Shown: piece after piece, positions 1 through 64,000 of the stretch | Numbering within the stretch: the stretch's first letter is position 1 | How the letters are laid out: each line of letters starts with the position of its first letter | From: Salinispira sp. | GTDB taxonomy: Bacteria; Spirochaetota; Spirochaetia; DSM-27196; Salinispiraceae | Length of the DNA stretch: 64,000 nt | Assembly: GCA_965226555.1 (NCBI GenBank) | Contig: CBDDDG010000002.1 | Span: forward strand, 97,298-161,297 | Direction: 5' to 3' | Program-made: the position numbers and the translations under genes | The notes under the pieces: model-generated | The model's input: the letters and a program-made list of their open reading frames with translations, nothing else | The model's database searches: none | Told to the model about the DNA's origin: nothing

Positions 1-1165
1 ATCCTTCGTGTATCTCCAGAGATGATGCTGCCAGAATACCGCTGAGAATACTGAATAGCTGCGGATGATCGTATGCCACTATGAGAATAGATACACTCCT
101 CCCCTGTATTTCCGCCCGCAGACTACATGGATTATCAGCTGAAATACCTCCAATGAGGAGCTCGGCAGCCCCGGGGGCGGCAGCAGCCTTGGGGAGCTCG
201 GCGCCCTCGGGGGCGGCAGCAGCCTTGGGGAGCTCGGCGCCCTCGGGGGCGGCAGCAGCCTTGGGGAGCTCGGCAGCCCCGGGGGAGTCGGCGCCCTCAC
301 TTCGGACAACCCGATACTTCCGAACAAAGCCGCTGGGGCGATAGGTCATTTTTGCCTGACGGAGCCCCGTATTCCCGAGGTCCTGCTCCCTGTTGATATA
401 CCGGTATGTACGGGAAATTACTTTGGCATACGATTGGTTAAGAAACTGATATATCCCCCGATATTGCTCAAGGGCCTTTTCCACATGAATGATAAATGTA
501 TCGCCCGCTATTCCTTCCCCCATGGCATAGGCAACCGGTTTCTTGTCAACGTACACGATATGCCCATCGAGAGCGAGAAAATCCTTGAGTTCCAGCGCTT
601 CCCTACTCGCGCCATAATCGGCGTCGTCTTCCCGGTTTTTCCGCCACAATTCAAGAATAGTAAGGGCATCATCAATTTTGTCATTGTCCAGCACAGCCGT
701 CTCATACTGGTAGGTATTTACAAAGCCGTTTACGAGGTTTCGCTTTTTATGATATTTCCGCCCCCTGAGTTCTGCCAGATCACTGCTCATATAGAGGTAA
801 TCGAAATTATCACGATCCTCACAAACAGTGTATCCCATGCCCGCAAGCTCCGGCGCCAGCGCCTCGGCATAATTCTCCGCAAGATTCCTCACATAATCGA
901 CAGACCTCAGAAGTTCTTCCTTGAGCAATGAATCATCGGGAAAGCCAAGCGGCAGGCTGTAAAAGCGCTTCCCCTCCTTCGCGCCGCGTATGAGTAATTT
1001 CTGCTGCGGAAGCCAGCTCAATTCATACCCATAGACCTTCCTGAATAAGTACAGCCCGGCAAAGGTAAATTCAGAAATCCCCTCCCCTTCTCTGTTTAAC
1101 AGGGGATAAAGCTCATCTCTCCATTGACTGCCTATGGGCACAAAGTCCGGATATTGCGGTATCAT
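1..1165 (-). CDS. DUF2156 (aminoacyl-phosphatidylglycerol synthase-like GNAT) domain fused via a 12-aa repeat linker to an ACT-like domain; runs off the window edge
   Basis: Manual translation from ATG 1165 (MIPQYPDF...SEFTFAGLYLF...DRDNFDYLY...HVEKA...YINREQDLGNTGLRQAKMTYRP) is open to base 1 and ends in ...IVAYDHPQLFSILSGILAASSLEIHEG. It is missing from the ORF track because there is no stop in the window. Confidence 0.8.
   Translation of the reverse strand, partial: MIPQYPDFVPIGSQWRDELYPLLNREGEGISEFTFAGLYLFRKVYGYELSWLPQQKLLIRGAKEGKRFYSLPLGFPDDSLLKEELLRSVDYVRNLAENYAEALAPELAGMGYTVCEDRDNFDYLYMSSDLAELRGRKYHKKRNLVNGFVNTYQYETAVLDNDKIDDALTILELWRKNREDDADYGASREALELKDFLALDGHIVYVDKKPVAYAMGEGIAGDTFIIHVEKALEQYRGIYQFLNQSYAKVISRTYRYINREQDLGNTGLRQAKMTYRPSGFVRKYRVVRSEGADSPGAAELPKAAAAPEGAELPKAAAAPEGAELPKAAAAPGAAELLIGGISADNPCSLRAEIQGRSVSILIVAYDHPQLFSILSGILAASSLEIHEG
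158..290. repeat. 36-bp tandem repeat (~3.6 copies), coding GAELPKAAAAPE on the minus strand
   Basis: GAGCTCGGCGCCCTCGGGGGCGGCAGCAGCCTTGGG units read directly. Confidence 0.9.
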
Positions 1166-1201
1166 ATTCTGAATATATAAAAAAACAGGCAAAACGTCAG
1201 T

Positions 1202-2263
1202 ATGCCAGAATTAATAGATTTCACTCCTGCCCGCCCAAGCGTCCGGGGTTTTCCGTCCACACGGTATCAGGGCAGCAAGTACAAAATTGTCGATTGGATT
1301 GACCGCAGCACCCGGCATCTGCGGGGCAGCTCCGTGTTGGACGCGTTCAGCGGCACGGGCTGCGTTGGCTACATGTACAAACGGAACGGCAGGCGGGTCA
1401 TCTGCAACGATGCCCTGAAGTTCAACTACTACATCGGGCTCGCGCTCATCGAAAATAAGAATGTGCGTCTGAATGCCGATGATCTGGATTTCCTGCTCAA
1501 CAAACACAGCGGCATGAGCTATCCGACCTTCATCGCCGACACCTTTCAGAACATCTATTTTTCTGATGATGAAAACATCTGGCTCGACATCGTCATCACC
1601 AATATCAGATGCCTTGAGAACAGATACAAGCAGGCACTCGCCTTTTACGCCCTGTTTCAATCCTGCATCATTAAGCGCCCCTACAATCTTTTTCACCGGA
1701 AAAACCTCTACCTGCGCCAAGCCAAAGTCGCGCGCAGTTTCGGCAACAAAACAACATGGGATCGCCCCTTCGAAGAGCACTTCAGAAAATTCGCCGCCGA
1801 GGCAAACGCCGCCGTCTTCGACAACGGCAGAGACAACCGCGCCCAATGCTCACATATCTTCAATGTGAATGTGAATGCCGATATTATCTACATTGATACT
1901 CCCTACATTTCCGCCCGCGGCGCCGGGGTCAATTATCTCGATTTTTACCATTTCCTCGAAGGCATTGTCCGCTACGAGCAATGGCCGACCCTCATAGACA
2001 ATACATCGAAGCACCGAAAACTCCAAAACAGCAGAAACGAATGGTGCAGCAGAGAACAGATACACGGCGCCTTCGAAGGCCTCTTCGCAAAATTCCGCAA
2101 TTCCGCCCTCGCCGTCTCATACCGCGCAGACGGCACCCCAACCATTCCCGAATTGGTCGCCATGCTGAAACAGCAGGGCAAAACCGTAGAAGTCAACACA
2201 CTCGACTACAAATACGCCCTGAGCAAAACCGCCTCCCGCGAAGTGCTGATAACCGCGGTGTGA
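1202..2263 (+). CDS. D12-class N6-adenine DNA methyltransferase (orphan)
   Basis: RYQGSKYK, DAFSGTGCVG SAM-binding motif, catalytic YIDTPY (DPPY variant). Confidence 0.85.
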   Translation: MPELIDFTPARPSVRGFPSTRYQGSKYKIVDWIDRSTRHLRGSSVLDAFSGTGCVGYMYKRNGRRVICNDALKFNYYIGLALIENKNVRLNADDLDFLLNKHSGMSYPTFIADTFQNIYFSDDENIWLDIVITNIRCLENRYKQALAFYALFQSCIIKRPYNLFHRKNLYLRQAKVARSFGNKTTWDRPFEEHFRKFAAEANAAVFDNGRDNRAQCSHIFNVNVNADIIYIDTPYISARGAGVNYLDFYHFLEGIVRYEQWPTLIDNTSKHRKLQNSRNEWCSREQIHGAFEGLFAKFRNSALAVSYRADGTPTIPELVAMLKQQGKTVEVNTLDYKYALSKTASREVLITAV

Positions 2264-2396
2264 AAGCGCGAAAGCCCAAACTACTATGGCAGGAAGCCCT
2301 GTTATGTGCTATATTCTCTGCGAGATGAGGGGCTTTAATGGAGCGGAGCTCGGCGCAGCGTAAGCATCTATGATCTCCGCAAACAGGGGGCGCGCA

Positions 2397-3200
2397 ATGA
2401 CCGAATATCAATTGAAAAACCTGCCGCCCAGCCCCCATGTGGAGACGCCGGACGTTCTCAGGGCGCTGGCGGGAGCGCACAGGAACCTTGGGGAATTATT
2501 CACGGGCGCTCCGAACCGGATTCTCCGCGATCCGCGAGCGCGGCGTTTTAAGCAATAATCTCATTCTGGAAATTCAGAAAGGTATTGAGCAGAATGAGGC
2601 GGGCTTCAGAAAGCTCCCCGGCACCGAACTTCGCAACGATCTGACAAACGAAATAGTGTACATGCCGCCGCAATCGGGCGATGAAGTGCTCCGGCTCATG
2701 CGCAACCTTGAAGAGTACATCAACAACGATTCCATTCATAATACGGACGCGCTCATCAAAATGGCTATTACACCCTGCTCCGGAGTGTTCATAACGAAGG
2801 AAATTGGGAAGCATGGATTCTCTACATGCTCAATGGAATTCGTGAGACCGCCCGACAGACAATTGATCTGATATTGGAAATTCGAAAGCTGATGCAGGAC
2901 TACAAGCAACGGATTCGGGCGAATTACCCGTTTTACAGCCAGGAACTGCTGAACAATCTCTTTGTCCACCCCTATACGAAGATCGATTTTCTTGCCGCTG
3001 CCCTGTCCGTCCATCGTCAGACGGCTTCCCGCTATCTCGATCAGTTGGCTGGCGGCGGTCTGCTGAAATTGGCAAAGATCGGCCGCACCCACTACTACAT
3101 TAACGAACCCCTGTTTGCCCTGTTCAGCGCAGAGATCCCCGGGGGCAGGGAGGTGGTGCGCTTATGGTTGAATTGGCCGAAAAGCTGGATGGACTATTGA
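2397..3200 (+). pseudogene. Fic-family protein, frameshifted, catalytic motif missing
   Basis: Three frames carry consecutive Fic-like pieces (LRALAGAHRNLGEL / GFRKLPGTELRN...YMPP...LEEYIN...KMAI / WEAWILYMLNGI...HPYTKI...wHTH); no HPFxDGNGR motif. Confidence 0.8.
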
Positions 3201-3285
3201 TCCATAGTAAAAATTTGATACATTGGGGAAATGAGGAAACCTTTCACCAACGCATGTGGAATGCGCAGAGATAACACGGGGGAAT

Positions 3286-3714
3286 ATGGACAATAAGGCA
3301 CGGTGGCAATATCGGTTCGATAATTACCGAAGGGCATACTTTTTGTTGCGCGAAATTTGCGGGCGATATCAACAGGAAACACTGGAACAGATTGCCAGAG
3401 AGGGCATGATACGGCGCTTTGCCGCGTGTATGGAATTGGCATGGAAGACCATGAAAGATTATATGGAACACAACGGTATAATGTTCGCGGAGGTTTTCCC
3501 CACGAGTGTTATAAAAGAAGCGGGAGCAACAAAGCTTATCAACAATCCTGAACTATGGCTCAAAGCTCTGGATGACCGCAACAAAATGAGCCATACCTAC
3601 GATTTCGAAAAATTTGAGCGGGTAATTGGTAACATCAGCAATTTCTATATTGAAGACTGCTTTGGAGCGTTATACGAAAAGTTATCGGTAACATTGCTGG
3701 ATATGCTGGTATGA
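3286..3714 (+). CDS. HEPN (HI0074-like) RNase toxin
   Basis: RNKMSH RX4H motif; REGMIRRF...ELAWKTMKDY. Confidence 0.85.
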   Translation: MDNKARWQYRFDNYRRAYFLLREICGRYQQETLEQIAREGMIRRFAACMELAWKTMKDYMEHNGIMFAEVFPTSVIKEAGATKLINNPELWLKALDDRNKMSHTYDFEKFERVIGNISNFYIEDCFGALYEKLSVTLLDMLV

Positions 3715-4034
3715 ACCACGGCATACAACAGCAACATTTGAACACCATTCGGGACATATTACAAAATACCTGCGCGCATATTGATCGGGTAGACCTGTTT
3801 GGTTCCCGAGCTACCGGGAAATTCAGGGAAACATCGGACATCGATTTAGCGATCCATGGAGATATTAGCGAAGAGGAAGGCGACCGCCTGTACACCCGAT
3901 TTTTTGAGAGTATGATCCCGCACAAGATCGATGTAACAGTGTATGGGCATGTTAGTTATCCTCCTTTTAAGAGACACATTGATGCAGTAGCGAAAACCCT
4001 GTTCACCAATGAGCAGATTTATCATACTACGTAA
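3711..4034 (+). CDS. Minimal nucleotidyltransferase (MNT) antitoxin
   Basis: LFGSRATG...SDIDLAI motif; ATGA overlap with the HEPN gene. Confidence 0.88.
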   Translation: MNHGIQQQHLNTIRDILQNTCAHIDRVDLFGSRATGKFRETSDIDLAIHGDISEEEGDRLYTRFFESMIPHKIDVTVYGHVSYPPFKRHIDAVAKTLFTNEQIYHTT

Positions 4035-4231
4035 CGGGCTATGTCTATAGTGATGGGATGATGCGGGAAAAACTGGGTGATAATACCATCTGAGCACCTG
4101 CGAAGGATCGCATTTCGCGCATTTTCGTCCACCTCATACCGGTATCTACTCGGCCCACAAACTTCTCCGGTTCCCGATCTAAGGATTTATTATCCGATTG
4201 AGCGCATTCACCGATTCAGCGGATGTTGGGA

Positions 4232-4260
4232 TTGACAGGTTTTCTGAGCACAATTATACT
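4232..4260 (+). promoter_or_regulatory. sigma70-type promoter
   Basis: TTGACA-17 nt-TATACT. Confidence 0.7.
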
Positions 4261-4317
4261 GTCCCATACTTACGAGACTGTTGCCGTGCAACAATCTCAG
4301 ATAATAGGAGAAATTAT

Positions 4318-4743
4318 ATGGGAATACCAGAAGATAAAAAGACCGCCTGTCATGGGATTATCCACACAGCCGCGGTTGCGTGTGGAGGAGTAGGGGCTGG
4401 ACTTGCCCAATTGCCTGGAACAGATAATGCTATAATTGTACCGATTCAAGCTGGTATGATTGTTGGCTTAGCTCTAGTTTTTGGTAAAGTGGTCGGTAAA
4501 GAAACTGCAATCGTAGCCATGGGTACTCAAGCAACGACAGTAATTGGACGGGGGCTATCTCAAGTTCTTGTTGGGTGGATACCCGTTTTGGGAAATGCCA
4601 TTAATGCGAGTACTGCAACTGCCGTGACAGAAGCTCTCGGATGGGCCGTTGCTAATCTTTTTTCAAAGATGGAAAGTAACAAAGAAAATTTGACTAAGGA
4701 TGATATCGAAGATCTTCTTAAGGAAGCATCAAAAAAAACATAG
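4318..4743 (+). CDS. DUF697/YcjF-like small membrane-associated protein
   Basis: AGGAG SD before ATG 4318; IIHTAAVACGGVGAG...PIQAGMI...IPVLGNAINASTA. Confidence 0.65.
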   Translation: MGIPEDKKTACHGIIHTAAVACGGVGAGLAQLPGTDNAIIVPIQAGMIVGLALVFGKVVGKETAIVAMGTQATTVIGRGLSQVLVGWIPVLGNAINASTATAVTEALGWAVANLFSKMESNKENLTKDDIEDLLKEASKKT

Positions 4744-4897
4744 TAGGGAAGCTCTGGAAACTCACTGTTCGGTAGCGATGTGTGGAGCCAAAAGAAGTGC
4801 GAATGCGGGCATGAGTGACGAAAATACGGGTAAGATTCCCATTCCTGACGATAACTACATATCCAGCATTATTTCCCGCATGGAGGAGTAGACAGTT

Positions 4898-6034
4898 ATG
4901 GCAGTTGAGAATGGGTTGATTGGCGATATTAGGGGAATTATCTCGCAAGCTCGCTCGTTGACTCGCCGGAGTATTGATTCTCTGCAGGTTGTTTCCAACT
5001 ATTTAATTGGTCGGAGGATTGTTGAAGAAGAACAAGACGGGAAAGAGCGGGCGGAATATGGTAAAGAAACGCTGAAATTTTTGTCTGCGAAACTGACGTG
5101 GGAGTTTGGTAAAGGATATTCTCTTAGCAACCTCAAATATATGCGAAAGTTTTACCTGACATATATGCCGGGCATTGAAGAAAAAATTTCTCCAATGCCT
5201 CTCATTTCTGCTGATAAACAAAAAAGGCAAACATTGTCTGCCCTTTTTGTGGACGGAATTGCGCGCGCAGAATCTGATACACTAAATCTGCTTGAAATTG
5301 GCCAAACACTGTCTGGCTTTTTGCCCTTGAGTTGGTCGCATTATCTTTTTCTCATGAGCATTTCACATAATGATGAGCGCCGTTTTTACGAAATTGAATC
5401 GGAAAACGAGCATTGGTCTCTTCGCGAGCTGAAAAGGCAATTCAATACCAGTCTGTATGAGCGATTAGCGATCAGCGCGGACAAGGCGGGGGTGAAAAAG
5501 CTCTCCGAGCGCGGGCAAGTAATTGAGTCTCATTCCGATGTCATTAAAGATCCGCTGGTGCTGGAGTTTCTTGGTCTGGAGGAAGATCACCGGTATTCTG
5601 AAACAGATTTGGAAACCGCAATTATCAATAAATTAGAGCATTTTATTTTAGAGCTGGGCAAGGGGTTTTTATTTGAAGCGCGGCAAAAACGCATTTCCTT
5701 CGATGAAGATCATTTTTTTGTTGACCTCGTTTTTTATAACCGCCTGCTGCGCTGTTATGTCATTATCGATCTGAAAATAGGTGAGCTCAAGCATCAGGAT
5801 CTCGGACAAATGCAGATGTATGTCAACTATTTTGATCGCTATGTGAAATTAGAAGATGAGCAGCCGACAATCGGCATTATACTCTGCAAAAAGAAAAAAG
5901 ATTCGCTGGTAGAAATTACCCTCCCCAAAAACGCCAACATTCATGCCGCCAAATACCAGACCTACCTGCCCGACAAAGAATTGCTGAAAAAGCAATTGGA
6001 CGAGGCTCAGGTAGAGTGGGAAGCGCGGCAATGA
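4898..6034 (+). CDS. YhcG/DUF1016 PD-(D/E)XK nuclease-domain protein
   Basis: IGRRIVEEEQ.G..RAEYG; LSWSHY; KDPLVLEFL; ELGKGF; VDLVFYNRLLRCYVIIDLK; DLGQMQMYVNY. Confidence 0.9.
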   Translation: MAVENGLIGDIRGIISQARSLTRRSIDSLQVVSNYLIGRRIVEEEQDGKERAEYGKETLKFLSAKLTWEFGKGYSLSNLKYMRKFYLTYMPGIEEKISPMPLISADKQKRQTLSALFVDGIARAESDTLNLLEIGQTLSGFLPLSWSHYLFLMSISHNDERRFYEIESENEHWSLRELKRQFNTSLYERLAISADKAGVKKLSERGQVIESHSDVIKDPLVLEFLGLEEDHRYSETDLETAIINKLEHFILELGKGFLFEARQKRISFDEDHFFVDLVFYNRLLRCYVIIDLKIGELKHQDLGQMQMYVNYFDRYVKLEDEQPTIGIILCKKKKDSLVEITLPKNANIHAAKYQTYLPDKELLKKQLDEAQVEWEARQ

Positions 6035-6080
6035 ACGATCAGAATGGCGCAAAGACATGTAGGTTTTGGTTGGCCCGCCT

Positions 6081-8171
6081 TCACCCGCGCATATTCAGCA
6101 TTTCGAGGAGGCGGTCGCTGGTGAGTCCGAGTTCTGCGGCAACCATGGCGCCGGGGGCGCTCATGCCGAAGCGGTCGATGGAGAGAATGTGATCTCGGGA
6201 GCTTGCCAGCCCTTCCCAGCCCATGGCGATGCCGGCCTCAACGACAAAGACCGCCGAGCCGCGCGGAATGAGCCGCTCGCGGAAGGCGGTGTTTTGCGCA
6301 TCGAAGAGCTTTCGGCAGGTCATTGAGATAACCCGGACAACGGTATTGGCCTGCGAATCGGCGTAGGCCTGCCCCGCTGTGATCGCGAGCTGCACTTCGG
6401 AGCCCGTGGCGATAATTGCTATGGTATTTGCGGATGCTGGAGCGCTGGCGCTGTCGGATGCTGGCGCGTTGGCGCGGGCAGCAGAGACGGCTGCTCCAGT
6501 GGGCGGGGGAGCGTCGGCGCGGGCAGCAGAGCTTTCGAAGGCAATATATGCGCCGCGGTGGAAATCTTCTTTCCAGTGGGGAGGTTTAGCATAGACCTCA
6601 AGTTTCTGGCGGGTGAGTATGAGGGCAACGGGGCCCTTGCGGCGGAGCAGGGCATGTTTCCATGCCTCCTGCGTTTCTTCGGCATCGGCGGGGCGCAGCA
6701 CATGGAGGTTGGGAATGGCGCGGAGCGCGCATATCTGCTCTACTGGTTGGTGAGTTGGACCGTCTTCTCCAATGAAAACGGAGTCGTGGGTAAAAACATA
6801 TACAACCGGAAGATTCATGAGCGCCGCGAGGCGGATGGCGGGGCGCATATAATCGCTGAACACCAGAAAGGTTGCCGCGTAGGGGCGAAGACCGCCGTAG
6901 AGTATCATGCCGTTCACAATGGCGCCCATCCCATGTTCCCGAACGCCGAAACGGAGGTTGCGCCCGCCGTAGTTGTCGGCGGAAAAGTCAGTTTCAGCCT
7001 TTATGAGGGTGTTATTCGATGGCGCCAAGTCGGCGGAGCCGCCGATGAGGTTGCCGAGGGCTGCCGACAGTTTCTGAAGAGTTGCGCCGCTCGAAACGCG
7101 GGTTGCCTCTGAATCTCCGCAGGCATATTCAGGCAGGGTCGGCAGGTCGGCGCTTGTAATATCAGCATGCCACTTCTGCCACTTCGCATGAAGCTCGGGG
7201 TTGTCCGCTGCCCATGCGTCAAAAAGGGTGTTCCAGTCCTGTTCCCGCGCCGTCCATTCCCGGCGCTTTTCTGCGAAGAACTCATCGACTCCGGGGAGCT
7301 TGTGGAAGGGTTCGTTTGGGATGTTCATGTTTTTTCGGAACGCGCGCATTTCTTCATCGCCGAGGGGGGAACCGTGCACGCCGGCGCTGCCTTCCTTGTT
7401 TGGGGCGCCCTTTCCGATGGTTGAATTAAGAATGATGAGGCTCGGTCTGCCGCCGGTCTTCAGCGCTTCTGCCTGAGCGGCGTTGAGGGCGCTATCCATA
7501 GCAGAAAAAGAGTAGGCATCGGCATGCTGAACATGCCAGCCCATGGCATCAAACTTCCGTCCGACATCTTCTGAAAATGCCAGCTTCGTGCTTCCTTCAA
7601 TACTGATTTTGTTGCTGTCGTAGAAGACAATGAGCTTGCTCAGTTTTACATGTCCGGCGAGGCTTGCCGCCTCAGTTGATATGCCCTCCATGACGCAGCC
7701 GTCGCCCATGAGCGCATACACAAAGTGATTAATGATGCTGTGCCGCTCCGTGTTGAAGACGGCTGCGCAATGGGCCGCCGCCATGGCCATGCCGACCGCG
7801 TTGGCGAGCCCCTGCCCGAGGGGGCCGGTGGTCGTTTCAATTCCATCGGTGTGTCCGTACTCAGGATGCCCCGGGGTCAGAGAATGAAGTTGGCGAAAGT
7901 TCTTCAGTTCCTTGAGCGGAAGCTGATATCCGCACAGGTGGAGAAGTGAATACATGAGCATTGACCCGTGACCCGCCGAGAGAACAAAGCGATCCCTATT
8001 TGCCCAGCCCGAATTTTCAGGATTATGCACGAGACGCTCGGCAAATAGCCATGCCCCGAACTCCGCCATTCCGAGCGGCAGCCCGGGATGCCCACTGTTT
8101 GCCGCTTCAACGCCATCCGCTGAAAGAGAGCGTATGGTCTTTGCAACCGATTCCAAACCATGTATATTCAT
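6081..8171 (-). CDS. tkt: Transketolase
   Basis: SGHPG, DRFVLSAGHGSM, TPGHPE, TTGPLGQG, GDGC, GEDGPTHQP. Confidence 0.97.
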   Translation of the reverse strand: MNIHGLESVAKTIRSLSADGVEAANSGHPGLPLGMAEFGAWLFAERLVHNPENSGWANRDRFVLSAGHGSMLMYSLLHLCGYQLPLKELKNFRQLHSLTPGHPEYGHTDGIETTTGPLGQGLANAVGMAMAAAHCAAVFNTERHSIINHFVYALMGDGCVMEGISTEAASLAGHVKLSKLIVFYDSNKISIEGSTKLAFSEDVGRKFDAMGWHVQHADAYSFSAMDSALNAAQAEALKTGGRPSLIILNSTIGKGAPNKEGSAGVHGSPLGDEEMRAFRKNMNIPNEPFHKLPGVDEFFAEKRREWTAREQDWNTLFDAWAADNPELHAKWQKWHADITSADLPTLPEYACGDSEATRVSSGATLQKLSAALGNLIGGSADLAPSNNTLIKAETDFSADNYGGRNLRFGVREHGMGAIVNGMILYGGLRPYAATFLVFSDYMRPAIRLAALMNLPVVYVFTHDSVFIGEDGPTHQPVEQICALRAIPNLHVLRPADAEETQEAWKHALLRRKGPVALILTRQKLEVYAKPPHWKEDFHRGAYIAFESSAARADAPPPTGAAVSAARANAPASDSASAPASANTIAIIATGSEVQLAITAGQAYADSQANTVVRVISMTCRKLFDAQNTAFRERLIPRGSAVFVVEAGIAMGWEGLASSRDHILSIDRFGMSAPGAMVAAELGLTSDRLLEMLNMRG

Positions 8172-8229
8172 TATAATTACCTCTTAAGCTGTTAAGCTGT
8201 TATTTATATAATAGTATATCAGAAATTAA

Positions 8230-9402
<1,173 letters not shown>

Positions 9403-9792
9403 GGCAATACAGTTGCAGGGATACTGAACCGCCGTTCCAGAGAAATGGGATATAAACCTTTGAACTGACCCCCACTTTGACCTATTATGCGATCATTTCT
9501 TCATCATGCCAAACCCTCCATCACTCGCTGGTAGATCGTGTGATCCGTTGCTCCATTATGATCGACCTGATCTGGAGAATATCCCTATCCACATCGGTAT
9601 TCCGCTACCGGAAATAATGAAAAAATATGAAAAAGAATGAATTTTAGGGTTTACAGTATATTCAAAGTGATGGAGAATGGAGTATTCTTAGTATTAAGAA
9701 CCGATGAATAATTTTTTCTGCGTGGAAAAAAGACTACCGGCAGATATAATGGAGTTATTCAAAGGTTTCTATTTTTTTATTTGGAGGAAAGT

Positions 9793-10827
9793 ATGAAAAA
9801 AAATTTTGTACTTATAAGTATAGTATCTATTGTAGTAGTAGTAATACTACTTGCAGTAATACTTACTGGTAATCAGGAAGCAGCTCAGGATACGGCTGTG
9901 GAAGACGATTATACACTGGTGCTCAAGTTGAGCCATGTGTTTAGTCCCGATGAACAACTTACCAAGTCCATGGATTTGGTTGCAGGGAGAATTCTGGAGA
10001 GAACTGGCGGCGCCATTGAAATTCAGACCTTCCCGCAGGCGCAGCTTCCAACCTATAAGGAGGGAGTGGAGCAGGTTGTTCGGGGGGCAGATTTTATTTC
10101 TGTGGAAGATCCTTCGTTCATTGGCGATTATGTTGCGGATTTCAAAGCGCTCTACGCGCCGATGCTCTACCGTAGTTTCGATGAATATGTGAATCTTACC
10201 CAAATGCCGATTGTGCAGGATATGATTGATCAGGCTGCCGAGCAGGGAATTAAAATTCTTGCCCTCGACTACATCTATGGATTCCGTAATCTCATAACAC
10301 GCGAGGTCATACGGACTCCGGCAGATTTGGACGGCCTGAAAATTCGGACACCCGGCTCCAAGTCCTATATTGACACGCTTACTGCAATGGGAGCAATTGC
10401 CACACCGCTTCCCTTCGGGGAAACTTTGGCGGCAGTGCAGCAGGGGGTAGTGGACGGACTGGAAGGTTCTGAATTTACCAACATTGGTACCAAAGTGTAT
10501 GAGGGGCCGGCGAAGAATGTTGCCACCACTCGCCACATACTGGGTACTGCGGGGGTGTATATATCGACAGATGTCTGGAATCGCATTCCGGCAGAGTATC
10601 AGCAAATAATTCAGGAAGAATTCACTAAGGGAGCTGCTGAAATGATATCGATCCTGAAATCGCAGCACGCTGGTGTTGTGCAAGAGCTTGAATCTTACGG
10701 GGTAGTGTTTAACGATGTTGATGGAGACGCCTTCCGTGAGGCAATGCAGCCGCTCTACACAGAACAGCCCGGTATGACTGCGGGCGTTTTTGATTCCATT
10801 TTTGCTGCGCTTGACGGCATGCGGTAA
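9793..10827 (+). CDS. dctP: TRAP transporter substrate-binding protein (DctP family)
   Basis: LKLSHV, YGFRNL, DLDGLKIRTP, QQGVVDGLE. Confidence 0.9.
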   Translation: MKKNFVLISIVSIVVVVILLAVILTGNQEAAQDTAVEDDYTLVLKLSHVFSPDEQLTKSMDLVAGRILERTGGAIEIQTFPQAQLPTYKEGVEQVVRGADFISVEDPSFIGDYVADFKALYAPMLYRSFDEYVNLTQMPIVQDMIDQAAEQGIKILALDYIYGFRNLITREVIRTPADLDGLKIRTPGSKSYIDTLTAMGAIATPLPFGETLAAVQQGVVDGLEGSEFTNIGTKVYEGPAKNVATTRHILGTAGVYISTDVWNRIPAEYQQIIQEEFTKGAAEMISILKSQHAGVVQELESYGVVFNDVDGDAFREAMQPLYTEQPGMTAGVFDSIFAALDGMR

Positions 10828-10867
10828 AGCGCTGAGTCGCACGTAGATCACAAAAGCGGAAGTTTTA

Positions 10868-10900
10868 CGCGCCCGGCAGAGACAATGTCGGGCGCTTAAT
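10868..10900 (+). terminator. Stem-loop after dctP (terminator or mRNA stabiliser)
   Basis: GCGCCCGGCA...TGTCGGGCGC inverted repeat. Confidence 0.45.
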
Positions 10901-10935
10901 CGTAAGAGTAAGCGGCAATGTCGGGTGTTTAGTGT

Positions 10936-11478
10936 ATGAGCACAACAAAAAGACAGATTGGACAACTCCTGCTGGGGAATTTTGAAGTAATTCTGAGTTC
11001 GGTATTTCTCTCTGTTACCATACTTGTTGTCATTCTGAATGTCATTCTGCGCTATGTGTTTAATGGGGGGCTGTTCTGGGTGGAGGAGGTAGCAAGCACC
11101 TGTTTTATCTGGAGTGTGTTTATTGGGGCAGCATCGGCATATCGAAAAAAGCTGCACATTGGCATCGATATCATCGTCAACAAACTGCCTGAAAACATGC
11201 AGGCTGGCATAGCCGTCATTATCAATGCACTCATGGTAATAATTAACGGCTACGTATGTTATTTGAGCATTATTTTTACGAGTTTGAACAGCCAGAAGCG
11301 GACGCCGGTGCTCGACATTCCTTCTGCCTTTGTCAATGTGTCAATTACCCTTGGCTTTGGTATTATAACGCTCTACGCAGTGTATTTCCTCATTACATCG
11401 ATAGCCGCGCTTTCTCCCATGAAATCGACCATGGAATCCAGCGGGGAATCGACCATGAAATCGGAGGACAAGGCATGA
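10936..11478 (+). CDS. dctQ: TRAP small permease (DctQ)
   Basis: NVILRYVF...WVEEVA...HIGID; 4 TM segments. Confidence 0.9.
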   Translation: MSTTKRQIGQLLLGNFEVILSSVFLSVTILVVILNVILRYVFNGGLFWVEEVASTCFIWSVFIGAASAYRKKLHIGIDIIVNKLPENMQAGIAVIINALMVIINGYVCYLSIIFTSLNSQKRTPVLDIPSAFVNVSITLGFGIITLYAVYFLITSIAALSPMKSTMESSGESTMKSEDKA

Positions 11479-12755
11479 GTCTGTTTCCCATTGTCATTGT
11501 CATGATTCTCTATTTCTCCAGAATTCCCATTGCCTTTGCGCTTATAGCGGCAGCCCTCGCCTATTTTACCTTCGGGAGTACCGGATCGCCGCCCGATCTT
11601 ATTCTCCAGAAATTCATAACCTCCGCATCGTCCTTTCCGCTGCTCGCGGTGCCTTTTTTTATTATGGCGGGTGAAATAATGAATTTCTCGGGAATAAGCG
11701 CGAGCCTTATGAAAATGGCCGATGTTCTGACCGGGCACATGCGGGGCGGGCTGGCTCAGGTGAACGTGGTGCTGAGTACCCTCATGGGGGGAATTTCAGG
11801 ATCGGCCAATGCCGATGCGGCCATGCAGTCCAGAATTCTGGTGCCGGAAATGGAAAAGCGGGGCTACGACAAGGCCTTTTCTACGGCCATTACTGCTGCG
11901 TCATCGGCCATTGCGCCGGTAATTCCTCCGGGGATCAACCTCATTATTTATGCCCTGATCGCCCGGGTATCGGTTGCGGATATGTTTATTGGCGGATATG
12001 TGCCGGGCATTCTTATGTGCGTTTCTCTCATGCTTGCTGTGAGTGTAATCGCCCGGAAGAGGGGCTACATGCCGACGCGTGAGAAAATGAGTTCGCCAAT
12101 TTCAATTCTCAGGCAGTTGCGGGAATCGGTGTGGGCACTGCTGCTGCCATTCGGCATTATTCTCGGAATTCGCTTTGGGGTTTTCACGCCGACCGAGGCG
12201 GGGGCAATAGCCGTGCTCTTCTGCACCGTGGTTGGGGTGTTTTTTTACCGGAAACTGAAGTGGAAACATTGGCCCATCATTTTCAAAAACACCGTTCATT
12301 CAACGAGCACAGTTGTGCTCATTATTGTTGCGGCTGCCGTGTTCGGCCAGTATATGAGCTGGGAGCGCATTCCGCATAATCTGACGCAGTTACTTCTGGG
12401 TTTTGCCGATAGCCCCTGGCTCATGCTCCTGCTCATTAATGTGTTTCTGCTGTTTCTGGGCATGCTGCTTGAGGGCGGGGCGGTGCTGATAATTGTGGCT
12501 CCGCTGCTGGTGCCGGTCATTAAAACCATGGGCATAGATCCTGTTCATTTTGGGCTCATGTTCATTGTGAATATTATGATTGGGGGAATTACGCCGCCCT
12601 TCGGCTCCATGATGTTTACGACATGCAGTATTACGAATGCGCGAATACCGGACTTTGTGCGGGAGGTTCTTCCCTTCATTGCGGCGCTCTTGATCGTGCT
12701 GCTCCTTATTACGTATTTTCCGGGTTTGGCGCTGTTTCTGCCGAACCTGCTGTAG
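11475..12755 (+). CDS. dctM: TRAP large permease (DctM)
   Basis: FPLLAVPFF, GGISGSANADAA, IPPG, FTPTEAG, GGITPPFG; GGAGG SD. Confidence 0.93.
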   Translation: MSLFPIVIVMILYFSRIPIAFALIAAALAYFTFGSTGSPPDLILQKFITSASSFPLLAVPFFIMAGEIMNFSGISASLMKMADVLTGHMRGGLAQVNVVLSTLMGGISGSANADAAMQSRILVPEMEKRGYDKAFSTAITAASSAIAPVIPPGINLIIYALIARVSVADMFIGGYVPGILMCVSLMLAVSVIARKRGYMPTREKMSSPISILRQLRESVWALLLPFGIILGIRFGVFTPTEAGAIAVLFCTVVGVFFYRKLKWKHWPIIFKNTVHSTSTVVLIIVAAAVFGQYMSWERIPHNLTQLLLGFADSPWLMLLLINVFLLFLGMLLEGGAVLIIVAPLLVPVIKTMGIDPVHFGLMFIVNIMIGGITPPFGSMMFTTCSITNARIPDFVREVLPFIAALLIVLLLITYFPGLALFLPNLL

Positions 12756-12765
12756 GAAATTTGTC

Positions 12766-13683
12766 ATGCTGATAATCGGACACAGGGGCTGTTATGACGA
12801 GGGGTATAATCAGAATACCATTCGGGCCATGCGCCATGTAATTGATCGGGGGGCGAGGGCGATTGAATTTGATGTTCAACGGACATCGGATAATGCGCTT
12901 GTTATTGTGCACGATCTCAATCTTGCCAAAGTATCCACCGGCAGCGGGCTGGTGGCAGAAAGGCCCTTGTCTGAAATTCGGGGGCTTCTGGCGGGCGACC
13001 CGAAGCGGGGGCAGGATCGCATTCCCACGCTGGAGGAGGTTTTCGGGCTGGCGGCTGAATATGCTGCGGAGAATAGGCCGAGGCTGCATGTTGAGCTCAA
13101 GGGACAGGGAACCGGCGCGCTCGCAGGGAAGTTTATTCGACAGGAGATAGACAGTGCTCGTCTGAGTTCCTTCCTTGTGAGTTCTTTTCTGTGGGATGAG
13201 GTAGATGTATTCCGGATGCATTGCCCCGAGGTGGATATTGCTTTGCTGGCCGGGGCGCTGAATCGTGAACGTCTGCTGGCGGAACAGGAGGGAATTGGGG
13301 CATGGCTGCCGAAGTTTTTTGCATATCCCGAGGAAAAATTCATGCTGCCGCTAACTGCCAATGCGGAAAAGCTGGAGGCTCTGCTGGCCGGGCATGACTG
13401 CCCTGCTGCCTTTGCTGAGGTCATTAGACGAGAGAACGCCCATGCCTGCAGCGGATCCTCCTATGACCGGCAGCTCGTTGAAGAGGCGGTAAGGCGGGGG
13501 GCGGTGTCTATCAATCTCTGGCATGTGTCGGTGAATAAGGCCATTGTCGATATGGCTCATGCGGCCGGTCTGAAGGTTCTCGCCTATACGGTCAATACTT
13601 TTTCGGATGCCCGGAGGCTTGAGGCGATAGCTGTCGATGGCATTTTCAGCGATCATTACCCGGCAATGCGAGAATTTCTATGA
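12766..13683 (+). CDS. Glycerophosphodiester phosphodiesterase
   Basis: IIGHRG, NT, IEFDVQRTSD, HD, RIPTLEEV, ELK, YTVN, VDGIFSD. Confidence 0.9.
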   Translation: MLIIGHRGCYDEGYNQNTIRAMRHVIDRGARAIEFDVQRTSDNALVIVHDLNLAKVSTGSGLVAERPLSEIRGLLAGDPKRGQDRIPTLEEVFGLAAEYAAENRPRLHVELKGQGTGALAGKFIRQEIDSARLSSFLVSSFLWDEVDVFRMHCPEVDIALLAGALNRERLLAEQEGIGAWLPKFFAYPEEKFMLPLTANAEKLEALLAGHDCPAAFAEVIRRENAHACSGSSYDRQLVEEAVRRGAVSINLWHVSVNKAIVDMAHAAGLKVLAYTVNTFSDARRLEAIAVDGIFSDHYPAMREFL

Positions 13684-15916
13684 GTGTTTCAAAATTACCC
13701 CGACATTTCTCTCGCGCATTTTCTAATTCTCCAAACGAAACCCCCAGTTTAAACCTGCGTTGGTTCCCATGTCCGCGGTACTTGGGTTTTTCAAAAATTT
13801 TTTGTTTCAGAAGAATAGGTTCTAAAACGTCTTTCTCAAAATTTGGCCATTCATTGCCGAGCTTTGTTTTCAAAATATATTCATTTAGCCCTGTTGACCT
13901 CTGGAAAGCCCGTATAATTTTAAAGAGCTGAGTAATTTTGGGGTCTTCAGTAGGTTTTTCTTTTGTAGGAACGTTCCCAGTTTTTTCATTCATTGGAAAC
14001 CCTGTCGTAACTCCATGATCTATAAGAATTGATATAATGGAGCTTCGGTCGTACATTATCTCATCCTGATCATTTCCAATAATTAATTTCTGCGGAATGC
14101 TGAAGTCGTCATTAATGGTCAGTTTCAAATTGCTTCTCTCTTGAGGACTTATAACCGCTTCGCATAACTCACTCGAAGAAAAAGACACATTTTCCAGATA
14201 TTCATTGAATTCCACTCTTTCAATAAAACAGTTTTTAAACTCAATATTGGAGATAGGTACATGCGATAGAGTTTCACCAGAGCAGTACAGCCCATCGATA
14301 GTGAATTTGTTATTATTATTGCGAAGTAAGCGAATAAGCATTGAACAAATATTCTGACTAATGCATGAATGCGTCTCAACAGATTCAGATAGCCTCTGAA
14401 GTGCCGCAATGGCATCCACTTTCTGAGGTTCATATTCTACGTTTATTACATGGCAACATTCATCAATGGTAAAAAGAGGAAGAACTTTTCTGTTTAAAAT
14501 TTTTCTGATATTCAGCTCGGAACCTGTCGCAATTGTTTTCGCAATGAATCTACCGAGAAAGTGAAAATAAAATTCATCATGGCAAAATCCATACCTGCCA
14601 TCTGCGCCTAAGGTAATGAGAACATGACTCCCTATGAGATTGACACATTGGGTAATTATAGTTGGAGAAAATTTAAGCGATTCACAGTAAAGCTTTGTCA
14701 ACGCAATTAAAATATCTTGTTTAATGTTCGTGGAATTTATTATCCATAATTCTTCAGCGAGTGATGTCAACAGTTCTTGGTGTTGTTCAAAGGTTAAAAG
14801 AGATTCTGACATACTTTCTTTTGGCACCCATTTTTGTGTTTCTCGTTGGAGTATCATTGTAACAAATTCTAAAAATACCTCGCGTTTATTTTTAAAACGA
14901 TCAACGACTGACTGGATATTGCTTCCTAAATCTTCAGATATTTCCTCTACTAATTTTCTGGCTAGAACCGCCCTCGTTAAAATCGGATGATCTGAAACAA
15001 GGGAGTCAGAAAGAGCCTCATAGTATTCTTCAGCCTCTTTTGTATTGAATTCAAATTTTTCCAAAAGAAATACGAGTTGGGTTTTCGTCCACTTGCTTAA
15101 AAATATTTCAGAAAAAGTAACATCCTTCGTCCGACTAAAACTATCGAGGAATTTCGCCCGCAATTTGAGGTTTGCATAATTATAGTACGCTTTTCGTGCG
15201 GCAAACACCATTGTTCCATTAGAATCCAAGGAATCAAGTAAATTACCCAAAGACGACACCGCATCGCCTTCCATACCCTCAATGGTCATTTCTTCAAATC
15301 CATCCAAACCAAGAACAATTAGACCCTGTTTTACAAGTTCCAGAAAACTTTCAATGTAATAGCTCCTGAACCGATAAAGGTTTGCCAAAGTGCCAATGAT
15401 AATTTCATCAAGCCGAAGAAATGGCCTGCCGGAAAGGGCTATTGGAACAAACAGCCAATCCGATTTATCTGCCTTAAATAAAGATGCTTGTGTTCGCGCC
15501 AGCGCATTCATTACACTTGTTTTTCCCTCTCCCCCTTCCGATGTCAGATAAATTACATTTGTTGAAAAATATTTTGATGACTGTTTTATTTTTTCCTGTA
15601 AAAAACAAACAGCGTCATCATTGCTTTTTTGTTTACCATTCTCTTTTGCGGGAACGGGTATGATGTGCAGATCATTGGGTGTTTTTTCTAATATGGCTGT
15701 TGCTAAAGTGTCCAAGCGTCCAAGTCGTTTTGATATCCATTTTCTGACAGGCATATCATAGCCATTCTCAACACATCGCAGACCTTCATTGGTTTTTTTC
15801 AGCTCTACGCATATATTTGCACCATCAATATCAAATGATACACCGCGATTATCAGCAATAACATATGAATTATCAGCAAATACCGTAACTATGTCAATAA
15901 ATTTTTTTTTGTCCAT
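13646..15916 (-). CDS. NACHT/STAND-like P-loop NTPase
   Basis: Walker A SEGGEGKT, Walker B LVLGLDGFEEM, sensor FAAR, YGFCHDEFYFHFLG (wHTH F.H..F..YF-like motif). Confidence 0.75.
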   Translation of the reverse strand: MDKKKFIDIVTVFADNSYVIADNRGVSFDIDGANICVELKKTNEGLRCVENGYDMPVRKWISKRLGRLDTLATAILEKTPNDLHIIPVPAKENGKQKSNDDAVCFLQEKIKQSSKYFSTNVIYLTSEGGEGKTSVMNALARTQASLFKADKSDWLFVPIALSGRPFLRLDEIIIGTLANLYRFRSYYIESFLELVKQGLIVLGLDGFEEMTIEGMEGDAVSSLGNLLDSLDSNGTMVFAARKAYYNYANLKLRAKFLDSFSRTKDVTFSEIFLSKWTKTQLVFLLEKFEFNTKEAEEYYEALSDSLVSDHPILTRAVLARKLVEEISEDLGSNIQSVVDRFKNKREVFLEFVTMILQRETQKWVPKESMSESLLTFEQHQELLTSLAEELWIINSTNIKQDILIALTKLYCESLKFSPTIITQCVNLIGSHVLITLGADGRYGFCHDEFYFHFLGRFIAKTIATGSELNIRKILNRKVLPLFTIDECCHVINVEYEPQKVDAIAALQRLSESVETHSCISQNICSMLIRLLRNNNNKFTIDGLYCSGETLSHVPISNIEFKNCFIERVEFNEYLENVSFSSSELCEAVISPQERSNLKLTINDDFSIPQKLIIGNDQDEIMYDRSSIISILIDHGVTTGFPMNEKTGNVPTKEKPTEDPKITQLFKIIRAFQRSTGLNEYILKTKLGNEWPNFEKDVLEPILLKQKIFEKPKYRGHGNQRRFKLGVSFGELENAREKCRGNFETLIEILALPGNDR

Positions 15917-16824
15917 TCCATCTACCCCTTAAAAAGTCAATTCTGTATATGTTTCCCTCGGAGCAATACCTCGATAATAATTATGCGTTCTGTCATGAGC
16001 TTTTGCATTGATATGAATTATACTCTTTCCCCGAGAAGCTGTCTGAAACATGGCAGGAATAAAATCATCATCGCTGCTTACAATGGCTATTTCCGAATAT
16101 TGATCTGTCATTGCAAAATGGGCAATATCCATGGAAAGCATAACATCAACCAGTTTTTGTTCATCGTACCAAACTAGTTCAGATGATGGTCGTTTATGAT
16201 CACAACGCCTGCAAACTCCTTTTGTCTGTAATTCTTTCAAATATTCTATGGCTCCCTGCGATGCTTCACAGCACGCATTGGTAATTTTGCACATTCTTAA
16301 ATGACTAAGTCTTTTTCGTCTTCGAAAAGTATGAAGTAAATCAAAAGTTGGTCGAGATGCCTGAGCTTTGGCCAATTCGACGAGAATTATGCGTTGTAAT
16401 TTTTCGTTTTCACTGGGATACTCCCTATCAATGATTCTGGCAATGTCCTGCGCCTTCTTTGTCAGGATACTTTCTTCATACCAGCCATCATAAAGTCGAA
16501 AATGAAGTCTGGATCGTTCAGCCCATTCATCTTGATTTTTCTTTTGTAAATGTGAAGTAATTTTTTCAGCAATGTGATCTATTACAGATGTTAGATCATC
16601 AGTATTAGTGATGTATAAATTGGCATAATCTACCAGCACAATTATGTTCTTCATTATTTCCACAAGCACAATACAGTGTACCAAATTATGATCGCATCAA
16701 CAAGCGTTTGATGACTTCGCGGACATTATTCCCCAGATAGAAATTGATGCCTTCATGATATATAATGGCTTCTAATTTCGGTAGGATGTTGATAATTCTG
16801 TTCCGATCATTACCCGGCAATGCG
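13650..16824. mobile_element. AT-rich integrated cassette bounded by a 21-bp direct repeat (att-like)
   Basis: CGATCATTACCCGGCAATGCG at 13650-13670 and 16804-16824; composition shifts to AT-rich between them. Confidence 0.8.
15929..16654 (-). CDS. NYN (PIN-like) ribonuclease-domain protein with Cys-rich insert
   Basis: VLVDYANL, RLYDGW, EQKLVDVML, IVSSDDDFIP. Confidence 0.8.
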   Translation of the reverse strand: MKNIIVLVDYANLYITNTDDLTSVIDHIAEKITSHLQKKNQDEWAERSRLHFRLYDGWYEESILTKKAQDIARIIDREYPSENEKLQRIILVELAKAQASRPTFDLLHTFRRRKRLSHLRMCKITNACCEASQGAIEYLKELQTKGVCRRCDHKRPSSELVWYDEQKLVDVMLSMDIAHFAMTDQYSEIAIVSSDDDFIPAMFQTASRGKSIIHINAKAHDRTHNYYRGIAPRETYTELTF

Positions 16825-16843
16825 GGATTTCATGCTATAACTA

Positions 16844-16902
16844 TAACAAAGTTTTGCATTGGAAAATTGTGCTTGCACAATTTCCAGTAGCAAAAGTTTC
16901 TA
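16844..16902. repeat. TA-flanked nested-hairpin dispersed repeat
   Basis: TAACAAAGTTTTGC-ATTGGAAAATTGTGC-TT-GCACAATTTCCAGTA-GCAAAAGTTTCTA. Confidence 0.8.
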
Positions 16903-16918
16903 TAAGGGGACTTGGTGT

Positions 16919-17602
16919 ATGGAGATTTTGACAATTATATTACGCATGATGCTGGCGGTCGGGCTTGGCGGGCTGGTGGGTATTGAGCGGGAAAATAAGA
17001 GTCGGCCTGCCGGGTTCAGGACACATATACTTGTTTGTGTTGGATCTGCTCTGGTTATGATTACCTCCGAATATCTGTTTGAGCGCTATGGGGCAGTGAC
17101 AAACATCGATCCGGCTCGGCTCGGCGCGCAGGTAATTAGCGGAATTGGATTTCTCGGGGCAGGGACAATTATCCGCTATAATGCCAATGTGGTGGGGCTG
17201 ACAACGGCGGCCAGTCTATGGGCTGTTGCCTGTGTCGGAATTGCCGTTGGAATCGGCTATTATGAAGCTGCCATTGCCGGGGCGCTTACCATTTTCCTGT
17301 CGCTGATTTTCCTACGAAAATTCGGTCGGGTGCTCACGAAGAACAAGGTTTCGAACATGTCCATTACCATTACTATGGAGAACAAAACGGGCAATATCAG
17401 CAGCATAACTTCAATTCTGGAAAAACAATATATTCGGATAAAGGATATTCGCTTCCACGATTCCGATTCATCTGAAGATGCTGAGTATCTGAAAATTAAA
17501 TTTAAGCTCAAACTACCGCCGGGCATGGATGCTGATACTGCAATTAAGATAGCCGGGGGTATTAATGGCGTATTTTCGGTGGAAGAAGGAAAGAGTTTCT
17601 AA
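16919..17602 (+). CDS. mgtC: MgtC/SapB family protein with C-terminal ACT-like domain
   Basis: GIERE...PAGFRTH; RLGAQVISGIGFLGAG; GLTTAASLW. Confidence 0.9.
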   Translation: MEILTIILRMMLAVGLGGLVGIERENKSRPAGFRTHILVCVGSALVMITSEYLFERYGAVTNIDPARLGAQVISGIGFLGAGTIIRYNANVVGLTTAASLWAVACVGIAVGIGYYEAAIAGALTIFLSLIFLRKFGRVLTKNKVSNMSITITMENKTGNISSITSILEKQYIRIKDIRFHDSDSSEDAEYLKIKFKLKLPPGMDADTAIKIAGGINGVFSVEEGKSF

Positions 17603-17646
17603 CTGAAACTTTTGCATCAATGTAGCTATTCGCCAACCTGCCTGTC

Positions 17647-18261
17647 TTATCGGCGCTCCCAGAGAATCCGCAGAGCCTCGGCAAGGCTCATGTCGCGCGC
17701 GCTGAAAAGTACCATAACGTGATACAGCAGATCTGCCGTTTCGGAGGCGAGCTCCGCGTTCGTCCGCGAGAGAATGAGTTCAACGGCTTCTTCTCCGGTT
17801 TTTTTACGTATGTGGTCTTCACCCGTATTAAATAAATGGGTTGTGTATGATCCTTTGGGGCGCGTTTCCCTGCGTTCTCTGATGATCGTTTCCAGATCGC
17901 CGAGAAGCTTGCCTGCGTTTTCCAGAGTTGCAGGTAGTTCCCCTGAGGGAGTATTTTTCAGTACTGAATCTGGTGAATGCGGAGGATCATTCTTTGCGGT
18001 TCTGGAGTCTGCGGAATTGGGTGTTTCAAAACCATCGGCAATAATTTCGACATGCTCGTCTTTTCGGGCGATGTTTCTGAAGCCCCGTATTCTTGAATCC
18101 GGTAGGAGCTTTCCGCTTGCGCCGTTAATGAGCCATGCCGCGTGTTGTTCAATACTCTTCCGGTAGCCCTTGTCGTTAATGAGTCCGGCTCCGATTAGCC
18201 GCTTGTCTCCTGTAAAAATAAGGGCAGGAACAACAGTGCCGTCTTTAGTCTCAGTCCGCAT
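17647..18261 (-). CDS. hisE: Phosphoribosyl-ATP diphosphatase with degenerate HisI-like N-terminus
   Basis: GSYTTHLF...IRKKTGEEAVE...ETADLLYHVMV. Confidence 0.88.
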   Translation of the reverse strand: MRTETKDGTVVPALIFTGDKRLIGAGLINDKGYRKSIEQHAAWLINGASGKLLPDSRIRGFRNIARKDEHVEIIADGFETPNSADSRTAKNDPPHSPDSVLKNTPSGELPATLENAGKLLGDLETIIRERRETRPKGSYTTHLFNTGEDHIRKKTGEEAVELILSRTNAELASETADLLYHVMVLFSARDMSLAEALRILWERR

Positions 18262-19063
18262 TTGTTTCCTCCGCCCGTCTTTCAGAATATCTGCCGGATA
18301 TTGTATCAAAAAACCTGACAGCTTCTTTCAAATTGATAGTGCCCTCATAGAGAGCCTTACCGATAATAACACCTTCGATGTATGTATGTTCACTGTCCTT
18401 TATGGCCCGGGCTATTGTGCGGCAGTCGTCCATGGTGCCCATGCCGCCGGATATGATGACCGGTAAGCCTGCTGCGCGTGCGATGCTGAGGGATCCTGCG
18501 ATGTCCGGCCCGCTGAGGGTTCCGTCCCTGCTGATGTTGGTGTAGATAATGCCCTGCAGTCCGAGGGAGGCAACACGCGCGGCGAGCTCTTCGGCGCGGA
18601 TGCCTGCTGTCTGTTCCCAGCCGGCAATGTTCACGATGGAATTGCGGGCGTCGATGCCGGCGATGAACTGCGTTTTCCACCGCTGAGTCCACTGCGCGAC
18701 TTCTTCGGCATGGGTAACCAGCGCGCTCCCGATAATGAGCCGTCCAACGCCCAGCTCGCTGAGTTCCCGTACATCGTCTTCACTGCGGATGCCTCCGCCG
18801 ACTTCAAGAGTCATGCCGCTGCGCTCGCATATGCGCCCAATTATGCGCCGGTTTCTGCGTGTTTCGGAAAAGTTGCCGCCGCGGGCAGCATCAAGATCGA
18901 CCACATGAAGATATCGGGCTCCGCTTTCTTCAAAATCCTCAGCAATTTTGAGAGGATCCTGTGAATATGATGTTACATTGTTATAGGAGCCCTGATACAG
19001 GCGCACCGCTTCACCGCCGAGCAGGTCGATGGCAGGAATCACATTCATCGGTTTTGTATGCAT
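18251..19063 (-). CDS. hisA: ProFAR isomerase
   Basis: IPAIDL..GEAVRLYQG, HVVDLD, EVGGGIR, YTNISRDGTLSG, GVIIGKALYEG. Confidence 0.95.
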   Translation of the reverse strand: MHTKPMNVIPAIDLLGGEAVRLYQGSYNNVTSYSQDPLKIAEDFEESGARYLHVVDLDAARGGNFSETRRNRRIIGRICERSGMTLEVGGGIRSEDDVRELSELGVGRLIIGSALVTHAEEVAQWTQRWKTQFIAGIDARNSIVNIAGWEQTAGIRAEELAARVASLGLQGIIYTNISRDGTLSGPDIAGSLSIARAAGLPVIISGGMGTMDDCRTIARAIKDSEHTYIEGVIIGKALYEGTINLKEAVRFFDTISGRYSERRAEETNAD

Positions 19064-19120
19064 ATACTTTCCTTCAGTGTTAAGTTATATTTTTTATTAC
19101 ACAAACTCCATATAATATAG

Positions 19121-19250
19121 TAGAAACTTTTGCATTGGAAAATTGCGCTTGCGCAATTTCCAGTAGCAAAAGTTTCCGATCTGGAATGCTTTCTTTGTGC
19201 TTAGCATTCTCCTATTTTATAGAAAGTTTTGCATTTTGCAAAACTTTCTA
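19121..19250. repeat. Two copies of the dispersed hairpin family (nested 19121-19176; minimal 19220-19250)
   Basis: TAGAAAGTTTTGC-ATTTT-GCAAAACTTTCTA is a perfect palindrome around a 5-nt loop. Confidence 0.8.
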
Positions 19251-19337
19251 GTATATTAATAGAGGTTGCTCTCAAAAAATCAATAAGAAACTATTTTGAG
19301 AGGAGTAGCCGTATACCTTCGAATCAGGAGTATTTTT

Positions 19338-20042
19338 ATGAGTAACAATCTCAGTCAGTCATATAGTCAAAGCCAGGTTCTTACCCGGAGCCTTATGCGG
19401 AATGTATATTTATGGATGACAATCGGGCTTTCAATAACCGGCATTGTCGCATGGGGAACATCGCAGAGCCCGACATTGTTGGCATCTCTGAGCGGGAGCG
19501 GCGCCTTCATTGTGCTGTTCATAGCGCAAATTGGGCTGGTCTTTTTTCTCAGCGCACGGATAATGAAAATGTCGCCAATGACGGCTACGCTGTGTTTTGC
19601 CGCCTACGCAATTCTCAACGGATTGACCATGTCATACATTTTTCTTGCCTACACGAGTCAGTCCATTGCATCAACATTCTTCATTACCGCCGGTATGTTC
19701 GGAATAATGAGTGTGTTTGCCTTTACGACCAAAACCGATCTTTCGAGCTGGCGGAATTATCTGTTCATGGGGCTCATCGGCATTGTTATTGCATCGCTGG
19801 TCAACATGTTTCTCCGCAGCGATGGTCTCAGTTACATTATCAGCTATGCGGGGGTCGTTCTGTTTCTGGGACTTACTGCCTACGATACCCAGAAAATAAA
19901 GCAGATGAGCGATGAAATGAGCGGCACGGCGAGCGAACCCGATTATGTGCGCCTGAGTATTATCGGCGCGCTCAAGCTGTACCTCGACTTCATCAATTTG
20001 TTTCTCTTTCTTTTGAGGATATTAGGCGGACGGCGCTCGTAG
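19338..20042 (+). CDS. Bax inhibitor-1/YccA family membrane protein
   Basis: VYLWMTIGL, TTKTDLS, GLTAYDTQKIK, GALKLYLDFINLF. Confidence 0.92.
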   Translation: MSNNLSQSYSQSQVLTRSLMRNVYLWMTIGLSITGIVAWGTSQSPTLLASLSGSGAFIVLFIAQIGLVFFLSARIMKMSPMTATLCFAAYAILNGLTMSYIFLAYTSQSIASTFFITAGMFGIMSVFAFTTKTDLSSWRNYLFMGLIGIVIASLVNMFLRSDGLSYIISYAGVVLFLGLTAYDTQKIKQMSDEMSGTASEPDYVRLSIIGALKLYLDFINLFLFLLRILGGRRS

Positions 20043-20101
20043 GCAGCGGTACCCAATACGGCGGCACGCCGCCCGCATACATACAGGAGCTACAGCGCCA
20101 A

Positions 20102-20458
20102 TTAATGCGATCCGTTCCGCACTGTCCGCATTTCCTCATCGCTCAGCCCGGTAATTCTCTGAACAGCCTCGGTCGACAACCCTTCCAAAAACATACTGCG
20201 GGCGTTTTTTCTCCGCTCCTCAATATGCCCCTCCGCGCGACCTGTCTGTAGTCCTTCCTGCCGACCTGTTTGCAATCCTGTCTGTAGGCCTTCCTGCCGA
20301 CCTTCTTCACGGCCTTCCTGCCGACCTGTTTGCAATCCTTCCTGCCGACCTGTCTGAAGTCCTGTCTGCAATCCTTCTTCACGACCTGTCCGCAGTCCTT
20401 CCTGCCGACCCATTTCCGCAATGTGCGCTCTGAATGTTTCCGCATTCATTCTGAACAT
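20102..20458 (-). CDS. Putative nested small Rpn protein (Rpn-S), copy A
   Basis: In-frame TAAGGAGGT-AGCGAAA-ATG inside the gene. Confidence 0.65.
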   Translation of the reverse strand: MFRMNAETFRAHIAEMGRQEGLRTGREEGLQTGLQTGRQEGLQTGRQEGREEGRQEGLQTGLQTGRQEGLQTGRAEGHIEERRKNARSMFLEGLSTEAVQRITGLSDEEMRTVRNGSH

Positions 20459-21226
20459 TTTCGCTACCTCCTTACCTCTCGGTTCTTTTGTTCTTTCTAA
20501 CTGGTTCATTAACGTGTCAAAGTCTATAACAATTCCGAACATTGAATCTACCACGCCGACAAATTCCTCTATCAGCTCCAGCGATTCTTCATTCAGCATT
20601 TCTGCTATCGCGTTCTCCACCTTCCGAATGTCCCAATCCGTATTCAGCAGATTTTTCGAGTACAGATCAAGGTACATAACAGCCGCAAACATTCTTCCCC
20701 GCTGCTGCAACTGCTCCGCAGAATAATCGTTCTCACTTATCAGATCGTAGGGAAAGGGGGCAAGATACTGCGGGAATTCCCGCTTCCGTTGCTCTCTGAC
20801 ATTCCCGGGCACCTTCCATTTTCTCGTACCATTATAGAATACAATGGGCAGAAATACCAACTCGCAGTCATCGGGAATTGCGCCGGAGCGGTGAATGTTC
20901 CGATAGAGCAGATTCGTATATTCCGACATGCGGAGGGGCATGTCTTTGTCCACTCCGGACTGATGCTCAAGGAGCACATAGATAGCAACATCTCCCGTGT
21001 GATCCCGACTCCTGATTTTGCAGACAATGTCGGCCATCCGTGTTTTTGCATGGTCAATGAAAAAGGTACCGTTTTCAATGGTTATGTCCTCGGTTCGCAA
21101 TTTTTTCGTCCATGCGCCTCCGACAAAGCGTTGAAGAAATTGGAGCATTATTGCGGGTTGGAACAGCAGGGAGCGGTAGCCTTGGTCGTAGGGAACGGGG
21201 GCGGGTTTTTCTTTGAAATCGATCAT
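20102..21226 (-). CDS. Rpn/YhgA-family PD-(D/E)XK nuclease (copy A)
   Basis: YDQGYRSL, MADIV, LLEHQS, MPLRM, PIVFYNG..KW, C-terminal G(R/L)(Q/E)(E/T) tetrapeptide repeats; AGGAGG SD before ATG 21226. Confidence 0.88.
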   Translation of the reverse strand: MIDFKEKPAPVPYDQGYRSLLFQPAIMLQFLQRFVGGAWTKKLRTEDITIENGTFFIDHAKTRMADIVCKIRSRDHTGDVAIYVLLEHQSGVDKDMPLRMSEYTNLLYRNIHRSGAIPDDCELVFLPIVFYNGTRKWKVPGNVREQRKREFPQYLAPFPYDLISENDYSAEQLQQRGRMFAAVMYLDLYSKNLLNTDWDIRKVENAIAEMLNEESLELIEEFVGVVDSMFGIVIDFDTLMNQLERTKEPRGKEVAKMFRMNAETFRAHIAEMGRQEGLRTGREEGLQTGLQTGRQEGLQTGRQEGREEGRQEGLQTGLQTGRQEGLQTGRAEGHIEERRKNARSMFLEGLSTEAVQRITGLSDEEMRTVRNGSH

Positions 21227-21502
21227 ATAATCCTCCTGAACGTTTCTTTCTGAATAGGGGAGCTCCCATGGCGACATGGTCCCATGGTGAATTCTCCCCT
21301 CTATATATGTGACGGGTAAAAAGTCATTTTTGATTGTGTTTTTTGAAAGAATTTTGCAAAATTTGTGAATTTTTTTCAGGGAGTCGGGAATGGGGGGCTG
21401 GTATGCTCTGTATCGATACGATCTATGCTCCCGGGAACAATGCTCAGCGCGAGGTTTTTGTAAAAAGTTTCTATTATTTTGAGATATTGACCTAACCCCG
21501 CC

Positions 21503-21620
21503 GCTTGGGCGAGCCGGATGCTTGGGCGAGCAGGCGTGCAACGCCGATCAACCCAGGAGGTGCAAGCCTCCGACCAGCCCGGCTGCATGGCGAGCAGCGC
21601 GGAAGCGCGACCAGCCCCCG
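21503..21620. repeat. GC-rich ~38-bp repeat cluster (REP/BIME-like)
   Basis: Variants of CCGGACGCATGGCGAGCAGGCGTGCAACGCCGACCAGC. Confidence 0.7.
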
Positions 21621-21679
21621 CGCCTGCCTGAGTTGAATTGCCGCTTCTCAATAGTTACTGCGGGCTATGGGTTATGAAA

Positions 21680-23220
21680 CTAATACCATGACGGAAAATT
21701 TGGTTGCACCCCATCAGTCATGGTATCCGTATCCACAGCAGCCAGGCCGGAACCCGTAAACATACCGTTTTTGGTTCCAGTGTATTTGCCATTGTCATTG
21801 AGCTTGTTGCCAGTTTCGGGCGTCCAATGTGCTTTCCACTCCTCAAGATCACCGGTAAATGCGCGTGCAAAATAGAACATAGAGCCCATAGTCGTTACCG
21901 AACTGACATCCCAACCGGAAATGTTGCCATTGAATGCGTTTGCGTTAGAGAACATAAAGCGCATATCCGTTACCGCGCTGACATTCCAACCCGAGATATT
22001 GCCATTGAATGCGCTTGCGCTATTGAACATATTGGACATATTCGTTACCGTGCTGACATCCCAACTGGAAATGTCGCCATTGAATGCAGTTTTATCCTTG
22101 AACATCTCGGACATGTCCGTTACTGCCGTGGTAACAATGTAGTTGAGATTGGCAGTATTGCCCCAAGTATCTATCCCTTCAGTTACCGCTGTTTTCAGTT
22201 CATCATTATCTTGAGGACTCAGGGTAACAGAGAACTTTTCGGTGGCAAACAGTTCGATTCCTCCGTCTGCGCCCGATACCTCATATGTTCCGGGGCTTGT
22301 ATGTGCGGTAACCATAATAATTCCGGTAGTTTCATCAACTGTCGGGAGGGCGACATCTGCGGGTGTCGTTGGGGTGGTGACCGCAGCCAAAGTAACGGTT
22401 GGATTATTCGCATTGATAATTGCGTCATCAATATCATCCGAAAGAATGACGGATACTGCCGTACCCGCGGGAACCTCTGTCGCAACAGTCGGCAGTATTG
22501 CTGTTGCGGGTTCAGACCATGAACCACCGTAAATGCCGTTGACCGCACGCACCTGCACATCGTAGCTGGCGCCGTTTGTCAGCCCCATAATGGTATCGGT
22601 GGTGGTATCGGCATCAGTTGTCCGCTGAGTAACAGCGGGAGCATCCGTCCAGAGATCAGAGGTCAGCTTATACTCCAGTTCATATCCGGTAATGTCGCTG
22701 CCTTCATTGTATGGAGCTGTCCATTTCACCGTCAGACGACCATTACCGAGTATAACCAGTATTGCAGGAGCGGCAGCAGTTATGACCAGTTCACCTGTTG
22801 CGGATTCAGACCAGGGGCCATTGCCAATGTCATTGACAGCACGTACCTGTACGCGGTAACTGATTTTTTTGTGTGTTAGTGGGGTTATGGTGTAGCTGGT
22901 GTGTGTTCCGATGTCGGAGATAATTTCCGTCCATGTGGTTCCGCCGTCTGAGCTATGGCGCAGATGATAGGCGGTAATTTCGCCATCGCCGCTTTTTTCC
23001 GGCGGAATCCAGCTAACCGTTAGTTGATCATTCCCCGCTACAAGGGTTGGAGCAGCCATGGTGCCCGGCGTCATTGGTTCCGGTTCCGTCATTGGATCGG
23101 GTTTTGGCGTTGGATCGGGGTCCATGTCCATCACTGGACATCCGGCAAGCAGCGCAATGAACATTGCGCATAATAGGAAGAGGGTTACCCCCCCTTTTTT
23201 TTCAATAACGTAGTTCGCAT
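21680..23220 (-). CDS. FN3 x2 + DUF285/BspA-repeat surface lipoprotein; signal peptide out of frame at an A8G7 tract
   Basis: GAGGT SD + ATG 23220; lipobox LLAGC; FN3 YxVxVRAVN; FNGDISxWDVS repeats. One extra base at 23188-23202 joins the start to the ORF. Confidence 0.8.
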
Positions 23221-23408
23221 AATTTTATACCTCTTTTTTATGCTATAATAGAAAGTTTTGCATTTTGCAAAATTTTTTAATAGTTTTCATCGGCATTTCC
23301 GACTGTTCCTGCGCCTATCGGTACAATATATCAGTTCGAAAAGCCGTATTATAAGTTATATCACATTGGGAAAGCACAATCAAGAAAAAAAGCAGTCCAC
23401 GGATTTTC

Positions 23409-23530
23409 CCGGACGCATGGCGAGCAGGCGTGCAACGCCGACCAGCCCGGACGCATGGCGAGCAGGCGTGCAACGCCGACCAGCCCGGACGCATGGGCGA
23501 GCAGGCGCGCAGCGCCGACCAGCCCCCCGC
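23409..23530. repeat. 38-bp GC-rich tandem repeat x3
   Basis: Units start at 23409, 23447 and 23485. Confidence 0.85.
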
Positions 23531-23587
23531 GCCTGCCTGAGTTGAATTGCCGCTTCTCAATAGTTACTGCGGGCTATAAAACTGCTC

Positions 23588-23833
23588 CTAATATGCTAAT
23601 GACCATGACGGCTTATTATTGTACACGCCGGAATTCCAAAACGTAAGGAGTTGGGCTCCGGTGTATTTGCCATCATCGAGCGTCAAATGATACTTCCATT
23701 CCTCAAGGTCTCTATTGAATGCTCTTGCGTTAAAGAACATATAGTTCATATTCGTTACCACGCTGACATCCCAACCGGAAATATCGCCATTGAATACGAT
23801 TGCTCCATAGAACATATAGAATATATATTGCAT
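23588..23833 (-). pseudogene. Orphan C-terminal cassette of the DUF285 lipoprotein family
   Basis: FNGDISGWDVS...DLEEW...GKYTG...PSW followed by the family's conserved 3' element; no signal peptide or FN3. Confidence 0.75.
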
Positions 23834-23897
23834 AATACCGCAGAAGGCAGGATGCGGCGCACGTATGGTTGAATTCGCCTACACACTTTATTTAAAA

Positions 23898-23926
23898 TTG
23901 ACATTTCCCCCTAAATGCGTTATCCT
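23898..23926 (+). promoter_or_regulatory. sigma70-type promoter of the 944-aa lipoprotein gene
   Basis: TTGACA-17 nt-TATCCT; TAAGGAG SD before ATG 24042. Confidence 0.7.
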
Positions 23927-24041
23927 GTATTACAGGGACTTTCTGAAACTGTTATACTACCCGTTGTTACACGATGGGTGGGAGCAGTCGGGAATTAAAT
24001 TACCTGAGAAAAAATACTATTTAAGCATAAGGAGTTAAATT

Positions 24042-26876
24042 ATGCATATTACATTACCTAAAGGGAACACCTTTTTCGTATTCTGCGCAATTTTTATTAT
24101 ATTGATTGCTGGATGTCCAACACCGGTAGATATTGCAACCCCGCCGGGTACCATGGTTGCTCCAACCCTCACAGCAGGGAACGGGCAATTAACGGTTGCA
24201 TGGACTGAGCCAACTGATGGCGGCAGCGCCATTACCGCGTATCACCTTCGCCATAGCGCGGACGGCGGTACCAACTGGTCGGACATTATTAATGTCGCCG
24301 CTTCAGCCACAAGCAGCATCATCCCTGAACTGAGCAACGGTACCCCGTACAGTGTACAGGTTCGTGCCGTAAACGCGCGGGGAGAAGGCAAATGGTCGGA
24401 ATCGAGCGCAGAAGCAGTTCCTGTTGCTGTTCCCATGGCGCCGACTGGTCTCGCTCTCACAGTGGGAAATGGAAAACTTACCGCAACATGGGCGGAATTA
24501 GAGCCGACCGACACTGGCGGCAGCCCTATCCTTCATTATGCAGTGGAACACCGCGAACCAGAAGCCGAGTGGCCGCAAACTCCCAGTGCATCCACCGCCG
24601 ATGCCGGCACCCTGACCCTCGACATCCCCAACCTGAAAAACGGCACCGAGTACGAAGTACGGGTATACGCTGTCAATGATCAGGGAGATGGAAACCGATC
24701 AGAAATTGCAGCGGCAACCCCTGCCACCGTTCCTGATAAGCCGAACGCTCCAACCCTCACAGCGAGAAATGAGCAACTTACCGCAACATGGACTGCGCCG
24801 GACAATGGCGGAAACGCTATTATTCGGTATGAAGTGCAGTATCGCACCTCCAGCCCGCAAGGACAGTGGACGACTTCTTCGTCTGCCGATTCTGATGTTA
24901 CTGATACAAGCCACACCGTCACAGGACTAACAAACGGTACCACGTACGAAGTACAGGTGCGCGCCGTGAATTCGGTGGCTGAGGATGCGGGAAATGGCCC
25001 GGGAGTTGGCGCATGGTCAACATCATCTGCCTCCGCAACCCCTGTTGACGTTCCCAAGGCGCCGACTGGTCTCGCTCTCACAGTGGGAAATGGGAAGCTT
25101 ACTGCATCATGGACTGCGCCGACCGACACTGGCGGCAGCGACATTACCGGGTATGCAGTGCAATATCGCACAGGCGGCGGAGCATGGTCTGCGCCAATTA
25201 GCGCTGGTACAAGCACAAACCACGAAATCCCCAACCTGAAAAACGGCACCGAGTACGAAGTACGGGTATACGCTGTCAATGATCAGGGAGATGGAAACCG
25301 ATCAGAAATTGCCGCGGCAACCCCTGCCACCGTTCCTGCTAAGCCGAACGCTCCAACCCTCACAGTAGGAGATAGGCAACTTACCGCAACATGGACTGCG
25401 CCGGACAATGGCGGAAACGCTATTATTCGGTATGAAGTGCAGTATCGCACCTCCAGCCCGCAAGGACAGTGGACGACTTCTTCGTCTGCCGATTCTGATG
25501 TTACTGATACAAGCCACACCGTCACAGGACTAACAAACGGTACCACGTACGAAGTACAGGTGCGCGCCGTGAATTCAGTGGCTGAGGATGCGGGAGTTGG
25601 CGCATGGTCAACATCTGCGACAGAAACCCCCGATGTTGCTCCCACTGCGCCGACCGCTCTCACGCTTGACGTAGGGAATAAGCGGCTTGTCGTTAACTGG
25701 GCTGCGCCGAGCGACAACGGAGGTACGCCCATTATCAGGTATGAACTGGAATATAAGCTGATCTCTGGCAGCTGGGATACTTCTAACGATGTTACTCAGC
25801 CTGTAATTGTCGCTGGTACCACCACACATACCATTGATATGCTGACGAACGGCAACACCTACAATGTACGGGTTCGTGCCGTCAACGGAGTCAATAATGT
25901 GATCAACGAGGGCGTCTGGTTAACGTCAACAGCAATGCTGCCGGCTTCGGTTGTTGATGCGAAAGCGGGAAGTTCTCGGGATGAGGCAGACGTTTCCCAG
26001 GGTACGGCAGCGTCCGTTATCCTTTCGGCTAATATTGATGTCCTTATTGCCGATGCTGTGAATCCAACCATTACCTTAACTCCGGTAACCACCCCAATCC
26101 CATATGTGCCACCTACGCCCGGCGTGCCCAACTCGGGCTCGACGAATAATGTAACGCAAGATGCCACCCTGCCGACGGTTAATGCGCGTACCGGACTTAT
26201 TACGGTTACCGCAAGTACAACGGCAGGAACCTATACAGTATCTGGTGAAGACGGAAGCGGAGCCGAGGTGTTTCCCACCAAGTATTTCTATGTTATCGTG
26301 AGTCCCTCAACTAAAGCTGCCCTTGACACAGCGGTACGTACGGGAATAGAAATCTGGGGCAATGCTGCCGATCTCAACTACATTATTACCACGGGAGTAA
26401 CGGATATTCATTCGATTTTCAATCGCGGAACCAAAACAACGGGGGGTGGAGTTGCCACAACGGCATTCAATGGCGATATCTCCAAATGGGATACTACATC
26501 GGTTACGAATATGTCCTATTTGTTCAAGGCCGCAATCGCATTCAATGGCGATATCTCGGGCTGGGATGTCAGTTCGGTAGAGAATATGGACAGTATGTTC
26601 AATGGTGCAAACGCATTCAATGGCGATATCTCTGGGTGGGATGTCAGTTCGGTTGCGAATATGAGCAATATGTTCAATTCTGCACTCTCATTTAAGGGTA
26701 ATCTTAACGACTGGGCCTATAATAACTCGGTTGACCCTGCAGTTACATGGAAGACTACTGATGGTGGTGGTAAATGGGATAATGGCACATATACCGGAAC
26801 CAAAACAGGTATGTTTACGTTTACTGGTACTAGTACCGCCGTACCGGGAACCTTTACGATTCCGACATGGTATTAG
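24042..26876 (+). CDS. Multi-FN3 + DUF285/BspA-repeat surface lipoprotein
   Basis: Lipobox LIAGC; six FN3-like repeats with YxVxV(R/Y)AVN; FNGDISGWDVS repeats; ends in PTWY. Confidence 0.85.
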   Translation: MHITLPKGNTFFVFCAIFIILIAGCPTPVDIATPPGTMVAPTLTAGNGQLTVAWTEPTDGGSAITAYHLRHSADGGTNWSDIINVAASATSSIIPELSNGTPYSVQVRAVNARGEGKWSESSAEAVPVAVPMAPTGLALTVGNGKLTATWAELEPTDTGGSPILHYAVEHREPEAEWPQTPSASTADAGTLTLDIPNLKNGTEYEVRVYAVNDQGDGNRSEIAAATPATVPDKPNAPTLTARNEQLTATWTAPDNGGNAIIRYEVQYRTSSPQGQWTTSSSADSDVTDTSHTVTGLTNGTTYEVQVRAVNSVAEDAGNGPGVGAWSTSSASATPVDVPKAPTGLALTVGNGKLTASWTAPTDTGGSDITGYAVQYRTGGGAWSAPISAGTSTNHEIPNLKNGTEYEVRVYAVNDQGDGNRSEIAAATPATVPAKPNAPTLTVGDRQLTATWTAPDNGGNAIIRYEVQYRTSSPQGQWTTSSSADSDVTDTSHTVTGLTNGTTYEVQVRAVNSVAEDAGVGAWSTSATETPDVAPTAPTALTLDVGNKRLVVNWAAPSDNGGTPIIRYELEYKLISGSWDTSNDVTQPVIVAGTTTHTIDMLTNGNTYNVRVRAVNGVNNVINEGVWLTSTAMLPASVVDAKAGSSRDEADVSQGTAASVILSANIDVLIADAVNPTITLTPVTTPIPYVPPTPGVPNSGSTNNVTQDATLPTVNARTGLITVTASTTAGTYTVSGEDGSGAEVFPTKYFYVIVSPSTKAALDTAVRTGIEIWGNAADLNYIITTGVTDIHSIFNRGTKTTGGGVATTAFNGDISKWDTTSVTNMSYLFKAAIAFNGDISGWDVSSVENMDSMFNGANAFNGDISGWDVSSVANMSNMFNSALSFKGNLNDWAYNNSVDPAVTWKTTDGGGKWDNGTYTGTKTGMFTFTGTSTAVPGTFTIPTWY
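24625..25595 (+). repeat. Near-identical intragenic duplication (~370 bp, offset 603 bp)
   Basis: ATCCCCAACCTGAAAAACGGCACC...GAGGATGCGGGA at ~24625 and ~25228. Confidence 0.85.
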
Positions 26877-26959
26877 TAGTTTCATAACCTAACCCGCAGG
26901 GCCATCAAAGCCCTGCGATTTTTAGCTCCGGCGGGCGGGCTGGTCGGAGGCTTGTGCCT

Positions 26960-27065
26960 CCTGGGCTGGTCGGCGTTGCACGCCTGCTCGCCCGGGCATC
27001 CGGTTCGCCCATGCGTCTGTTGCTGAGACGGTGAGCTGATACGGTGTTGCTCGCCCATGCGTCTG
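26960..27065. repeat. GC-rich repeat cluster (reverse orientation)
   Basis: GGGCTGGTCGGCGTTGCACGCCTGCTCGCC. Confidence 0.7.
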
Positions 27066-27484
27066 GAACAGATTAAATTAAACAGGAGTTGCAGCGCGAC
27101 CCGCGTTGTAGCTCCTGTCTGCATAAACTCTCGCGCCAGATCCTGAACTGCCTGTTCATCATGCTCGGATGTTTCCGGGAACATACCCTTCTAAAAAAAT
27201 AATTACAAAATTTCTCATTGTATCATTCACCATTCATATTTGACCTGTCTATATGGTATGGGGAAAAATTATATGAAAAAATCATCCCACAGCAAAGGCC
27301 ATATCCACGACATAGCCTTCAAGATCGCCTACTACAGAACCCCCCGTATGATTCTCGACCTGCTACGGCTGTTCTGTGAGGATACAACGCTTGCCAAGCT
27401 GGATCTGGACAAAAAGCAGTTGATATGGCGTTCCGATGAAAAACGATATACATCAACTGCGTTGTGGTATATAATGCGAGACAA

Positions 27485-27587
27485 TAACAAAGTTTTTCCT
27501 AAAGGAAAAACTTTCTATACCGTGAGAGAATCAAGAGTATAGATGAGAGAATCCTCATTTGAAAATTGTGCAGAGCACAATTTTCAG
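27485..27587 (+). mobile_element. 103-nt multi-hairpin insert in Rpn copy B
   Basis: Absent from copy C at RDN|EM; same insert at the same site in copy D. Confidence 0.88.
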
Positions 27588-27748
27588 TGAAATGGATGCT
27601 GAGGGGCTGAAAGAGATTGCGCAGCTCCTGAACGGTTTGTCTTCACAAGACTTTACTGATCTAGCAGAGAGTGTGCTAGGATATATCAAAGATATAGATC
27701 CAAAACTGTATGAACAGTTTGAGAAAATTGACAGGGAACTGTTCCCTA

Positions 27749-27878
27749 GACAAAGTTTTGCCACAGGCAAAACTTTCTACAAAATGAGAGAATGCCAAGC
27801 GCAACGAGGCATGCCAAATGTGAAACTTTTGCTACTGGAAATTGTGCTCTGCACAATTTTCCAATGCAAAAGTTTCAG
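27749..27878 (+). mobile_element. ~130-nt multi-hairpin insert in Rpn copy B, ending just before the internal SD
   Basis: Absent from copies C and D at LFP|EGENSM; shares terminal hairpins with the 103-nt inserts. Confidence 0.82.
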
Positions 27879-28349
27879 TAGGAGAAAACAGTATGCGGAC
27901 ATATAATATTACCAACGCCTTCGTCAGGGAAGGGATTGCGAAGGGCCGGATTGAGGGTCTTGAGCAGGGAATGGAGAAAGGAATGGAGAAAGGAATGGAG
28001 AAAGGAATGGAGAAAGGAATGGAGAGAGGCATTCGAGAAACGGCTCGCAGTATGTTTTCCAAAGGATTTTCAGCCCATGACATTCAGGATGTTACCGGGC
28101 TGAGCGATGAGGAAATGCGGACAGTGCGGAACGGATCGCATTAATTGGCGCCGAACGGCCTATTCGCCAACTGTGGCAGGTAATTGATGTTCTCAGGTAT
28201 GCGCCGTACACGCCACGGTCAGCATAAGGATATTGAAGCACGGTTAAAATCTGGAGTATAGTAGCGGAATACTATTACCAAAGTTTTGCAAAATGCAAAA
28301 GTTTCTATTACTATAGTCGATTATCCTTTTATCATTTGAAGAAGGCGCC

Positions 28350-30950
28350 GTGAAAAAATATCCGTTCAGAGACATTGAAGCAAAATGGCAGAAATACTGG
28401 GAAGAACACGAGACATTCCGCGTTACTGAAGACAGTTCCTTCCCGCCGGAAAAAAGGAAATATATACTCGATATGTTTCCCTATCCATCCGGTTCCGGTC
28501 TGCATGTCGGACACCCTGAAGGATACACCGCAACCGATATTTACTCCCGATATCTCCGCATGAACGGAAACAATGTGCTCCACCCCATGGGCTTCGACAG
28601 TTTCGGTCTTCCCGCAGAAACCTACGCCATTGAGACCGGCACCCATCCCCGAAAAACCACCGAGGTCAACATTGCCACCTTCCGGCGCCAGCTGAAACAG
28701 CTTGGCTTCAGTTACGACTGGAGCCGTGAAATTTCGACCCATGAGTCGGAATATTACCGATGGACACAGTGGATATTCCTCACACTCTGGGAGAAGGATT
28801 TGGCATATATCGCAGAAGTACCCGTCTGGTATTGTGAAAAACTGGGGACGGTGCTTGCCAATGAAGAGGTTATTACAACACCTGAGGGTCCGCGTTCAGA
28901 AAGAGGGCTTCATCCTGTTGAGCGAAAGCCTCTTCGGCAATGGATGCTGCGGATAACGCACTATGCTGAGCGTCTTCTCACGGATCTTGATAATCTTGAT
29001 TGGCCTGAATCGCTGAAAACCATGCAGCGTAACTGGATTGGCAGATCTGAGGGGGCAAATGTCCGCTTCGATATTGACGGACTTTCTGAATCGATTGAAA
29101 CATTCACCACCCGGCCGGATACCCTCTTCGGGGCAACCTACATGGTACTCGCTCCCGAGCATCAGTTTGTGCACAGCATCACCACCAATGAACAACGCAA
29201 AGCCGTTGAAGAATATATTCAGAAAACCGCGCTGAAAAGCGACCTTGAACGTACCGATCTTGCCAGAGAAAAATCCGGCGTCTTCACCGGCGCGTATGCC
29301 ATTAATCCGGTGAACAGGGAACGCATTCCCATTTGGATATCGGACTACATTCTCATCAGCTACGGAACAGGGGCTATTATGGCCGTACCGGGGCATGATG
29401 AACGCGACTGGGAATTTGCGAAGCGTTTTCACCTGCCTGTTGCGCGGGTTGTGGTTCCCGAATCCGAATTGCCTGCCGACTCTGCCGACCCTCACATGGA
29501 CAGGGTATTTACCGGTAAGGGAATTTCCGTAAATTCCGGAATCATTACCGGACTGCCGACAGATGAGGCAAAAGAGCGCATTATTGAATGGCTGGAAAAG
29601 CGGGGACGGGGCACCCGCACTATCAACTACAAACTTCGCGACTGGATTTTCAGCCGCCAACGCTACTGGGGAGAACCTATTCCCTTAGTCAGGGGGGAAG
29701 ACGGTAAGTATACTGCCATGCCGGCCGATGAACTCCCCCTTACCCTGCCTGAAGTAGATTCCTATAAACCAGCCGGCACCGGTGAAAGCCCCTTGGCAAA
29801 CCTGCGCAACTGGGTTGAAAGCGAAATCCCCGGACAGCCCGGCACCCGCGGCCGCCGGGAAACCAGTACTATGCCGCAGTGGGCAGGCAGCTGCTGGTAC
29901 TATCTCCGCTATATCGATCCGCATAACAGGCATGAACTCGCCGCTCAGGACAAAATTGCGTACTGGATGCCTGTCGACCTCTATGTCGGCGGAACCGAAC
30001 ACGCCGTGCTCCACCTTCTCTATGCCCGGTTCTGGCATAAGGTACTCTACGATGCAGGGGTCGTGAACACCATTGAACCCTTCCAGCGGCTTGTGAACCA
30101 GGGCATGATCACTTCGCATGCCTATCAGCGCCCCGACTCCACGCTTGTTCCCAGTGATGAGGTAGAAGAATATGAGCAGGGTAAATTTCGGGAAAAGAGC
30201 AATGCCGCAGAATTGAAGCAGGTTGTCGCAAAAATGTCCAAAAGTCTCAAAAATGTTATTAACCCCGATGACATCATTACGGACTACGGCGCCGATTCCA
30301 TGCGGCTCTATGAGATGTTTATGGGACCTCTTGAGCAGTCGAAGCCCTGGTCAACTCAGGGACTCATTGGCGTTCACCGCTTTCTCGACAGGGTCTGGCA
30401 CACGGCGCACAAGCCCATGACCGCCGCCCCGACGGACGCCGCTGTCCCGCCAGACGCCGCGCCATCCCCGCCTGCCGCATCTCCGCTCCTCAAGACACTG
30501 CACAAAACCATCAAAAAAATCAGTAAAGATACTGCCGAACTTCATTTCAACACCGCCATCAGCCAGATGATGATATTCATTAACGAGGCACACCGATTGG
30601 AAACCCTCGATACTGAAATATGGAAAACATTCCTCCTCCTTCTTGCTCCTTATGCTCCCCACCTTGCCGAAGAACTCTGGGAAATGGCAGGCGGGCATGA
30701 GAGTATCGCTCTTCAGACATGGCCGGAATATGATGCCTCACTCATTCAGGAAGACAGCATCACGATCGTTTTTCAGGTCAACGGTAAACTCAGAGCGCGG
30801 CAGGAAGTCGCACGCGGAACTTCCCGGGAAGAACTGGAGCGCATAGCCCTCGGAAACGAACGGATACAGGCGCAGCTCGGCGGCAAAACCCCGCGCAAAA
30901 TCATCGTTGTTCCCGACAAACTCGTGAACATCGTCTGCCCTGCGGACTAG
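28350..30950 (+). CDS. leuS: Leucyl-tRNA synthetase
   Basis: [48 protein letters not shown]. Confidence 0.98.
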
Positions 30951-31062
30951 GCCGGGCGCCCCGCCAGCTTGCGCCTGCCCGCGCGCACCGCCTGTTGCGC
31001 CCCGCGCGCTGCCCTCGGCAAGCGGCGGCGCGGGGGTTGTGCGGGCTCTACCGGTTCCGCGC

Positions 31063-31695
31063 TTAGTCCCGGGGCTCCCTGTCCGCAACAATAAGCTGCC
31101 TGTCCTCTGTGAAATAGAGTACGCGCACCCTCCGATTATTCAAACCGATGTAGCGCCGCCGTTCACCCGGGTAGACCTTCAGGCGAACTATCCCGCTGTA
31201 TATTTTTTCATCCAGCGGATCAACACTTATCCATGAATCACCGCTGAAATCGACAAGATGAATTTCAGGCTTGGGCAGATAGGAACGGAGAATATCCAGA
31301 TCCCCCGATAACAAAGCATTTTCAAGCCACATGACCGTAATGAGCCACCGTTCTTCCAGTTTTTCAAGCGTGCTGATGATTTTTTCACAGTTCAGATCAC
31401 GGGGAAGCTCGCCGTCGGGGTAGAGCCTGATAAGTAAGGAAACCCCCGGCCCATTGCGGGCATCGACCCTCCCCGACCACAGGCTGTAGCCCAGTGGCAG
31501 CAACTCTTCCCCCCGCCAACGAACACGGTAGAGAGCAAGTGGACCGGATACCTCGGACTCGCTAACGGCAAGCTCGCTGCCCAAGCGCAGGAAGTGCGGC
31601 GGAATAACGATATGTTCCGGCTCCACCGGCGCGCAGGCAGCCATGAGCGCCAGCAGCATAATGATGATCGGCAGCATTCTGACAGAATGCCGCAT
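31063..31695 (-). CDS. Hypothetical lipoprotein
   Basis: MRHSVRMLPIIIMLLALMAAC lipoprotein signal; start uncertain. Confidence 0.55.
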   Translation of the reverse strand: MRHSVRMLPIIIMLLALMAACAPVEPEHIVIPPHFLRLGSELAVSESEVSGPLALYRVRWRGEELLPLGYSLWSGRVDARNGPGVSLLIRLYPDGELPRDLNCEKIISTLEKLEERWLITVMWLENALLSGDLDILRSYLPKPEIHLVDFSGDSWISVDPLDEKIYSGIVRLKVYPGERRRYIGLNNRRVRVLYFTEDRQLIVADREPRD

Positions 31696-32053
31696 TATAA
31701 TCAGCCGCAGCGCCGCGGCAATAGACAACGCGCGCATCATCAGCTTGCCCGGCAAAGACAGCAGGGACGACATCAGAGCGACACATGTGCGCGCAGAAAA
31801 ATTGACAGAAAAAATAACAGAAAGAAAGAAGTGGTTCATACCATGTAAACCGACGTAATTTCATTGACGATTGATGATGCCGCGATTCACTTGATCATCA
31901 TCGGGCACTACTTAGCCACTGAGGCATGGAAGTAGTCATCGGGGCCGAAAACAACGGGGGTATGCGGTCTTCTTCATTGGGAAGGTAAACAAAGGCTGAG
32001 GGACATGCCGCAAGTATGAGCATAAAAAGAACGGTACTGATAATGCGTGTTTT

Positions 32054-32131
32054 TTTCAATAAGGATTCTCTTATCTATATTCTTGATTCTCTCAAGATAT
32101 AGAAAGTTTTGCCTCAGGCAAAACTTTGGTG
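32054..32131. repeat. Partial copy of the 103-nt hairpin element (intergenic)
   Basis: AAGGATTCTCTTATCTATATTCTTGATTCTCTCAAGATATAGAAAGTTTTGCC-TCA-GGCAAAACTTT. Confidence 0.8.
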
Positions 32132-32349
32132 ATATACATTATCGCTGAAATAACTCCGCCCGCGGAGATCAGTTCATCGTTGCTGAAATTCTCAATGTTG
32201 ATCTGAAAATAGGGGGATATACAAATGCCTAAGTAAAGATATGATGAAAAATCTATTTTGCGGGGGTCAGAATTGATCATTGGTGCTCCAGAGCAGGTGT
32301 AGATCACAAGGGTGATTATCCGCTCTGCGCGCAGGCCGAGCAGCGATAA

Positions 32350-33411
32350 TTAATGCGATCCGTTCCGCAATGTCCGCATTTCCTCATCGCTCAGCCCGGT
32401 AATTCTCTGAACAGCCTCGGTCGACAACCCTTCCAAAAACATACTGCGAGCCGTTTCTCGAATGCCTTCTTCACGACCTGTCCGCAGTCCTTCCTGCCTG
32501 CCCTTTGTGATACCCTGCTCAAGACCTTCAACACGGCCTTTCAGAATACCTTTCTCCATTCCTTTCAGAATACCTTTCTCCATTCCCTGCTCAAGACCCT
32601 CAATCCGGCCCTTCGCAATACCTTCCCTGACGAAGGCGTTGGTAATATTATATGTCCTCATACTGTTTTCTCCTTCAGGATATAATTTCCTGTCAATTTT
32701 CTCAAACTGTTCATACAGTCCCAGATCCTTCATATAACCCAGCACACTCTCTGCCAGATCAGTAAAGTCTTGTGAAGACAGACCGTTCAGGAGCTGCGCA
32801 ACCTCTTTCAGCCCCTCAGCATCCATCTCATTGTCTCTCATTATATACCACAACGCAGTCGATGTATATCGTTTTCCATCGAAGCGCCATGCCAACTGCT
32901 TCTTTGTCATTCTACAAAGATCGCGCACAATGTACGACACTTTCACCCTGACATCCACTGTGCCTTCGGTAAGGGATTCGGAAGCAGCATTTCCATGCGA
33001 ACTATAAAATGTGAGTGGGAGGTTCCATTCCTTTTTTCCGTGGTAAAGCAGAAGGATATAGATAGCATCATTTTCATTGTACACATTGCTGTTTCTGAGG
33101 GCATATTGATAGTCATCGATCTGTGTGAGAACGTGTTTGTGCTGGTAGCTTTTATGTTCAATAATAAATAGGGCCTTCCGATCTGGGGCTGACAGGAAGG
33201 GGGCGCTGACAACGAGATCGCAGTGAAGATTCTTTTTTCCTGAAATGTAGCTGGGGGTTTCAATGCGGATTTTGTCCAGATCCAGCTTGGTAAGAGTCGT
33301 ATCCTCACAGAACAGCCGCAGTAGGTCGAGAATCATACGGGGGGTTCTGTAGTATGCGATCTTGAAGGCTATGTCGTGGATGTGGCCTGTGCTGTGGGAT
33401 GATTTTTTCAT
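32350..33411 (-). CDS. Rpn/YhgA-family nuclease (copy C, intact); nested AAGGAG+ATG at 32661
   Basis: HDIAFK, CDLVV, IIEHKS, LLYHG..EW, G(M/I/R)(E/L)KG repeats; AGGAGG SD. Confidence 0.88.
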   Translation of the reverse strand: MKKSSHSTGHIHDIAFKIAYYRTPRMILDLLRLFCEDTTLTKLDLDKIRIETPSYISGKKNLHCDLVVSAPFLSAPDRKALFIIEHKSYQHKHVLTQIDDYQYALRNSNVYNENDAIYILLLYHGKKEWNLPLTFYSSHGNAASESLTEGTVDVRVKVSYIVRDLCRMTKKQLAWRFDGKRYTSTALWYIMRDNEMDAEGLKEVAQLLNGLSSQDFTDLAESVLGYMKDLGLYEQFEKIDRKLYPEGENSMRTYNITNAFVREGIAKGRIEGLEQGMEKGILKGMEKGILKGRVEGLEQGITKGRQEGLRTGREEGIRETARSMFLEGLSTEAVQRITGLSDEEMRTLRNGSH

Positions 33412-33644
33412 AAACATTCCTCCTACATCTGTGACGGGTAAAATATCATTCTTGACTATGTTTTTGAAAAAAATTGAAAGAATGTTGTGATTTTTTTCGG
33501 GGAGTCGGGAATGTGGGCTGGTATGCTCTGTGTTGATATACTTCTTGCTCATACTATATAGACGGGTAAAATATAAACGGTGTATGACAAAATGAGAAAT
33601 TTTTGTAATTATTTTTATTATTTTGAGATATTACTATTGACCTG

Positions 33645-33808
33645 ATCCGGACGCATGGCGAGCAGCTCCGATCAGCCGTCTTATCGAAGAAAAAAGGCAG
33701 GCACGGGGCTGGTCGGCGCTCCGCGCCTGCTCGCCCAAGCATCCGGGGGAAAATCCGCGCCTGCCTGAGTTGAATTGCAGCGTTTCAATAGCCGCTGCGG
33801 GAATGAAA
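33645..33808. repeat. GC-rich repeat cluster plus the conserved lipoprotein 3' element
   Basis: CCGGACGCATGGCGAGCAG; CGCCTGCCTGAGTTGAATTGC...TCAATAG..CTGCGGG as at 21620 and 23530. Confidence 0.7.
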
Positions 33809-35539
33809 CTAATACCATGACGGAAACGGTGTCTTTCCCTTTTCGGTGCCCACGCCGGAACCCGCGAACATACTTCCTTTGTTTCCGGTATATTTGCCAT
33901 TGGTATCAAGCGTCCAATGTTCCCCCCACTCCTCAAGATTTTGATTAAATGCCCTTGCGTTACTGAACATACTGGATATATTCGTTACCAAACTGACATC
34001 CCAGCCAGAGATATTGGCATTGAAGAAACTTGCGTTAAGGAACATAAAGGACATATTCGTTACCGAACTGACATCCCAACCGGAGATATCGCCATTGAAT
34101 GGGCTGAGAACGAACATATTTGATATATTCGTTACCGAACTGACATCCCAACCGGAGATATCGCCATTGAATACGGTTGCGTTATAGAATGTATATGACA
34201 TATTCGTTACCGAGCTGACATCCCAGCCGGAGATATCGCCATTGAATGTAGTTGCACTATAGAATATATTGGTCATATTCGTTACCGAGCTGACATCCCA
34301 GCCGGAGATATCGCCATTGAATGAGCTATTGTTAGTGAAGACACTGCTCATATCCGTTACTGCCGTGGTAATAATGTAGTTGAGATCGGCAGTTGGTCCC
34401 CATGCAGTTATCCCCGTAGCTACCGCGGCGTCCAGTTCATCGTTACCGCCATCAGTATTAGCAGCACCAGCACTACCATCACCATCGTGAGGACTCACGG
34501 TAACGTAGAAATATTCGGCAAACAGGAATGTAGCTGTATCTCCGGTTCCAGTAGTGCCATATACCAGATATATTCCTGCCGTTGTACCTGCGGTAACCGT
34601 AACAAGTCCGGTACTTTCATTAACTGTCGGCGGGGTGACCGTTCCGGGCGGAGTTACGGTGGTTACGGTAATGTTTCCTGAGTCATCGACCCCGTGAGTG
34701 CCCGTGGTCACATAAACGCTGAGGTTCTCACTGGCAATAATAACATTAACAGCATCTGAAAGGCTTACAACCCTTGATGCACCCGCAGGAGTCTGTGTCC
34801 TTTGCGGCCTTCCTATTGCAAATGGAGACCATGGTCCAGCGCCAACCGCATTGACGGCGCGCGCCTGTACTCCGTAGGGGATCCCGTTTGTCAGTCCCGT
34901 AATGCTGTGGTATGTACCGGTGATACCTTCGGTAATTTCCGTCCATGCTCCGATGCCTATGCGATATCGCAGCTCATACCCGGTAACAGCACTGCCGCCG
35001 TTATCTTCCGGCGCAGTCCATGTAGCAACGAGCTGCTCAGGGCCCGCATAAAGGGTTGGAGCATCCATTGTACCCGGCGCGGCAGGGGGCACCACAGTTG
35101 GTGGCGCAATAGGGCGTGCTGTGGACGATGCCGACCACGTACCCGCACCTCCCGCGTTGACGGCGCGCACCTGCACAGCATAACTGAGGCCGTTTGTCAG
35201 ATCGGTAATGGTATGGCTTGTGCCGGTAATACCGAAGGTAATCTCCGTCCAGCTCTCGCTGCCGAATTCACCATAGCGCAGGTTGTACGCGGTAATGGCG
35301 TTGCCATCTTTTTTGTCTACCTCATCCTCATTCCATATAGCGGCGAGCTCAGCCCATGAGGCAGTAATCTGTCCGTCTCCCGCTACGAGTGCTGGCGCAA
35401 ACATTGTAGGGGGAGCATCCGGCGTAGGGGGAGCATCCGGCGTAGGGGGAGCATCCGGCATGGGACACCCCGCAATCAACATAATAACCATTGCACAGAA
35501 AGTGAAAAGAGTTATTCCTCTGTATGACATAATTTTCAT
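33809..35539 (-). CDS. FN3 x2 + DUF285/BspA-repeat surface lipoprotein
   Basis: Lipobox LIAGC, PDAPPT x3, FN3 repeats, five FNG/ADISGWDVS-type repeats, ends in PSWY. Confidence 0.85.
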   Translation of the reverse strand: MKIMSYRGITLFTFCAMVIMLIAGCPMPDAPPTPDAPPTPDAPPTMFAPALVAGDGQITASWAELAAIWNEDEVDKKDGNAITAYNLRYGEFGSESWTEITFGITGTSHTITDLTNGLSYAVQVRAVNAGGAGTWSASSTARPIAPPTVVPPAAPGTMDAPTLYAGPEQLVATWTAPEDNGGSAVTGYELRYRIGIGAWTEITEGITGTYHSITGLTNGIPYGVQARAVNAVGAGPWSPFAIGRPQRTQTPAGASRVVSLSDAVNVIIASENLSVYVTTGTHGVDDSGNITVTTVTPPGTVTPPTVNESTGLVTVTAGTTAGIYLVYGTTGTGDTATFLFAEYFYVTVSPHDGDGSAGAANTDGGNDELDAAVATGITAWGPTADLNYIITTAVTDMSSVFTNNSSFNGDISGWDVSSVTNMTNIFYSATTFNGDISGWDVSSVTNMSYTFYNATVFNGDISGWDVSSVTNISNMFVLSPFNGDISGWDVSSVTNMSFMFLNASFFNANISGWDVSLVTNISSMFSNARAFNQNLEEWGEHWTLDTNGKYTGNKGSMFAGSGVGTEKGKTPFPSWY

Positions 35540-35693
35540 AATGTACCTTCTTCAGCTAAAATAAGTATTAGCTGGAAGCAGTATAGTTGAAACTTTGGCA
35601 AAGTACAGGGTTTTTATAAAAATTTTAATCAAAAAAGGTGAATTTTAGAAAAAAAATTTCCAATGAGGGTTCTCTCATCTATGGCGAATCCAT

Positions 35694-36680
35694 CTATCCC
35701 TTCACCGAACCTGAAGTAAGCCCGCTTACGAGATATTTCTGGATGTACAGATACAGCACAATAATTGGAACAGCGCCGATAAGCGCACCCGCCGAAAATA
35801 CGCCCCATGCGCTGCTGTATTCGCCGTTGCGGATAAAGAGCGTCAGCCCGACCGCCAGCGTAAACTGCCGGGAATCCTGTAGAATAATCTGCGGAATAAG
35901 AAAATCCGAATACGATGCAATGAAGGAAATGAGCGCAACAACAGTCAGAATCGGTTTGACCACGGGAAGAATAATGCGGGTGTACACCTGCCAATTACTG
36001 GCGCCGTCCATTTTTGCCGATTCATCGAGACTTCTCGGCACTGAATCGAAATAGCCCTTCATAAGCCAGGTATTAATACCCATGGCTCCGCCGATGTACA
36101 CAAGAATGAGCCCGCCGTGGCTGTTAAGACCGAAGGCTGGAAACACCTCGCCTATCGCCTGAATGAGGAGAAAGGTTGCCACCATGGTGAGCGCATTCGG
36201 GAAGACCTGCACCAGAAAGACGGTGAGCAGAAGTTTTCGCCTGCCCGTGAAGCGGAAGCGTGAAAAGGCATAGGCGCTTATGGAGCAGATAAAAATCGTA
36301 ATGAGCGCAGTGGTAATTGATATTTTCAGACTGTTGAAAAGCCAAATACGGAAGGGATGGGTGTCGCTTGTCAGGAGCAGACGGTAATTATCGAAATTGG
36401 CATTTTTCGGGATGATCTGCTGATTCACCATGGAATTTCGCGGATCAATTGATGCCGAAAAAATGAGCACTGCTGGAGCAAGCGCGATAAAAATGGCGAG
36501 CAGGGTCAGAGAGACACGCATGATATCGCCGCCGAGATGCCGGACATTGTAGGGTTTCTTCCTTTTCGGCTGGCGCGGATCGGGTCGGCGCGGGGTCGAT
36601 TGACGCGTGGCCGGCTGGCGCGTGGCCGGCTGGCGCGGATCGGGGTTGTTCTGCGTTGTGGTGATGCTTGTGTCAGACAT
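35694..36680 (-). CDS. malG: Maltodextrin ABC permease (MalG)
   Basis: WLFNSL, AYAFSRFRF, WLMKGYFDSVPRSLDESAKMDGA, GLTSGSVKG. Confidence 0.92.
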   Translation of the reverse strand: MSDTSITTTQNNPDPRQPATRQPATRQSTPRRPDPRQPKRKKPYNVRHLGGDIMRVSLTLLAIFIALAPAVLIFSASIDPRNSMVNQQIIPKNANFDNYRLLLTSDTHPFRIWLFNSLKISITTALITIFICSISAYAFSRFRFTGRRKLLLTVFLVQVFPNALTMVATFLLIQAIGEVFPAFGLNSHGGLILVYIGGAMGINTWLMKGYFDSVPRSLDESAKMDGASNWQVYTRIILPVVKPILTVVALISFIASYSDFLIPQIILQDSRQFTLAVGLTLFIRNGEYSSAWGVFSAGALIGAVPIIVLYLYIQKYLVSGLTSGSVKG

Positions 36681-38289
36681 TTTCTGAAATCTCCTCCCAG
36701 ACCTTTGTGTATCTGAATTGCAGCGCGGTGATGGTTGCCAATATAATAAATATGATAATGGTCACTGCTGATGCATAGCCGAAATCGGCACCGCGGCCGC
36801 CTGAGAATGCCAGACGGAATATATAGGTTATGAGAATGTCGGTATGTCCGGCGGGAGTTGTCGTATTCGCAATGGGCGGACCGCCCTCACTGTAAATATC
36901 GATAACGGTGAAATTGTTAAAATTAAAGGCAAATGAGGCAATAAGAAGCGGGCCGACTGCAACCAGTAAAAGCGGAAGTGTAAGATTCCAGAAACGCTGC
37001 AGCGGATTGGCGCCATCTATGCGGGCAGCTTCGTATATCTCCCGCGGAAGCGATTGCAGGGCGCCGGTACAGATGAGCATCATATACGGATACCCCAGCC
37101 AGGTCTGAATAATAATAATGCCGATCTTCGCCCACAGAGGATCAGAGAGCCACAGGGGACTACTTCCGAAGGTGTTTTCCAGAAAAATAGTAATAACTCC
37201 GATGTGGCGCTGAAACATTCCCCGCCAGATATTCACGCTGATGAAGGCCGGTATTGCGTAGGGAATGAGGAGGAGTGAGCGAACCAGCCGCTTCGCCTTC
37301 ATACGGGGATGATCAAAAATAATTGCAAAGAAGAGCCCGAAGGCAAAGGAAAGCAGTACCGAAACTCCGGCAAAAATGAAGGTCCAGACGAAGACCCGCA
37401 CAAATGGCCCCCTGAGCGATGGGCTCGTTATGAGACGGGCAAAATTCTGAGTGCCCACAACAACCGAAAAGCCGGGGCGGATAATGCTGCCGTCATTGGC
37501 TGTAAACGTGCCCGCAACCGGCTGGTACAGCTTACCGTCTGTACGGTCGGTAATGGTGTCGTCAGCCGTATTGTAGTTATAACGGCTCACCCGCTCCTGC
37601 GCCGAGTCGAGCGATTGTATGCTGACAATGCGCGGCGGCTGACCAAAACTCATAGTACTGAGGCTGTTAATGAGTTGGAGCGCTTCAATTCTGTTCACGC
37701 GCTGGTATGTATCCGGCGCCCCCGGCGCCCCCTGACCCCCCTGCGCCCCCGAAAGCGATTCAGGAATGCCGTCTGCATCTCGGCTGCCGACATCCACGCC
37801 GGCGGCGTCCAGCTCCTCAGCCGCCCGAACAGGCTGATCGGGAAGGACAAACCACGCTCTGCCCTCATCATCCTGCAGCCAGAGCGCAAATTCTCCGGCC
37901 GTGTTGCGGTAGGCTGTCCATGAATAATTACCTGCGCCCTCCGGTAAATAGGTAACCTTCTGTATCTGCTCAAGAGCCTGAACCTTACTCAGAATATGAC
38001 CGTCGCCATAGTTTGTGAATGCCGTGTATACCGTACCGAGGGTGGGGTACACCAGCATAATTGTCATAAGAATAAGTCCGGGAGCAAACCATTTGTAGGG
38101 GTATAACTTCCCGGAGAGAAATACGATGTTAAGACTCACGGTAAGAATACATACAATAAGGGCCAAGGCGTAGTTCCCGTCTCCGATAAAGGTAAATATG
38201 GAGAAGAGAACTAACGCGTCAATGACCCCTAAACATACGATTCGAAGGGTAAACTGTATAATTCCGCCTGTCCGAATCCGAATCGCCAT
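36673..38289 (-). CDS. malF: Maltodextrin ABC permease (MalF)
   Basis: AFTNY, large periplasmic loop, WLGYPYMM, EAARIDGA, FAFNFNNF, GHTDIL. Confidence 0.92.
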   Translation of the reverse strand: MAIRIRTGGIIQFTLRIVCLGVIDALVLFSIFTFIGDGNYALALIVCILTVSLNIVFLSGKLYPYKWFAPGLILMTIMLVYPTLGTVYTAFTNYGDGHILSKVQALEQIQKVTYLPEGAGNYSWTAYRNTAGEFALWLQDDEGRAWFVLPDQPVRAAEELDAAGVDVGSRDADGIPESLSGAQGGQGAPGAPDTYQRVNRIEALQLINSLSTMSFGQPPRIVSIQSLDSAQERVSRYNYNTADDTITDRTDGKLYQPVAGTFTANDGSIIRPGFSVVVGTQNFARLITSPSLRGPFVRVFVWTFIFAGVSVLLSFAFGLFFAIIFDHPRMKAKRLVRSLLLIPYAIPAFISVNIWRGMFQRHIGVITIFLENTFGSSPLWLSDPLWAKIGIIIIQTWLGYPYMMLICTGALQSLPREIYEAARIDGANPLQRFWNLTLPLLLVAVGPLLIASFAFNFNNFTVIDIYSEGGPPIANTTTPAGHTDILITYIFRLAFSGGRGADFGYASAVTIIIFIILATITALQFRYTKVWEEISENV

Positions 38290-38291
38290 GC

Positions 38292-39497
38292 TTACTGATT
38301 AATCAAGGTACGGACCTGTGAAGCAGCATTTTCAAAGGCTTCCCGCGCAGTAACCTGACCCTGCATAACAAGCGTTACCGCATCGCCCCATGATGCCCAG
38401 ACAGCAGACATTTCAGGAATAGCCGGCATGGGCAGGCCTTCGATCCCGGCTGCGCCAAAGGCAAGCATGTCCGGATCGCTGACCTGTTCCAGAGCAGGAA
38501 GATATGCCGGAGGACGCCCGCCTTCTTCATAAAGAACACGCATGGGTTCGGCGGCTGCCACAAATTCGGTAAGAAAAGCTATCGCCATGGGTATATTTTC
38601 GCTGAACGCGCTCACCATAAAGCCCTGTACTCCGAGGAAGGGTCTTCCTCCGCCGGGAATGGGAGCAATGCCGTAGTCAATACCAGATTGGCGGATTCGA
38701 TCCAGCGCCCAGGGGCCGGTAATGATCATGGAAGCGTCACCGGTTTCAAAAAGAACATGGTAGCCGTCCCAATCGAGACCGGAAATGGTGTAACCATCGC
38801 CAATTAAATCTTCAAGCCAAGTAAGTGACTGAATTGAACCGCTGTTATCTATACCGACATCATCTGCCCGATAGGTACCATCGGGGTTAGCGCCGAACAC
38901 ATAGCCGCCGAAAGCAGTCTGAATGGGAAAGAAGTGGTAGGGATCACCTTCCTGACGGACAAAGCCATAGGGCGCAGAACCGGAATTTATGGTTGCAATG
39001 CTTTGTTCGCGTACCTCAGCCCAGTCGGCAGGCAGCTCAGAAACAAGGTCCTTGTTGTATATAAGCGCAACATTCTCAATGGCATAGGGCATTCCATAGA
39101 GCTCACCATCGTAGGTAAAACCGGCAATGGCAGCAGGGGCAAAATCCGCTTTTTTGGCACCAAGATCAATGGGCGCGATAATACCGCTGGCAACCAGCTC
39201 GCCAAGCCAGTCATGAGCGCCAATAATAATATCGGGGCCTTCGCCTGCCGGAGCTGCTACCTTCAGATTATCACGAATGTCGCCGAATCCGAGTTCCTGT
39301 ACAATAACGGGAACACCATATTTTTCGGTGAACTCAACGCCGAGACCTTCCAGAATGGGGTAACGGGTATTATCTGCCCAGATAACAAGCTCCGCGCCCT
39401 CTTCTATATCAAACGATCTCCCAGATTCCTGAGAGCCTCCCGCAAACACGAGGAATGCGGCACATATGAACAAACCAAGAAATAGTACTTTCTTCAT
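38292..39497 (-). CDS. malE: Maltose/maltodextrin-binding protein
   Basis: GPDIIIGAHDWLG, LIYNKDL, ITGPW, PFLGVQG, MPAIPEMSAVW. Confidence 0.9.
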   Translation of the reverse strand: MKKVLFLGLFICAAFLVFAGGSQESGRSFDIEEGAELVIWADNTRYPILEGLGVEFTEKYGVPVIVQELGFGDIRDNLKVAAPAGEGPDIIIGAHDWLGELVASGIIAPIDLGAKKADFAPAAIAGFTYDGELYGMPYAIENVALIYNKDLVSELPADWAEVREQSIATINSGSAPYGFVRQEGDPYHFFPIQTAFGGYVFGANPDGTYRADDVGIDNSGSIQSLTWLEDLIGDGYTISGLDWDGYHVLFETGDASMIITGPWALDRIRQSGIDYGIAPIPGGGRPFLGVQGFMVSAFSENIPMAIAFLTEFVAAAEPMRVLYEEGGRPPAYLPALEQVSDPDMLAFGAAGIEGLPMPAIPEMSAVWASWGDAVTLVMQGQVTAREAFENAASQVRTLINQ

Positions 39498-39509
39498 TTT
39501 ATTCCTCCT

Positions 39510-39557
39510 TGAAAGTTTTGCTACTGGAAACTGTGCTCTGCACAATTTTCCAATGCA
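39510..39557. repeat. Partial nested-hairpin repeat upstream of malE
   Basis: GAAAGTTTTGCTACTGGAAACTGTGCTCTGCACAATTTTCCAATGC. Confidence 0.7.
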
Positions 39558-39615
39558 CTATCTGAATTATACCAAAGTATTCAATTATATACCAGATGGC
39601 AGGGATAATTCCCCC

Positions 39616-41490
39616 CTATGTTCCAATAAGGCGATAACTCTTCGCAGGAATTTCAAGCGCCGTATCATCGCCAAGCGGACTGCCTCCGCGCAGATCTTTC
39701 TGCATTTCAGGAAGCCGGGGAACAAAACCCTTCTTCTGCCCGCGGTTTATATATACAAAGACCCGTTCTCCATATACGGTTTTGTTATTGCTCTGCGGCT
39801 GTATCTGCGGCTGTATCTGCGGCTGTATCTGCGGCTGTATCTGCGACTGTATCTGCGGCTGTATCTGCGAGCGGGAAAATGCAATAATATCCTCATTTTC
39901 CGTATTCAGCCAATGGAAGGCTCCTCTGCCGATAAGAGAATTGTTCCGGCGGAGAGCGCAGAGTTCCTTCATACCCGAAAGAATTTCCTGATCCCAGGAA
40001 TTCTCATCCCAGTTCATCGGCAGGCGATTGCCATGGGGCAATTTTCCGCTCATACCCACCTCCGTTCCGTAGTACAGAATGGGAGTTCCGGGAAACATCA
40101 TAATAAATGCATACGCGAGAAGGAGTGTGTCCCGATCATCGCCTGCCGCCGTAAGAAAGCGATCGGTATCGTGCGATTCAATAAGATTCATCATTGCCAC
40201 ATTGACTGGCCAGGAATAGCGCATAAGCGCATCTGAAAGGAGCTCACGCATGTCGGACGCGGATAGTGTTTTCGACACAAAAAAATTCATGCAGGCATTT
40301 TTTACCGGATAATTCATAACCGCATCGAACTGAGTACCGTCAAGCCAGAATCGGGAGTCATACCAGACCTCGCCGACAATGTAGGCATTCGGATTTTTCT
40401 CCTTTACTGCCCTGCGGAAGGCCCGCCAGAAGTCCGGCGAGACCTCATCGGCAACATCCAAACGCCAACCGTCAATATCACATTCCCGCATCCAGTAACG
40501 AACAACGTTAATAAAATAGTTCTGAACTTCAGGATTACCTGTCCGCATACGGGGCATGAAGGGAGTAAAGGCAAAGGCCTCATATTCAAGAGCGCGGGCG
40601 CCCTCTTTATGCTCCAGCCAGCCCTCCCAGCCGCATTCTTCAAGGGTCTTTACCCGTTTTTCAAACTCAATGGGGAATGTGTTGATATGGAACCAGTCGG
40701 CATACGGCGATTCCTTACCCCTTGCCAATACATCCTGAAATGGAGGGAAATCGGAACCGCAGTGATTAAACACCGCATCGAGAACAACACGAATGTTCAT
40801 GGCATGAGCCTTTTCGATCATTTCACGCAGATCTTCATTCGTGCCGAGCATCGGGTCAACCTTGTAGTAATTGGTAGTATCGTAACGGTGGTAGGAACTA
40901 GCTGTGAAAATGGGGGTAAAATACAGGGCAGAAACACCTAGTTCCCTGATATACTCAAGTGAGTTAATGACCCCCCGAAGGGTACCCCCCCAATTGGCAA
41001 CATCATGTGCTGAAACATCCAATACATCCCAATTCGTCCCCCGGAAACGGTCGGGGAAAATGAGGTAGAAAACCGAATTGGATACCCAAGCAGGCGGGAG
41101 AAAAATGTCGGTTTCGCTCAGATGCTGATAGTGAAAACAGCGCTCGCCGTACAGACCCTTGTCAGCATTGCGCGTCAGCCCGAACTCACCGTACTGAAAG
41201 GAACCCGAAGACGTTTCCAGAACAAAATAGTAGGCGTAACGGCTGTGCGGAAGGCTGATGTCAGTTGCGAACCAGTCGTGATGAAGGCCTGCCGCGCTGA
41301 GCGTCATGGATTTTTCATGGAGATTGTGCCAGTAAAACGGATCGCCGAAAACTACCCTGACATGGTCTGCCTGACCCGCTGAAACCTGAAGACGGAGATG
41401 CAGGGTATTCCTGTCGGCAGCATAGGCAAAGGAACTGCGGGGAATGTGGAGAGCCTGAATGGGAAGAGGATGACGATCCCGATAATTCAT
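39616..41490 (-). CDS. GH13 neopullulanase/cyclomaltodextrinase-type glycosidase
   Basis: IFPDRF, YHRYDT, DAVFNH, DGWRLDVA, VGEVW, ESHD; QPQI 12-bp repeat at ~39793-39868. Confidence 0.92.
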   Translation of the reverse strand: MNYRDRHPLPIQALHIPRSSFAYAADRNTLHLRLQVSAGQADHVRVVFGDPFYWHNLHEKSMTLSAAGLHHDWFATDISLPHSRYAYYFVLETSSGSFQYGEFGLTRNADKGLYGERCFHYQHLSETDIFLPPAWVSNSVFYLIFPDRFRGTNWDVLDVSAHDVANWGGTLRGVINSLEYIRELGVSALYFTPIFTASSYHRYDTTNYYKVDPMLGTNEDLREMIEKAHAMNIRVVLDAVFNHCGSDFPPFQDVLARGKESPYADWFHINTFPIEFEKRVKTLEECGWEGWLEHKEGARALEYEAFAFTPFMPRMRTGNPEVQNYFINVVRYWMRECDIDGWRLDVADEVSPDFWRAFRRAVKEKNPNAYIVGEVWYDSRFWLDGTQFDAVMNYPVKNACMNFFVSKTLSASDMRELLSDALMRYSWPVNVAMMNLIESHDTDRFLTAAGDDRDTLLLAYAFIMMFPGTPILYYGTEVGMSGKLPHGNRLPMNWDENSWDQEILSGMKELCALRRNNSLIGRGAFHWLNTENEDIIAFSRSQIQPQIQSQIQPQIQPQIQPQIQPQSNNKTVYGERVFVYINRGQKKGFVPRLPEMQKDLRGGSPLGDDTALEIPAKSYRLIGT

Positions 41491-41669
41491 AATTGATTAT
41501 ACACCCAATAGCGTCTCAATGTCTGTTATGGAATAGTTGCGAGCACACGGGCTCAAATGACGCATATTTATCGATATATGTTCCTGTATATGATCTTCAT
41601 ATTCACCTCCTAATAGAAACTTTATCATCTATATTCTTGATTCTCTCAATGATAACACGCATTGGCCGC

Positions 41670-43091
41670 TTATTCTGTCTCTGTCTTAGGCGGACGGGCG
41701 CGGGTCGCTAAGTTATAGGCAAAGATTTTTCGATTAGAATTATTGCCCACCCACATTGTTGTTTCATTCGAATAGATGCCAAAAGCGCTAGTATTCCCCA
41801 TAGTAGAAAGTATGTTATTGAAATCTTTTGAAGCATTGTAGGTTACCGTGATACTTCCTGCGTTATCTATTGTGTAGTCGTAGGCATAAATTTTGTTATC
41901 CTGTGCATCCGACATATACATTGTTATCCCGTTTGACCATATTGAGCGAGGGTCATTATTCCCGGCAGCAGTAAGTATGGCGGGATCGAAATCTTTTGAC
42001 ATATTGTAGGTCGCCGTGATAGCGCCTGCGGTATCTATCGTGTAGTCATAGGCATAAGTATTTTTCAATACATCCACCACCCACATTGTTGTCCCATTCG
42101 ACCATAAACCAAAAGGATTAGAAATACCACCAGTTGCGGTGAATTCTTTGTTCGTATCGCGCGCTTTGGTCTCCATGGTGTAGGCATAAATTTTGTTCGT
42201 TGAATTAATCACCCACATTGTTGTTCCATCTGACCAGATGCCAAGGGGGTTAGTATTCCCTGCAGCAGTAAGTGTGGCGGCAGTGAATTCTTTTGGTTCA
42301 TCGCGCTCCTTGGTCTCCATGGTGTAGGCATAAATGTGGTCAGCGAGACTATCCAGCACCCACATTGTTGTTCCATTCGACCAGATATCTGTGATTCTCT
42401 CATTCGCGGCAGCAAGCGTGAGAAAATCGTCTCTGTGATCTCCTAATGCATTATACCCGTCCCGATTATAGCCGTTGGCATCATAGCCATTTTGTCGGTA
42501 CCCGTCCCTGTCATATATATCTCCGGTCACCCGGTGATTACCGTCAGCATCGAAACCGTTGATGTCGTAACCATTGATGTCATAGCCTTTGGCGTTAAAG
42601 CCGTTTGCGTCATACCCCTGTTCATCATAACCATCATCGCCGTATTTCGTTCCGGTGTCGCGGTGATCGCCTTCAGTGTTAAAACCGGCTGCATTGTAGC
42701 CGTCTTTGTCGTAGCCGTCTCTATTGTATTTCGTTCCGTCACGATAATTGCCGTCAGCATTAAAGCCATTTTTGTCGTAACCCTGTTCGTCGTAGCCCTG
42801 TGGGTTGTATATCGTGTTGGTGTCTCGGTGTTTGCCGTCAGCGTTAAAACCGTCCGCGTTGTAGCCGTCTTTGTCGTAGCCGTAGAGATCGTATATCGTG
42901 CCGGTGCCGCTGTGAATGCCATCGTCAAAAAAACCGTACTGATCACAGGCGGAGAACGTGAGCATCAAGACAAAAACACAAAGGATTCCCAGCAGCAGAT
43001 GCGGACTTCGAAGATGTTTCCGGCGGTTCAGGCTCTGCGCGGGTGTCCGCACTGGTCTATTGTTACAAGTTGGAATGGAATATGAATTCAT
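41670..43091 (-). CDS. Repeat-rich lipoprotein (G[YF][DN]xxG repeats + WS[ND]GTTMWV beta-propeller-like repeats)
   Basis: Lipobox FSAC; GGAGG SD; repeats visible in the translation. Confidence 0.75.
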   Translation of the reverse strand: MNSYSIPTCNNRPVRTPAQSLNRRKHLRSPHLLLGILCVFVLMLTFSACDQYGFFDDGIHSGTGTIYDLYGYDKDGYNADGFNADGKHRDTNTIYNPQGYDEQGYDKNGFNADGNYRDGTKYNRDGYDKDGYNAAGFNTEGDHRDTGTKYGDDGYDEQGYDANGFNAKGYDINGYDINGFDADGNHRVTGDIYDRDGYRQNGYDANGYNRDGYNALGDHRDDFLTLAAANERITDIWSNGTTMWVLDSLADHIYAYTMETKERDEPKEFTAATLTAAGNTNPLGIWSDGTTMWVINSTNKIYAYTMETKARDTNKEFTATGGISNPFGLWSNGTTMWVVDVLKNTYAYDYTIDTAGAITATYNMSKDFDPAILTAAGNNDPRSIWSNGITMYMSDAQDNKIYAYDYTIDNAGSITVTYNASKDFNNILSTMGNTSAFGIYSNETTMWVGNNSNRKIFAYNLATRARPPKTETE

Positions 43092-43304
43092 ATCGTTTTA
43101 TTCCTCCATCAATTTTATATTCAATACTATATCATCGGACATTGAACATTGTCAAATGTTCGGCTATATGGGAAGCTCCGGAAACTCGGGTATTTCACAC
43201 TGCATCACGGAAATAGCGTTTTCTCAGGTTCCACTATACGCCATTATCATCGAATAACAATTTTATGTCAAACCCTGCTGTCATTTTTATGAGATACTAA
43301 TATT

Positions 43305-43425
43305 GACCAGCCCGGCTGCATGGCGAGCAGGCGTGCAACGCCGACCAGCCCGGGACGCATGGGCGAGCAGGTGCGGAGTACCGACCAGCCCCGGACGCAT
43401 GGGCGAGCCGGATGCTTGGTCGAGC
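43305..43425. repeat. GC-rich repeat cluster
   Basis: GACCAGCCCGG...GCATGGCGAGCAGGCGTGCAACGCC x3. Confidence 0.75.
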
Positions 43426-43770
43426 GGCGATAATTAATGCGATCCGTTCCGCACTGTCCGCATTTCCTCATCGCTCAGCCCGGTAATTCTCTGAACAGCC
43501 TCGGTCGACAACCCTTCCAAAAACATACTGCGGGCGTTTTTTCTCCGCTCCTCAATATGCCCCTCAGCGCGACCTGTTTGCAATCCTTCCTGCCGACCTT
43601 TCAGAATGCCTTTCTCCATTCCTTTCAGAATGCCTTTCTCCATTCCCTTCGCAATGCCTTCCCTTACGAAGGCGTTGGTCATGTTATATGTCCTCATACT
43701 GTTTTCTCCTTCAGGGAACAGTTCCCTGTTAATTTTCTCAAACTGTTCATACAGTCCCAGATCCTTCATA

Positions 43771-43873
43771 CCGAAAATTGTGCTCCGCACAATTTTCTAA
43801 TCTGGATTCTCTCATCTCTATTCGTGATTCTCTCAAGATATAGAAAGTTTTGCCTGTGGCAAAACTTTTGTTA
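43771..43873 (-). mobile_element. 103-nt multi-hairpin insert (second site in copy D)
   Basis: Absent from copy C at VLGY|MKDL. Confidence 0.88.
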
Positions 43874-43969
43874 TAGCCCAGCACACTCTCTGCTAGATCA
43901 GTAAAGTCTTGTGATGACAGACCGTTCAGGAGCTGCGCAATCTCTTTCAGCCCCTCAGCATCCATCTCA

Positions 43970-44072
43970 CTGAAAATTGTGCTCTGCACAATTTTCAAAT
44001 GAGGATTCTCTCATCTATACTCTTGATTCTCTCAAGGTATAGAAAGTTTTTCCTAAAGGAAAAACTTTGTTA
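43970..44072 (-). mobile_element. 103-nt multi-hairpin insert (first site in copy D)
   Basis: Absent from copy C at RDN|EM. Confidence 0.88.
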
Positions 44073-44823
44073 TTATCTCGCATTATATACCACAACGCAG
44101 TTGATGTATATCGTTTTCCATCGAAACGCCATGCCAACTGCTCCTTTTTCATTCTACAAAGATCGCGCACAATGTACGACACTTTCACCCTGACATCCAC
44201 CGTGCCTTCGGTAAGGGATTCGGAAGCTGGGTTTTCATGCGAACTGTAAAATGTGAGTGGGAGGTTCCATTCATTTTTTCCATGGTAGAGCAGCAGTATA
44301 TAGATAGCATCCCGTTCATTGTACACATTGCTGGTTCTGAGGGCATATTGATAGTCATCAATCTGTGTGAGAACGTGTTTGTGCAGGTAGCTTTTGTGTT
44401 CAATAATGAATAGAGCCTTCCGGTCGGGGTCTGACAGGAAGGGGGCGCTGACAACGAGATCGCAGAGAAGGTTCTTTTTTCCTGCAATGTAGCTGGGATT
44501 TTCAATGCGAATTTTGTCCATGTCCAGCTTGGCAAGAGTCGTATCCTCACAGAACAGCCACAGCAGGTCGGGAATCATCCGGGGGTTTTTGTAGGCGATC
44601 TTGAAGGCTAGGTCGTGGATGTGGCCTGTGCTGTGGGATGATTTTTTCATAAACATTCCTCCTACATCTGTGACGGAAGAAAAACGAGATATGAATGACA
44701 AAATGGGAAATTTTTCAAAAAGTTTCTATTATTTTGGGATATTACTGTTTGACCAGCCCCTGACGCATGGCGAGCAGGATGCTTGGGCGAGCAGGAGGCG
44801 CAGTTTCCGAGGGCTGCTCGGCG

Positions 44824-45207
44824 TCAAACCGGCGGCAGCTCATCATCCGAAAATAAATCGAGAGTACGTGTATCCGATTTGGATACTCTGCGTTTTTCAC
44901 ACTTTCCATGCTGCTCACGCTTTCTGCTCACATCGGCATTTTCGATGTTTCCGGTATTTCCGGGCGCAATAAAAAACTGGGCATTTTCCACTATCGGCGG
45001 CACATATACCGTTTCATCAATAAATACCCGGGCCTCGGAATAATTCAACCCGCCTTCGATAAGCTGCAAAAGCAGCCGTCCTGTTCTCTCCTGAACATCA
45101 CCCAGATGTTCTTCAAGCTTTCCCAAGTCAATAAGCTGCCGGTAAATTCGCGGAAGAAAGTCTTTTAGATGAGCCTCCGCGCTTTCGTAGTATACACCTC
45201 TCGTCAT
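44824..45207 (-). CDS. TnpV-like small protein
   Basis: HLKDFLPRIYRQLIDLGKLEEHL resembles the transposon-encoded TnpV pattern. Confidence 0.45.
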   Translation of the reverse strand: MTRGVYYESAEAHLKDFLPRIYRQLIDLGKLEEHLGDVQERTGRLLLQLIEGGLNYSEARVFIDETVYVPPIVENAQFFIAPGNTGNIENADVSRKREQHGKCEKRRVSKSDTRTLDLFSDDELPPV

Positions 45208-45339
45208 TACGTTCCCCCCATATTCAGTATAGATGCCCTTCAAAAAACCACAATACAAGGCGGTATATCAACGAATGCAGCCCTCGGCTATAAAGACATT
45301 GCACTGTGAACCCTCCATATCTGTTGTATTATCCGAATA

Positions 45340-45557
45340 TAAAGGAAAAAATAATTGTTCTTGACCGCAAGGATTTTCAGGAAGATATTATTTCAAACAT
45401 TGAAAACGCAATGGTGTTCCTCCAGCGGGTCATTAATGTTCGTTCGGATAATCCCGATCCCGAAAGATTGAGACAAATATCAAAAAATTAAAAGAGAAGG
45501 GCTTGTTGAAACGGATTGGCGGGGCAAAAAGAGGACATTGGGAGGTGTTGCGCTAAG
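45340..45557 (+). pseudogene. Remnant of an ATP-binding/wHTH (AlbA-HATPase-type) regulator
   Basis: VLDRKDF...IENAMVFL fragment followed by C-terminal KLKEKGLLKRIGGAKRGHWEV. Confidence 0.45.
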
Positions 45558-45790
45558 GCAGCACCCGTCCCGTTCTGCGGCGCTCGCGCAGCAGAATAAT
45601 GCCGGTGAGAAGATTCATAAGAGGTGTAAGAAAATATCCCAAGCTGGCATCGAGAATAAAGCCGTTCACAACAGACCAGATATAGGTGTACCAGTTAATG
45701 CTGATAAGGGCTGCGGCGATGAAACTGGGCAGAAGAACACGGGCGGTTATCCTTTCCGCTGTCCTGTTTCCGCCAGTATGCTGCCGAAAA
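45553..45790 (-). pseudogene. RarD/EamA transporter fragment
   Basis: LISINWYTYIWSV...ASLGYFLTPL...LRER. Confidence 0.65.
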
Positions 45791-45808
45791 CCACTGAACT
45801 CATATGCC

Positions 45809-47557
45809 CTACTCTCCGGAAATTCTGAAAATATAGGTTGCCTTCTCCGCAATAACGGGAATGGGCAGGTAATTCTCAAAGGCGCCCTGTTCATCGAAAT
45901 ACAACTCTTCAGGAACAGCAGCGCCGGAATTTTCACGTACATTGGCTCCGGTGAAATTACCAGCGGATGTTCCGGCATAGAGCAGCTCAACCTTCAAAGC
46001 CCCCCTGAAGGGGCTTTCTGACATTGAAAGCCCGTATTCGGTTTGCTCGGTGCCAAGATTATGAACGAGCAGAAGGGTTTCATGGGGAGCGGCGCGGAAA
46101 AAGGCGTAGACACTGCGCGACTCCGATTTCACATGAAGAGTGATGCCGCGGCGCAGGGCATCATGGTCATTGCGTAGTCTGATGAGGGCGCGGTAGCGGT
46201 TCAGGATCGATGATGAATCCGCCGACATAACGGCAACATTGTGTGTATTGAGCTTAGCTGCGGGATCCTGCCAAGGGGCAGCAGAACTGAACCCTCCGCC
46301 AGCGCCCGCCTCCCAATGCATGGGTCGGCGCAGGTTTTCATCGGGCTTCCGACCCTCAATGCCGATCTCTTCCCCGTAGTAGATAAACGGAATACCCGCC
46401 CCCGTGAGCAGAATAGCAGCCGCAATTTTTTGCCGTTCCGGATCTCCGCCAAGTACAGATGCGCTGCGGGTCTGATCATGATTACTCAGAAAACGACCGT
46501 ACCGGGCATCGGGAAAAATGGAGGCCGCCATATCCTGCTTCGATCTGATAATTGAACTCGATTCACTGCGCACCGCCTTGAGCATTGCATCAGCAAGATC
46601 AAACTCAAACACCGCATCGACCCCGGCGCCGACATAGCTGCCCGCCGTCCTGCTTATTGTCCATGCCTCGCCGATAACAAAGGCATTCGGATCTATTCCC
46701 TTATAGTAGCGGTAAAAATTCCCGAACCATTCATAATTACTGCCGCTGTTCGCCAGAACGCCGTCTGCCATCTCCTCCCGAAGATACATAACGGCATCGA
46801 GCCGAAAACCATCGACCCCGACATCCTCAAGCCAAAACCGGACAACCTCATACATTTCCGCGCTGACAGCGGCATTCTCATAGTTCAGATCGGGCATCCC
46901 GCCCCAGAAAAGTCCATAATAATACCGCCCGTCGTTGTTCCGGTGCCAGACCTGCTGCCCCCATGGGCCAACCGCTGCCGGCTCAAAATCTTCCCAAACA
47001 TAGTACCCGGCATACCGCGGATCCGCCCGCCGCGCCGCCTGAAACCATGGGTGCTCAGCGCTGCTATGATTCATTACCAAATCCACAATAACCGACATTC
47101 CCCGCGCCTTTGCCTCGGCAAGCAGCTCCCGAAAATCGTCCATGCTGCCGTAGTCGGGGTTTATGGAATAATAATCTGTTACATCGTAGCCATGATAACT
47201 CGGACTCGGGTTAATGGGCATGAGCCATATACCGCTTACCTCAAGATCATCACCGGATTCCGGATCACCATCATTCAAATAATCGAGCTTCTCAACAATT
47301 CCGCGCAGATCCCCAATTCCATCGCCATCGGAATCATAAAACGACCGCACGAAAATCTGATAATACACTCTGTCCTTCCATTCCCGCAGCCCGTCCGCAC
47401 CCGCAGCGGGATAATCCGCAGATATGTGAGCGACCGCCAGCGGCTCTGGATTCTGCCGGCCCTTGCTCCCCGCGCAGGCAGTAAGCAACAGGATCAGGAT
47501 CAAGAACAGAAGTGGGAGAGAAGGTGAGGGCAGGAGTCTGATATTTCGTTCATTCAT
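45809..47557 (-). CDS. GH13 alpha-amylase lipoprotein
   Basis: Lipobox LTAC; YQIFVRSFYDSDGDGIGD; YHGYDV; DLVMNH; DGFRLDA; SNHD. Confidence 0.92.
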   Translation of the reverse strand: MNERNIRLLPSPSLPLLFLILILLLTACAGSKGRQNPEPLAVAHISADYPAAGADGLREWKDRVYYQIFVRSFYDSDGDGIGDLRGIVEKLDYLNDGDPESGDDLEVSGIWLMPINPSPSYHGYDVTDYYSINPDYGSMDDFRELLAEAKARGMSVIVDLVMNHSSAEHPWFQAARRADPRYAGYYVWEDFEPAAVGPWGQQVWHRNNDGRYYYGLFWGGMPDLNYENAAVSAEMYEVVRFWLEDVGVDGFRLDAVMYLREEMADGVLANSGSNYEWFGNFYRYYKGIDPNAFVIGEAWTISRTAGSYVGAGVDAVFEFDLADAMLKAVRSESSSIIRSKQDMAASIFPDARYGRFLSNHDQTRSASVLGGDPERQKIAAAILLTGAGIPFIYYGEEIGIEGRKPDENLRRPMHWEAGAGGGFSSAAPWQDPAAKLNTHNVAVMSADSSSILNRYRALIRLRNDHDALRRGITLHVKSESRSVYAFFRAAPHETLLLVHNLGTEQTEYGLSMSESPFRGALKVELLYAGTSAGNFTGANVRENSGAAVPEELYFDEQGAFENYLPIPVIAEKATYIFRISGE

Positions 47558-47767
47558 GTACTATTATACTATATTACTAGAGGAATCCTTTCCAGTAAAA
47601 GGCCTGTATTGAAAGATGTGAATAGTAGTATCACATATTCTCAGTATCATCTCAGGTCTCGGAAGTATCGGATTACGATGCATGATTGGCGGTTAGATAT
47701 AATCAAGCATCCATCCACCTCTTGAAACTTTCTTCAATACATTCTTAAATCATCATATGGATCGAAT

Positions 47768-49048
47768 ATGGATGTAATGTCCATTCTTATGCAATTTATG
47801 CGCGCCTCTCAGACCTTCTTCATTCAGCATGTCCTCCTGAATGTTGGTCTGTTGCTGCTTGTCGGCTACGCCTTCGCAAAACTGGCAGCATCAATCACGC
47901 TGCCGGAGGTTACCGGCTTCATGATTGCCGGTATTATCCTTGGACAAAGTGTATTCGGTATTGTCCCTGCGGAGATAAGCCGGAATCTATCTCTTATTAC
48001 TGAAATTACCCTTGGTATTATCGCTTTGACAATTGGCGGAGAATTTTACTGGGTTAAATTGAAGAAAATTGGCAGCGGGGTTCTGCTCATTACTGTTATT
48101 CAGATTTCCGCAGCCCTTTTCAGTACTACCCTCGGGCTTGTTCTGTTCCGCATGGAACTGCCCTACGCTCTGCTGCTCGGCGCCATTGCGACTGCCACCG
48201 CGCCGGCAGCGACCGTTGCCATTGTGCAGGGCATGAATGCAAGCGGTAAATTTGTCGATTACCTGTATGGTGTGGTTGCTCTTGATGATGCGGGAGCTGT
48301 TATTGTATTCGGGCTGGTGTTTGCAATCACAAGCGCCATCATTGGCCCTGAAGCCGCTCACAGTACCGCTTCTGTTCTGAATCCTGAAACCCTTCTCATA
48401 ATACTGGAGGCAATTCTCGAAGTAGCGCTCAGTATCGTCTTGGGCGCTTTTGCCGGACTCCTCATTCACATTCTTGTTCGAAAAAAACAGAAAAAGAGTG
48501 AAATTCTCATTCTTTCACTCGGACTCCTTTTTCTGACCATTGGCATAACAGTCATTTTTCATCTTTCTCTCATCCTCACCAACATGGCGGCAGGTGCCGT
48601 TATTATCAATCTTGGGGCGCGGAATCACCGAATTTTTCACATTATTGAACCGCTCACCCCCCCCCTCTATGCCCTTTTCTTTGTTCTTGCCGGAACAGCC
48701 ATCGACTTATCCGTACTGGCCAACCCCCGCATTCTCACACTCGGACTTGTCTACATTATCTTCAGGGCAATCGGAAAATCCGGAGGAACCGCTCTCGGCG
48801 CAGCACTGTCAAAATCGCCTAAGCATGTGACCCGTTATCTGGGTTTGTGCATGCTGCCTCAGGGAGGGGTCGAAATCGGGCTTATTCTTGCCATTCAGGC
48901 ATCGCCGATAGGAGAGTATCTTATACTGACCCAGCCCCAGGTACTCAGCGATCTCCTGAACATCGTTCTTATTTCAATTTTCATAAACGGGGTAGTCGGT
49001 CCGCCAATTTCCAAACGTGCTCTCGTTAAACAATCGGAGGGAGAATAA
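47768..49048 (+). CDS. Cation:proton antiporter (CPA2-like)
   Basis: LPEVTG, IGGEF, ATAPAAT, ALDD, FFVLAG, PQGGV. Confidence 0.85.
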   Translation: MDVMSILMQFMRASQTFFIQHVLLNVGLLLLVGYAFAKLAASITLPEVTGFMIAGIILGQSVFGIVPAEISRNLSLITEITLGIIALTIGGEFYWVKLKKIGSGVLLITVIQISAALFSTTLGLVLFRMELPYALLLGAIATATAPAATVAIVQGMNASGKFVDYLYGVVALDDAGAVIVFGLVFAITSAIIGPEAAHSTASVLNPETLLIILEAILEVALSIVLGAFAGLLIHILVRKKQKKSEILILSLGLLFLTIGITVIFHLSLILTNMAAGAVIINLGARNHRIFHIIEPLTPPLYALFFVLAGTAIDLSVLANPRILTLGLVYIIFRAIGKSGGTALGAALSKSPKHVTRYLGLCMLPQGGVEIGLILAIQASPIGEYLILTQPQVLSDLLNIVLISIFINGVVGPPISKRALVKQSEGE

Positions 49049-49050
49049 TA

Positions 49051-49875
49051 ATGGAATTATATTCAATACTGCAGAAACAATGCTGCCGCATCGGCCTTCA
49101 GGCAAAGACCAAACCGGACATTCTCAGGGAACTTGCAGCCATTTCCTGCCGAAATACCAATTTGCATGAAGACAGAATTGATGAGATCGCTTCAATACTG
49201 GCAGAACGGGAAAAGCAGGGATCAACAGGTTTCGGCGGCGGCATTGCCATTCCCCATGCGAGATTGCCGGAATTAAACGAATTTGTTCTTGCCATTGGCG
49301 TACATGAAACAGGCATTGATTTCGATGCTCTTGATCGCCGCAAAGTACAGCTTTTCTTCGTCATTCTCGGTCCGGAGGCCGATGTAAGCGGTCATCTCAA
49401 ACTTTTAGCCGCAGTCTCGCGGGCACTCACGCGGAGCAATGCCAAAAAAGAAATTCTTGCTGCCCGGGGAAATGATGCGGTTTTCGATGCCTTTGTCCGC
49501 AACATTGAAACTCTCGGAGAAATTTCCGAGAAGAAACCGGCAATGAAACTTTTGGTTCTCGTTCTCTTTCTCGATGAATACCTCTACGATATTCTGGAAC
49601 TCTATCTCCAGAAAGGTATTGAGGGCGCAACGGTGATCGACAGCTTCGGTATGGGGCAGTACATAAGCAATGTACCCCTTTTCGCCACCTTCATCGGCTT
49701 CATGCAGGAGAAGAAAAATCATTCCAAAACCATTCTTGCAATGGTGCCGGAAAATATGGAGCAGGAGCTGGTTGAAAGCATAGAGCATGTCATTGGCGAT
49801 CTCGATAAAAAACAAGGCGCCATGCTCTTCAGTATGGATATTGCCATGTACAAGGGCAGCATGAAGATGTTCTAA
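49051..49875 (+). CDS. PTS EIIA (Ntr/Fru type) fused to a PII-like domain
   Basis: REKQGSTGFGGGIAIPHAR; GIEGATVIDSFGMG. Confidence 0.8.
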   Translation: MELYSILQKQCCRIGLQAKTKPDILRELAAISCRNTNLHEDRIDEIASILAEREKQGSTGFGGGIAIPHARLPELNEFVLAIGVHETGIDFDALDRRKVQLFFVILGPEADVSGHLKLLAAVSRALTRSNAKKEILAARGNDAVFDAFVRNIETLGEISEKKPAMKLLVLVLFLDEYLYDILELYLQKGIEGATVIDSFGMGQYISNVPLFATFIGFMQEKKNHSKTILAMVPENMEQELVESIEHVIGDLDKKQGAMLFSMDIAMYKGSMKMF

Positions 49876-49914
49876 CCGCTTTATACTCCTGCCTCTTCAT
49901 GCTATTCTTTCTGT

Positions 49915-51075
49915 ATGATTATTGTTCTCAAACATCAGATTCACGAAATTGATAAATCTGATCTCAGGAAATTTCTTGAAGATCACGATTACCGCGTCCG
50001 TGAAATTGTGGGGAGTGAAGAAACGGTCTTTGCCGCCGTTGGAAAGGCGCATCTTGATATCCGCGATGTTGAGGTACTTGCAGGAGTTGCCAGAGTAGTG
50101 CCCATATCAAAGCCCTACAAACTGGCTTCGCGGGAAACCCAGCCGACAGACACCGTTGTGCCGGTTGGTCCGGTAAAAATCGGCGGCGCCCTCAGCTCCA
50201 ACACCGGCGCCAGCTCCGGCACCAGCTCCAACACCAGCTCCGGCGAAACACGCATTGCATTTCAGGGAGAAATTGGCGCATATAGCCAGATGGCTCTTAA
50301 CCGCTATTTTTCCCCCCGCTTTGAAAACATTGTCAGTATTCCCTGCCCGGAATTTCGTGATGTTTTTGAAAAGGTTCTCCGTGGCGAGTGCGCGTACGCG
50401 ATTCTCCCGCTGGAAAATTCTCTCACCGGTTCCATTCATGAAAACTACGATCTCCTTCTCCAGTATCCCGATATTTGTATAACGGGAGAAATTCGGGTTC
50501 GTATACAGCATTCCCTTATCGGAATTCCGGGAACCCAGCTACAGGATATCCGGGTAGTTTTCTCGCACCCCCAAGGACTCGCTCAATGCATCCGTTTTCT
50601 GGACGCGCATCCCGATATTGAATATCATCCCTTTTATGATACTGCGGGTTCAGTTGCCCACATCGCCGAAAAAAACCGGAACGATTACGCAGCCATTGCC
50701 CACAAAAGCACCGCTGAAGTATACGGTATGGAAATAATTACAGAGGGTATTGAGACAAATCCTCACAACTATACCCGCTTTGTCATTATTCAACACCGCG
50801 ACAGAGCTGATCAGAATTCCGGACACATCGCCTCCATTGTCTTCAGCACACCAGATAAACCCGGCGCTCTTTTACAATGTATGCAAAAACTCAGTTCACA
50901 GAATCTTAATCTCACAAAAATAGAATCGCGCCCAATTCATGGGAAACCCTGGGAATATATGTTTTATCTTGATGTTGCCATTGAGAACAAACTCAAAGAT
51001 TTTTACACAGCCCTCAATGAGCTCAAACACTACTCTGACGATATACGAGTGCTCGGCATTTATTCCAAGGGCTAA
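49915..51075 (+). CDS. pheA: Prephenate dehydratase carrying the N-terminal regulatory domain of a DAHP synthase
   Basis: AFQGE.GAYS, PLENS..GS, SHPQ.LAQC, NYTRF, LTKIESRP; N-terminal MIIVLK...KPYKLASRE. Confidence 0.88.
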   Translation: MIIVLKHQIHEIDKSDLRKFLEDHDYRVREIVGSEETVFAAVGKAHLDIRDVEVLAGVARVVPISKPYKLASRETQPTDTVVPVGPVKIGGALSSNTGASSGTSSNTSSGETRIAFQGEIGAYSQMALNRYFSPRFENIVSIPCPEFRDVFEKVLRGECAYAILPLENSLTGSIHENYDLLLQYPDICITGEIRVRIQHSLIGIPGTQLQDIRVVFSHPQGLAQCIRFLDAHPDIEYHPFYDTAGSVAHIAEKNRNDYAAIAHKSTAEVYGMEIITEGIETNPHNYTRFVIIQHRDRADQNSGHIASIVFSTPDKPGALLQCMQKLSSQNLNLTKIESRPIHGKPWEYMFYLDVAIENKLKDFYTALNELKHYSDDIRVLGIYSKG

Positions 51076-51159
51076 CCGCGGCGCCTTCACGAACCCGCTG
51101 CTCCCCAACGAATCCACATCGCCCCCGCGAGCGGCGGCGCGCCGCCCCACAAGCAACAA

Positions 51160-52890
51160 TCATGTAACCTTCTGTCCCGACAAGATAACAATAGCCATAA
51201 AGAACAGCAGCGCCTGAGAAACAATGAGCGCAATGAGCGCAGCAGTAAAATTACCGAGAAAAAGAATTCCCATCAGCACATTATGGTTCACCGCAATGTA
51301 CAACTCAAAAAAAACAAACAGAAAAAATATAACAGGAATAAAGAGAATGAAAGTATATAGTGGCTGTCTGCCAATGTACCGGCTTCTCTGCTGCCAAGAA
51401 ACCCCAATTACCAGAAGTGAACAGATTATCAAACTGGGCAGCAACAAAATACGGTAGATAATTTCCGACTGAGGAAAGGCAGAATTCCTTCCGAACTCAG
51501 GATACAGCCGAACAAATGAAAAAAGCTGAATAATATCAATTTCGCTGAAATGCGCTGTGACCGGGTTCAGCAGCCACAATTCATCAGCAGTAATAAACAG
51601 CTCCAGAAAGTCTATATCTGACTGTCCATGAAGATATTCAGGTACATGTATTTCCCTGTTCTGTTCACGATCAATGGCCCGCATAATAATCCCTGTGCCG
51701 GAGAGTTTTGCGCGGGGGATTTTGATGTGCATTTCGATATTTCCCGCGTTGTCTATTTCAAGATATTCAAGATCAATAAAGTACAGGCCGATACTATTTC
51801 TCATAATCTGTTCGGCTGCCAGAAAACGCCTATTCCCCTCAGCCAGCTCCATCCGCTCAGCCAGCCTCATCCCCTCCGTCAGAATGGGCAAACGGGTGAA
51901 GACCCTTCCCTGTATTTCATCAAACTCAACGCTATCAATCTCATCAATAAAAAAGCTGATGTCTTCCATCCTCGGCTGAATATCGCCAAGATATACTTCG
52001 GCATCCCGATCAAAGGGATTTTTTTTCTGAATCTCCTTGAAAATATAATACGCATTTATATATTCTCCGTTATTATACGCACGCGCAGCGGAACGCTTCA
52101 GATAGAAAATTTCCCGTTCCTCTTGTTCGGCTTCGCTAATATCCATGCGCTCAATCATTTTCAAACTTTCCGAAAGAATTCTCCTCGCCATCGGATCATC
52201 CCGCAATTCCCGGGGGCCGAGAGCTAGGCGGGCATAGAACAGGGCGCTGAAAAAATCCTGCGCTGCAAAATATTCTTCAGCCCGAGCAGAAATTTCACTA
52301 TATTCAAGCCCCAGAGGCAGAAGCGGCGCAGGTTCCTCTTTCTGAGGGATTACGGACGATTCAGGAAGCATTGCCTGAATTTCCTCGAAAATTTTGTTGG
52401 CTTCTTCATGAAGGGGCAGGAGGCGCAGCACATTTCCAATTTCCCTGTCGGCTGCAGATAGTTCTCCCTGGTTTATGTGCTCAATACTCTGCGCGATAGC
52501 ATCGTTAACAAATTGAGAGCGGTATTCTGTATCCGAACTCCGATGGGAGGCCCATGGCCACACAAAAAACACGAGCACCATGTATAGTATGAACATAACG
52601 AAGAGAAATGTCAGAGCGCCCCGTATTACATTGAAAAACGATGGAGAATTCAGGGCATCAATGTCTCCATGACGAATTACACTTGAGAAACACAGGGTAA
52701 AAGCAGTTAGGGTAATGGGAATGAGGAATTTGATATAGGTACTGACCGAGATAGCAGTTGCCCATGAAAATATATATGCTCTCTCGAAAAATCGCGGAGC
52801 AGACAGGATACTGACAATAAGAATAATGAGTATCGCCGTTGCGTGTACAAAAATCTGGGAAAAAACCACTTTCTGATGTATGGAGTTCAT
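51160..52890 (-). CDS. Hypothetical membrane protein with TPR-like helices
   Basis: Long ORF with terminal TM clusters; start uncertain (52890 or 52911). Confidence 0.7.
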   Translation of the reverse strand: MNSIHQKVVFSQIFVHATAILIILIVSILSAPRFFERAYIFSWATAISVSTYIKFLIPITLTAFTLCFSSVIRHGDIDALNSPSFFNVIRGALTFLFVMFILYMVLVFFVWPWASHRSSDTEYRSQFVNDAIAQSIEHINQGELSAADREIGNVLRLLPLHEEANKIFEEIQAMLPESSVIPQKEEPAPLLPLGLEYSEISARAEEYFAAQDFFSALFYARLALGPRELRDDPMARRILSESLKMIERMDISEAEQEEREIFYLKRSAARAYNNGEYINAYYIFKEIQKKNPFDRDAEVYLGDIQPRMEDISFFIDEIDSVEFDEIQGRVFTRLPILTEGMRLAERMELAEGNRRFLAAEQIMRNSIGLYFIDLEYLEIDNAGNIEMHIKIPRAKLSGTGIIMRAIDREQNREIHVPEYLHGQSDIDFLELFITADELWLLNPVTAHFSEIDIIQLFSFVRLYPEFGRNSAFPQSEIIYRILLLPSLIICSLLVIGVSWQQRSRYIGRQPLYTFILFIPVIFFLFVFFELYIAVNHNVLMGILFLGNFTAALIALIVSQALLFFMAIVILSGQKVT

Positions 52891-53933
52891 GAATTCATAT
52901 CCTGATACCAATCGTCAATGCGGGGACGCAGAGCATTAATAATGGAAAATATAAGAGCAAAAAATACCAATAGTGCTGCTGAAATATAATCCATAAACTG
53001 CTCCGACAAAAATATACCGATAAAATCACGCAGATCGGGAATTGTGTGTATACGAATAAGCAACAATCCTCCAATAATAACCAATACGGTAACAACCTGA
53101 TTTATAAGCGGCCAACGAGTCAGTCTGAGAAAAAGAAGGGTACTGAAGGTAAACCAAAAAAAGGCAATAACACATACAACATATCGTAATGAGAAGGTTT
53201 CGGCAAAATCATCCAACATTGTCAGAATTTGGGGAATGTGTACCGGCAATGCTACATGGAACATAAGATTATCTCTGCTGTTCACAATAGTTTCCGATGA
53301 CAGAACAATACGTTCCCCGTTGGGAAGATCAATAATGAGTTCAGGAGAATGTACGTTATAGGGAATAGCAGGAATGAAGCTGAGCCTCGCATTATCCGCA
53401 TCGCGTTCAACTAATGTATAATCGCTGCCGCTTTCATCATAGGGGTTGGGAAGACGATTGCTGTGATGATACAGAACTACTGTTTCCAGAAGGTCATCTC
53501 CAATATTTTCCAGATACACCGCCCCGCCGGGAAAATAGAAACTGTTTTTCTCCACCAGCCAGTTACTACTCGCGGTAAATTCCCTGGAATTATTTTGTTC
53601 AATTCTGCTGAGTGCATGATATCCGAAGAGAACAGAAGAAACCCCAACGAAAAATAAAAGAGTTAAGGCTATTCCTCTTCGCATTTCCGTCCAGAGTATG
53701 TGGTTCATCAAAAAAAATACTGATAACAACCCACCGAAAAAAAGGCTGACCTTCAATCCAGTAATGAGAAAAACGAAAAATACTGTTTGGCTGCCTTCCA
53801 CACTCCCATAGCGAACAAAATTAATAAGTATGAGGTATCCGCATATGGCAATGGTAAGCAGCAGGAGCATAATGATATATTGAAATGGAACGAGTAATTC
53901 TTTTTTCACTGTCTGTGATAATATCATGCTCAT
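52887..53933 (-). CDS. Hypothetical membrane protein
   Basis: 348-aa ORF with TM clusters, overlapping the next gene. Confidence 0.7.
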   Translation of the reverse strand: MSMILSQTVKKELLVPFQYIIMLLLLTIAICGYLILINFVRYGSVEGSQTVFFVFLITGLKVSLFFGGLLSVFFLMNHILWTEMRRGIALTLLFFVGVSSVLFGYHALSRIEQNNSREFTASSNWLVEKNSFYFPGGAVYLENIGDDLLETVVLYHHSNRLPNPYDESGSDYTLVERDADNARLSFIPAIPYNVHSPELIIDLPNGERIVLSSETIVNSRDNLMFHVALPVHIPQILTMLDDFAETFSLRYVVCVIAFFWFTFSTLLFLRLTRWPLINQVVTVLVIIGGLLLIRIHTIPDLRDFIGIFLSEQFMDYISAALLVFFALIFSIINALRPRIDDWYQDMNS

Positions 53934-53995
53934 TCCGTATATGGCAATTCCCGATTACTGCGCAAAAGTTTCAGGAGCAAAACTTTTTACAGAAG

Positions 53996-54234
53996 TTTTC
54001 CACAAGTTATACAAAATTTTATTTCGATAATTTCTTAATATATATATAATTATTTTTTCCCACTAAATATCGTTTCTGAAATAATATGGAAGACTCACGC
54101 TATATCTTTTTATAGTAAAGAATTAAGATTTGATGCGCATTCTCTGTTAAAAAGGCATGCGGTAAAACATATATATTCTTGGCAACATTGGAAATACATC
54201 GTATATGCTCATAATTATTCACAACTTATACACA
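53996..54234 (+). promoter_or_regulatory. DnaA-box-like cluster flanking an AT-rich core
   Basis: TTTTCCACA, TTATACAAA, TTATTCACA, TTATACACA. Confidence 0.45.
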
Positions 54235-54276
54235 TGGAGAATGAGTGATCTCAGTATGTTGCCTGCCGCTCTGTTT

Positions 54277-55080
54277 CTACGTGTCCAGCTTTTTTTTCAG
54301 TTCTTTCATCATTGCATCGACCTCAGGATCCGAAGAAGCAGATGCATTCGCAGATGCTGTATCGGGAGGAGTGTGTGTGTTTTTCTCTCCTTTGGTCATG
54401 CGTTCTCTGAGGTCATCGAGCATTTTCTGATCGGTCTCTCCCTCCTCAAGAAGGTTGAATTCTTGTTCCAGCGTCGGTTTTGAGGTCTCAAGATGAGCAA
54501 TTGCATCAGTTTCAGCTTCAATTTGCTCAACCCGGCCAGCCATTTTTTCAAAAGCATCAAAAGCAGATGTATCGGCTAATCCGCTTATATGTTCCTGAAT
54601 TTTCTTTTGGGCTTCTGCTCTCTTTGCGCGGGCAATAAGCAGGTTCTTTTTTTGGCGGGCGTCTTCAATGCGCTGCTGGAGTTCTCCAAGAGCAATTTTC
54701 AATTTCTCTACAGAATCGTGTTGAGCGCGTACCTGTTCCCGATATTTTTCTGCCAGAACATTACATTCTTTCTGTTGAGTAAGAGCCTTTCGCGCCAAAT
54801 CTTCATAATATTCTCTCCGGTCAGGTTCTTTTTCCGATGTCGTAAGGGCAAGAATGGCGCGGCCTTCCCATTCTTCAGCTTTTTGATGATGTTCATGGAC
54901 TCTGCGTTCAAAACGTTTTTCATCTGCAATGGCGCCGGCGACACTTTTTTTCGACTCAATAAGCTGCTCAGTCATTTCATTGACAAGCTGATTGAGCATT
55001 TTTTCAGGCTCTTCGGCCTTTGTCAGTAATTGATTGAGATGTGCTTTTATAACCCGGCCAAACCTGTTGAAAACTCCCAT
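54277..55080 (-). CDS. pspA: PspA/IM30 family protein
   Basis: GVFNRF...AEEPEKML...DLARKAL...LLIARAKRAEAQ. Confidence 0.9.
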   Translation of the reverse strand: MGVFNRFGRVIKAHLNQLLTKAEEPEKMLNQLVNEMTEQLIESKKSVAGAIADEKRFERRVHEHHQKAEEWEGRAILALTTSEKEPDRREYYEDLARKALTQQKECNVLAEKYREQVRAQHDSVEKLKIALGELQQRIEDARQKKNLLIARAKRAEAQKKIQEHISGLADTSAFDAFEKMAGRVEQIEAETDAIAHLETSKPTLEQEFNLLEEGETDQKMLDDLRERMTKGEKNTHTPPDTASANASASSDPEVDAMMKELKKKLDT

Positions 55081-55089
55081 ACTCGACAG

Positions 55090-55644
55090 TTATCCAAGAA
55101 AAACTTGCCCGGAATTATCTATAGCCAGAATTGTTTTACAGTTTGAACAGCGAAAACGGCCTGATCTTCCTGCTTTGAGCTTGGTGGAGCATATGGGACA
55201 CTTAAATATTTTCGGAAAGATACTGGTATCGCTACTGCCAAAACCCTGAGCAAAATATGCAACAGCCTCATCAATGCTGTCTTTAATGTTGAAAAACTGG
55301 GCAAAACCAAGGAGTTGAAATACCTCGTATACCTTCGGCTGTATTTCGAGAAGCACAAGGTCCCCATTGCGCGGCTTTACGGCTTTAAGGAATGCTGTAA
55401 AAGAACCAATACCCGTACTTGAAACATAATTTAATCCGCTGCATTGAAATACTAACCTCGTGTAACCGGCTTCAATAACCCTATTTACACGTTTTTGAAA
55501 AAAATTCGAATTATATGTATCAATATAACCGGTAAGGTAAAGAACTACACACCCTTCAGCTTCAACGACTTTTTGAAGTCGGATATTTATGGTATCATCT
55601 TTTTCTTCATCGAATCCGGGTACAATATCATTATTATCACTCAC
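55090..55644 (-). CDS. STAS anti-sigma-factor antagonist with C-terminal Zn ribbon
   Basis: LTGYIDTYNS, LNYVSSTGIG, VFQLLGF, CPIC...CSNC. Confidence 0.88.
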   Translation of the reverse strand: MSDNNDIVPGFDEEKDDTINIRLQKVVEAEGCVVLYLTGYIDTYNSNFFQKRVNRVIEAGYTRLVFQCSGLNYVSSTGIGSFTAFLKAVKPRNGDLVLLEIQPKVYEVFQLLGFAQFFNIKDSIDEAVAYFAQGFGSSDTSIFPKIFKCPICSTKLKAGRSGRFRCSNCKTILAIDNSGQVFLG

Positions 55645-55675
55645 GAACAACAACCTTTTGGTACAGATACATAGT

Positions 55676-55704
55676 ATTATATAGCGTTAATTTTTCTATG
55701 TCAA
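55676..55704 (-). promoter_or_regulatory. Consensus sigma70 promoter
   Basis: TTGACA-17 nt-TATAAT on the minus strand. Confidence 0.8.
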
Positions 55705-55782
55705 TATTTTAGAAATATCCTATGGGAAATAAACATTTATATGTTCATTTTATGCCAATTATATAGAATTTCGTCTGAATCC

Positions 55783-55811
55783 TTGACCCATACAGTACCG
55801 ATGAGTAGACT
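55783..55811 (+). promoter_or_regulatory. secA promoter (probably leaderless transcript)
   Basis: TTGACC-17 nt-TAGACT, 6 nt before the ATG. Confidence 0.55.
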
Positions 55812-55817
55812 TAAGGC

Positions 55818-58622
55818 ATGAAACTTCTCAAAAAATTTCGTGAAAAAAAGCACGATAATGACCTGAAAGAACTTTTGCCCAGCCTGCATGAAATTAACGC
55901 GCGGGAAATGTGGGCGCGGAAACTGAGCAATGATCAGTTTTCTCGTGAAACTGACCGCTTGAAGCAGGAATATCAGAAAAATAAAGACCTCGATGCACTT
56001 CTGCCGGATGCCTTTGCGCTTGTCCGTGAAGCTGCCAGGCGCGTTCTCGGTGAACGGCTCTATGATGTGCAGATTCTTGGAGGCATTGTCCTGAACCAGG
56101 GACGCATAATGGAGCTCAAAACCGGAGAGGGTAAGACACTATCGAGCACCGCCCCCGCATACCTTAACGCCCTGAGCGGAGAACCCGTCCACATTGTTAC
56201 CGTAAACGATTACCTGGTGCAGCGGGAAAATGCCTGGATGGGGCCGGTGTTCCACTTCCTCGGACTGACTACCGGATTTGTCATAAACTCCCTCCCCCTC
56301 GACCAACGCAAGGCAGCCTACGACTGCGATATAACCTACAGCACCAACAATGAAATAGCCTTCGATTATCTCAGAGACAACATGCGCTACCGCATGGAAG
56401 ACAAAATGCAGCGGGGACATCATTACTGCATTATTGACGAAATCGATTCCATCCTTATCGATGGCGCCCGCACCCCCCTCATTATCTCAGGCGCAGCCAA
56501 TGACGATACGCAGCGATATCTGAATGCCAAAAAAGTCGTGGCGGATCTCAGAGAATGCGCAAAGGATCCGGAAACCGAAGAATATCCCGAAGAACCCTCG
56601 GGAGATTACAAGGTTGATGAAAAAAACCGCAGGATCAGCTTCACCGACGAGGGTCTGAATAGCCTTGAAAGCGCCTGTGTCCGCAGGGGCATTTTCACCG
56701 GCGACCTCTACGACAGCGAAAACTTCGACTACATTCACTATGCCACTCAGGCCCTCCGCGCCCGCCGGCTTTTTCATGTGAATACCCACTATGTCCTACG
56801 GGGCAAAAAAGTTGAAATTGTTGATGAGTTTACCGGACGCATTCTCCATGGCCGCCGATACAGCGAGGGGCTGCATCAGGCAATTGAAGCAAAGGAAAAC
56901 ATGCGCATTCAACAGCGCAGCCGAACATTCGCGAGCATTACCTTTCAGAACTTCTTCAGAATGTACCATAAAATCAGCGGCATGACCGGAACAGCCGCCA
57001 GCGAAGAGCGGGAATTTATAAAAATATACGGACTCGATGTTGCCGTTATTCCCACAAACCGTCCGATCATCCGTAAAGATGAAGATGATGTCATATATCT
57101 CAATGAAAAAGATAAATTTGAGGCAATTTGTGAAGAAATAAAGACCGTCAGCAAGACCGGGCAGCCTGTTCTCATCGGAACAGTTTCAATTGACAAATCG
57201 GAGCGCCTGTCGAAGGTTCTGACACGGAAGGGCGTTCGGCATGAGGTGCTGAACGCGAAGAATCATGCGCGGGAGGCCGCCATTATTGCCGAGGCAGGCG
57301 CAGAGGGATCGGTAACCATTGCGACAAACATGGCCGGCCGCGGTACCGACATCAAACTCGGAGGGAACTCTGAGTTCCGCGCCCGGAGGGAGGCAGGAGA
57401 TGATGCCGCATCCTATGAAGAAGCTCTTGCCCGCGAAACAGAACACTGGTTTGAGCGTTCGAACCGCATTAAGGAACTCGGCGGCCTGTACATTCTCGGC
57501 ACCGAACGTCATGAGAGCAGGCGCATCGATAATCAGCTCCGCGGGCGAAGCGGAAGGCAGGGCGACCCTGGGCTGAGCCGTTTCTTTCTGAGCATGGACG
57601 ATGAACTCATGCGCCTGTTCGGCGGCAAATCGGCAAATATAAAAGGGCTCATGAGCAAGATCGGGATGAACAGCGATGTCGCAATCGACCATCCCCTGCT
57701 TAGCAAGGCAGTTGAACGGGCGCAGAACAAGGTAGAAGAGCGGAATTTTGACATTCGGAAACATCTTTTGAAATTTGATGATGTGCTGAATGAACAGAGA
57801 AAATTTATTTATGAACAGCGGAGCGATATACTCTCCGACAATTCCCTCATTGAGAGGATTCTCACAAGCGCATCGGATATGACGGCAAGCTATTTTCACG
57901 ATTGGAAGAACAAGCAGAACGTGCACAGCAGCGATATACCCGAACTGATCGCCTGGCTCAGGGAAAACCTCTTCTACACACTTCCCTCGAACATCGACCT
58001 CACGGGCCGCAGCCCTGAAGAGGCACTGAAACAGATAATGAAAACCATTGAAGGTGAGTTGCGTGAAAAGGAAAAATCTATCGGAGCAGAAATCCTGAAT
58101 CAGGCGCTTCGCCGTGAATATCTCATGAACATCGACCTGCGGTGGCAGGATCATCTTGAAAACCTTGAGGCACTGAGGGAATCGGTGTATCTGCGCAGTT
58201 ATGCCCAGAAAAACCCCCTTCTGGAGTACAAGCTCGAAGGTTTTCAGATATTTGATGAGATGCTCGACGATATCCGCCGCACGCTTCTCCGTAAGCTCAT
58301 ATTGGTTAAGGTTGCGGGACTGAGTAACAAACCGCACATTCAGATACCACAGGGTTATATGAGCCACCGCGAACTTAATTTACTCCATGCCAATCAGATG
58401 CAGGCGGAAAGCGGGCAGATGCAGGCGGGAAACCCCCTCGCGCAGAACAGACAGGCAGCAGGAAACAGACTGGCGCCGGGCGGACAGGCAGACGGAGGCG
58501 GACAGGGTCAGCTGCCCGGACAGCGGGTAACAACCGTTGTCCGCGAACATCCCAAGGTTGGCCGAAACGACCCCTGCCCCTGCGGAAGCGGAAAAAAATA
58601 CAAGTACTGCCACGGCCGCTGA
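55818..58622 (+). CDS. secA: Preprotein translocase subunit SecA
   Basis: [65 protein letters not shown]. Confidence 0.98.
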
Positions 58623-58687
58623 GAGTCGGAGCGCGCCGCTTCAGTCGGAACGCGCCGCTTCAGCCGGAGCGCGCCTTATGATATACT

Positions 58688-59575
58688 GTGCCTGTGAATG
58701 CTTTTGCGGATCATCTGAAACACATACGAAAAAACCTGGGCATGACCCAGCGCGCGCTGGGAGAGCGTCTAGGGGTCGGACAAACTGCCATTGCGAACTA
58801 TGAGCAGGGAAGCCGTTCCCCCGATCCCCGGAGCCTGCAAAAGCTCGCCAACATTCTCTCTGTAACAGTCGATGATCTCCTCGGGCATGCGCTCCGCCCC
58901 AATGCGCCCCATGCGACGCTCCGACCCTGCGAAACCCTCGCCGATTTAGATATATCCTATGAAATTGATACCTACATTAATCTCATACTGTATAATCGAC
59001 CTGTTGCCGCCATCGACCGCATCATCAACATTGCCGACCTCGGAGTATCGGTACAGAAAATTTACCGTGATATTCTTGAGCCCATCACCGCCCGGGCAAT
59101 GGAAATGATCAAATCGCAGCAATGTACCATTCATCAGGAATTCTCTCTGGCTCAGAGTCTCACATCATCCATGGGAATTCTGCAAAAATATGTTGTCCGC
59201 AGGGCAGCGAACGAAAAGAGCTTTCTCGGCATTACCGTAGGCAACGATTCGCATAATATCGGACTCATAATGATATGCAATTTCATGCACATGGAAGGCT
59301 GGGACGTATGGTGTCTGGACAAGTTTTCTCCAGACAGATTACAGGCAATTACTGTTTTCAAACCAGATGTTCTCGGCATTTCGGTTACTGTTGCCGAGCA
59401 CATTCTGGAAGCGGAGGAACTCATATGCGCCGTAAAAAGATACCAACGGCATCCTCTCATTATGGTTGGCGGGCAGGCCTTTGCAGCCGACCCCCAATTG
59501 TGGCGGAAAATTAATGCCGATGCCTTCGCTGCAGGCGGCGTAAGCGCGGCAGGCTTGCTCGCCCGGCTCATTTGA
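58688..59575 (+). CDS. XRE-HTH / cobalamin-binding domain regulator
   Basis: MTQRALGERLGVGQTAIANYEQG; DSHNIG (DxHxxG); LGISV; MVGG. Confidence 0.8.
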   Translation: MPVNAFADHLKHIRKNLGMTQRALGERLGVGQTAIANYEQGSRSPDPRSLQKLANILSVTVDDLLGHALRPNAPHATLRPCETLADLDISYEIDTYINLILYNRPVAAIDRIINIADLGVSVQKIYRDILEPITARAMEMIKSQQCTIHQEFSLAQSLTSSMGILQKYVVRRAANEKSFLGITVGNDSHNIGLIMICNFMHMEGWDVWCLDKFSPDRLQAITVFKPDVLGISVTVAEHILEAEELICAVKRYQRHPLIMVGGQAFAADPQLWRKINADAFAAGGVSAAGLLARLI

Positions 59576-59595
59576 TAGCGGGAGCAAAAGAGAAG

Positions 59596-60573
59596 ATGAA
59601 AAAGCAGAACCACCAACCCATTATTGTTCTGAAAATCGGCGGCGGCGCAGTCCGGCAACTCGGCGCAGTCCGGCAACTCGGCGCAGTCCGGCAACTCGGC
59701 GCAGTTCGGCAACTCGCCGGCGGGGAGCGGGAAGCCTCAGGCGCCCTCTTTCATGACATTTCTGCCTTGTCGGAAAAATATCGCTGGGTTCTCGTTCACG
59801 GCGGCGGCGCTCAGACCAGCGAAATATCACGTCAGTATGGCATTGAACCCCGTTTTGTCGATGGCATTCGGCAAACCAGTCCGCAGGAAATGAACATTGT
59901 TGATATGGGACTCGCCGGACTCATGAATACCGCCATACTGCGCCGGGCTGCATCAGCAGGACTGAAGCCCGTTGGACTCAGCGGAGTAGATGCCGGTCTC
60001 TTTTCTGCCGAGAAATTGTCGGCCGCTAATCATAGCGGTAGAATCATTTCTGTTAATCCTGATATAGTACTTTATCTCCTGAACGGGAATTATCTGCCGG
60101 TTATAAGCTCGGTGAGCAGTAATGCCCGGGGAGAGGGGGTAAATGTTAATGCAGATGATGCGGCGCTGGCGCTTGCTGCGGCGCTGGCTGCGGCTCCGCC
60201 GCCTCCGCGCTCCGCGGCTCGCGGAACGCGCTCCGCGGTTTTTTCTGCGCCTTCGCGCTCCGCGGATCTTTCTGCGCCTTCGCGCTCCGCGGATCGCGGC
60301 GCCATGAGGTTGATATTTATCTCCGACATTGCGGGTGTGCTTGGAGCAGAAAATGCCGGGGGCACACGGGAAATACTCCCGGTATTGAATGCGGAAACAG
60401 CCGGGGAATTGATACAAACAGGCCACATACAGGATGGGATGATTCCAAAGGTCAGGAATGCTCTCAACTTCCTGAAAAGAGGAATTGGAGCAGTCCATAT
60501 AGCCGATGTTACCGGCAGCGGCGATTTGCAGAAAATTATTCAGGGCGAGCGCGGAACAACTATCACCCGCTGA
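59596..60573 (+). CDS. argB: Acetylglutamate kinase
   Basis: LKIGG, LVHGGG, FVDGIRQT, NVNAD, GMIPKV, GTTI. Confidence 0.9.
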   Translation: MKKQNHQPIIVLKIGGGAVRQLGAVRQLGAVRQLGAVRQLAGGEREASGALFHDISALSEKYRWVLVHGGGAQTSEISRQYGIEPRFVDGIRQTSPQEMNIVDMGLAGLMNTAILRRAASAGLKPVGLSGVDAGLFSAEKLSAANHSGRIISVNPDIVLYLLNGNYLPVISSVSSNARGEGVNVNADDAALALAAALAAAPPPPRSAARGTRSAVFSAPSRSADLSAPSRSADRGAMRLIFISDIAGVLGAENAGGTREILPVLNAETAGELIQTGHIQDGMIPKVRNALNFLKRGIGAVHIADVTGSGDLQKIIQGERGTTITR

Positions 60574-60683
60574 AAAAAACACCGGGAACCCTGTGCTTTA
60601 TGCAAAAGTTTCTACAAAATGCGATAATGCTCAGCGCAGAAAAGCATTTCGGAGCGCTGAATCAAAAAAGGAGGCTGAGGAAC

Positions 60684-61976
60684 ATGAAAAATAATCATTC
60701 GCCGCGCCGACACACAGAAAATCAGCATTCGCCGCGGCAATACGCAGAAAATCATTATTTGCCCCGCCAATACGCAGAAAACCTGCTCATTATGGAAGAT
60801 GGCAATGGTGTTCGAATTCGGGATGCCGGCGGTAAGGAATATCTGGACTTTGCCTCAGGCATAGCGGTCAACTCCCTTGGGTACGGGAGAAAAGATTTCG
60901 CTCACATACTCGCATCGCAGGCAGAAAAATTGATGCATACCAGTAATCTCTTCACCTCCCGACCAACCCTCGAACTGGCTGCAAAACTCTGCTCCTCAAG
61001 CCCCATCCCGGCGGATCAACCCTGGGAGAGTGGAAAAAATCCCGCATACTTTAGCGCTGTTCATTTCGGAAACAGCGGCGCCGAAGCCAATGAGGCTGCC
61101 CTCAAATATGCGCGCCTCTGGCATTACCGGCAGGAACGGCAGGCACATATGATTCTTGCCTTTCATAAGGGCTTTCATGGCAGAACCATGGGCGCCCTCT
61201 CGCTTACCTCGGAGGAAAAATACCGTCTTCCCTTCCATCCCCTCGTGCCCGGTGTGCTATTTGCCCGCTTCAATGATCCTGATGATATGAAAAAAACCAT
61301 CGCGGAACATCCGCAGATCGGGGCAATTATTGTCGAACCGATACAGGGAGAATCTGGACTCAATACCATGACGGCAGACTTTGCCGCTCAGCTGAACACG
61401 GTATGTTCAACCAACAACATTCTCCTCATTGCCGATGAAGTTCAAACCGGGCTCGGCCGCTGCGCTGCGCTCTATGCCTCCGAGATCATCGGCCTCAAAC
61501 CAGACATCATCACACTCTCCAAACCCCTCGCGGGCGGACTCCCCCTTTCGGCAACCCTCATTGGAGCAAAAATCAACGATCTACTCACACCCGGCGACCA
61601 CGGCAGCACATTCGGCGGCGGCCCCGTGAGCTGCGTAGTAGCAAACGCCGTGTGGGACATTATCAACGCGCCCGAATTTCTGAACACAGTACGGAGCACT
61701 GCCGAATATTTCGAACAGCGCCTTCGGCACATACAGGCATCCTTCCCCCGCTTCTTCAGCTCTGAAGCGCCGAGGGGTCTGGGGCTTCTCCGCGGACTTG
61801 CCGTGAAAGACCCATCGCAGCTGCCCCTTCTCATATCCCGCGCCATAGACAGGGGTCTGCTCATACTCCGTTCGGGCAACAACATACTTCGCTTTGCGCC
61901 TCCGCTCATCATTTCCCCCGATGAAATTGGGGAAATGGAAACACGATTACAGAAGGCATTAGGAGATATGGAATGA
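60684..61976 (+). CDS. argD: Acetylornithine aminotransferase
   Basis: YLDFASGIAVNSLG, NSGAEANEAALK, FHGRT, DEVQTGLGR, HGSTFGG. Confidence 0.9.
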   Translation: MKNNHSPRRHTENQHSPRQYAENHYLPRQYAENLLIMEDGNGVRIRDAGGKEYLDFASGIAVNSLGYGRKDFAHILASQAEKLMHTSNLFTSRPTLELAAKLCSSSPIPADQPWESGKNPAYFSAVHFGNSGAEANEAALKYARLWHYRQERQAHMILAFHKGFHGRTMGALSLTSEEKYRLPFHPLVPGVLFARFNDPDDMKKTIAEHPQIGAIIVEPIQGESGLNTMTADFAAQLNTVCSTNNILLIADEVQTGLGRCAALYASEIIGLKPDIITLSKPLAGGLPLSATLIGAKINDLLTPGDHGSTFGGGPVSCVVANAVWDIINAPEFLNTVRSTAEYFEQRLRHIQASFPRFFSSEAPRGLGLLRGLAVKDPSQLPLLISRAIDRGLLILRSGNNILRFAPPLIISPDEIGEMETRLQKALGDME

Positions 61977-63286
61977 CCGACAGCACAAAAACGACCGCCG
62001 GCACAAAAACAACCGACAGCACAAAGAAATTGAATAAAATTGTGCTCGCCTATTCCGGCGGGCTCGATACATCCATCATCATCCCGTGGCTTAAGGAAAA
62101 TTATCATAACCCCGAAATTATCGGGGTCTGCGTAAATGTCGGCCAGCAGGAAAATTGGGAAGCCATACGCAAAAAGGCTGAGGCCTCCGGCGCCGCAAAG
62201 CTCTACATAATAGATGCCCGAGAAGAATTCGTTACCGATTATCTCTGGCCCCTGCTGCGTTCGGGAGCGGTGTACGAGGGGAAGTATCTGCTCGGCACCT
62301 CCATTGCCCGCCCCCTTCAGGCTCGGCATCAGGTCGATATTGCCCTTCGCGAGGACGCCGATGCTCTTGCTCATGGCTGCACCGGCAAGGGAAACGATCA
62401 AATACGCTTTGAACTTACCTACAAGGCCCTCGCTCCCGAGCTTGAAATTATCGCTCCATGGAGAATATGGGATATCCGCAGCCGGGAACAGGCCATTGCA
62501 TATGCCCGGCAGCACAATATCCCCATTGGAAATATCAATGAAAAAAATATCTACAGCCGCGACTGGAATGTCTGGCATATGAGCCATGAGGGCGGATCAT
62601 TGGAAAATCCATGGAATCGTCCGGAAAACGATACATTCCAGCTCACGGTCGATCCCAGGGATGCGCCCGACACGGAAACAGAGGTGCTCATACGCTTTGA
62701 AAAGGGCCTGCCTGTCAGCATTGACGGAGAAACCCTTCCTCCCTTCGCAATTCTCGAAAAACTAAATACCATTGGCGGAGCTAACGGCATCGGCCGCATC
62801 GATCTGGTTGAAACACGGCTTGTCGGCATGAAGAGCCGGGGGGTCTACGAAACTCCGGGCGGAACAATTCTCTACCATGCGCTTCGGGAATTGGAGATGA
62901 TTACCATGGATGCCGATACGCTCTCCTTAAAAAATGTTATTGCGCTTCAGTACGCAAAGCTTGTGTACTCAGGCAAGTGGTTTACGCATTTCCGTGAATG
63001 TATGGATGCCTACATGCAGCAGGCAACCCGCTACTGCACGGGCGATGTCCGCCTCATATTGTATAAGGGAAACATTACGCTGGTCGGCCGGCGGAGTCCC
63101 TATGCTCTGTACATTGAAGATTTAGCAAGTTTCGGCGACCATACATATGACCACCGCGATGCAACCGGTTTCATTAACCTGTACGGGCTTTCCACCGGGG
63201 TGCAGGCAATTGTACACAAAAACCGCGACGCGGTTTCCGGCCCTGCCGCAGAAATGCGGACTATGGCCGGCTTCAGCGAAGGGTGA
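61973..63286 (+). CDS. argG: Argininosuccinate synthase
   Basis: LAYSGGLDTS, HGCTGKGNDQ, GMKSRGVYETPGG. Confidence 0.97.
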   Translation: MTDSTKTTAGTKTTDSTKKLNKIVLAYSGGLDTSIIIPWLKENYHNPEIIGVCVNVGQQENWEAIRKKAEASGAAKLYIIDAREEFVTDYLWPLLRSGAVYEGKYLLGTSIARPLQARHQVDIALREDADALAHGCTGKGNDQIRFELTYKALAPELEIIAPWRIWDIRSREQAIAYARQHNIPIGNINEKNIYSRDWNVWHMSHEGGSLENPWNRPENDTFQLTVDPRDAPDTETEVLIRFEKGLPVSIDGETLPPFAILEKLNTIGGANGIGRIDLVETRLVGMKSRGVYETPGGTILYHALRELEMITMDADTLSLKNVIALQYAKLVYSGKWFTHFRECMDAYMQQATRYCTGDVRLILYKGNITLVGRRSPYALYIEDLASFGDHTYDHRDATGFINLYGLSTGVQAIVHKNRDAVSGPAAEMRTMAGFSEG

Positions 63287-63461
63287 GCGGCGAGCGTGAT
63301 GGCGGCGGGTGCGCGTTATGCTGATGCGGCGAGCGTGATGTTGGCAGGTGCGCGTTATGGTGATGCGGCGAGCGTGATGTTGGCAGGTGCGCGTTATGGT
63401 GATGCGGCGAGCGTGATGGCGGCGGGTGCGCGTTATGCTGATGCGGCGAGCGTGATGGCGA
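63287..63461. repeat. 39-bp intergenic tandem repeat (~4.5 copies)
   Basis: GCGGCGAGCGTGATGGCGGCGGGTGCGCGTTATGCTGAT units. Confidence 0.9.
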
Positions 63462-63488
63462 TCTGCGCCGCGGGAGGTTTCAGTGAAT

Positions 63489-64000
63489 GTGTTTAAGCGT
63501 CTTGGACGGTTCATTACAACGGTTTTCATTGGGGGCATTGGGGTCATTTTCCCGGTGGCAGTGCTCTTTTTCTTTTTCAGCTGGTTGTTCAGGATCATTT
63601 CCGCGGCCATCCTCCCCATTACCATGCAGATAAACCAATGGCTGAACATTTCAGTAAGCCTTGCCTCCATTCTCTCAATAGTCGTTATTCTCACAAGCTG
63701 CTTTTTCATCGGCCTCTTCGTAAAGACCAAAACAGGACACTTCGTACACAACAAGCTCGAAAAATACTTCCTCAGCCGAATTCCCGGATACCGCCTTCTC
63801 AGAGAGGCGGCAAAACCCTTTTTCAACCCCGAAAAGAGTGTCATTTTCACAAAACCGGTACTCATTCGTCCCTATGCCAACGACACATGGATGACCGCCT
63901 TCATAACAGATCATCATACACCGAGCAAAACATACACGGCCTTTGTTCCAACCAGCCCAAACCCGACAAACGGACTGGTATTTCATGTTCCCGAAGATCG
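63489..64000 (+). CDS. DUF502-family membrane protein (partial)
   Basis: GGAGG SD; ...RIPGY...FVPTSPNPTNG; open to the window end. Confidence 0.8.
   Translation, partial: MFKRLGRFITTVFIGGIGVIFPVAVLFFFFSWLFRIISAAILPITMQINQWLNISVSLASILSIVVILTSCFFIGLFVKTKTGHFVHNKLEKYFLSRIPGYRLLREAAKPFFNPEKSVIFTKPVLIRPYANDTWMTAFITDHHTPSKTYTAFVPTSPNPTNGLVFHVPED

Follow-up and report, generated by a model that had tools for sequence, protein, structure and literature searches.

The window analysed here, a 64,000-nucleotide stretch of a Salinispira genome, carries two adjacent genes for a NYN protein and an NTPase at the 3' end of a GDPD gene, and raises the question of what such a pair does and how it came to lie there. 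The original prediction read it as an antiphage system made up of a STAND/NACHT sensor and a stand-alone RNase. ORF calls confirmed the coordinates of the two-gene minus-strand pair (Table 1), and the cassette is AT-richer than its flanks, as had been claimed, at approximately 37% GC compared to 47–55% in the adjoining genes (NTPase 37.3% and NYN 37.1%, GDPD 55.2% and MgtC 47.2%). GC3 is 0.32 and 0.28 in the cassette genes, compared to 0.50–0.65 in five flanking genes. The two genes are separated by 12 nt that are purine-rich on the coding strand, and a scan for promoters and terminators gave background levels (14 vs 11 expected and 2 vs 2.2, respectively). The NYN product has 241 aa when read from its ATG, as does the orthologue in a second Salinispira MAG; an alternative TTG upstream at 16684 would give 251 aa.

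Table 1. Positions within the window of the gene pair, its boundaries and the target gene
Feature	Position	Strand	Description
GDPD gene	12766..13683	+	305 aa; PF03009, E 8e-31; insertion target, a host gene outside the system
NTPase gene	13646..15916	-	756 aa; divergent NACHT-type STAND protein, from ORF calls, invariant columns, Pfam and PDB matches
Left 21-bp direct repeat	13650..13670	+	In the GDPD 3' end; corresponds to the last seven NTPase residues on the minus strand
NYN gene	15929..16654	-	241 aa; LabA/DUF88-type, PIN-like fold, predicted RNase; PF01936
AT-rich leader	16655..16803	-	149 bp, from the NYN start to the right repeat
Right 21-bp direct repeat	16804..16824	+	Continues in frame into RDFML* (stop codon 16835-16837), probably the original end of GDPD
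Palindromic host repeat	16848..16900	.	53 bp, just beyond the right boundary

A two-gene unit in at least 18 bacterial phyla

The NTPase and NYN genes occur as a fixed, co-inherited two-gene unit in at least 18 bacterial phyla, which bears out the proposal of a conserved pairing between a STAND/NACHT gene and a separate NYN gene. In 77 of 80 NTPase loci, drawn from 18 phyla, the gene immediately upstream, in the same orientation, encodes a NYN protein, and one of the three exceptions (L048) results from a break in the assembly, with the NYN gene lying at the corresponding end of a contig. Reciprocally, the NTPase gene lies directly downstream of all 14 NYN matches found separately in 752 sampled genomes, five of these matches being of a divergent clade, and both genes are present in all four viral-collection contigs with space for them. 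Intergenic gaps are mostly between -4 and +16 nt. Among 69 pairs, 29 of 42 supported splits in the NTPase tree are also found in the NYN tree, and the Mantel correlation between the two proteins (rho 0.55) was not reached by any of 999 shuffles. The same gene order is kept in a sister pair at 19% identity. No third conserved gene was found, the only recurrent neighbours being ABC transporters, type I RM genes and shadow ORFs.

The distribution of the pair is patchy: it is present in 7/400, 5/350 and 0/400 sampled genomes of three phyla (centres left out), and single queries against E. coli genomes, plasmids and annotated phages gave no match. Phyla are mixed on the tree (23 changes, against a minimum of 15), and the pair lies more than 3 points below the GC content of its flanks in 66 of 80 loci and above it by that margin in none. 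In several sponge-type genomes the pair occupies syntenic housekeeping sites (L003/L013/L012; L063/L067/L073). The two genes are separated in a single genome, G787.

Domains of the NYN protein and the NTPase

The NYN protein matches PF01936 with E 1e-9 (39.5 bits against a cut-off of 24.2), and its acidic active-site residues D9, D170, D195 and D197 are intact. Together with N12, Q166 and K167 these are invariant in alignment A2, forming the motifs D..N near the N-terminus, QKxVD and SxDxD; across the 69 paired loci D170, D176 and D195 are found in 69/69, D197 in 68 and D9 in 65. The protein is a predicted RNase, which may also have DNase or mixed activity. The CC...CxxC insert described in the original prediction is present (residues ~122–151, with C122, C128, C129, C148 and C151) and is the local form of a family-wide Cys4 motif, which is probably zinc-binding. 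The sister clade has no Cys4 insert, which is therefore likely to be a later addition.

The NTPase is, judged from its motifs and family profiles, a divergent NACHT-type STAND protein. Its Walker A motif is GEGGEGKT, in which G129, G131 and K132 are invariant in 69/69 members, as are D205, E208, E209, R241 and H446. The Walker B motif, DGFEE at residues 205–209, takes the form DG[FY]EE throughout the 69. In the Kibby et al. preprint text (bioRxiv 10.1101/2022.07.19.500537) the NACHT signature is given as D[GAS]hDE, in which the Asp precedes a small residue and then two acidic ones; the family motif fits this verbal definition but not the literal DE, while the sister clade (L003) reads DGFDE. 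The NACHT identity claimed for the NTPase finds no Pfam match at all in the window protein and stands at the level of the family, in which, among 65 members at E <= 0.05, Pentapeptide_4 matches 48, nSTAND5 28 and NACHT (PF05729) 21, the last with weak scores and a best E of 7e-5. An Atlas model of the relative P0309 aligns to NACHT clusters with TM 0.47–0.71 (0.47–0.63 for Pfam-NACHT clusters), both sides of this comparison being predicted models, and statements on fold for both proteins are based on profiles and on this model of one relative. The invariant F-x-H446 aligns with the winged-helix FFHKSF of NLRC4 in a weak match (E 0.18), and H446 is likely to be the equivalent of NLRC4 H443.

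C-terminal to these motifs lie a short pentapeptide-repeat segment (~540–615), matched by pentapeptide proteins in the PDB at E 1e-9, and a conserved terminal domain (~655–750). The N-terminus is a conserved domain of ~90 aa with invariant W60, R64, L71 and A72 and no catalytic-looking set of residues. It matches no Pfam family or solved structure, in agreement with the earlier statement that the NTPase has no recognisable fused effector, and it could itself be the effector. A lead from the P0309 model, that this domain is an inactive REase, was dropped as it has no Pfam match; PF22723, with matches in 0/50 genomes and 0 controls, allowed no comparison. No fused NYN–NTPase form was present among 7,689 longer candidates, which is weak evidence.

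Proposed function and competing readings

On balance we lean towards the pair being an abortive anti-phage system, in which the NTPase senses infection and switches on the separate NYN protein to cut cellular or phage RNA. At rest the NTPase would be ADP-bound and kept shut by the winged-helix histidine H446, as suggested by bNACHT and NLR biology. The C-terminal half, with its helical, pentapeptide and terminal domains, would read a phage protein or a disturbed host process; the triggered NTPase would oligomerise, and the ~90-aa N-terminal domain, at the usual place of fused effectors, would recruit and activate NYN. More tentatively, and with rather less confidence, the pair may be described as a split bacterial inflammasome, with an NLR-like NACHT switch, a pentapeptide sensor and a ~90-aa adaptor that recruits a zinc-finger NYN ribonuclease in trans.

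If true, it would provide the first demonstration of an NLR that signals in trans to a PIN/NYN RNase, in a family spread over no fewer than 18 phyla, and a bacterial counterpart of animal NLR signalling and of NYN-type antiviral RNases; NYN RNases would join the list of effectors and the pentapeptide type that of sensors. In most of the bacterial NLR-like proteins tested the effector is part of the NLR-like polypeptide. With regard to how effector-less forms stop phage, a widespread sensor lacking a fused enzyme yet nearly always coupled to one intact nuclease gene offers a direct test of trans signalling. The conserved winged-helix histidine offers a route to activation without knowledge of the phage trigger, and the system, if correctly read, would be switchable by one His substitution with no phage needed. 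We counted several observations against the abortive-infection reading: the failure of HEC-09 to protect (below), the weak NLRC4 match, the separated genes of G787, the non-literal Walker B, the 21/65 weak NACHT scores, the many loci with no defence neighbour, the absence of matches in single queries of E. coli genomes, plasmids and annotated phages, and the unmatched N-terminal domain, which could be the effector.

PIN-fold proteins are common toxins, and the pair may alternatively be a guard or toxin–antitoxin module, in which NYN is always active, the resting NTPase binds and inhibits it, and sensing frees the RNase. This would still be defence, with the opposite logic. The near-obligate 1:1 linkage and the translational coupling suggested by the short gaps are consistent with it, and no case examined has NYN without an NTPase in the same genome (14/14 adjacent; in G787 the NTPase is elsewhere). 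Intact NTPase genes next to a broken NYN do occur (L021, L073 and L100), which was counted in its favour. The reverse arrangement is found in L072, where an intact NYN lies beside an NTPase truncated after its N-terminal 556 aa, possibly through an assembly error, and this speaks against a toxin held in check by its partner, as does the characteristic behaviour of STAND proteins, which activate their effectors upon oligomerisation (PMC13581612, PMC12169576). We consider this reading unlikely.

We rate as quite unlikely that the NTPase is a self-sufficient effector-less bNACHT (compare bNACHT clade 14) which NYN limits, for example by cutting the operon mRNA in a LabA- or Regnase-like manner. 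Effector-less bNACHT01, 02 and 12 do defend alone, NYN is always first in the operon, and HEC-09, a candidate consisting of a solo NYN, failed to protect against phage (bioRxiv 10.1101/2024.01.29.577857). The persistence of intact NTPases beside broken NYN genes (L021, L073, L138) can be read either way: it is compatible with an NTPase that acts alone, but if NYN restrained a toxic NTPase its loss should be intolerable. The close co-phylogeny fits protein contact better than a loose regulatory link, and the invariant residues of the N-terminal domain form no catalytic-looking set.

It is very doubtful that the pair has already been catalogued or named, whether as a STAND clade or sensor cluster of Lee et al. 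2026 (PMC13581612), a Kibby clade or a recent DefenseFinder model. The NTPase itself is probably present in the tables of these surveys, given their size (359,879 STAND representatives in 589 STAND clades and 90 sensor clusters in the main text of Lee et al.; ~20,000 bNACHTs in the preprint text of Kibby et al.) and the existence of RefSeq members (WP_008153665.1, WP_139200839.1, WP_090336426.1). However the main text of Lee et al. has no mention of NYN, PIN or pentapeptide, seven of its supplements contain neither NYN, LabA or DUF88 nor any of six family accessions, and the Kibby preprint text has no NYN. No model of PADLOC 2023 or NCBIfam June 2026 comes near its cut-off: PADLOC gave 0 families for the window NTPase, three single weak matches among 65 members and no match to its Avs models, and NCBIfam gave only pieces of DS8, HalA and Qnr, far below cut-off. 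The pair is thus unnamed in PADLOC, NCBIfam and the literature searched, as originally proposed.

The nearest relatives are the bNACHTs (Kibby et al.; Conte et al., PMC12169576). According to the preprint text these proteins protect against phage, some of them have a pentapeptide sensor or lack an effector, and changes at the H443 equivalent activate them. They share with the family studied here a central STAND NTPase with intact Walker A and a conserved His in the winged helix (its likely equivalent in the NTPase), a Walker B Asp that precedes a small residue and then two acidic ones, pentapeptide repeats at the C-terminus, which are among the listed sensor types, a sporadic distribution and neighbours of the defence-island kind. 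The NTPase differs in its DGFEE rather than DGhDE, in having no fused enzymatic effector or recognised adaptor, and in the unfused NYN gene nearly always found upstream, whereas bNACHT01 is a single gene; NYN and PIN are not among the effectors listed in the passages of these sources that were searched. SNaCT clade 14 was ruled out, the family having a longer C-terminus with pentapeptide repeats. Avs1-24 (AVAST), in the main text of Lee et al., likewise have a STAND NTPase, a C-terminal region long enough for a sensor and predicted ligand-triggered oligomerisation and cell death, but in the tested Avs the effector is fused and the sensor is mostly of the TPR, WD40 or FGE-sulfatase type, where the family studied here has a pentapeptide segment and a separate RNase gene. 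DS-8 (DefensePredictor, PMC13092281; NCBIfam NF053861) matches weakly at residues 376–465, in the helical/winged-helix region, with 25 bits compared to a cut-off of 790, and consists of one protein of ~994 aa that carries a metallophosphatase effector. HEC-09 (Payne et al.) and LabA/DUF88 share the NYN fold and conserved acidic site with the NYN protein, which matches the HEC-09 PADLOC model weakly (24 bits, residues 138–210). HEC-09 was rejected on score and architecture: it is encoded by one gene, has a part resembling a helix-turn-helix at its N-terminus and stands without an NTPase partner, whereas the window protein has a Cys4 insert and an obligate STAND partner. Hailong membership was rejected on the same two grounds.

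The expected conservation in defence islands held in part. A neighbour from a defence family is present in at least 24 of 80 loci, of the RM, BREX, Gabija, GmrSD or Thoeris type in 19 by a strict count, while in the remainder (up to 56/80) none was found and many copies, the window copy included, stand alone between housekeeping genes. The rate is far above the published background of 1.5% in the main text of Lee et al. by a binomial comparison, which is not like for like: the counts rest on single-gene matches and heuristically called genes, and some of the genomes are related. The loci with no detected defence neighbour, the syntenic housekeeping sites in sponge-type genomes and the interspersion of defence and non-defence STAND clades reported in that text would suit a module that is selfish or signals stress, plays no part against phage and persists through addiction or because it inserted by chance, but this reading is highly improbable given the patchy presence, low GC, cross-phylum transfer and RM, BREX and Gabija neighbours, which are the usual signature of defence genes.

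Insertion at the GDPD 3' end

The pair would have reached the host genome by horizontal transfer, entering the GDPD 3' end with duplication of 21 bp. Horizontal acquisition is supported by the low GC and by the absence of the NYN family from 400 other genomes sampled from the host phylum. Both copies of the perfect direct repeat described earlier were found, the sole exact copies in the 2.98-Mb assembly, and reading through them confirmed the two GDPD endings, DHYPAMREFL* at the left and DHYPAMRDFML* at the right. Of the 67 intervals of 0.8–30 kb that lie between the copies of a unique exact repeat 18 bp or more in length, the cassette is the most AT-shifted (GC 0.37 inside, 0.51 outside), and no genome-wide family of repeat-bounded cassettes at gene ends was apparent.

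Integrative islands at gene 3' ends show core duplication at attL and attR. The cassette resembles them in its short exact repeat duplicating the gene end, with the GDPD frame open to a new stop, in its foreign composition and in its intact target gene. It differs in that no integrase ORF lies between the repeats (as the original prediction noted), the NTPase ORF has no stop within the cassette and crosses the left repeat to terminate on a host stop codon, with a convergent overlap of 38 nt between the GDPD and NTPase ends, and no circle was seen. A flanking repeat of at least 20 bp is found in only 2 of 80 relatives. The genome, in an assembly 93.5% complete, has no PF00239 gene, and its two full-length tyrosine recombinases (PF00589; there is also one partial match) sit among housekeeping genes. 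The proposal that the cassette was mobilised in trans as a site-specific element is not supported, and the insertion most likely goes back to a single short-homology event or is what remains of a larger element, with no attachment sites of its own. Folding at the repeats was not significant (z 1.2 and -0.03), which gave no hairpin or attachment-arm structure, and the 4-bp inverted repeat around a 7-bp spacer, read by eye within the 21-mer, is at chance level.

Relatives with an empty site, to which the original prediction had pointed, were not found: the region is present in 0/30 relatives searched (one 37-bp chance match), neither the 21-mer nor the GDPD query found a counterpart in metagenome contigs, and no joint skipping the cassette was seen in the contigs of four runs. 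The bases past the left repeat code for the NTPase on the opposite strand, which makes RDFML* the likely displaced original end. GDPD orthologues of 45–46% identity (two of four ends read correctly) end unlike both REFL and RDFML, and therefore do not decide the matter. The insertion is of local interest only. Two cave-metagenome strains share the left junction. On the minus strand the leader stays open for 39 codons in the frame of the repeat; this stretch stops 35 nt before the NYN ATG, has no Pfam, plasmid or local match of note and is possibly the tail of a donor gene. Beyond the right boundary, host DNA resumes with the 53-bp palindromic repeat, of which the genome has ~366 copies.

Conservation and co-inheritance of the gene pair

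The NYN gene, encoding a predicted RNase, and the NACHT-type STAND NTPase gene are separated by 12 nt in the window. Both have a GC content of 37%; GDPD, to their left, has 55% and MgtC, to their right, 47%. They lie between two exact copies of a 21-bp repeat with no other exact copies in the 2.98-Mb assembly; the minus-strand pair, its AT-richness and its bounding direct repeat are as originally predicted. A genome scan gave 67 intervals with a unique repeat of ≥18 bp at their ends, and this one displayed the strongest AT shift. The closest named record, a 7,244-bp Salinispira sp. MAG contig, carries all three genes (GDPD, NYN and NTPase) at 95–99% identity to the window, which makes a spirochaete the probable host.

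Coordinates of features in the window and in loci carrying related genes
Feature	Location	Strand	Remarks
NYN gene	16654-15929	-	241 aa
NTPase gene	15916-13646	-	756 aa
NTPase stop codon	13646-13648	-	host sequence beyond left repeat
21-bp repeat, left copy	13650-13670		
21-bp repeat, right copy	16804-16824		
39-codon open stretch	16689-16803	-	in frame with right repeat
53-bp palindromic host repeat	16848-16900, 19124-19176		intergenic at both sites
YhcG/DUF1016 PD-(D/E)XK nuclease gene	4898-6034	+	
Rpn/YhgA-like putative transposase	20102-21541	-	12-bp tandem repeat tail
Predicted lipoprotein cluster	21680-26876		presumed, by eye: fibronectin-III-like and BspA/DUF285-like repeats
Second NYN gene, window's own genome	G000:C21:98238-98960	-	LabA/DUF88-type, unrelated; no Cys insert, no NTPase partner
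Sister pair, locus L003	12812-15773	-	2.5 kb from first pair
NMT1/TAXI-family gene and partial duplicate, locus L067	5879-6840, 10388-10695		duplicate in pieces of 212 + 108 bp

A profile built from 99 NTPase homologues and searched against one-genome-per-species GTDB contigs identified 158 relatives, the best 80 of which were analysed and span 18 named phyla plus one unnamed record. In 77 of these 80 loci the gene immediately upstream, in the same orientation, is NYN. Of the three misses, one (L048) is an assembly break, where another contig ends with NYN and the beginning of the NTPase; one (L058) has NYN elsewhere in the genome with no NTPase within 1.5 kb; and the last (L034) has a broken NTPase in a genome without a family NYN. 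A reciprocal search with an NYN profile covered two sets of genomes, centred on an Acidobacteriota member (401 genomes) and on a Bacteroidota member (351 genomes). It yielded 14 matches (four in genomes already in the collection, five from a more distant clade), all 14 with the NTPase directly downstream. The pair is therefore a real, strongly conserved two-gene module, as the original prediction required. No third conserved gene was found among the neighbours, and a profile search of 400 other genomes from the host's phylum detected no member of the NYN family.

The two genes also share much of their history. The comparison used 69 pairs in which both genes were sufficiently intact (12 of the 80 loci left out, the window's pair included). 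Of 42 supported NTPase splits, 29 were also present in the NYN tree, and patristic distances were correlated (rho 0.55, a value reached by none of 999 shuffles). Phylum labels require 23 changes on the tree compared to a minimum of 15, with cross-phylum clades, which suggests rather than proves transfer between phyla, since the FastTree tree is unrooted. The wider family is sizeable: at 50% identity, 678 clusters score E < 1e-30. Five viral-collection contigs carry the NTPase, and NYN is present on all four that have upstream sequence. One NYN of the family (P0119 cluster, uncultured Alistipes) occurs on 303 contigs, and gut Bacteroidota may therefore commonly carry the pair. Cultured, non-pathogenic bacteria with the pair include Pseudomonas sp. 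GM41 (WP_008153665.1), Polaromonas sp. JS666 (WP_139200839.1) and Dyadobacter koreensis (WP_090336426.1).

Neighbouring genes and defence families

In 66 of the 80 loci the GC content of the pair is more than 3 points lower than that of its flanks; in no locus is it higher by as much. First and second neighbours were called by a longest-ORF heuristic (291 ORFs), and approximately 159 of these, picked by hand, were scanned with Pfam or PADLOC. At least 24 of the 80 loci have a defence-family neighbour, counting single-gene matches and related genomes. These include 19 with an RM, BREX, Gabija, GmrSD or Thoeris-type neighbour (L004, 007, 008, 009, 014, 016, 024, 025, 030, 039, 040, 041, 050, 061, 062, 064, 068, 069, 071) and five of candidate type (L006, 020, 042, 057, 080). 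Lee et al. (PMC13581612) give a 1.53% chance that a non-defence gene lies within 5 kb of a defence system; binomial values against this background overstate the enrichment because the count uses single-gene matches and related genomes, but 19 of 80 is still above a 10% background (p 3e-4). The expected defence-type context is supported for this part of the loci; the remainder, like the pair in the window, often lie between housekeeping genes. The window also contains a nuclease gene, a putative transposase and a lipoprotein cluster (table); clusters of this last type are typical of host-associated bacteria.

Protein features and predicted mode of action

The window NTPase matched no Pfam or PADLOC model, and Pfam matches among 65 members were all weak (Pentapeptide_4 in 48, nSTAND5 in 28, NACHT in 21). 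Walker A K132, Walker B DG[FY]EE, R241 and F-x-H446 are invariant in 69 of 69 NTPases. In the bNACHT preprint (Kibby et al., 10.1101/2022.07.19.500537) NACHT is defined by D[GAS]hDE; at the last two positions this family reads EE, and DE is found in its sister clade. There is a weak alignment (E 0.18) of the F-x-H motif with NLRC4 FFHKSF (H443/S445 site), and residues ~540–615 match solved pentapeptide proteins (E 1e-9). In bNACHT25 and bNACHT16 the corresponding His has been changed to Leu. Atlas features grouped the sequence among NACHT clusters, to which a predicted model of one relative gave TM 0.47–0.71. The N-terminal stretch of ~90 residues is conserved (W60, R64, L71, A72), in the sister clade too, with no match to Pfam families or solved structures. 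We file the protein as a divergent NACHT-type STAND protein predicted to work like bNACHT, and claim no clade membership.

NYN scores above the PF01936 cut-off, and D9, N12, Q166, K167, D170, D176, D195 and D197 do not vary among 69 homologues. The CC...CxxC insert noted previously proved to be a local form (C-x5-CC...CxxC, common to the nearest relative) of four Cys columns conserved across the family; zinc binding and RNase activity are predicted from what is known of the family. A scan of 7,689 longer candidates revealed no fused NYN, which is weak evidence. Locus L003 has a second, sister pair in the same gene order, with an NTPase of 19% identity over its length (Walker B DGFDE) and an NYN lacking the Cys insert; five more distant-clade pairs (L132–L135, L141) keep four or five Cys. 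The window's genome also encodes a second, LabA/DUF88-type NYN.

A role of some kind in defence is probable. We lean, with slightly better than even confidence, towards an NLR-like mechanism in which the NTPase would sense infection and oligomerise, its N-terminal domain would activate NYN in trans, and activated NYN would bring about abortive defence. The failure of HEC-09, a solo NYN, to defend (10.1101/2024.01.29.577857) counts against this reading. Guard or toxin-antitoxin release is an unlikely alternative, and NYN as regulator of a self-sufficient NACHT slightly more so.

It is also rather improbable that the pair is already catalogued, although the main table and supplementary PDF of Lee 2026 may list the NTPase clade. 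In the literature searched, no NYN + NACHT/STAND operon was described. This covers the available parts of the Kibby preprint (Supplementary Discussion included), of Lee 2026 (including term searches of seven supplements), and of 10.1101/2024.01.29.577857, PMC10853773, PMC13092281, PMC8195603, PMC10910872, PMC3710099, PMC12169576 and 10.64898/2026.10.19.760177. PIN and NACHT domains do co-occur in vWA systems (PMC7159879), but in a single polypeptide and a different setting. Within that literature the pairing is thus unrecognised as a named system, as first supposed, and the module is apparently unnamed, probably a variant within NLR-like defence rather than a separate kind. A non-defence role is the least probable reading. 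The module is cheap to test.

Insertion at the 3' end of GDPD

GDPD ends as DHYPAMREFL* at the left repeat, while the right copy reads DHYPAMRDFML*, followed by a 53-bp palindrome (~366 copies over 23 contigs; strong hairpin, z -4.4) that is REP- or MITE-like. Read on the minus strand, the left copy codes for the final seven NTPase residues, a point the original prediction missed, and the tail after F743 is 13 residues compared to a homologue median of nine. With the stop codon in host DNA, the foreign DNA thus ends within the gene's variable tail, which leaves no space for an attachment arm or a terminator. As REFL* is antisense NTPase sequence, this supports RDFML* as the original, displaced GDPD end, but no empty site or cassette-skipping joint was found in related genomes, metagenome contigs and four runs.

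Mobilisation in trans, as initially proposed, is not supported by that result, by the stop codon outside the repeat, or by the relatives, only two of which (2/80: L012, L067) are flanked by an exact repeat of ≥20 bp, with control windows reaching 18 bp. The L012 repeat (26 bp) could be a genomic repeat and that of L067 is part of a partial gene duplication. The genome holds two full-length tyrosine recombinases, one partial match and no serine resolvase; the two are probably XerC/D, given neighbours that we take to be hslVU/dprA and ftsAZ. The cassette is better explained as a single short-homology insertion, or as what remains of a larger element, than by routine mobilisation in trans, with an integrase-driven origin still conceivable. 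In a hypothetical circular cassette, the NTPase frame would cross the 39-codon stretch and reach a stop codon 35 nt upstream of the NYN start. In L067 a full NMT1/TAXI-family gene stands on one side of the pair and its partial duplicate on the other; the relatives L063 and L073 carry the pair on the opposite side of the intact gene.

Follow-up and report, generated by a model that had tools for sequence, protein, structure and literature searches.

Probable IS5-type MITEs of a new family, whose odd duplication-free sub-lineage sits in the very large rpn family of a Salinispira genome

The hairpin-rich inserts that interrupt Rpn nuclease genes in Salinispira sp. are probably copies of a gene-less MITE of IS5 type that is scattered over the whole genome, a few of which landed in rpn genes as founder insertions and were then likely copied from paralog to paralog by gene conversion. 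The starting point was a window, i.e. the whole stretch of 64,000 nt analysed here (contig CBDDDG010000002.1, positions 97,298 to 161,297), in which a first-pass annotation had noticed inserts in two rpn copies and had proposed either a new non-autonomous mobile element repeatedly selected for silencing the toxic long form, or a spliceable or excisable switch. We take the hairpin element to be, most likely, a new MITE family of IS5 type, one odd sub-lineage of which inserts free of duplication and is lodged in a very large family of rpn genes. A literature search, made mostly on titles and abstracts, returned no description of the element or of MITE alleles in rpn genes; MITE-rich spirochaete genomes as such are noted in part of an earlier report (PMC11602168).

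The host genes have the long/short layout of Rpn, with a PF04754 core plus an internal small frame that has its own ribosome site, and the TIGR01784 score of 47.5 bits lies just below the cut-off of 52.1. Zhong et al. (10.1101/2023.05.02.539157) describe, in the sections on which we draw, a toxic long form that the small form inhibits, and the same roles are presumed here. The rpn copies of the window and their inserts are as follows, with the boundaries of D1 and D2 given in the A...GT register and the equivalent or alternative coordinates in brackets.

43434..44650, minus strand: rpn copy D (PF04754, E 3e-11), long frame broken by two inserts and ending after 211 aa
43434..43697, minus strand: small internal frame of copy D, intact, 87 aa, with a GGAG site at 43706-43709; presumed RpnS antitoxin by comparison with parts of bioRxiv 10.1101/2023.05.02.539157
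43969..44071 (43970-44072, equivalent by a one-base shift), minus strand: insert D1, 103 nt, at a shared site with 18 genome copies
44043..44068, minus strand: left hairpin of D1, two back-to-back degenerate IS5-type terminal repeats, outer arm 8/12 to the IS consensus
43972..43996, minus strand: right hairpin of D1, outer arm 9/12 to the IS consensus
43770..43872 (also given as 43771-43873), minus strand: insert D2, 103 nt, at a shared site
44082..44110, minus strand: sigma-70-like site, 10/12 match, ending 10 nt before D1, a lead only
27273..28144, plus strand: rpn copy B, with a 369-nt deletion plus two inserts
27486..27588 (also given as 27485-27587), plus strand: insert B1, 103 nt, site and lineage as D1
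27750..27879 (also given as 27749-27878), plus strand: insert B2, 130 nt, directly before the ribosome site of the small frame, right end 12/12 to the IS consensus
27893-28144, plus strand: small frame of copy B, intact, 83 aa
32350..33411, minus strand: rpn copy C, intact, 353 aa, empty at all sites and used as the reference copy

Rechecking of the window reproduced the basic description: D1, D2 and B1 measure 103 nt each and B2 130 nt at the positions first annotated, removal of D1 and D2 from copy D leaves 1011 nt, i.e. 336 aa plus stop, with the CDLVV and EHKS motifs intact, B1 and D1 occupy the same codon of copies B and D, and the boundary ambiguity is T at D1 and TA at D2. Several generalisations made from the four inserts were true of the window but did not extend to the genome. 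Lengths of 1 mod 3 are found in all four, but close paralogs carry inserts of 129 and 102 nt (0 mod 3) and of 131 nt (2 mod 3); all four lie between the nuclease core and the start of the small protein, but elsewhere one site falls inside the nuclease core, just before the catalytic EHKS. Similarly, the own target duplication of the four inserts is at most 1-2 nt, with foreign bases in the inner flank, but the family includes three intergenic relatives in the same window with perfect 5-bp duplications. Of the four stem-loops said to be shared, the folding as such is far beyond that of shuffled sequences (gene-strand z-scores of -7.9, -6.2, -7.6 and -5.3, with 0 of 200 shuffles equally stable), but the centroid structure of D2 keeps only three of the four stems.

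Other repeats and genes were observed around these loci. A second short repeat family, G+C-rich, is clustered beside rpn genes (26930-27060, 43290-43420 and 44740-44830), and surface proteins with fibronectin type III plus DUF285 domains (21680-26876 and 33809-35539), of which 106 ORFs form one similarity cluster, often adjoin rpn genes. At 41670-43091 lies a protein of 473 aa with Asp-Gly-Tyr-rich repeats that matches no Pfam family, and a similar-looking family has 18 members.

In the 2.98-Mb genome a hairpin detector returned 485 clusters, compared with 0 in a shuffled megabase. Arms at both ends are present in 458 clusters (135 single hairpins, 109 nested hairpins, 144 two-hairpin composites and 70 others), and 192 clusters are at least 85 nt long and fall at 100 unique sites. 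Two end-like arms form the palindrome of each hairpin, and two hairpins with a 45-nt linker, which in composites is one of two kinds, make up a unit of 98-130 nt. The terminal hairpins remain perfect palindromes across variants and the linkers fold weakly (z of -0.9 and -1.8); the covariance analysis proposed at first pass found no linker covariation, i.e. no real two-sided changes among variants, and the window has 0 matches to Rfam at gathering score. Thus, the structure looks like symmetry of DNA ends and not like a selected RNA fold. Members with target duplications are already present in the window:

19123..19248, minus strand: 126-nt intergenic member with perfect 5-bp duplication TACTA, ends matching the IS consensus at 11 and 12 of 12
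16847..16900, no strand assigned: nested-hairpin member, 54 nt, with perfect 5-bp duplication TATAA
23251..23277, no strand assigned: single-hairpin member, 27 nt, with perfect 5-bp duplication TAATA

Beyond one flanking base per side, 5-bp direct repeats bracket 17/62 unique composite, 23/123 single and 13/87 nested sites, against means of 0.7-0.9 in shuffles (for composite sites, mean 0.7 and maximum 3), and repeats of other lengths within 1-10 nt were in no clear excess. Moreover, a true 5-bp duplication was confirmed against empty alleles at six of the 24 testable sites. An ORF-splitting screen with a coding score placed 78 of the 100 unique long sites in non-coding and 22 in coding sequence. 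Among the coding sites, 17 fall in rpn subfamilies (10 assigned by tblastn and 7 by reading translations), 2 interrupt IS5 transposase genes, 1 lies at an rpn-IS junction, and the last 2 score weakly and carry no assignment; none lies in a recognisable housekeeping gene. DNA of D1 was found in none of 40 sampled relatives and had no plasmid match, and the lineage-A pattern had no match in the genome contigs searched. In the lineage-A linker, e.g. at 19123-19248, the left hairpin and linker start resemble by eye a rightward -35/-10 pair with a 16-base spacer, followed by AGGAG. Elements are also seen nested in the hairpin loop or linker of other elements, in the same orientation and with no duplication (G000:C13:7111, C18:67100-67330, C2:5250-5460 and C16:89843).

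A search for long elements bounded by MITE-type ends gave 10 candidate pairs, of which four enclose the same transposase:

L011:205-1544 (G000:C18:62204-63543): partner IS, a recent, ISAba23-like IS5 element

This element of 1,340 bp has the ends GAAACCTTTGCA and GAAAC(C/T)TTTGAA, its copies are 96-100% identical, and perfect 5-bp duplications are present at seven of the ten two-ended copies, with imperfect flanks at the other three; it had no close-identity match in 40 relatives. Its transposase (L011:321-1337) belongs to the IS5 family (NF033581, 228 bits against a cut-off of 140) and is 46% identical to ISAba23, and its metagenome relatives are distant (27-52% in the best segment). The ends of ISAba23 have the same first 12 bases as the partner IS, with 5-bp duplications at 4/7 flanked copies, and MITEs with such ends in four other, unrelated genomes show perfect 5-bp duplications at 18 of the 31 sites fetched, in a sample of 40 short regions picked from among the listed matches. 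The unrelated genome G041 (L266-L285) contains dozens of ~159-bp MITEs with ISAba23-type ends and 5-bp duplications. The best hairpin copies, which are of the younger lineage, match the IS end at 11-12 of 12 positions, and one right-end fragment of the IS stops in an exact MITE end; the MITE linker had no match in the IS interior. Because 12-bp ends match and 5-bp duplications occur in both, the hairpin family is, as judged from sequence comparison, most likely a MITE of this co-resident IS5 element. The first-pass proposal of a non-autonomous mobile element is thus borne out, and the ends, the 5-bp duplications and the transposase profile together name a likely partner in the IS5 family. Inserts D1, D2 and B1 agree with the IS consensus in no more than 8-9 of 12 end positions, compared with 12/12 at the right end of B2; the IS5 link of D1 and D2 is hence one of family membership and not of an own scar, since their ends reach 8-9/12 and their lineage duplicates at most 2 nt. 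As candidate partners, the other multi-copy IS families listed for the genome were rejected for unrelated ends, and two further IS5 elements, with related ends, for a poorer match. Copies of a second IS5 transposase at G000:C14:98679-99812 and C21:352660-353793 carry an in-frame 14-residue insert that leaves the frame open.

Two junction types were distinguished by comparison with empty paralogs. For 24 sites an empty paralog was available and the locus had grown by the element plus 5 nt (a wider set of 26 sites includes other net gains); here mismatches to the target by position numbered 0, 1, 1, 8 and 9 on the left and 11, 12, 2, 2 and 1 on the right, i.e. 40/96 at inner and 4/96 at outer positions (p 2e-10), so that foreign bases adjoin the element and target bases lie farther out. 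Neutral decay of duplications was rejected, as mismatches occur only next to the element. A GT-ended lineage, with A or AC as its first and GT as its last bases and a duplication of no more than 2 nt, accounts for 13 of the 26 long sites with empty alleles after one false GT call had been dropped. All four window inserts belong to it, and for this reason the first-pass remark on duplications was right for them. Perfect duplications are associated with one type of left hairpin (14/25 vs 2/22, p 0.0008). The majority of GT-ended sites for which an empty allele exists lie in rpn genes; empty alleles are visible in multi-copy genes only, and the sample is therefore biased towards rpn. The carried bases converge on a single motif across differing targets and show a weak correlation with element similarity (rho 0.10, p 0.05); target sequences are diverse, with no conserved motif. 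The idea that donor flank bases are carried along gains no support from other genomes: among 13 imperfect ISAba23-type MITEs mismatches are spread evenly over positions (6, 6, 8, 7, 6), and one ISAba23 empty site examined has an altogether different right flank. A uniform TA duplication, as for an IS630-type MITE, was also rejected, because the TA reading fits only some sites and PF13358 has no match. The first-pass annotation had pointed to IS630 or IS200/IS605/RAYT transposases with matching ends, and the genome contains no match to PF13358, PF01797 or PF01385 (0 matches in the searches for the latter two, with positive controls detected). A tyrosine-recombinase profile gave three matches in the genome.

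The rpn family is greatly expanded: 191 Rpn C-terminal hits fall into at least five subfamilies, 86 of them in long and 105 in short open frames, and Pfam rpn matches number 90 against 0-4 in 20 relatives. The 105 short-frame hits appear as many small-protein-only remnants, and expansion loci in the window are 20102-21541, 27273-28144, 32350-33411 and 43434-44650. In the close subfamily, 68 starts comprise 29 intact copies, 28 with inserts and 11 otherwise broken or cut by contig ends. Every insert in this subfamily truncates the long frame (all 28 carriers are truncated, the in-frame 129-nt insert acting by a stop), and almost all leave the small frame intact. Five sites are occupied, and at each of them the inserts have a near-identical sequence of their own; 14 combinations occur among 25 carriers (58 alignable copies), and carriers are hardly more alike than non-carriers, paralogs being ~92% identical. 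A single clade was rejected for three tested sites (AU p 1e-4, 4e-3 and 1e-48), and labels changed 14, 11 and 9 times for 15, 11 and 11 carriers, on a tree that for recombining genes is a rough guide only. Near-identical inserts at the same sites in so many combinations over non-monophyletic paralogs point to gene conversion, by which founder alleles have likely spread. Moreover, conversion from an empty paralog would restore the gene exactly, and the state would hence be reversible at the DNA level without splicing. The phrase 'repeatedly selected for silencing' thus overstated independence, as five founder events suffice for the subfamily, but sparing of the small protein finds modest support: on a map of 19 coding sites across five rpn subfamilies, which excludes leader sites before the likely start and in which two site pairs may share an origin, 0/19 lie in the last 90 codons against an expected share of 0.18-0.22 (p 0.008-0.024, or 0.014-0.036 with 17 independent sites). 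Sense orientation is found at 17 of the 19 sites (p 0.0007), which a DDE enzyme alone does not explain. Two apparent inserts inside the small frame were discarded as mis-called starts at the B2 site. In subfamilies 1, 3 and 4, insertions interrupt the gene at the codon that directly precedes the one for the catalytic glutamate, one being a different element in opposite orientation.

It is rather unlikely, though by no means negligible, that a different, duplication-free enzyme (a lost HUH/RAYT-type single-strand transposase or a blunt-cutting DDE) moved the GT-ended lineage, including the four window inserts, and that IS5 moves the younger lineage only. The foreign bases next to the element, their convergence on one motif with weak tracking of element similarity and, as features reminiscent of REPINs, the doublet-of-hairpins anatomy and the sense bias are all consistent with such an enzyme, and duplication-free IS5 relatives are known (Spy, in part of PMC4122938). 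However, Y1, IS110, TnpB, IS630 and serine-recombinase (resolvase) families have no match in the 93.5%-complete genome, flank composition gave no conserved tetranucleotide before the hairpins, inserts show no replication-strand bias genome-wide (23/52), and three of the ten IS copies are likewise imperfect at their flanks. Furthermore, the net gain is usually element plus 5 nt, as for a duplication, and carried donor flank bases are favoured for this reason. Less probable still is a second duplication-free route of the IS5-derived MITE itself, with fixed A(C)...GT ends and a preference for the rpn sense strand, in which insert alleles would serve as scarless reversible off-switches that conversion shuffles over ~190 paralogs, setting the ratio of long nuclease to small inhibitor. 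We regard it as improbable that the Rpn nuclease cuts DNA within or close to its own genes and that excised MITE copies are captured at such breaks. The concentration of GT-ended sites in rpn genes would follow, and it has been proposed that IS elements can enter pre-existing breaks and leave no duplication (PMC11708052, in part); but that concentration is subject to the sampling bias above, GT-ended insertions also interrupt another IS5 transposase gene and further MITE copies, break capture would yield neither constant ends nor sense bias, and Zhong et al., in the sections drawn on here, saw no sign of Rpn proteins transposing.

Selection might keep the inserts frequent by silencing the toxic long Rpn and at the same time sparing, or even boosting, the small antitoxin, with gene conversion tuning the toxin:antitoxin ratio across the family, and we hold this as a tentative reading, short of an even chance. 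The last-90-codon result and the sense orientation suggest it, as do the clustering of five sites near the internal small-frame start, the intact small frames downstream of an element (32/33) and the position of D1, 10 nt after the best promoter-like site, which is also the best such match in intact copy C. Yet small frames without an upstream element are equally intact (36/39), one insert parts the ribosome site of a small frame from its start, 29 of the 68 close copies remain intact, drift plus conversion can yield intermediate frequencies, promoter-like sites are near chance (5 found vs 2.0 expected, and 3 vs 1.7), and toxicity of Rpn here is presumed. A tiny intron-like switch, precisely removed from RNA or excised from DNA on demand, is hardly credible. 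Removal does restore the frame exactly, orientation is mostly sense, and private amino-acid changes are no more frequent than expected in carriers (14 synonymous and 18 non-synonymous, against 29:43 in intact copies), but such lack of decay is equally predicted by conversion with intact paralogs, and joints that skip 103 nt, present in contigs of 4/4 sequencing runs, are explained by empty paralogs. The lack of housekeeping insertions, a common site of 12 copies in antisense and the non-covarying linker without Rfam match further argue against the switch that the first-pass annotation had envisaged. That the mosaic of inserts over paralogs is an assembly artefact seems very improbable: paralogs are ~92% identical and public short-read contigs do not span a whole rpn copy, but contigs of up to 594 kb separate tandem copies, and the D1 junction is bridged by a contig of another study (X6 record 25, 2 differences), so that, phase aside, the insertion allele is real.

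Returning to the IS5-type MITE, we suppose that the IS5 transposase would move the hairpin unit and that single hairpins may be collapse products. The window inserts would stem from an older lineage with two to three extra bases per end (A(C)...GT), which replace the inner part of the duplication. Among the routes considered, these bases could best be donor flank bases carried along and kept at insertion, a favourite that falls short of an even chance and that draws on analogy with piggyBac, whose overhangs offer a precedent (PMC7351741, in part). Inserts may persist as ~190 redundant rpn copies would tolerate them, and also because knockout of the presumably toxic long nuclease that spares the small inhibitor could be harmless or mildly favoured.

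In itself, a MITE that has its IS5 partner in the same genome is nothing unusual. Two junction types of one element family in one genome, however, provide a substrate pair for donor-flank carriage or blunt insertion by IS5. Moreover, with about half of one rpn subfamily turned off through five shared insert alleles that spare the presumed antitoxin, the genome offers a natural test of how very many toxin-antitoxin paralogs are tolerated, and the rpn expansion far above sampled relatives adds weight to this question.

Compared with known systems, the family agrees with IS5-family MITEs of the ISAba23-like clade (NF033581) in its 12-bp ends, nearly identical to those of the co-resident IS5, in the A+T-rich 5-bp duplication of both, and in being non-coding, ~100-130 nt long, mostly intergenic and dispersed in many copies. 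It differs from them in several ways: at each end two arms make up a complete palindrome, target duplications also flank single and nested hairpins, a sub-lineage has A(C)...GT ends and at most 2-nt duplication, and many copies lie in the coding sequence of one gene family. REPINs with RAYT and IS200/IS605-derived palindromic elements share the ~100-nt palindrome doublet with spacer and, with one lineage here, duplication-free insertion, and long singlets are likely collapse products there as well (PMC3337134, in part); but here no Y1 enzyme matches, the other lineage has true 5-bp duplications, and no tetranucleotide guide stands at the hairpin foot as in the IS200/IS605 definition given in part of PMC6006769. 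Carried donor bases recall piggyBac and insertion without duplication recalls the IS5-related Spy, as the portions of PMC7351741 and PMC4122938 used here describe them, with a similar chemistry conceivable in our case; both are eukaryotic elements with fixed targets, whereas targets here vary. Finally, the host genes resemble the Rpn long/short genes (PF04754) in the sections of Zhong et al. cited above in nuclease core, internal ribosome site and start, and variable four-residue repeats, but they share insert alleles across paralogs, of which those sections make no mention, and with ~190 C-terminal domains and 90 Pfam matches they stand far above the 26 copies that those sections give as a high example.
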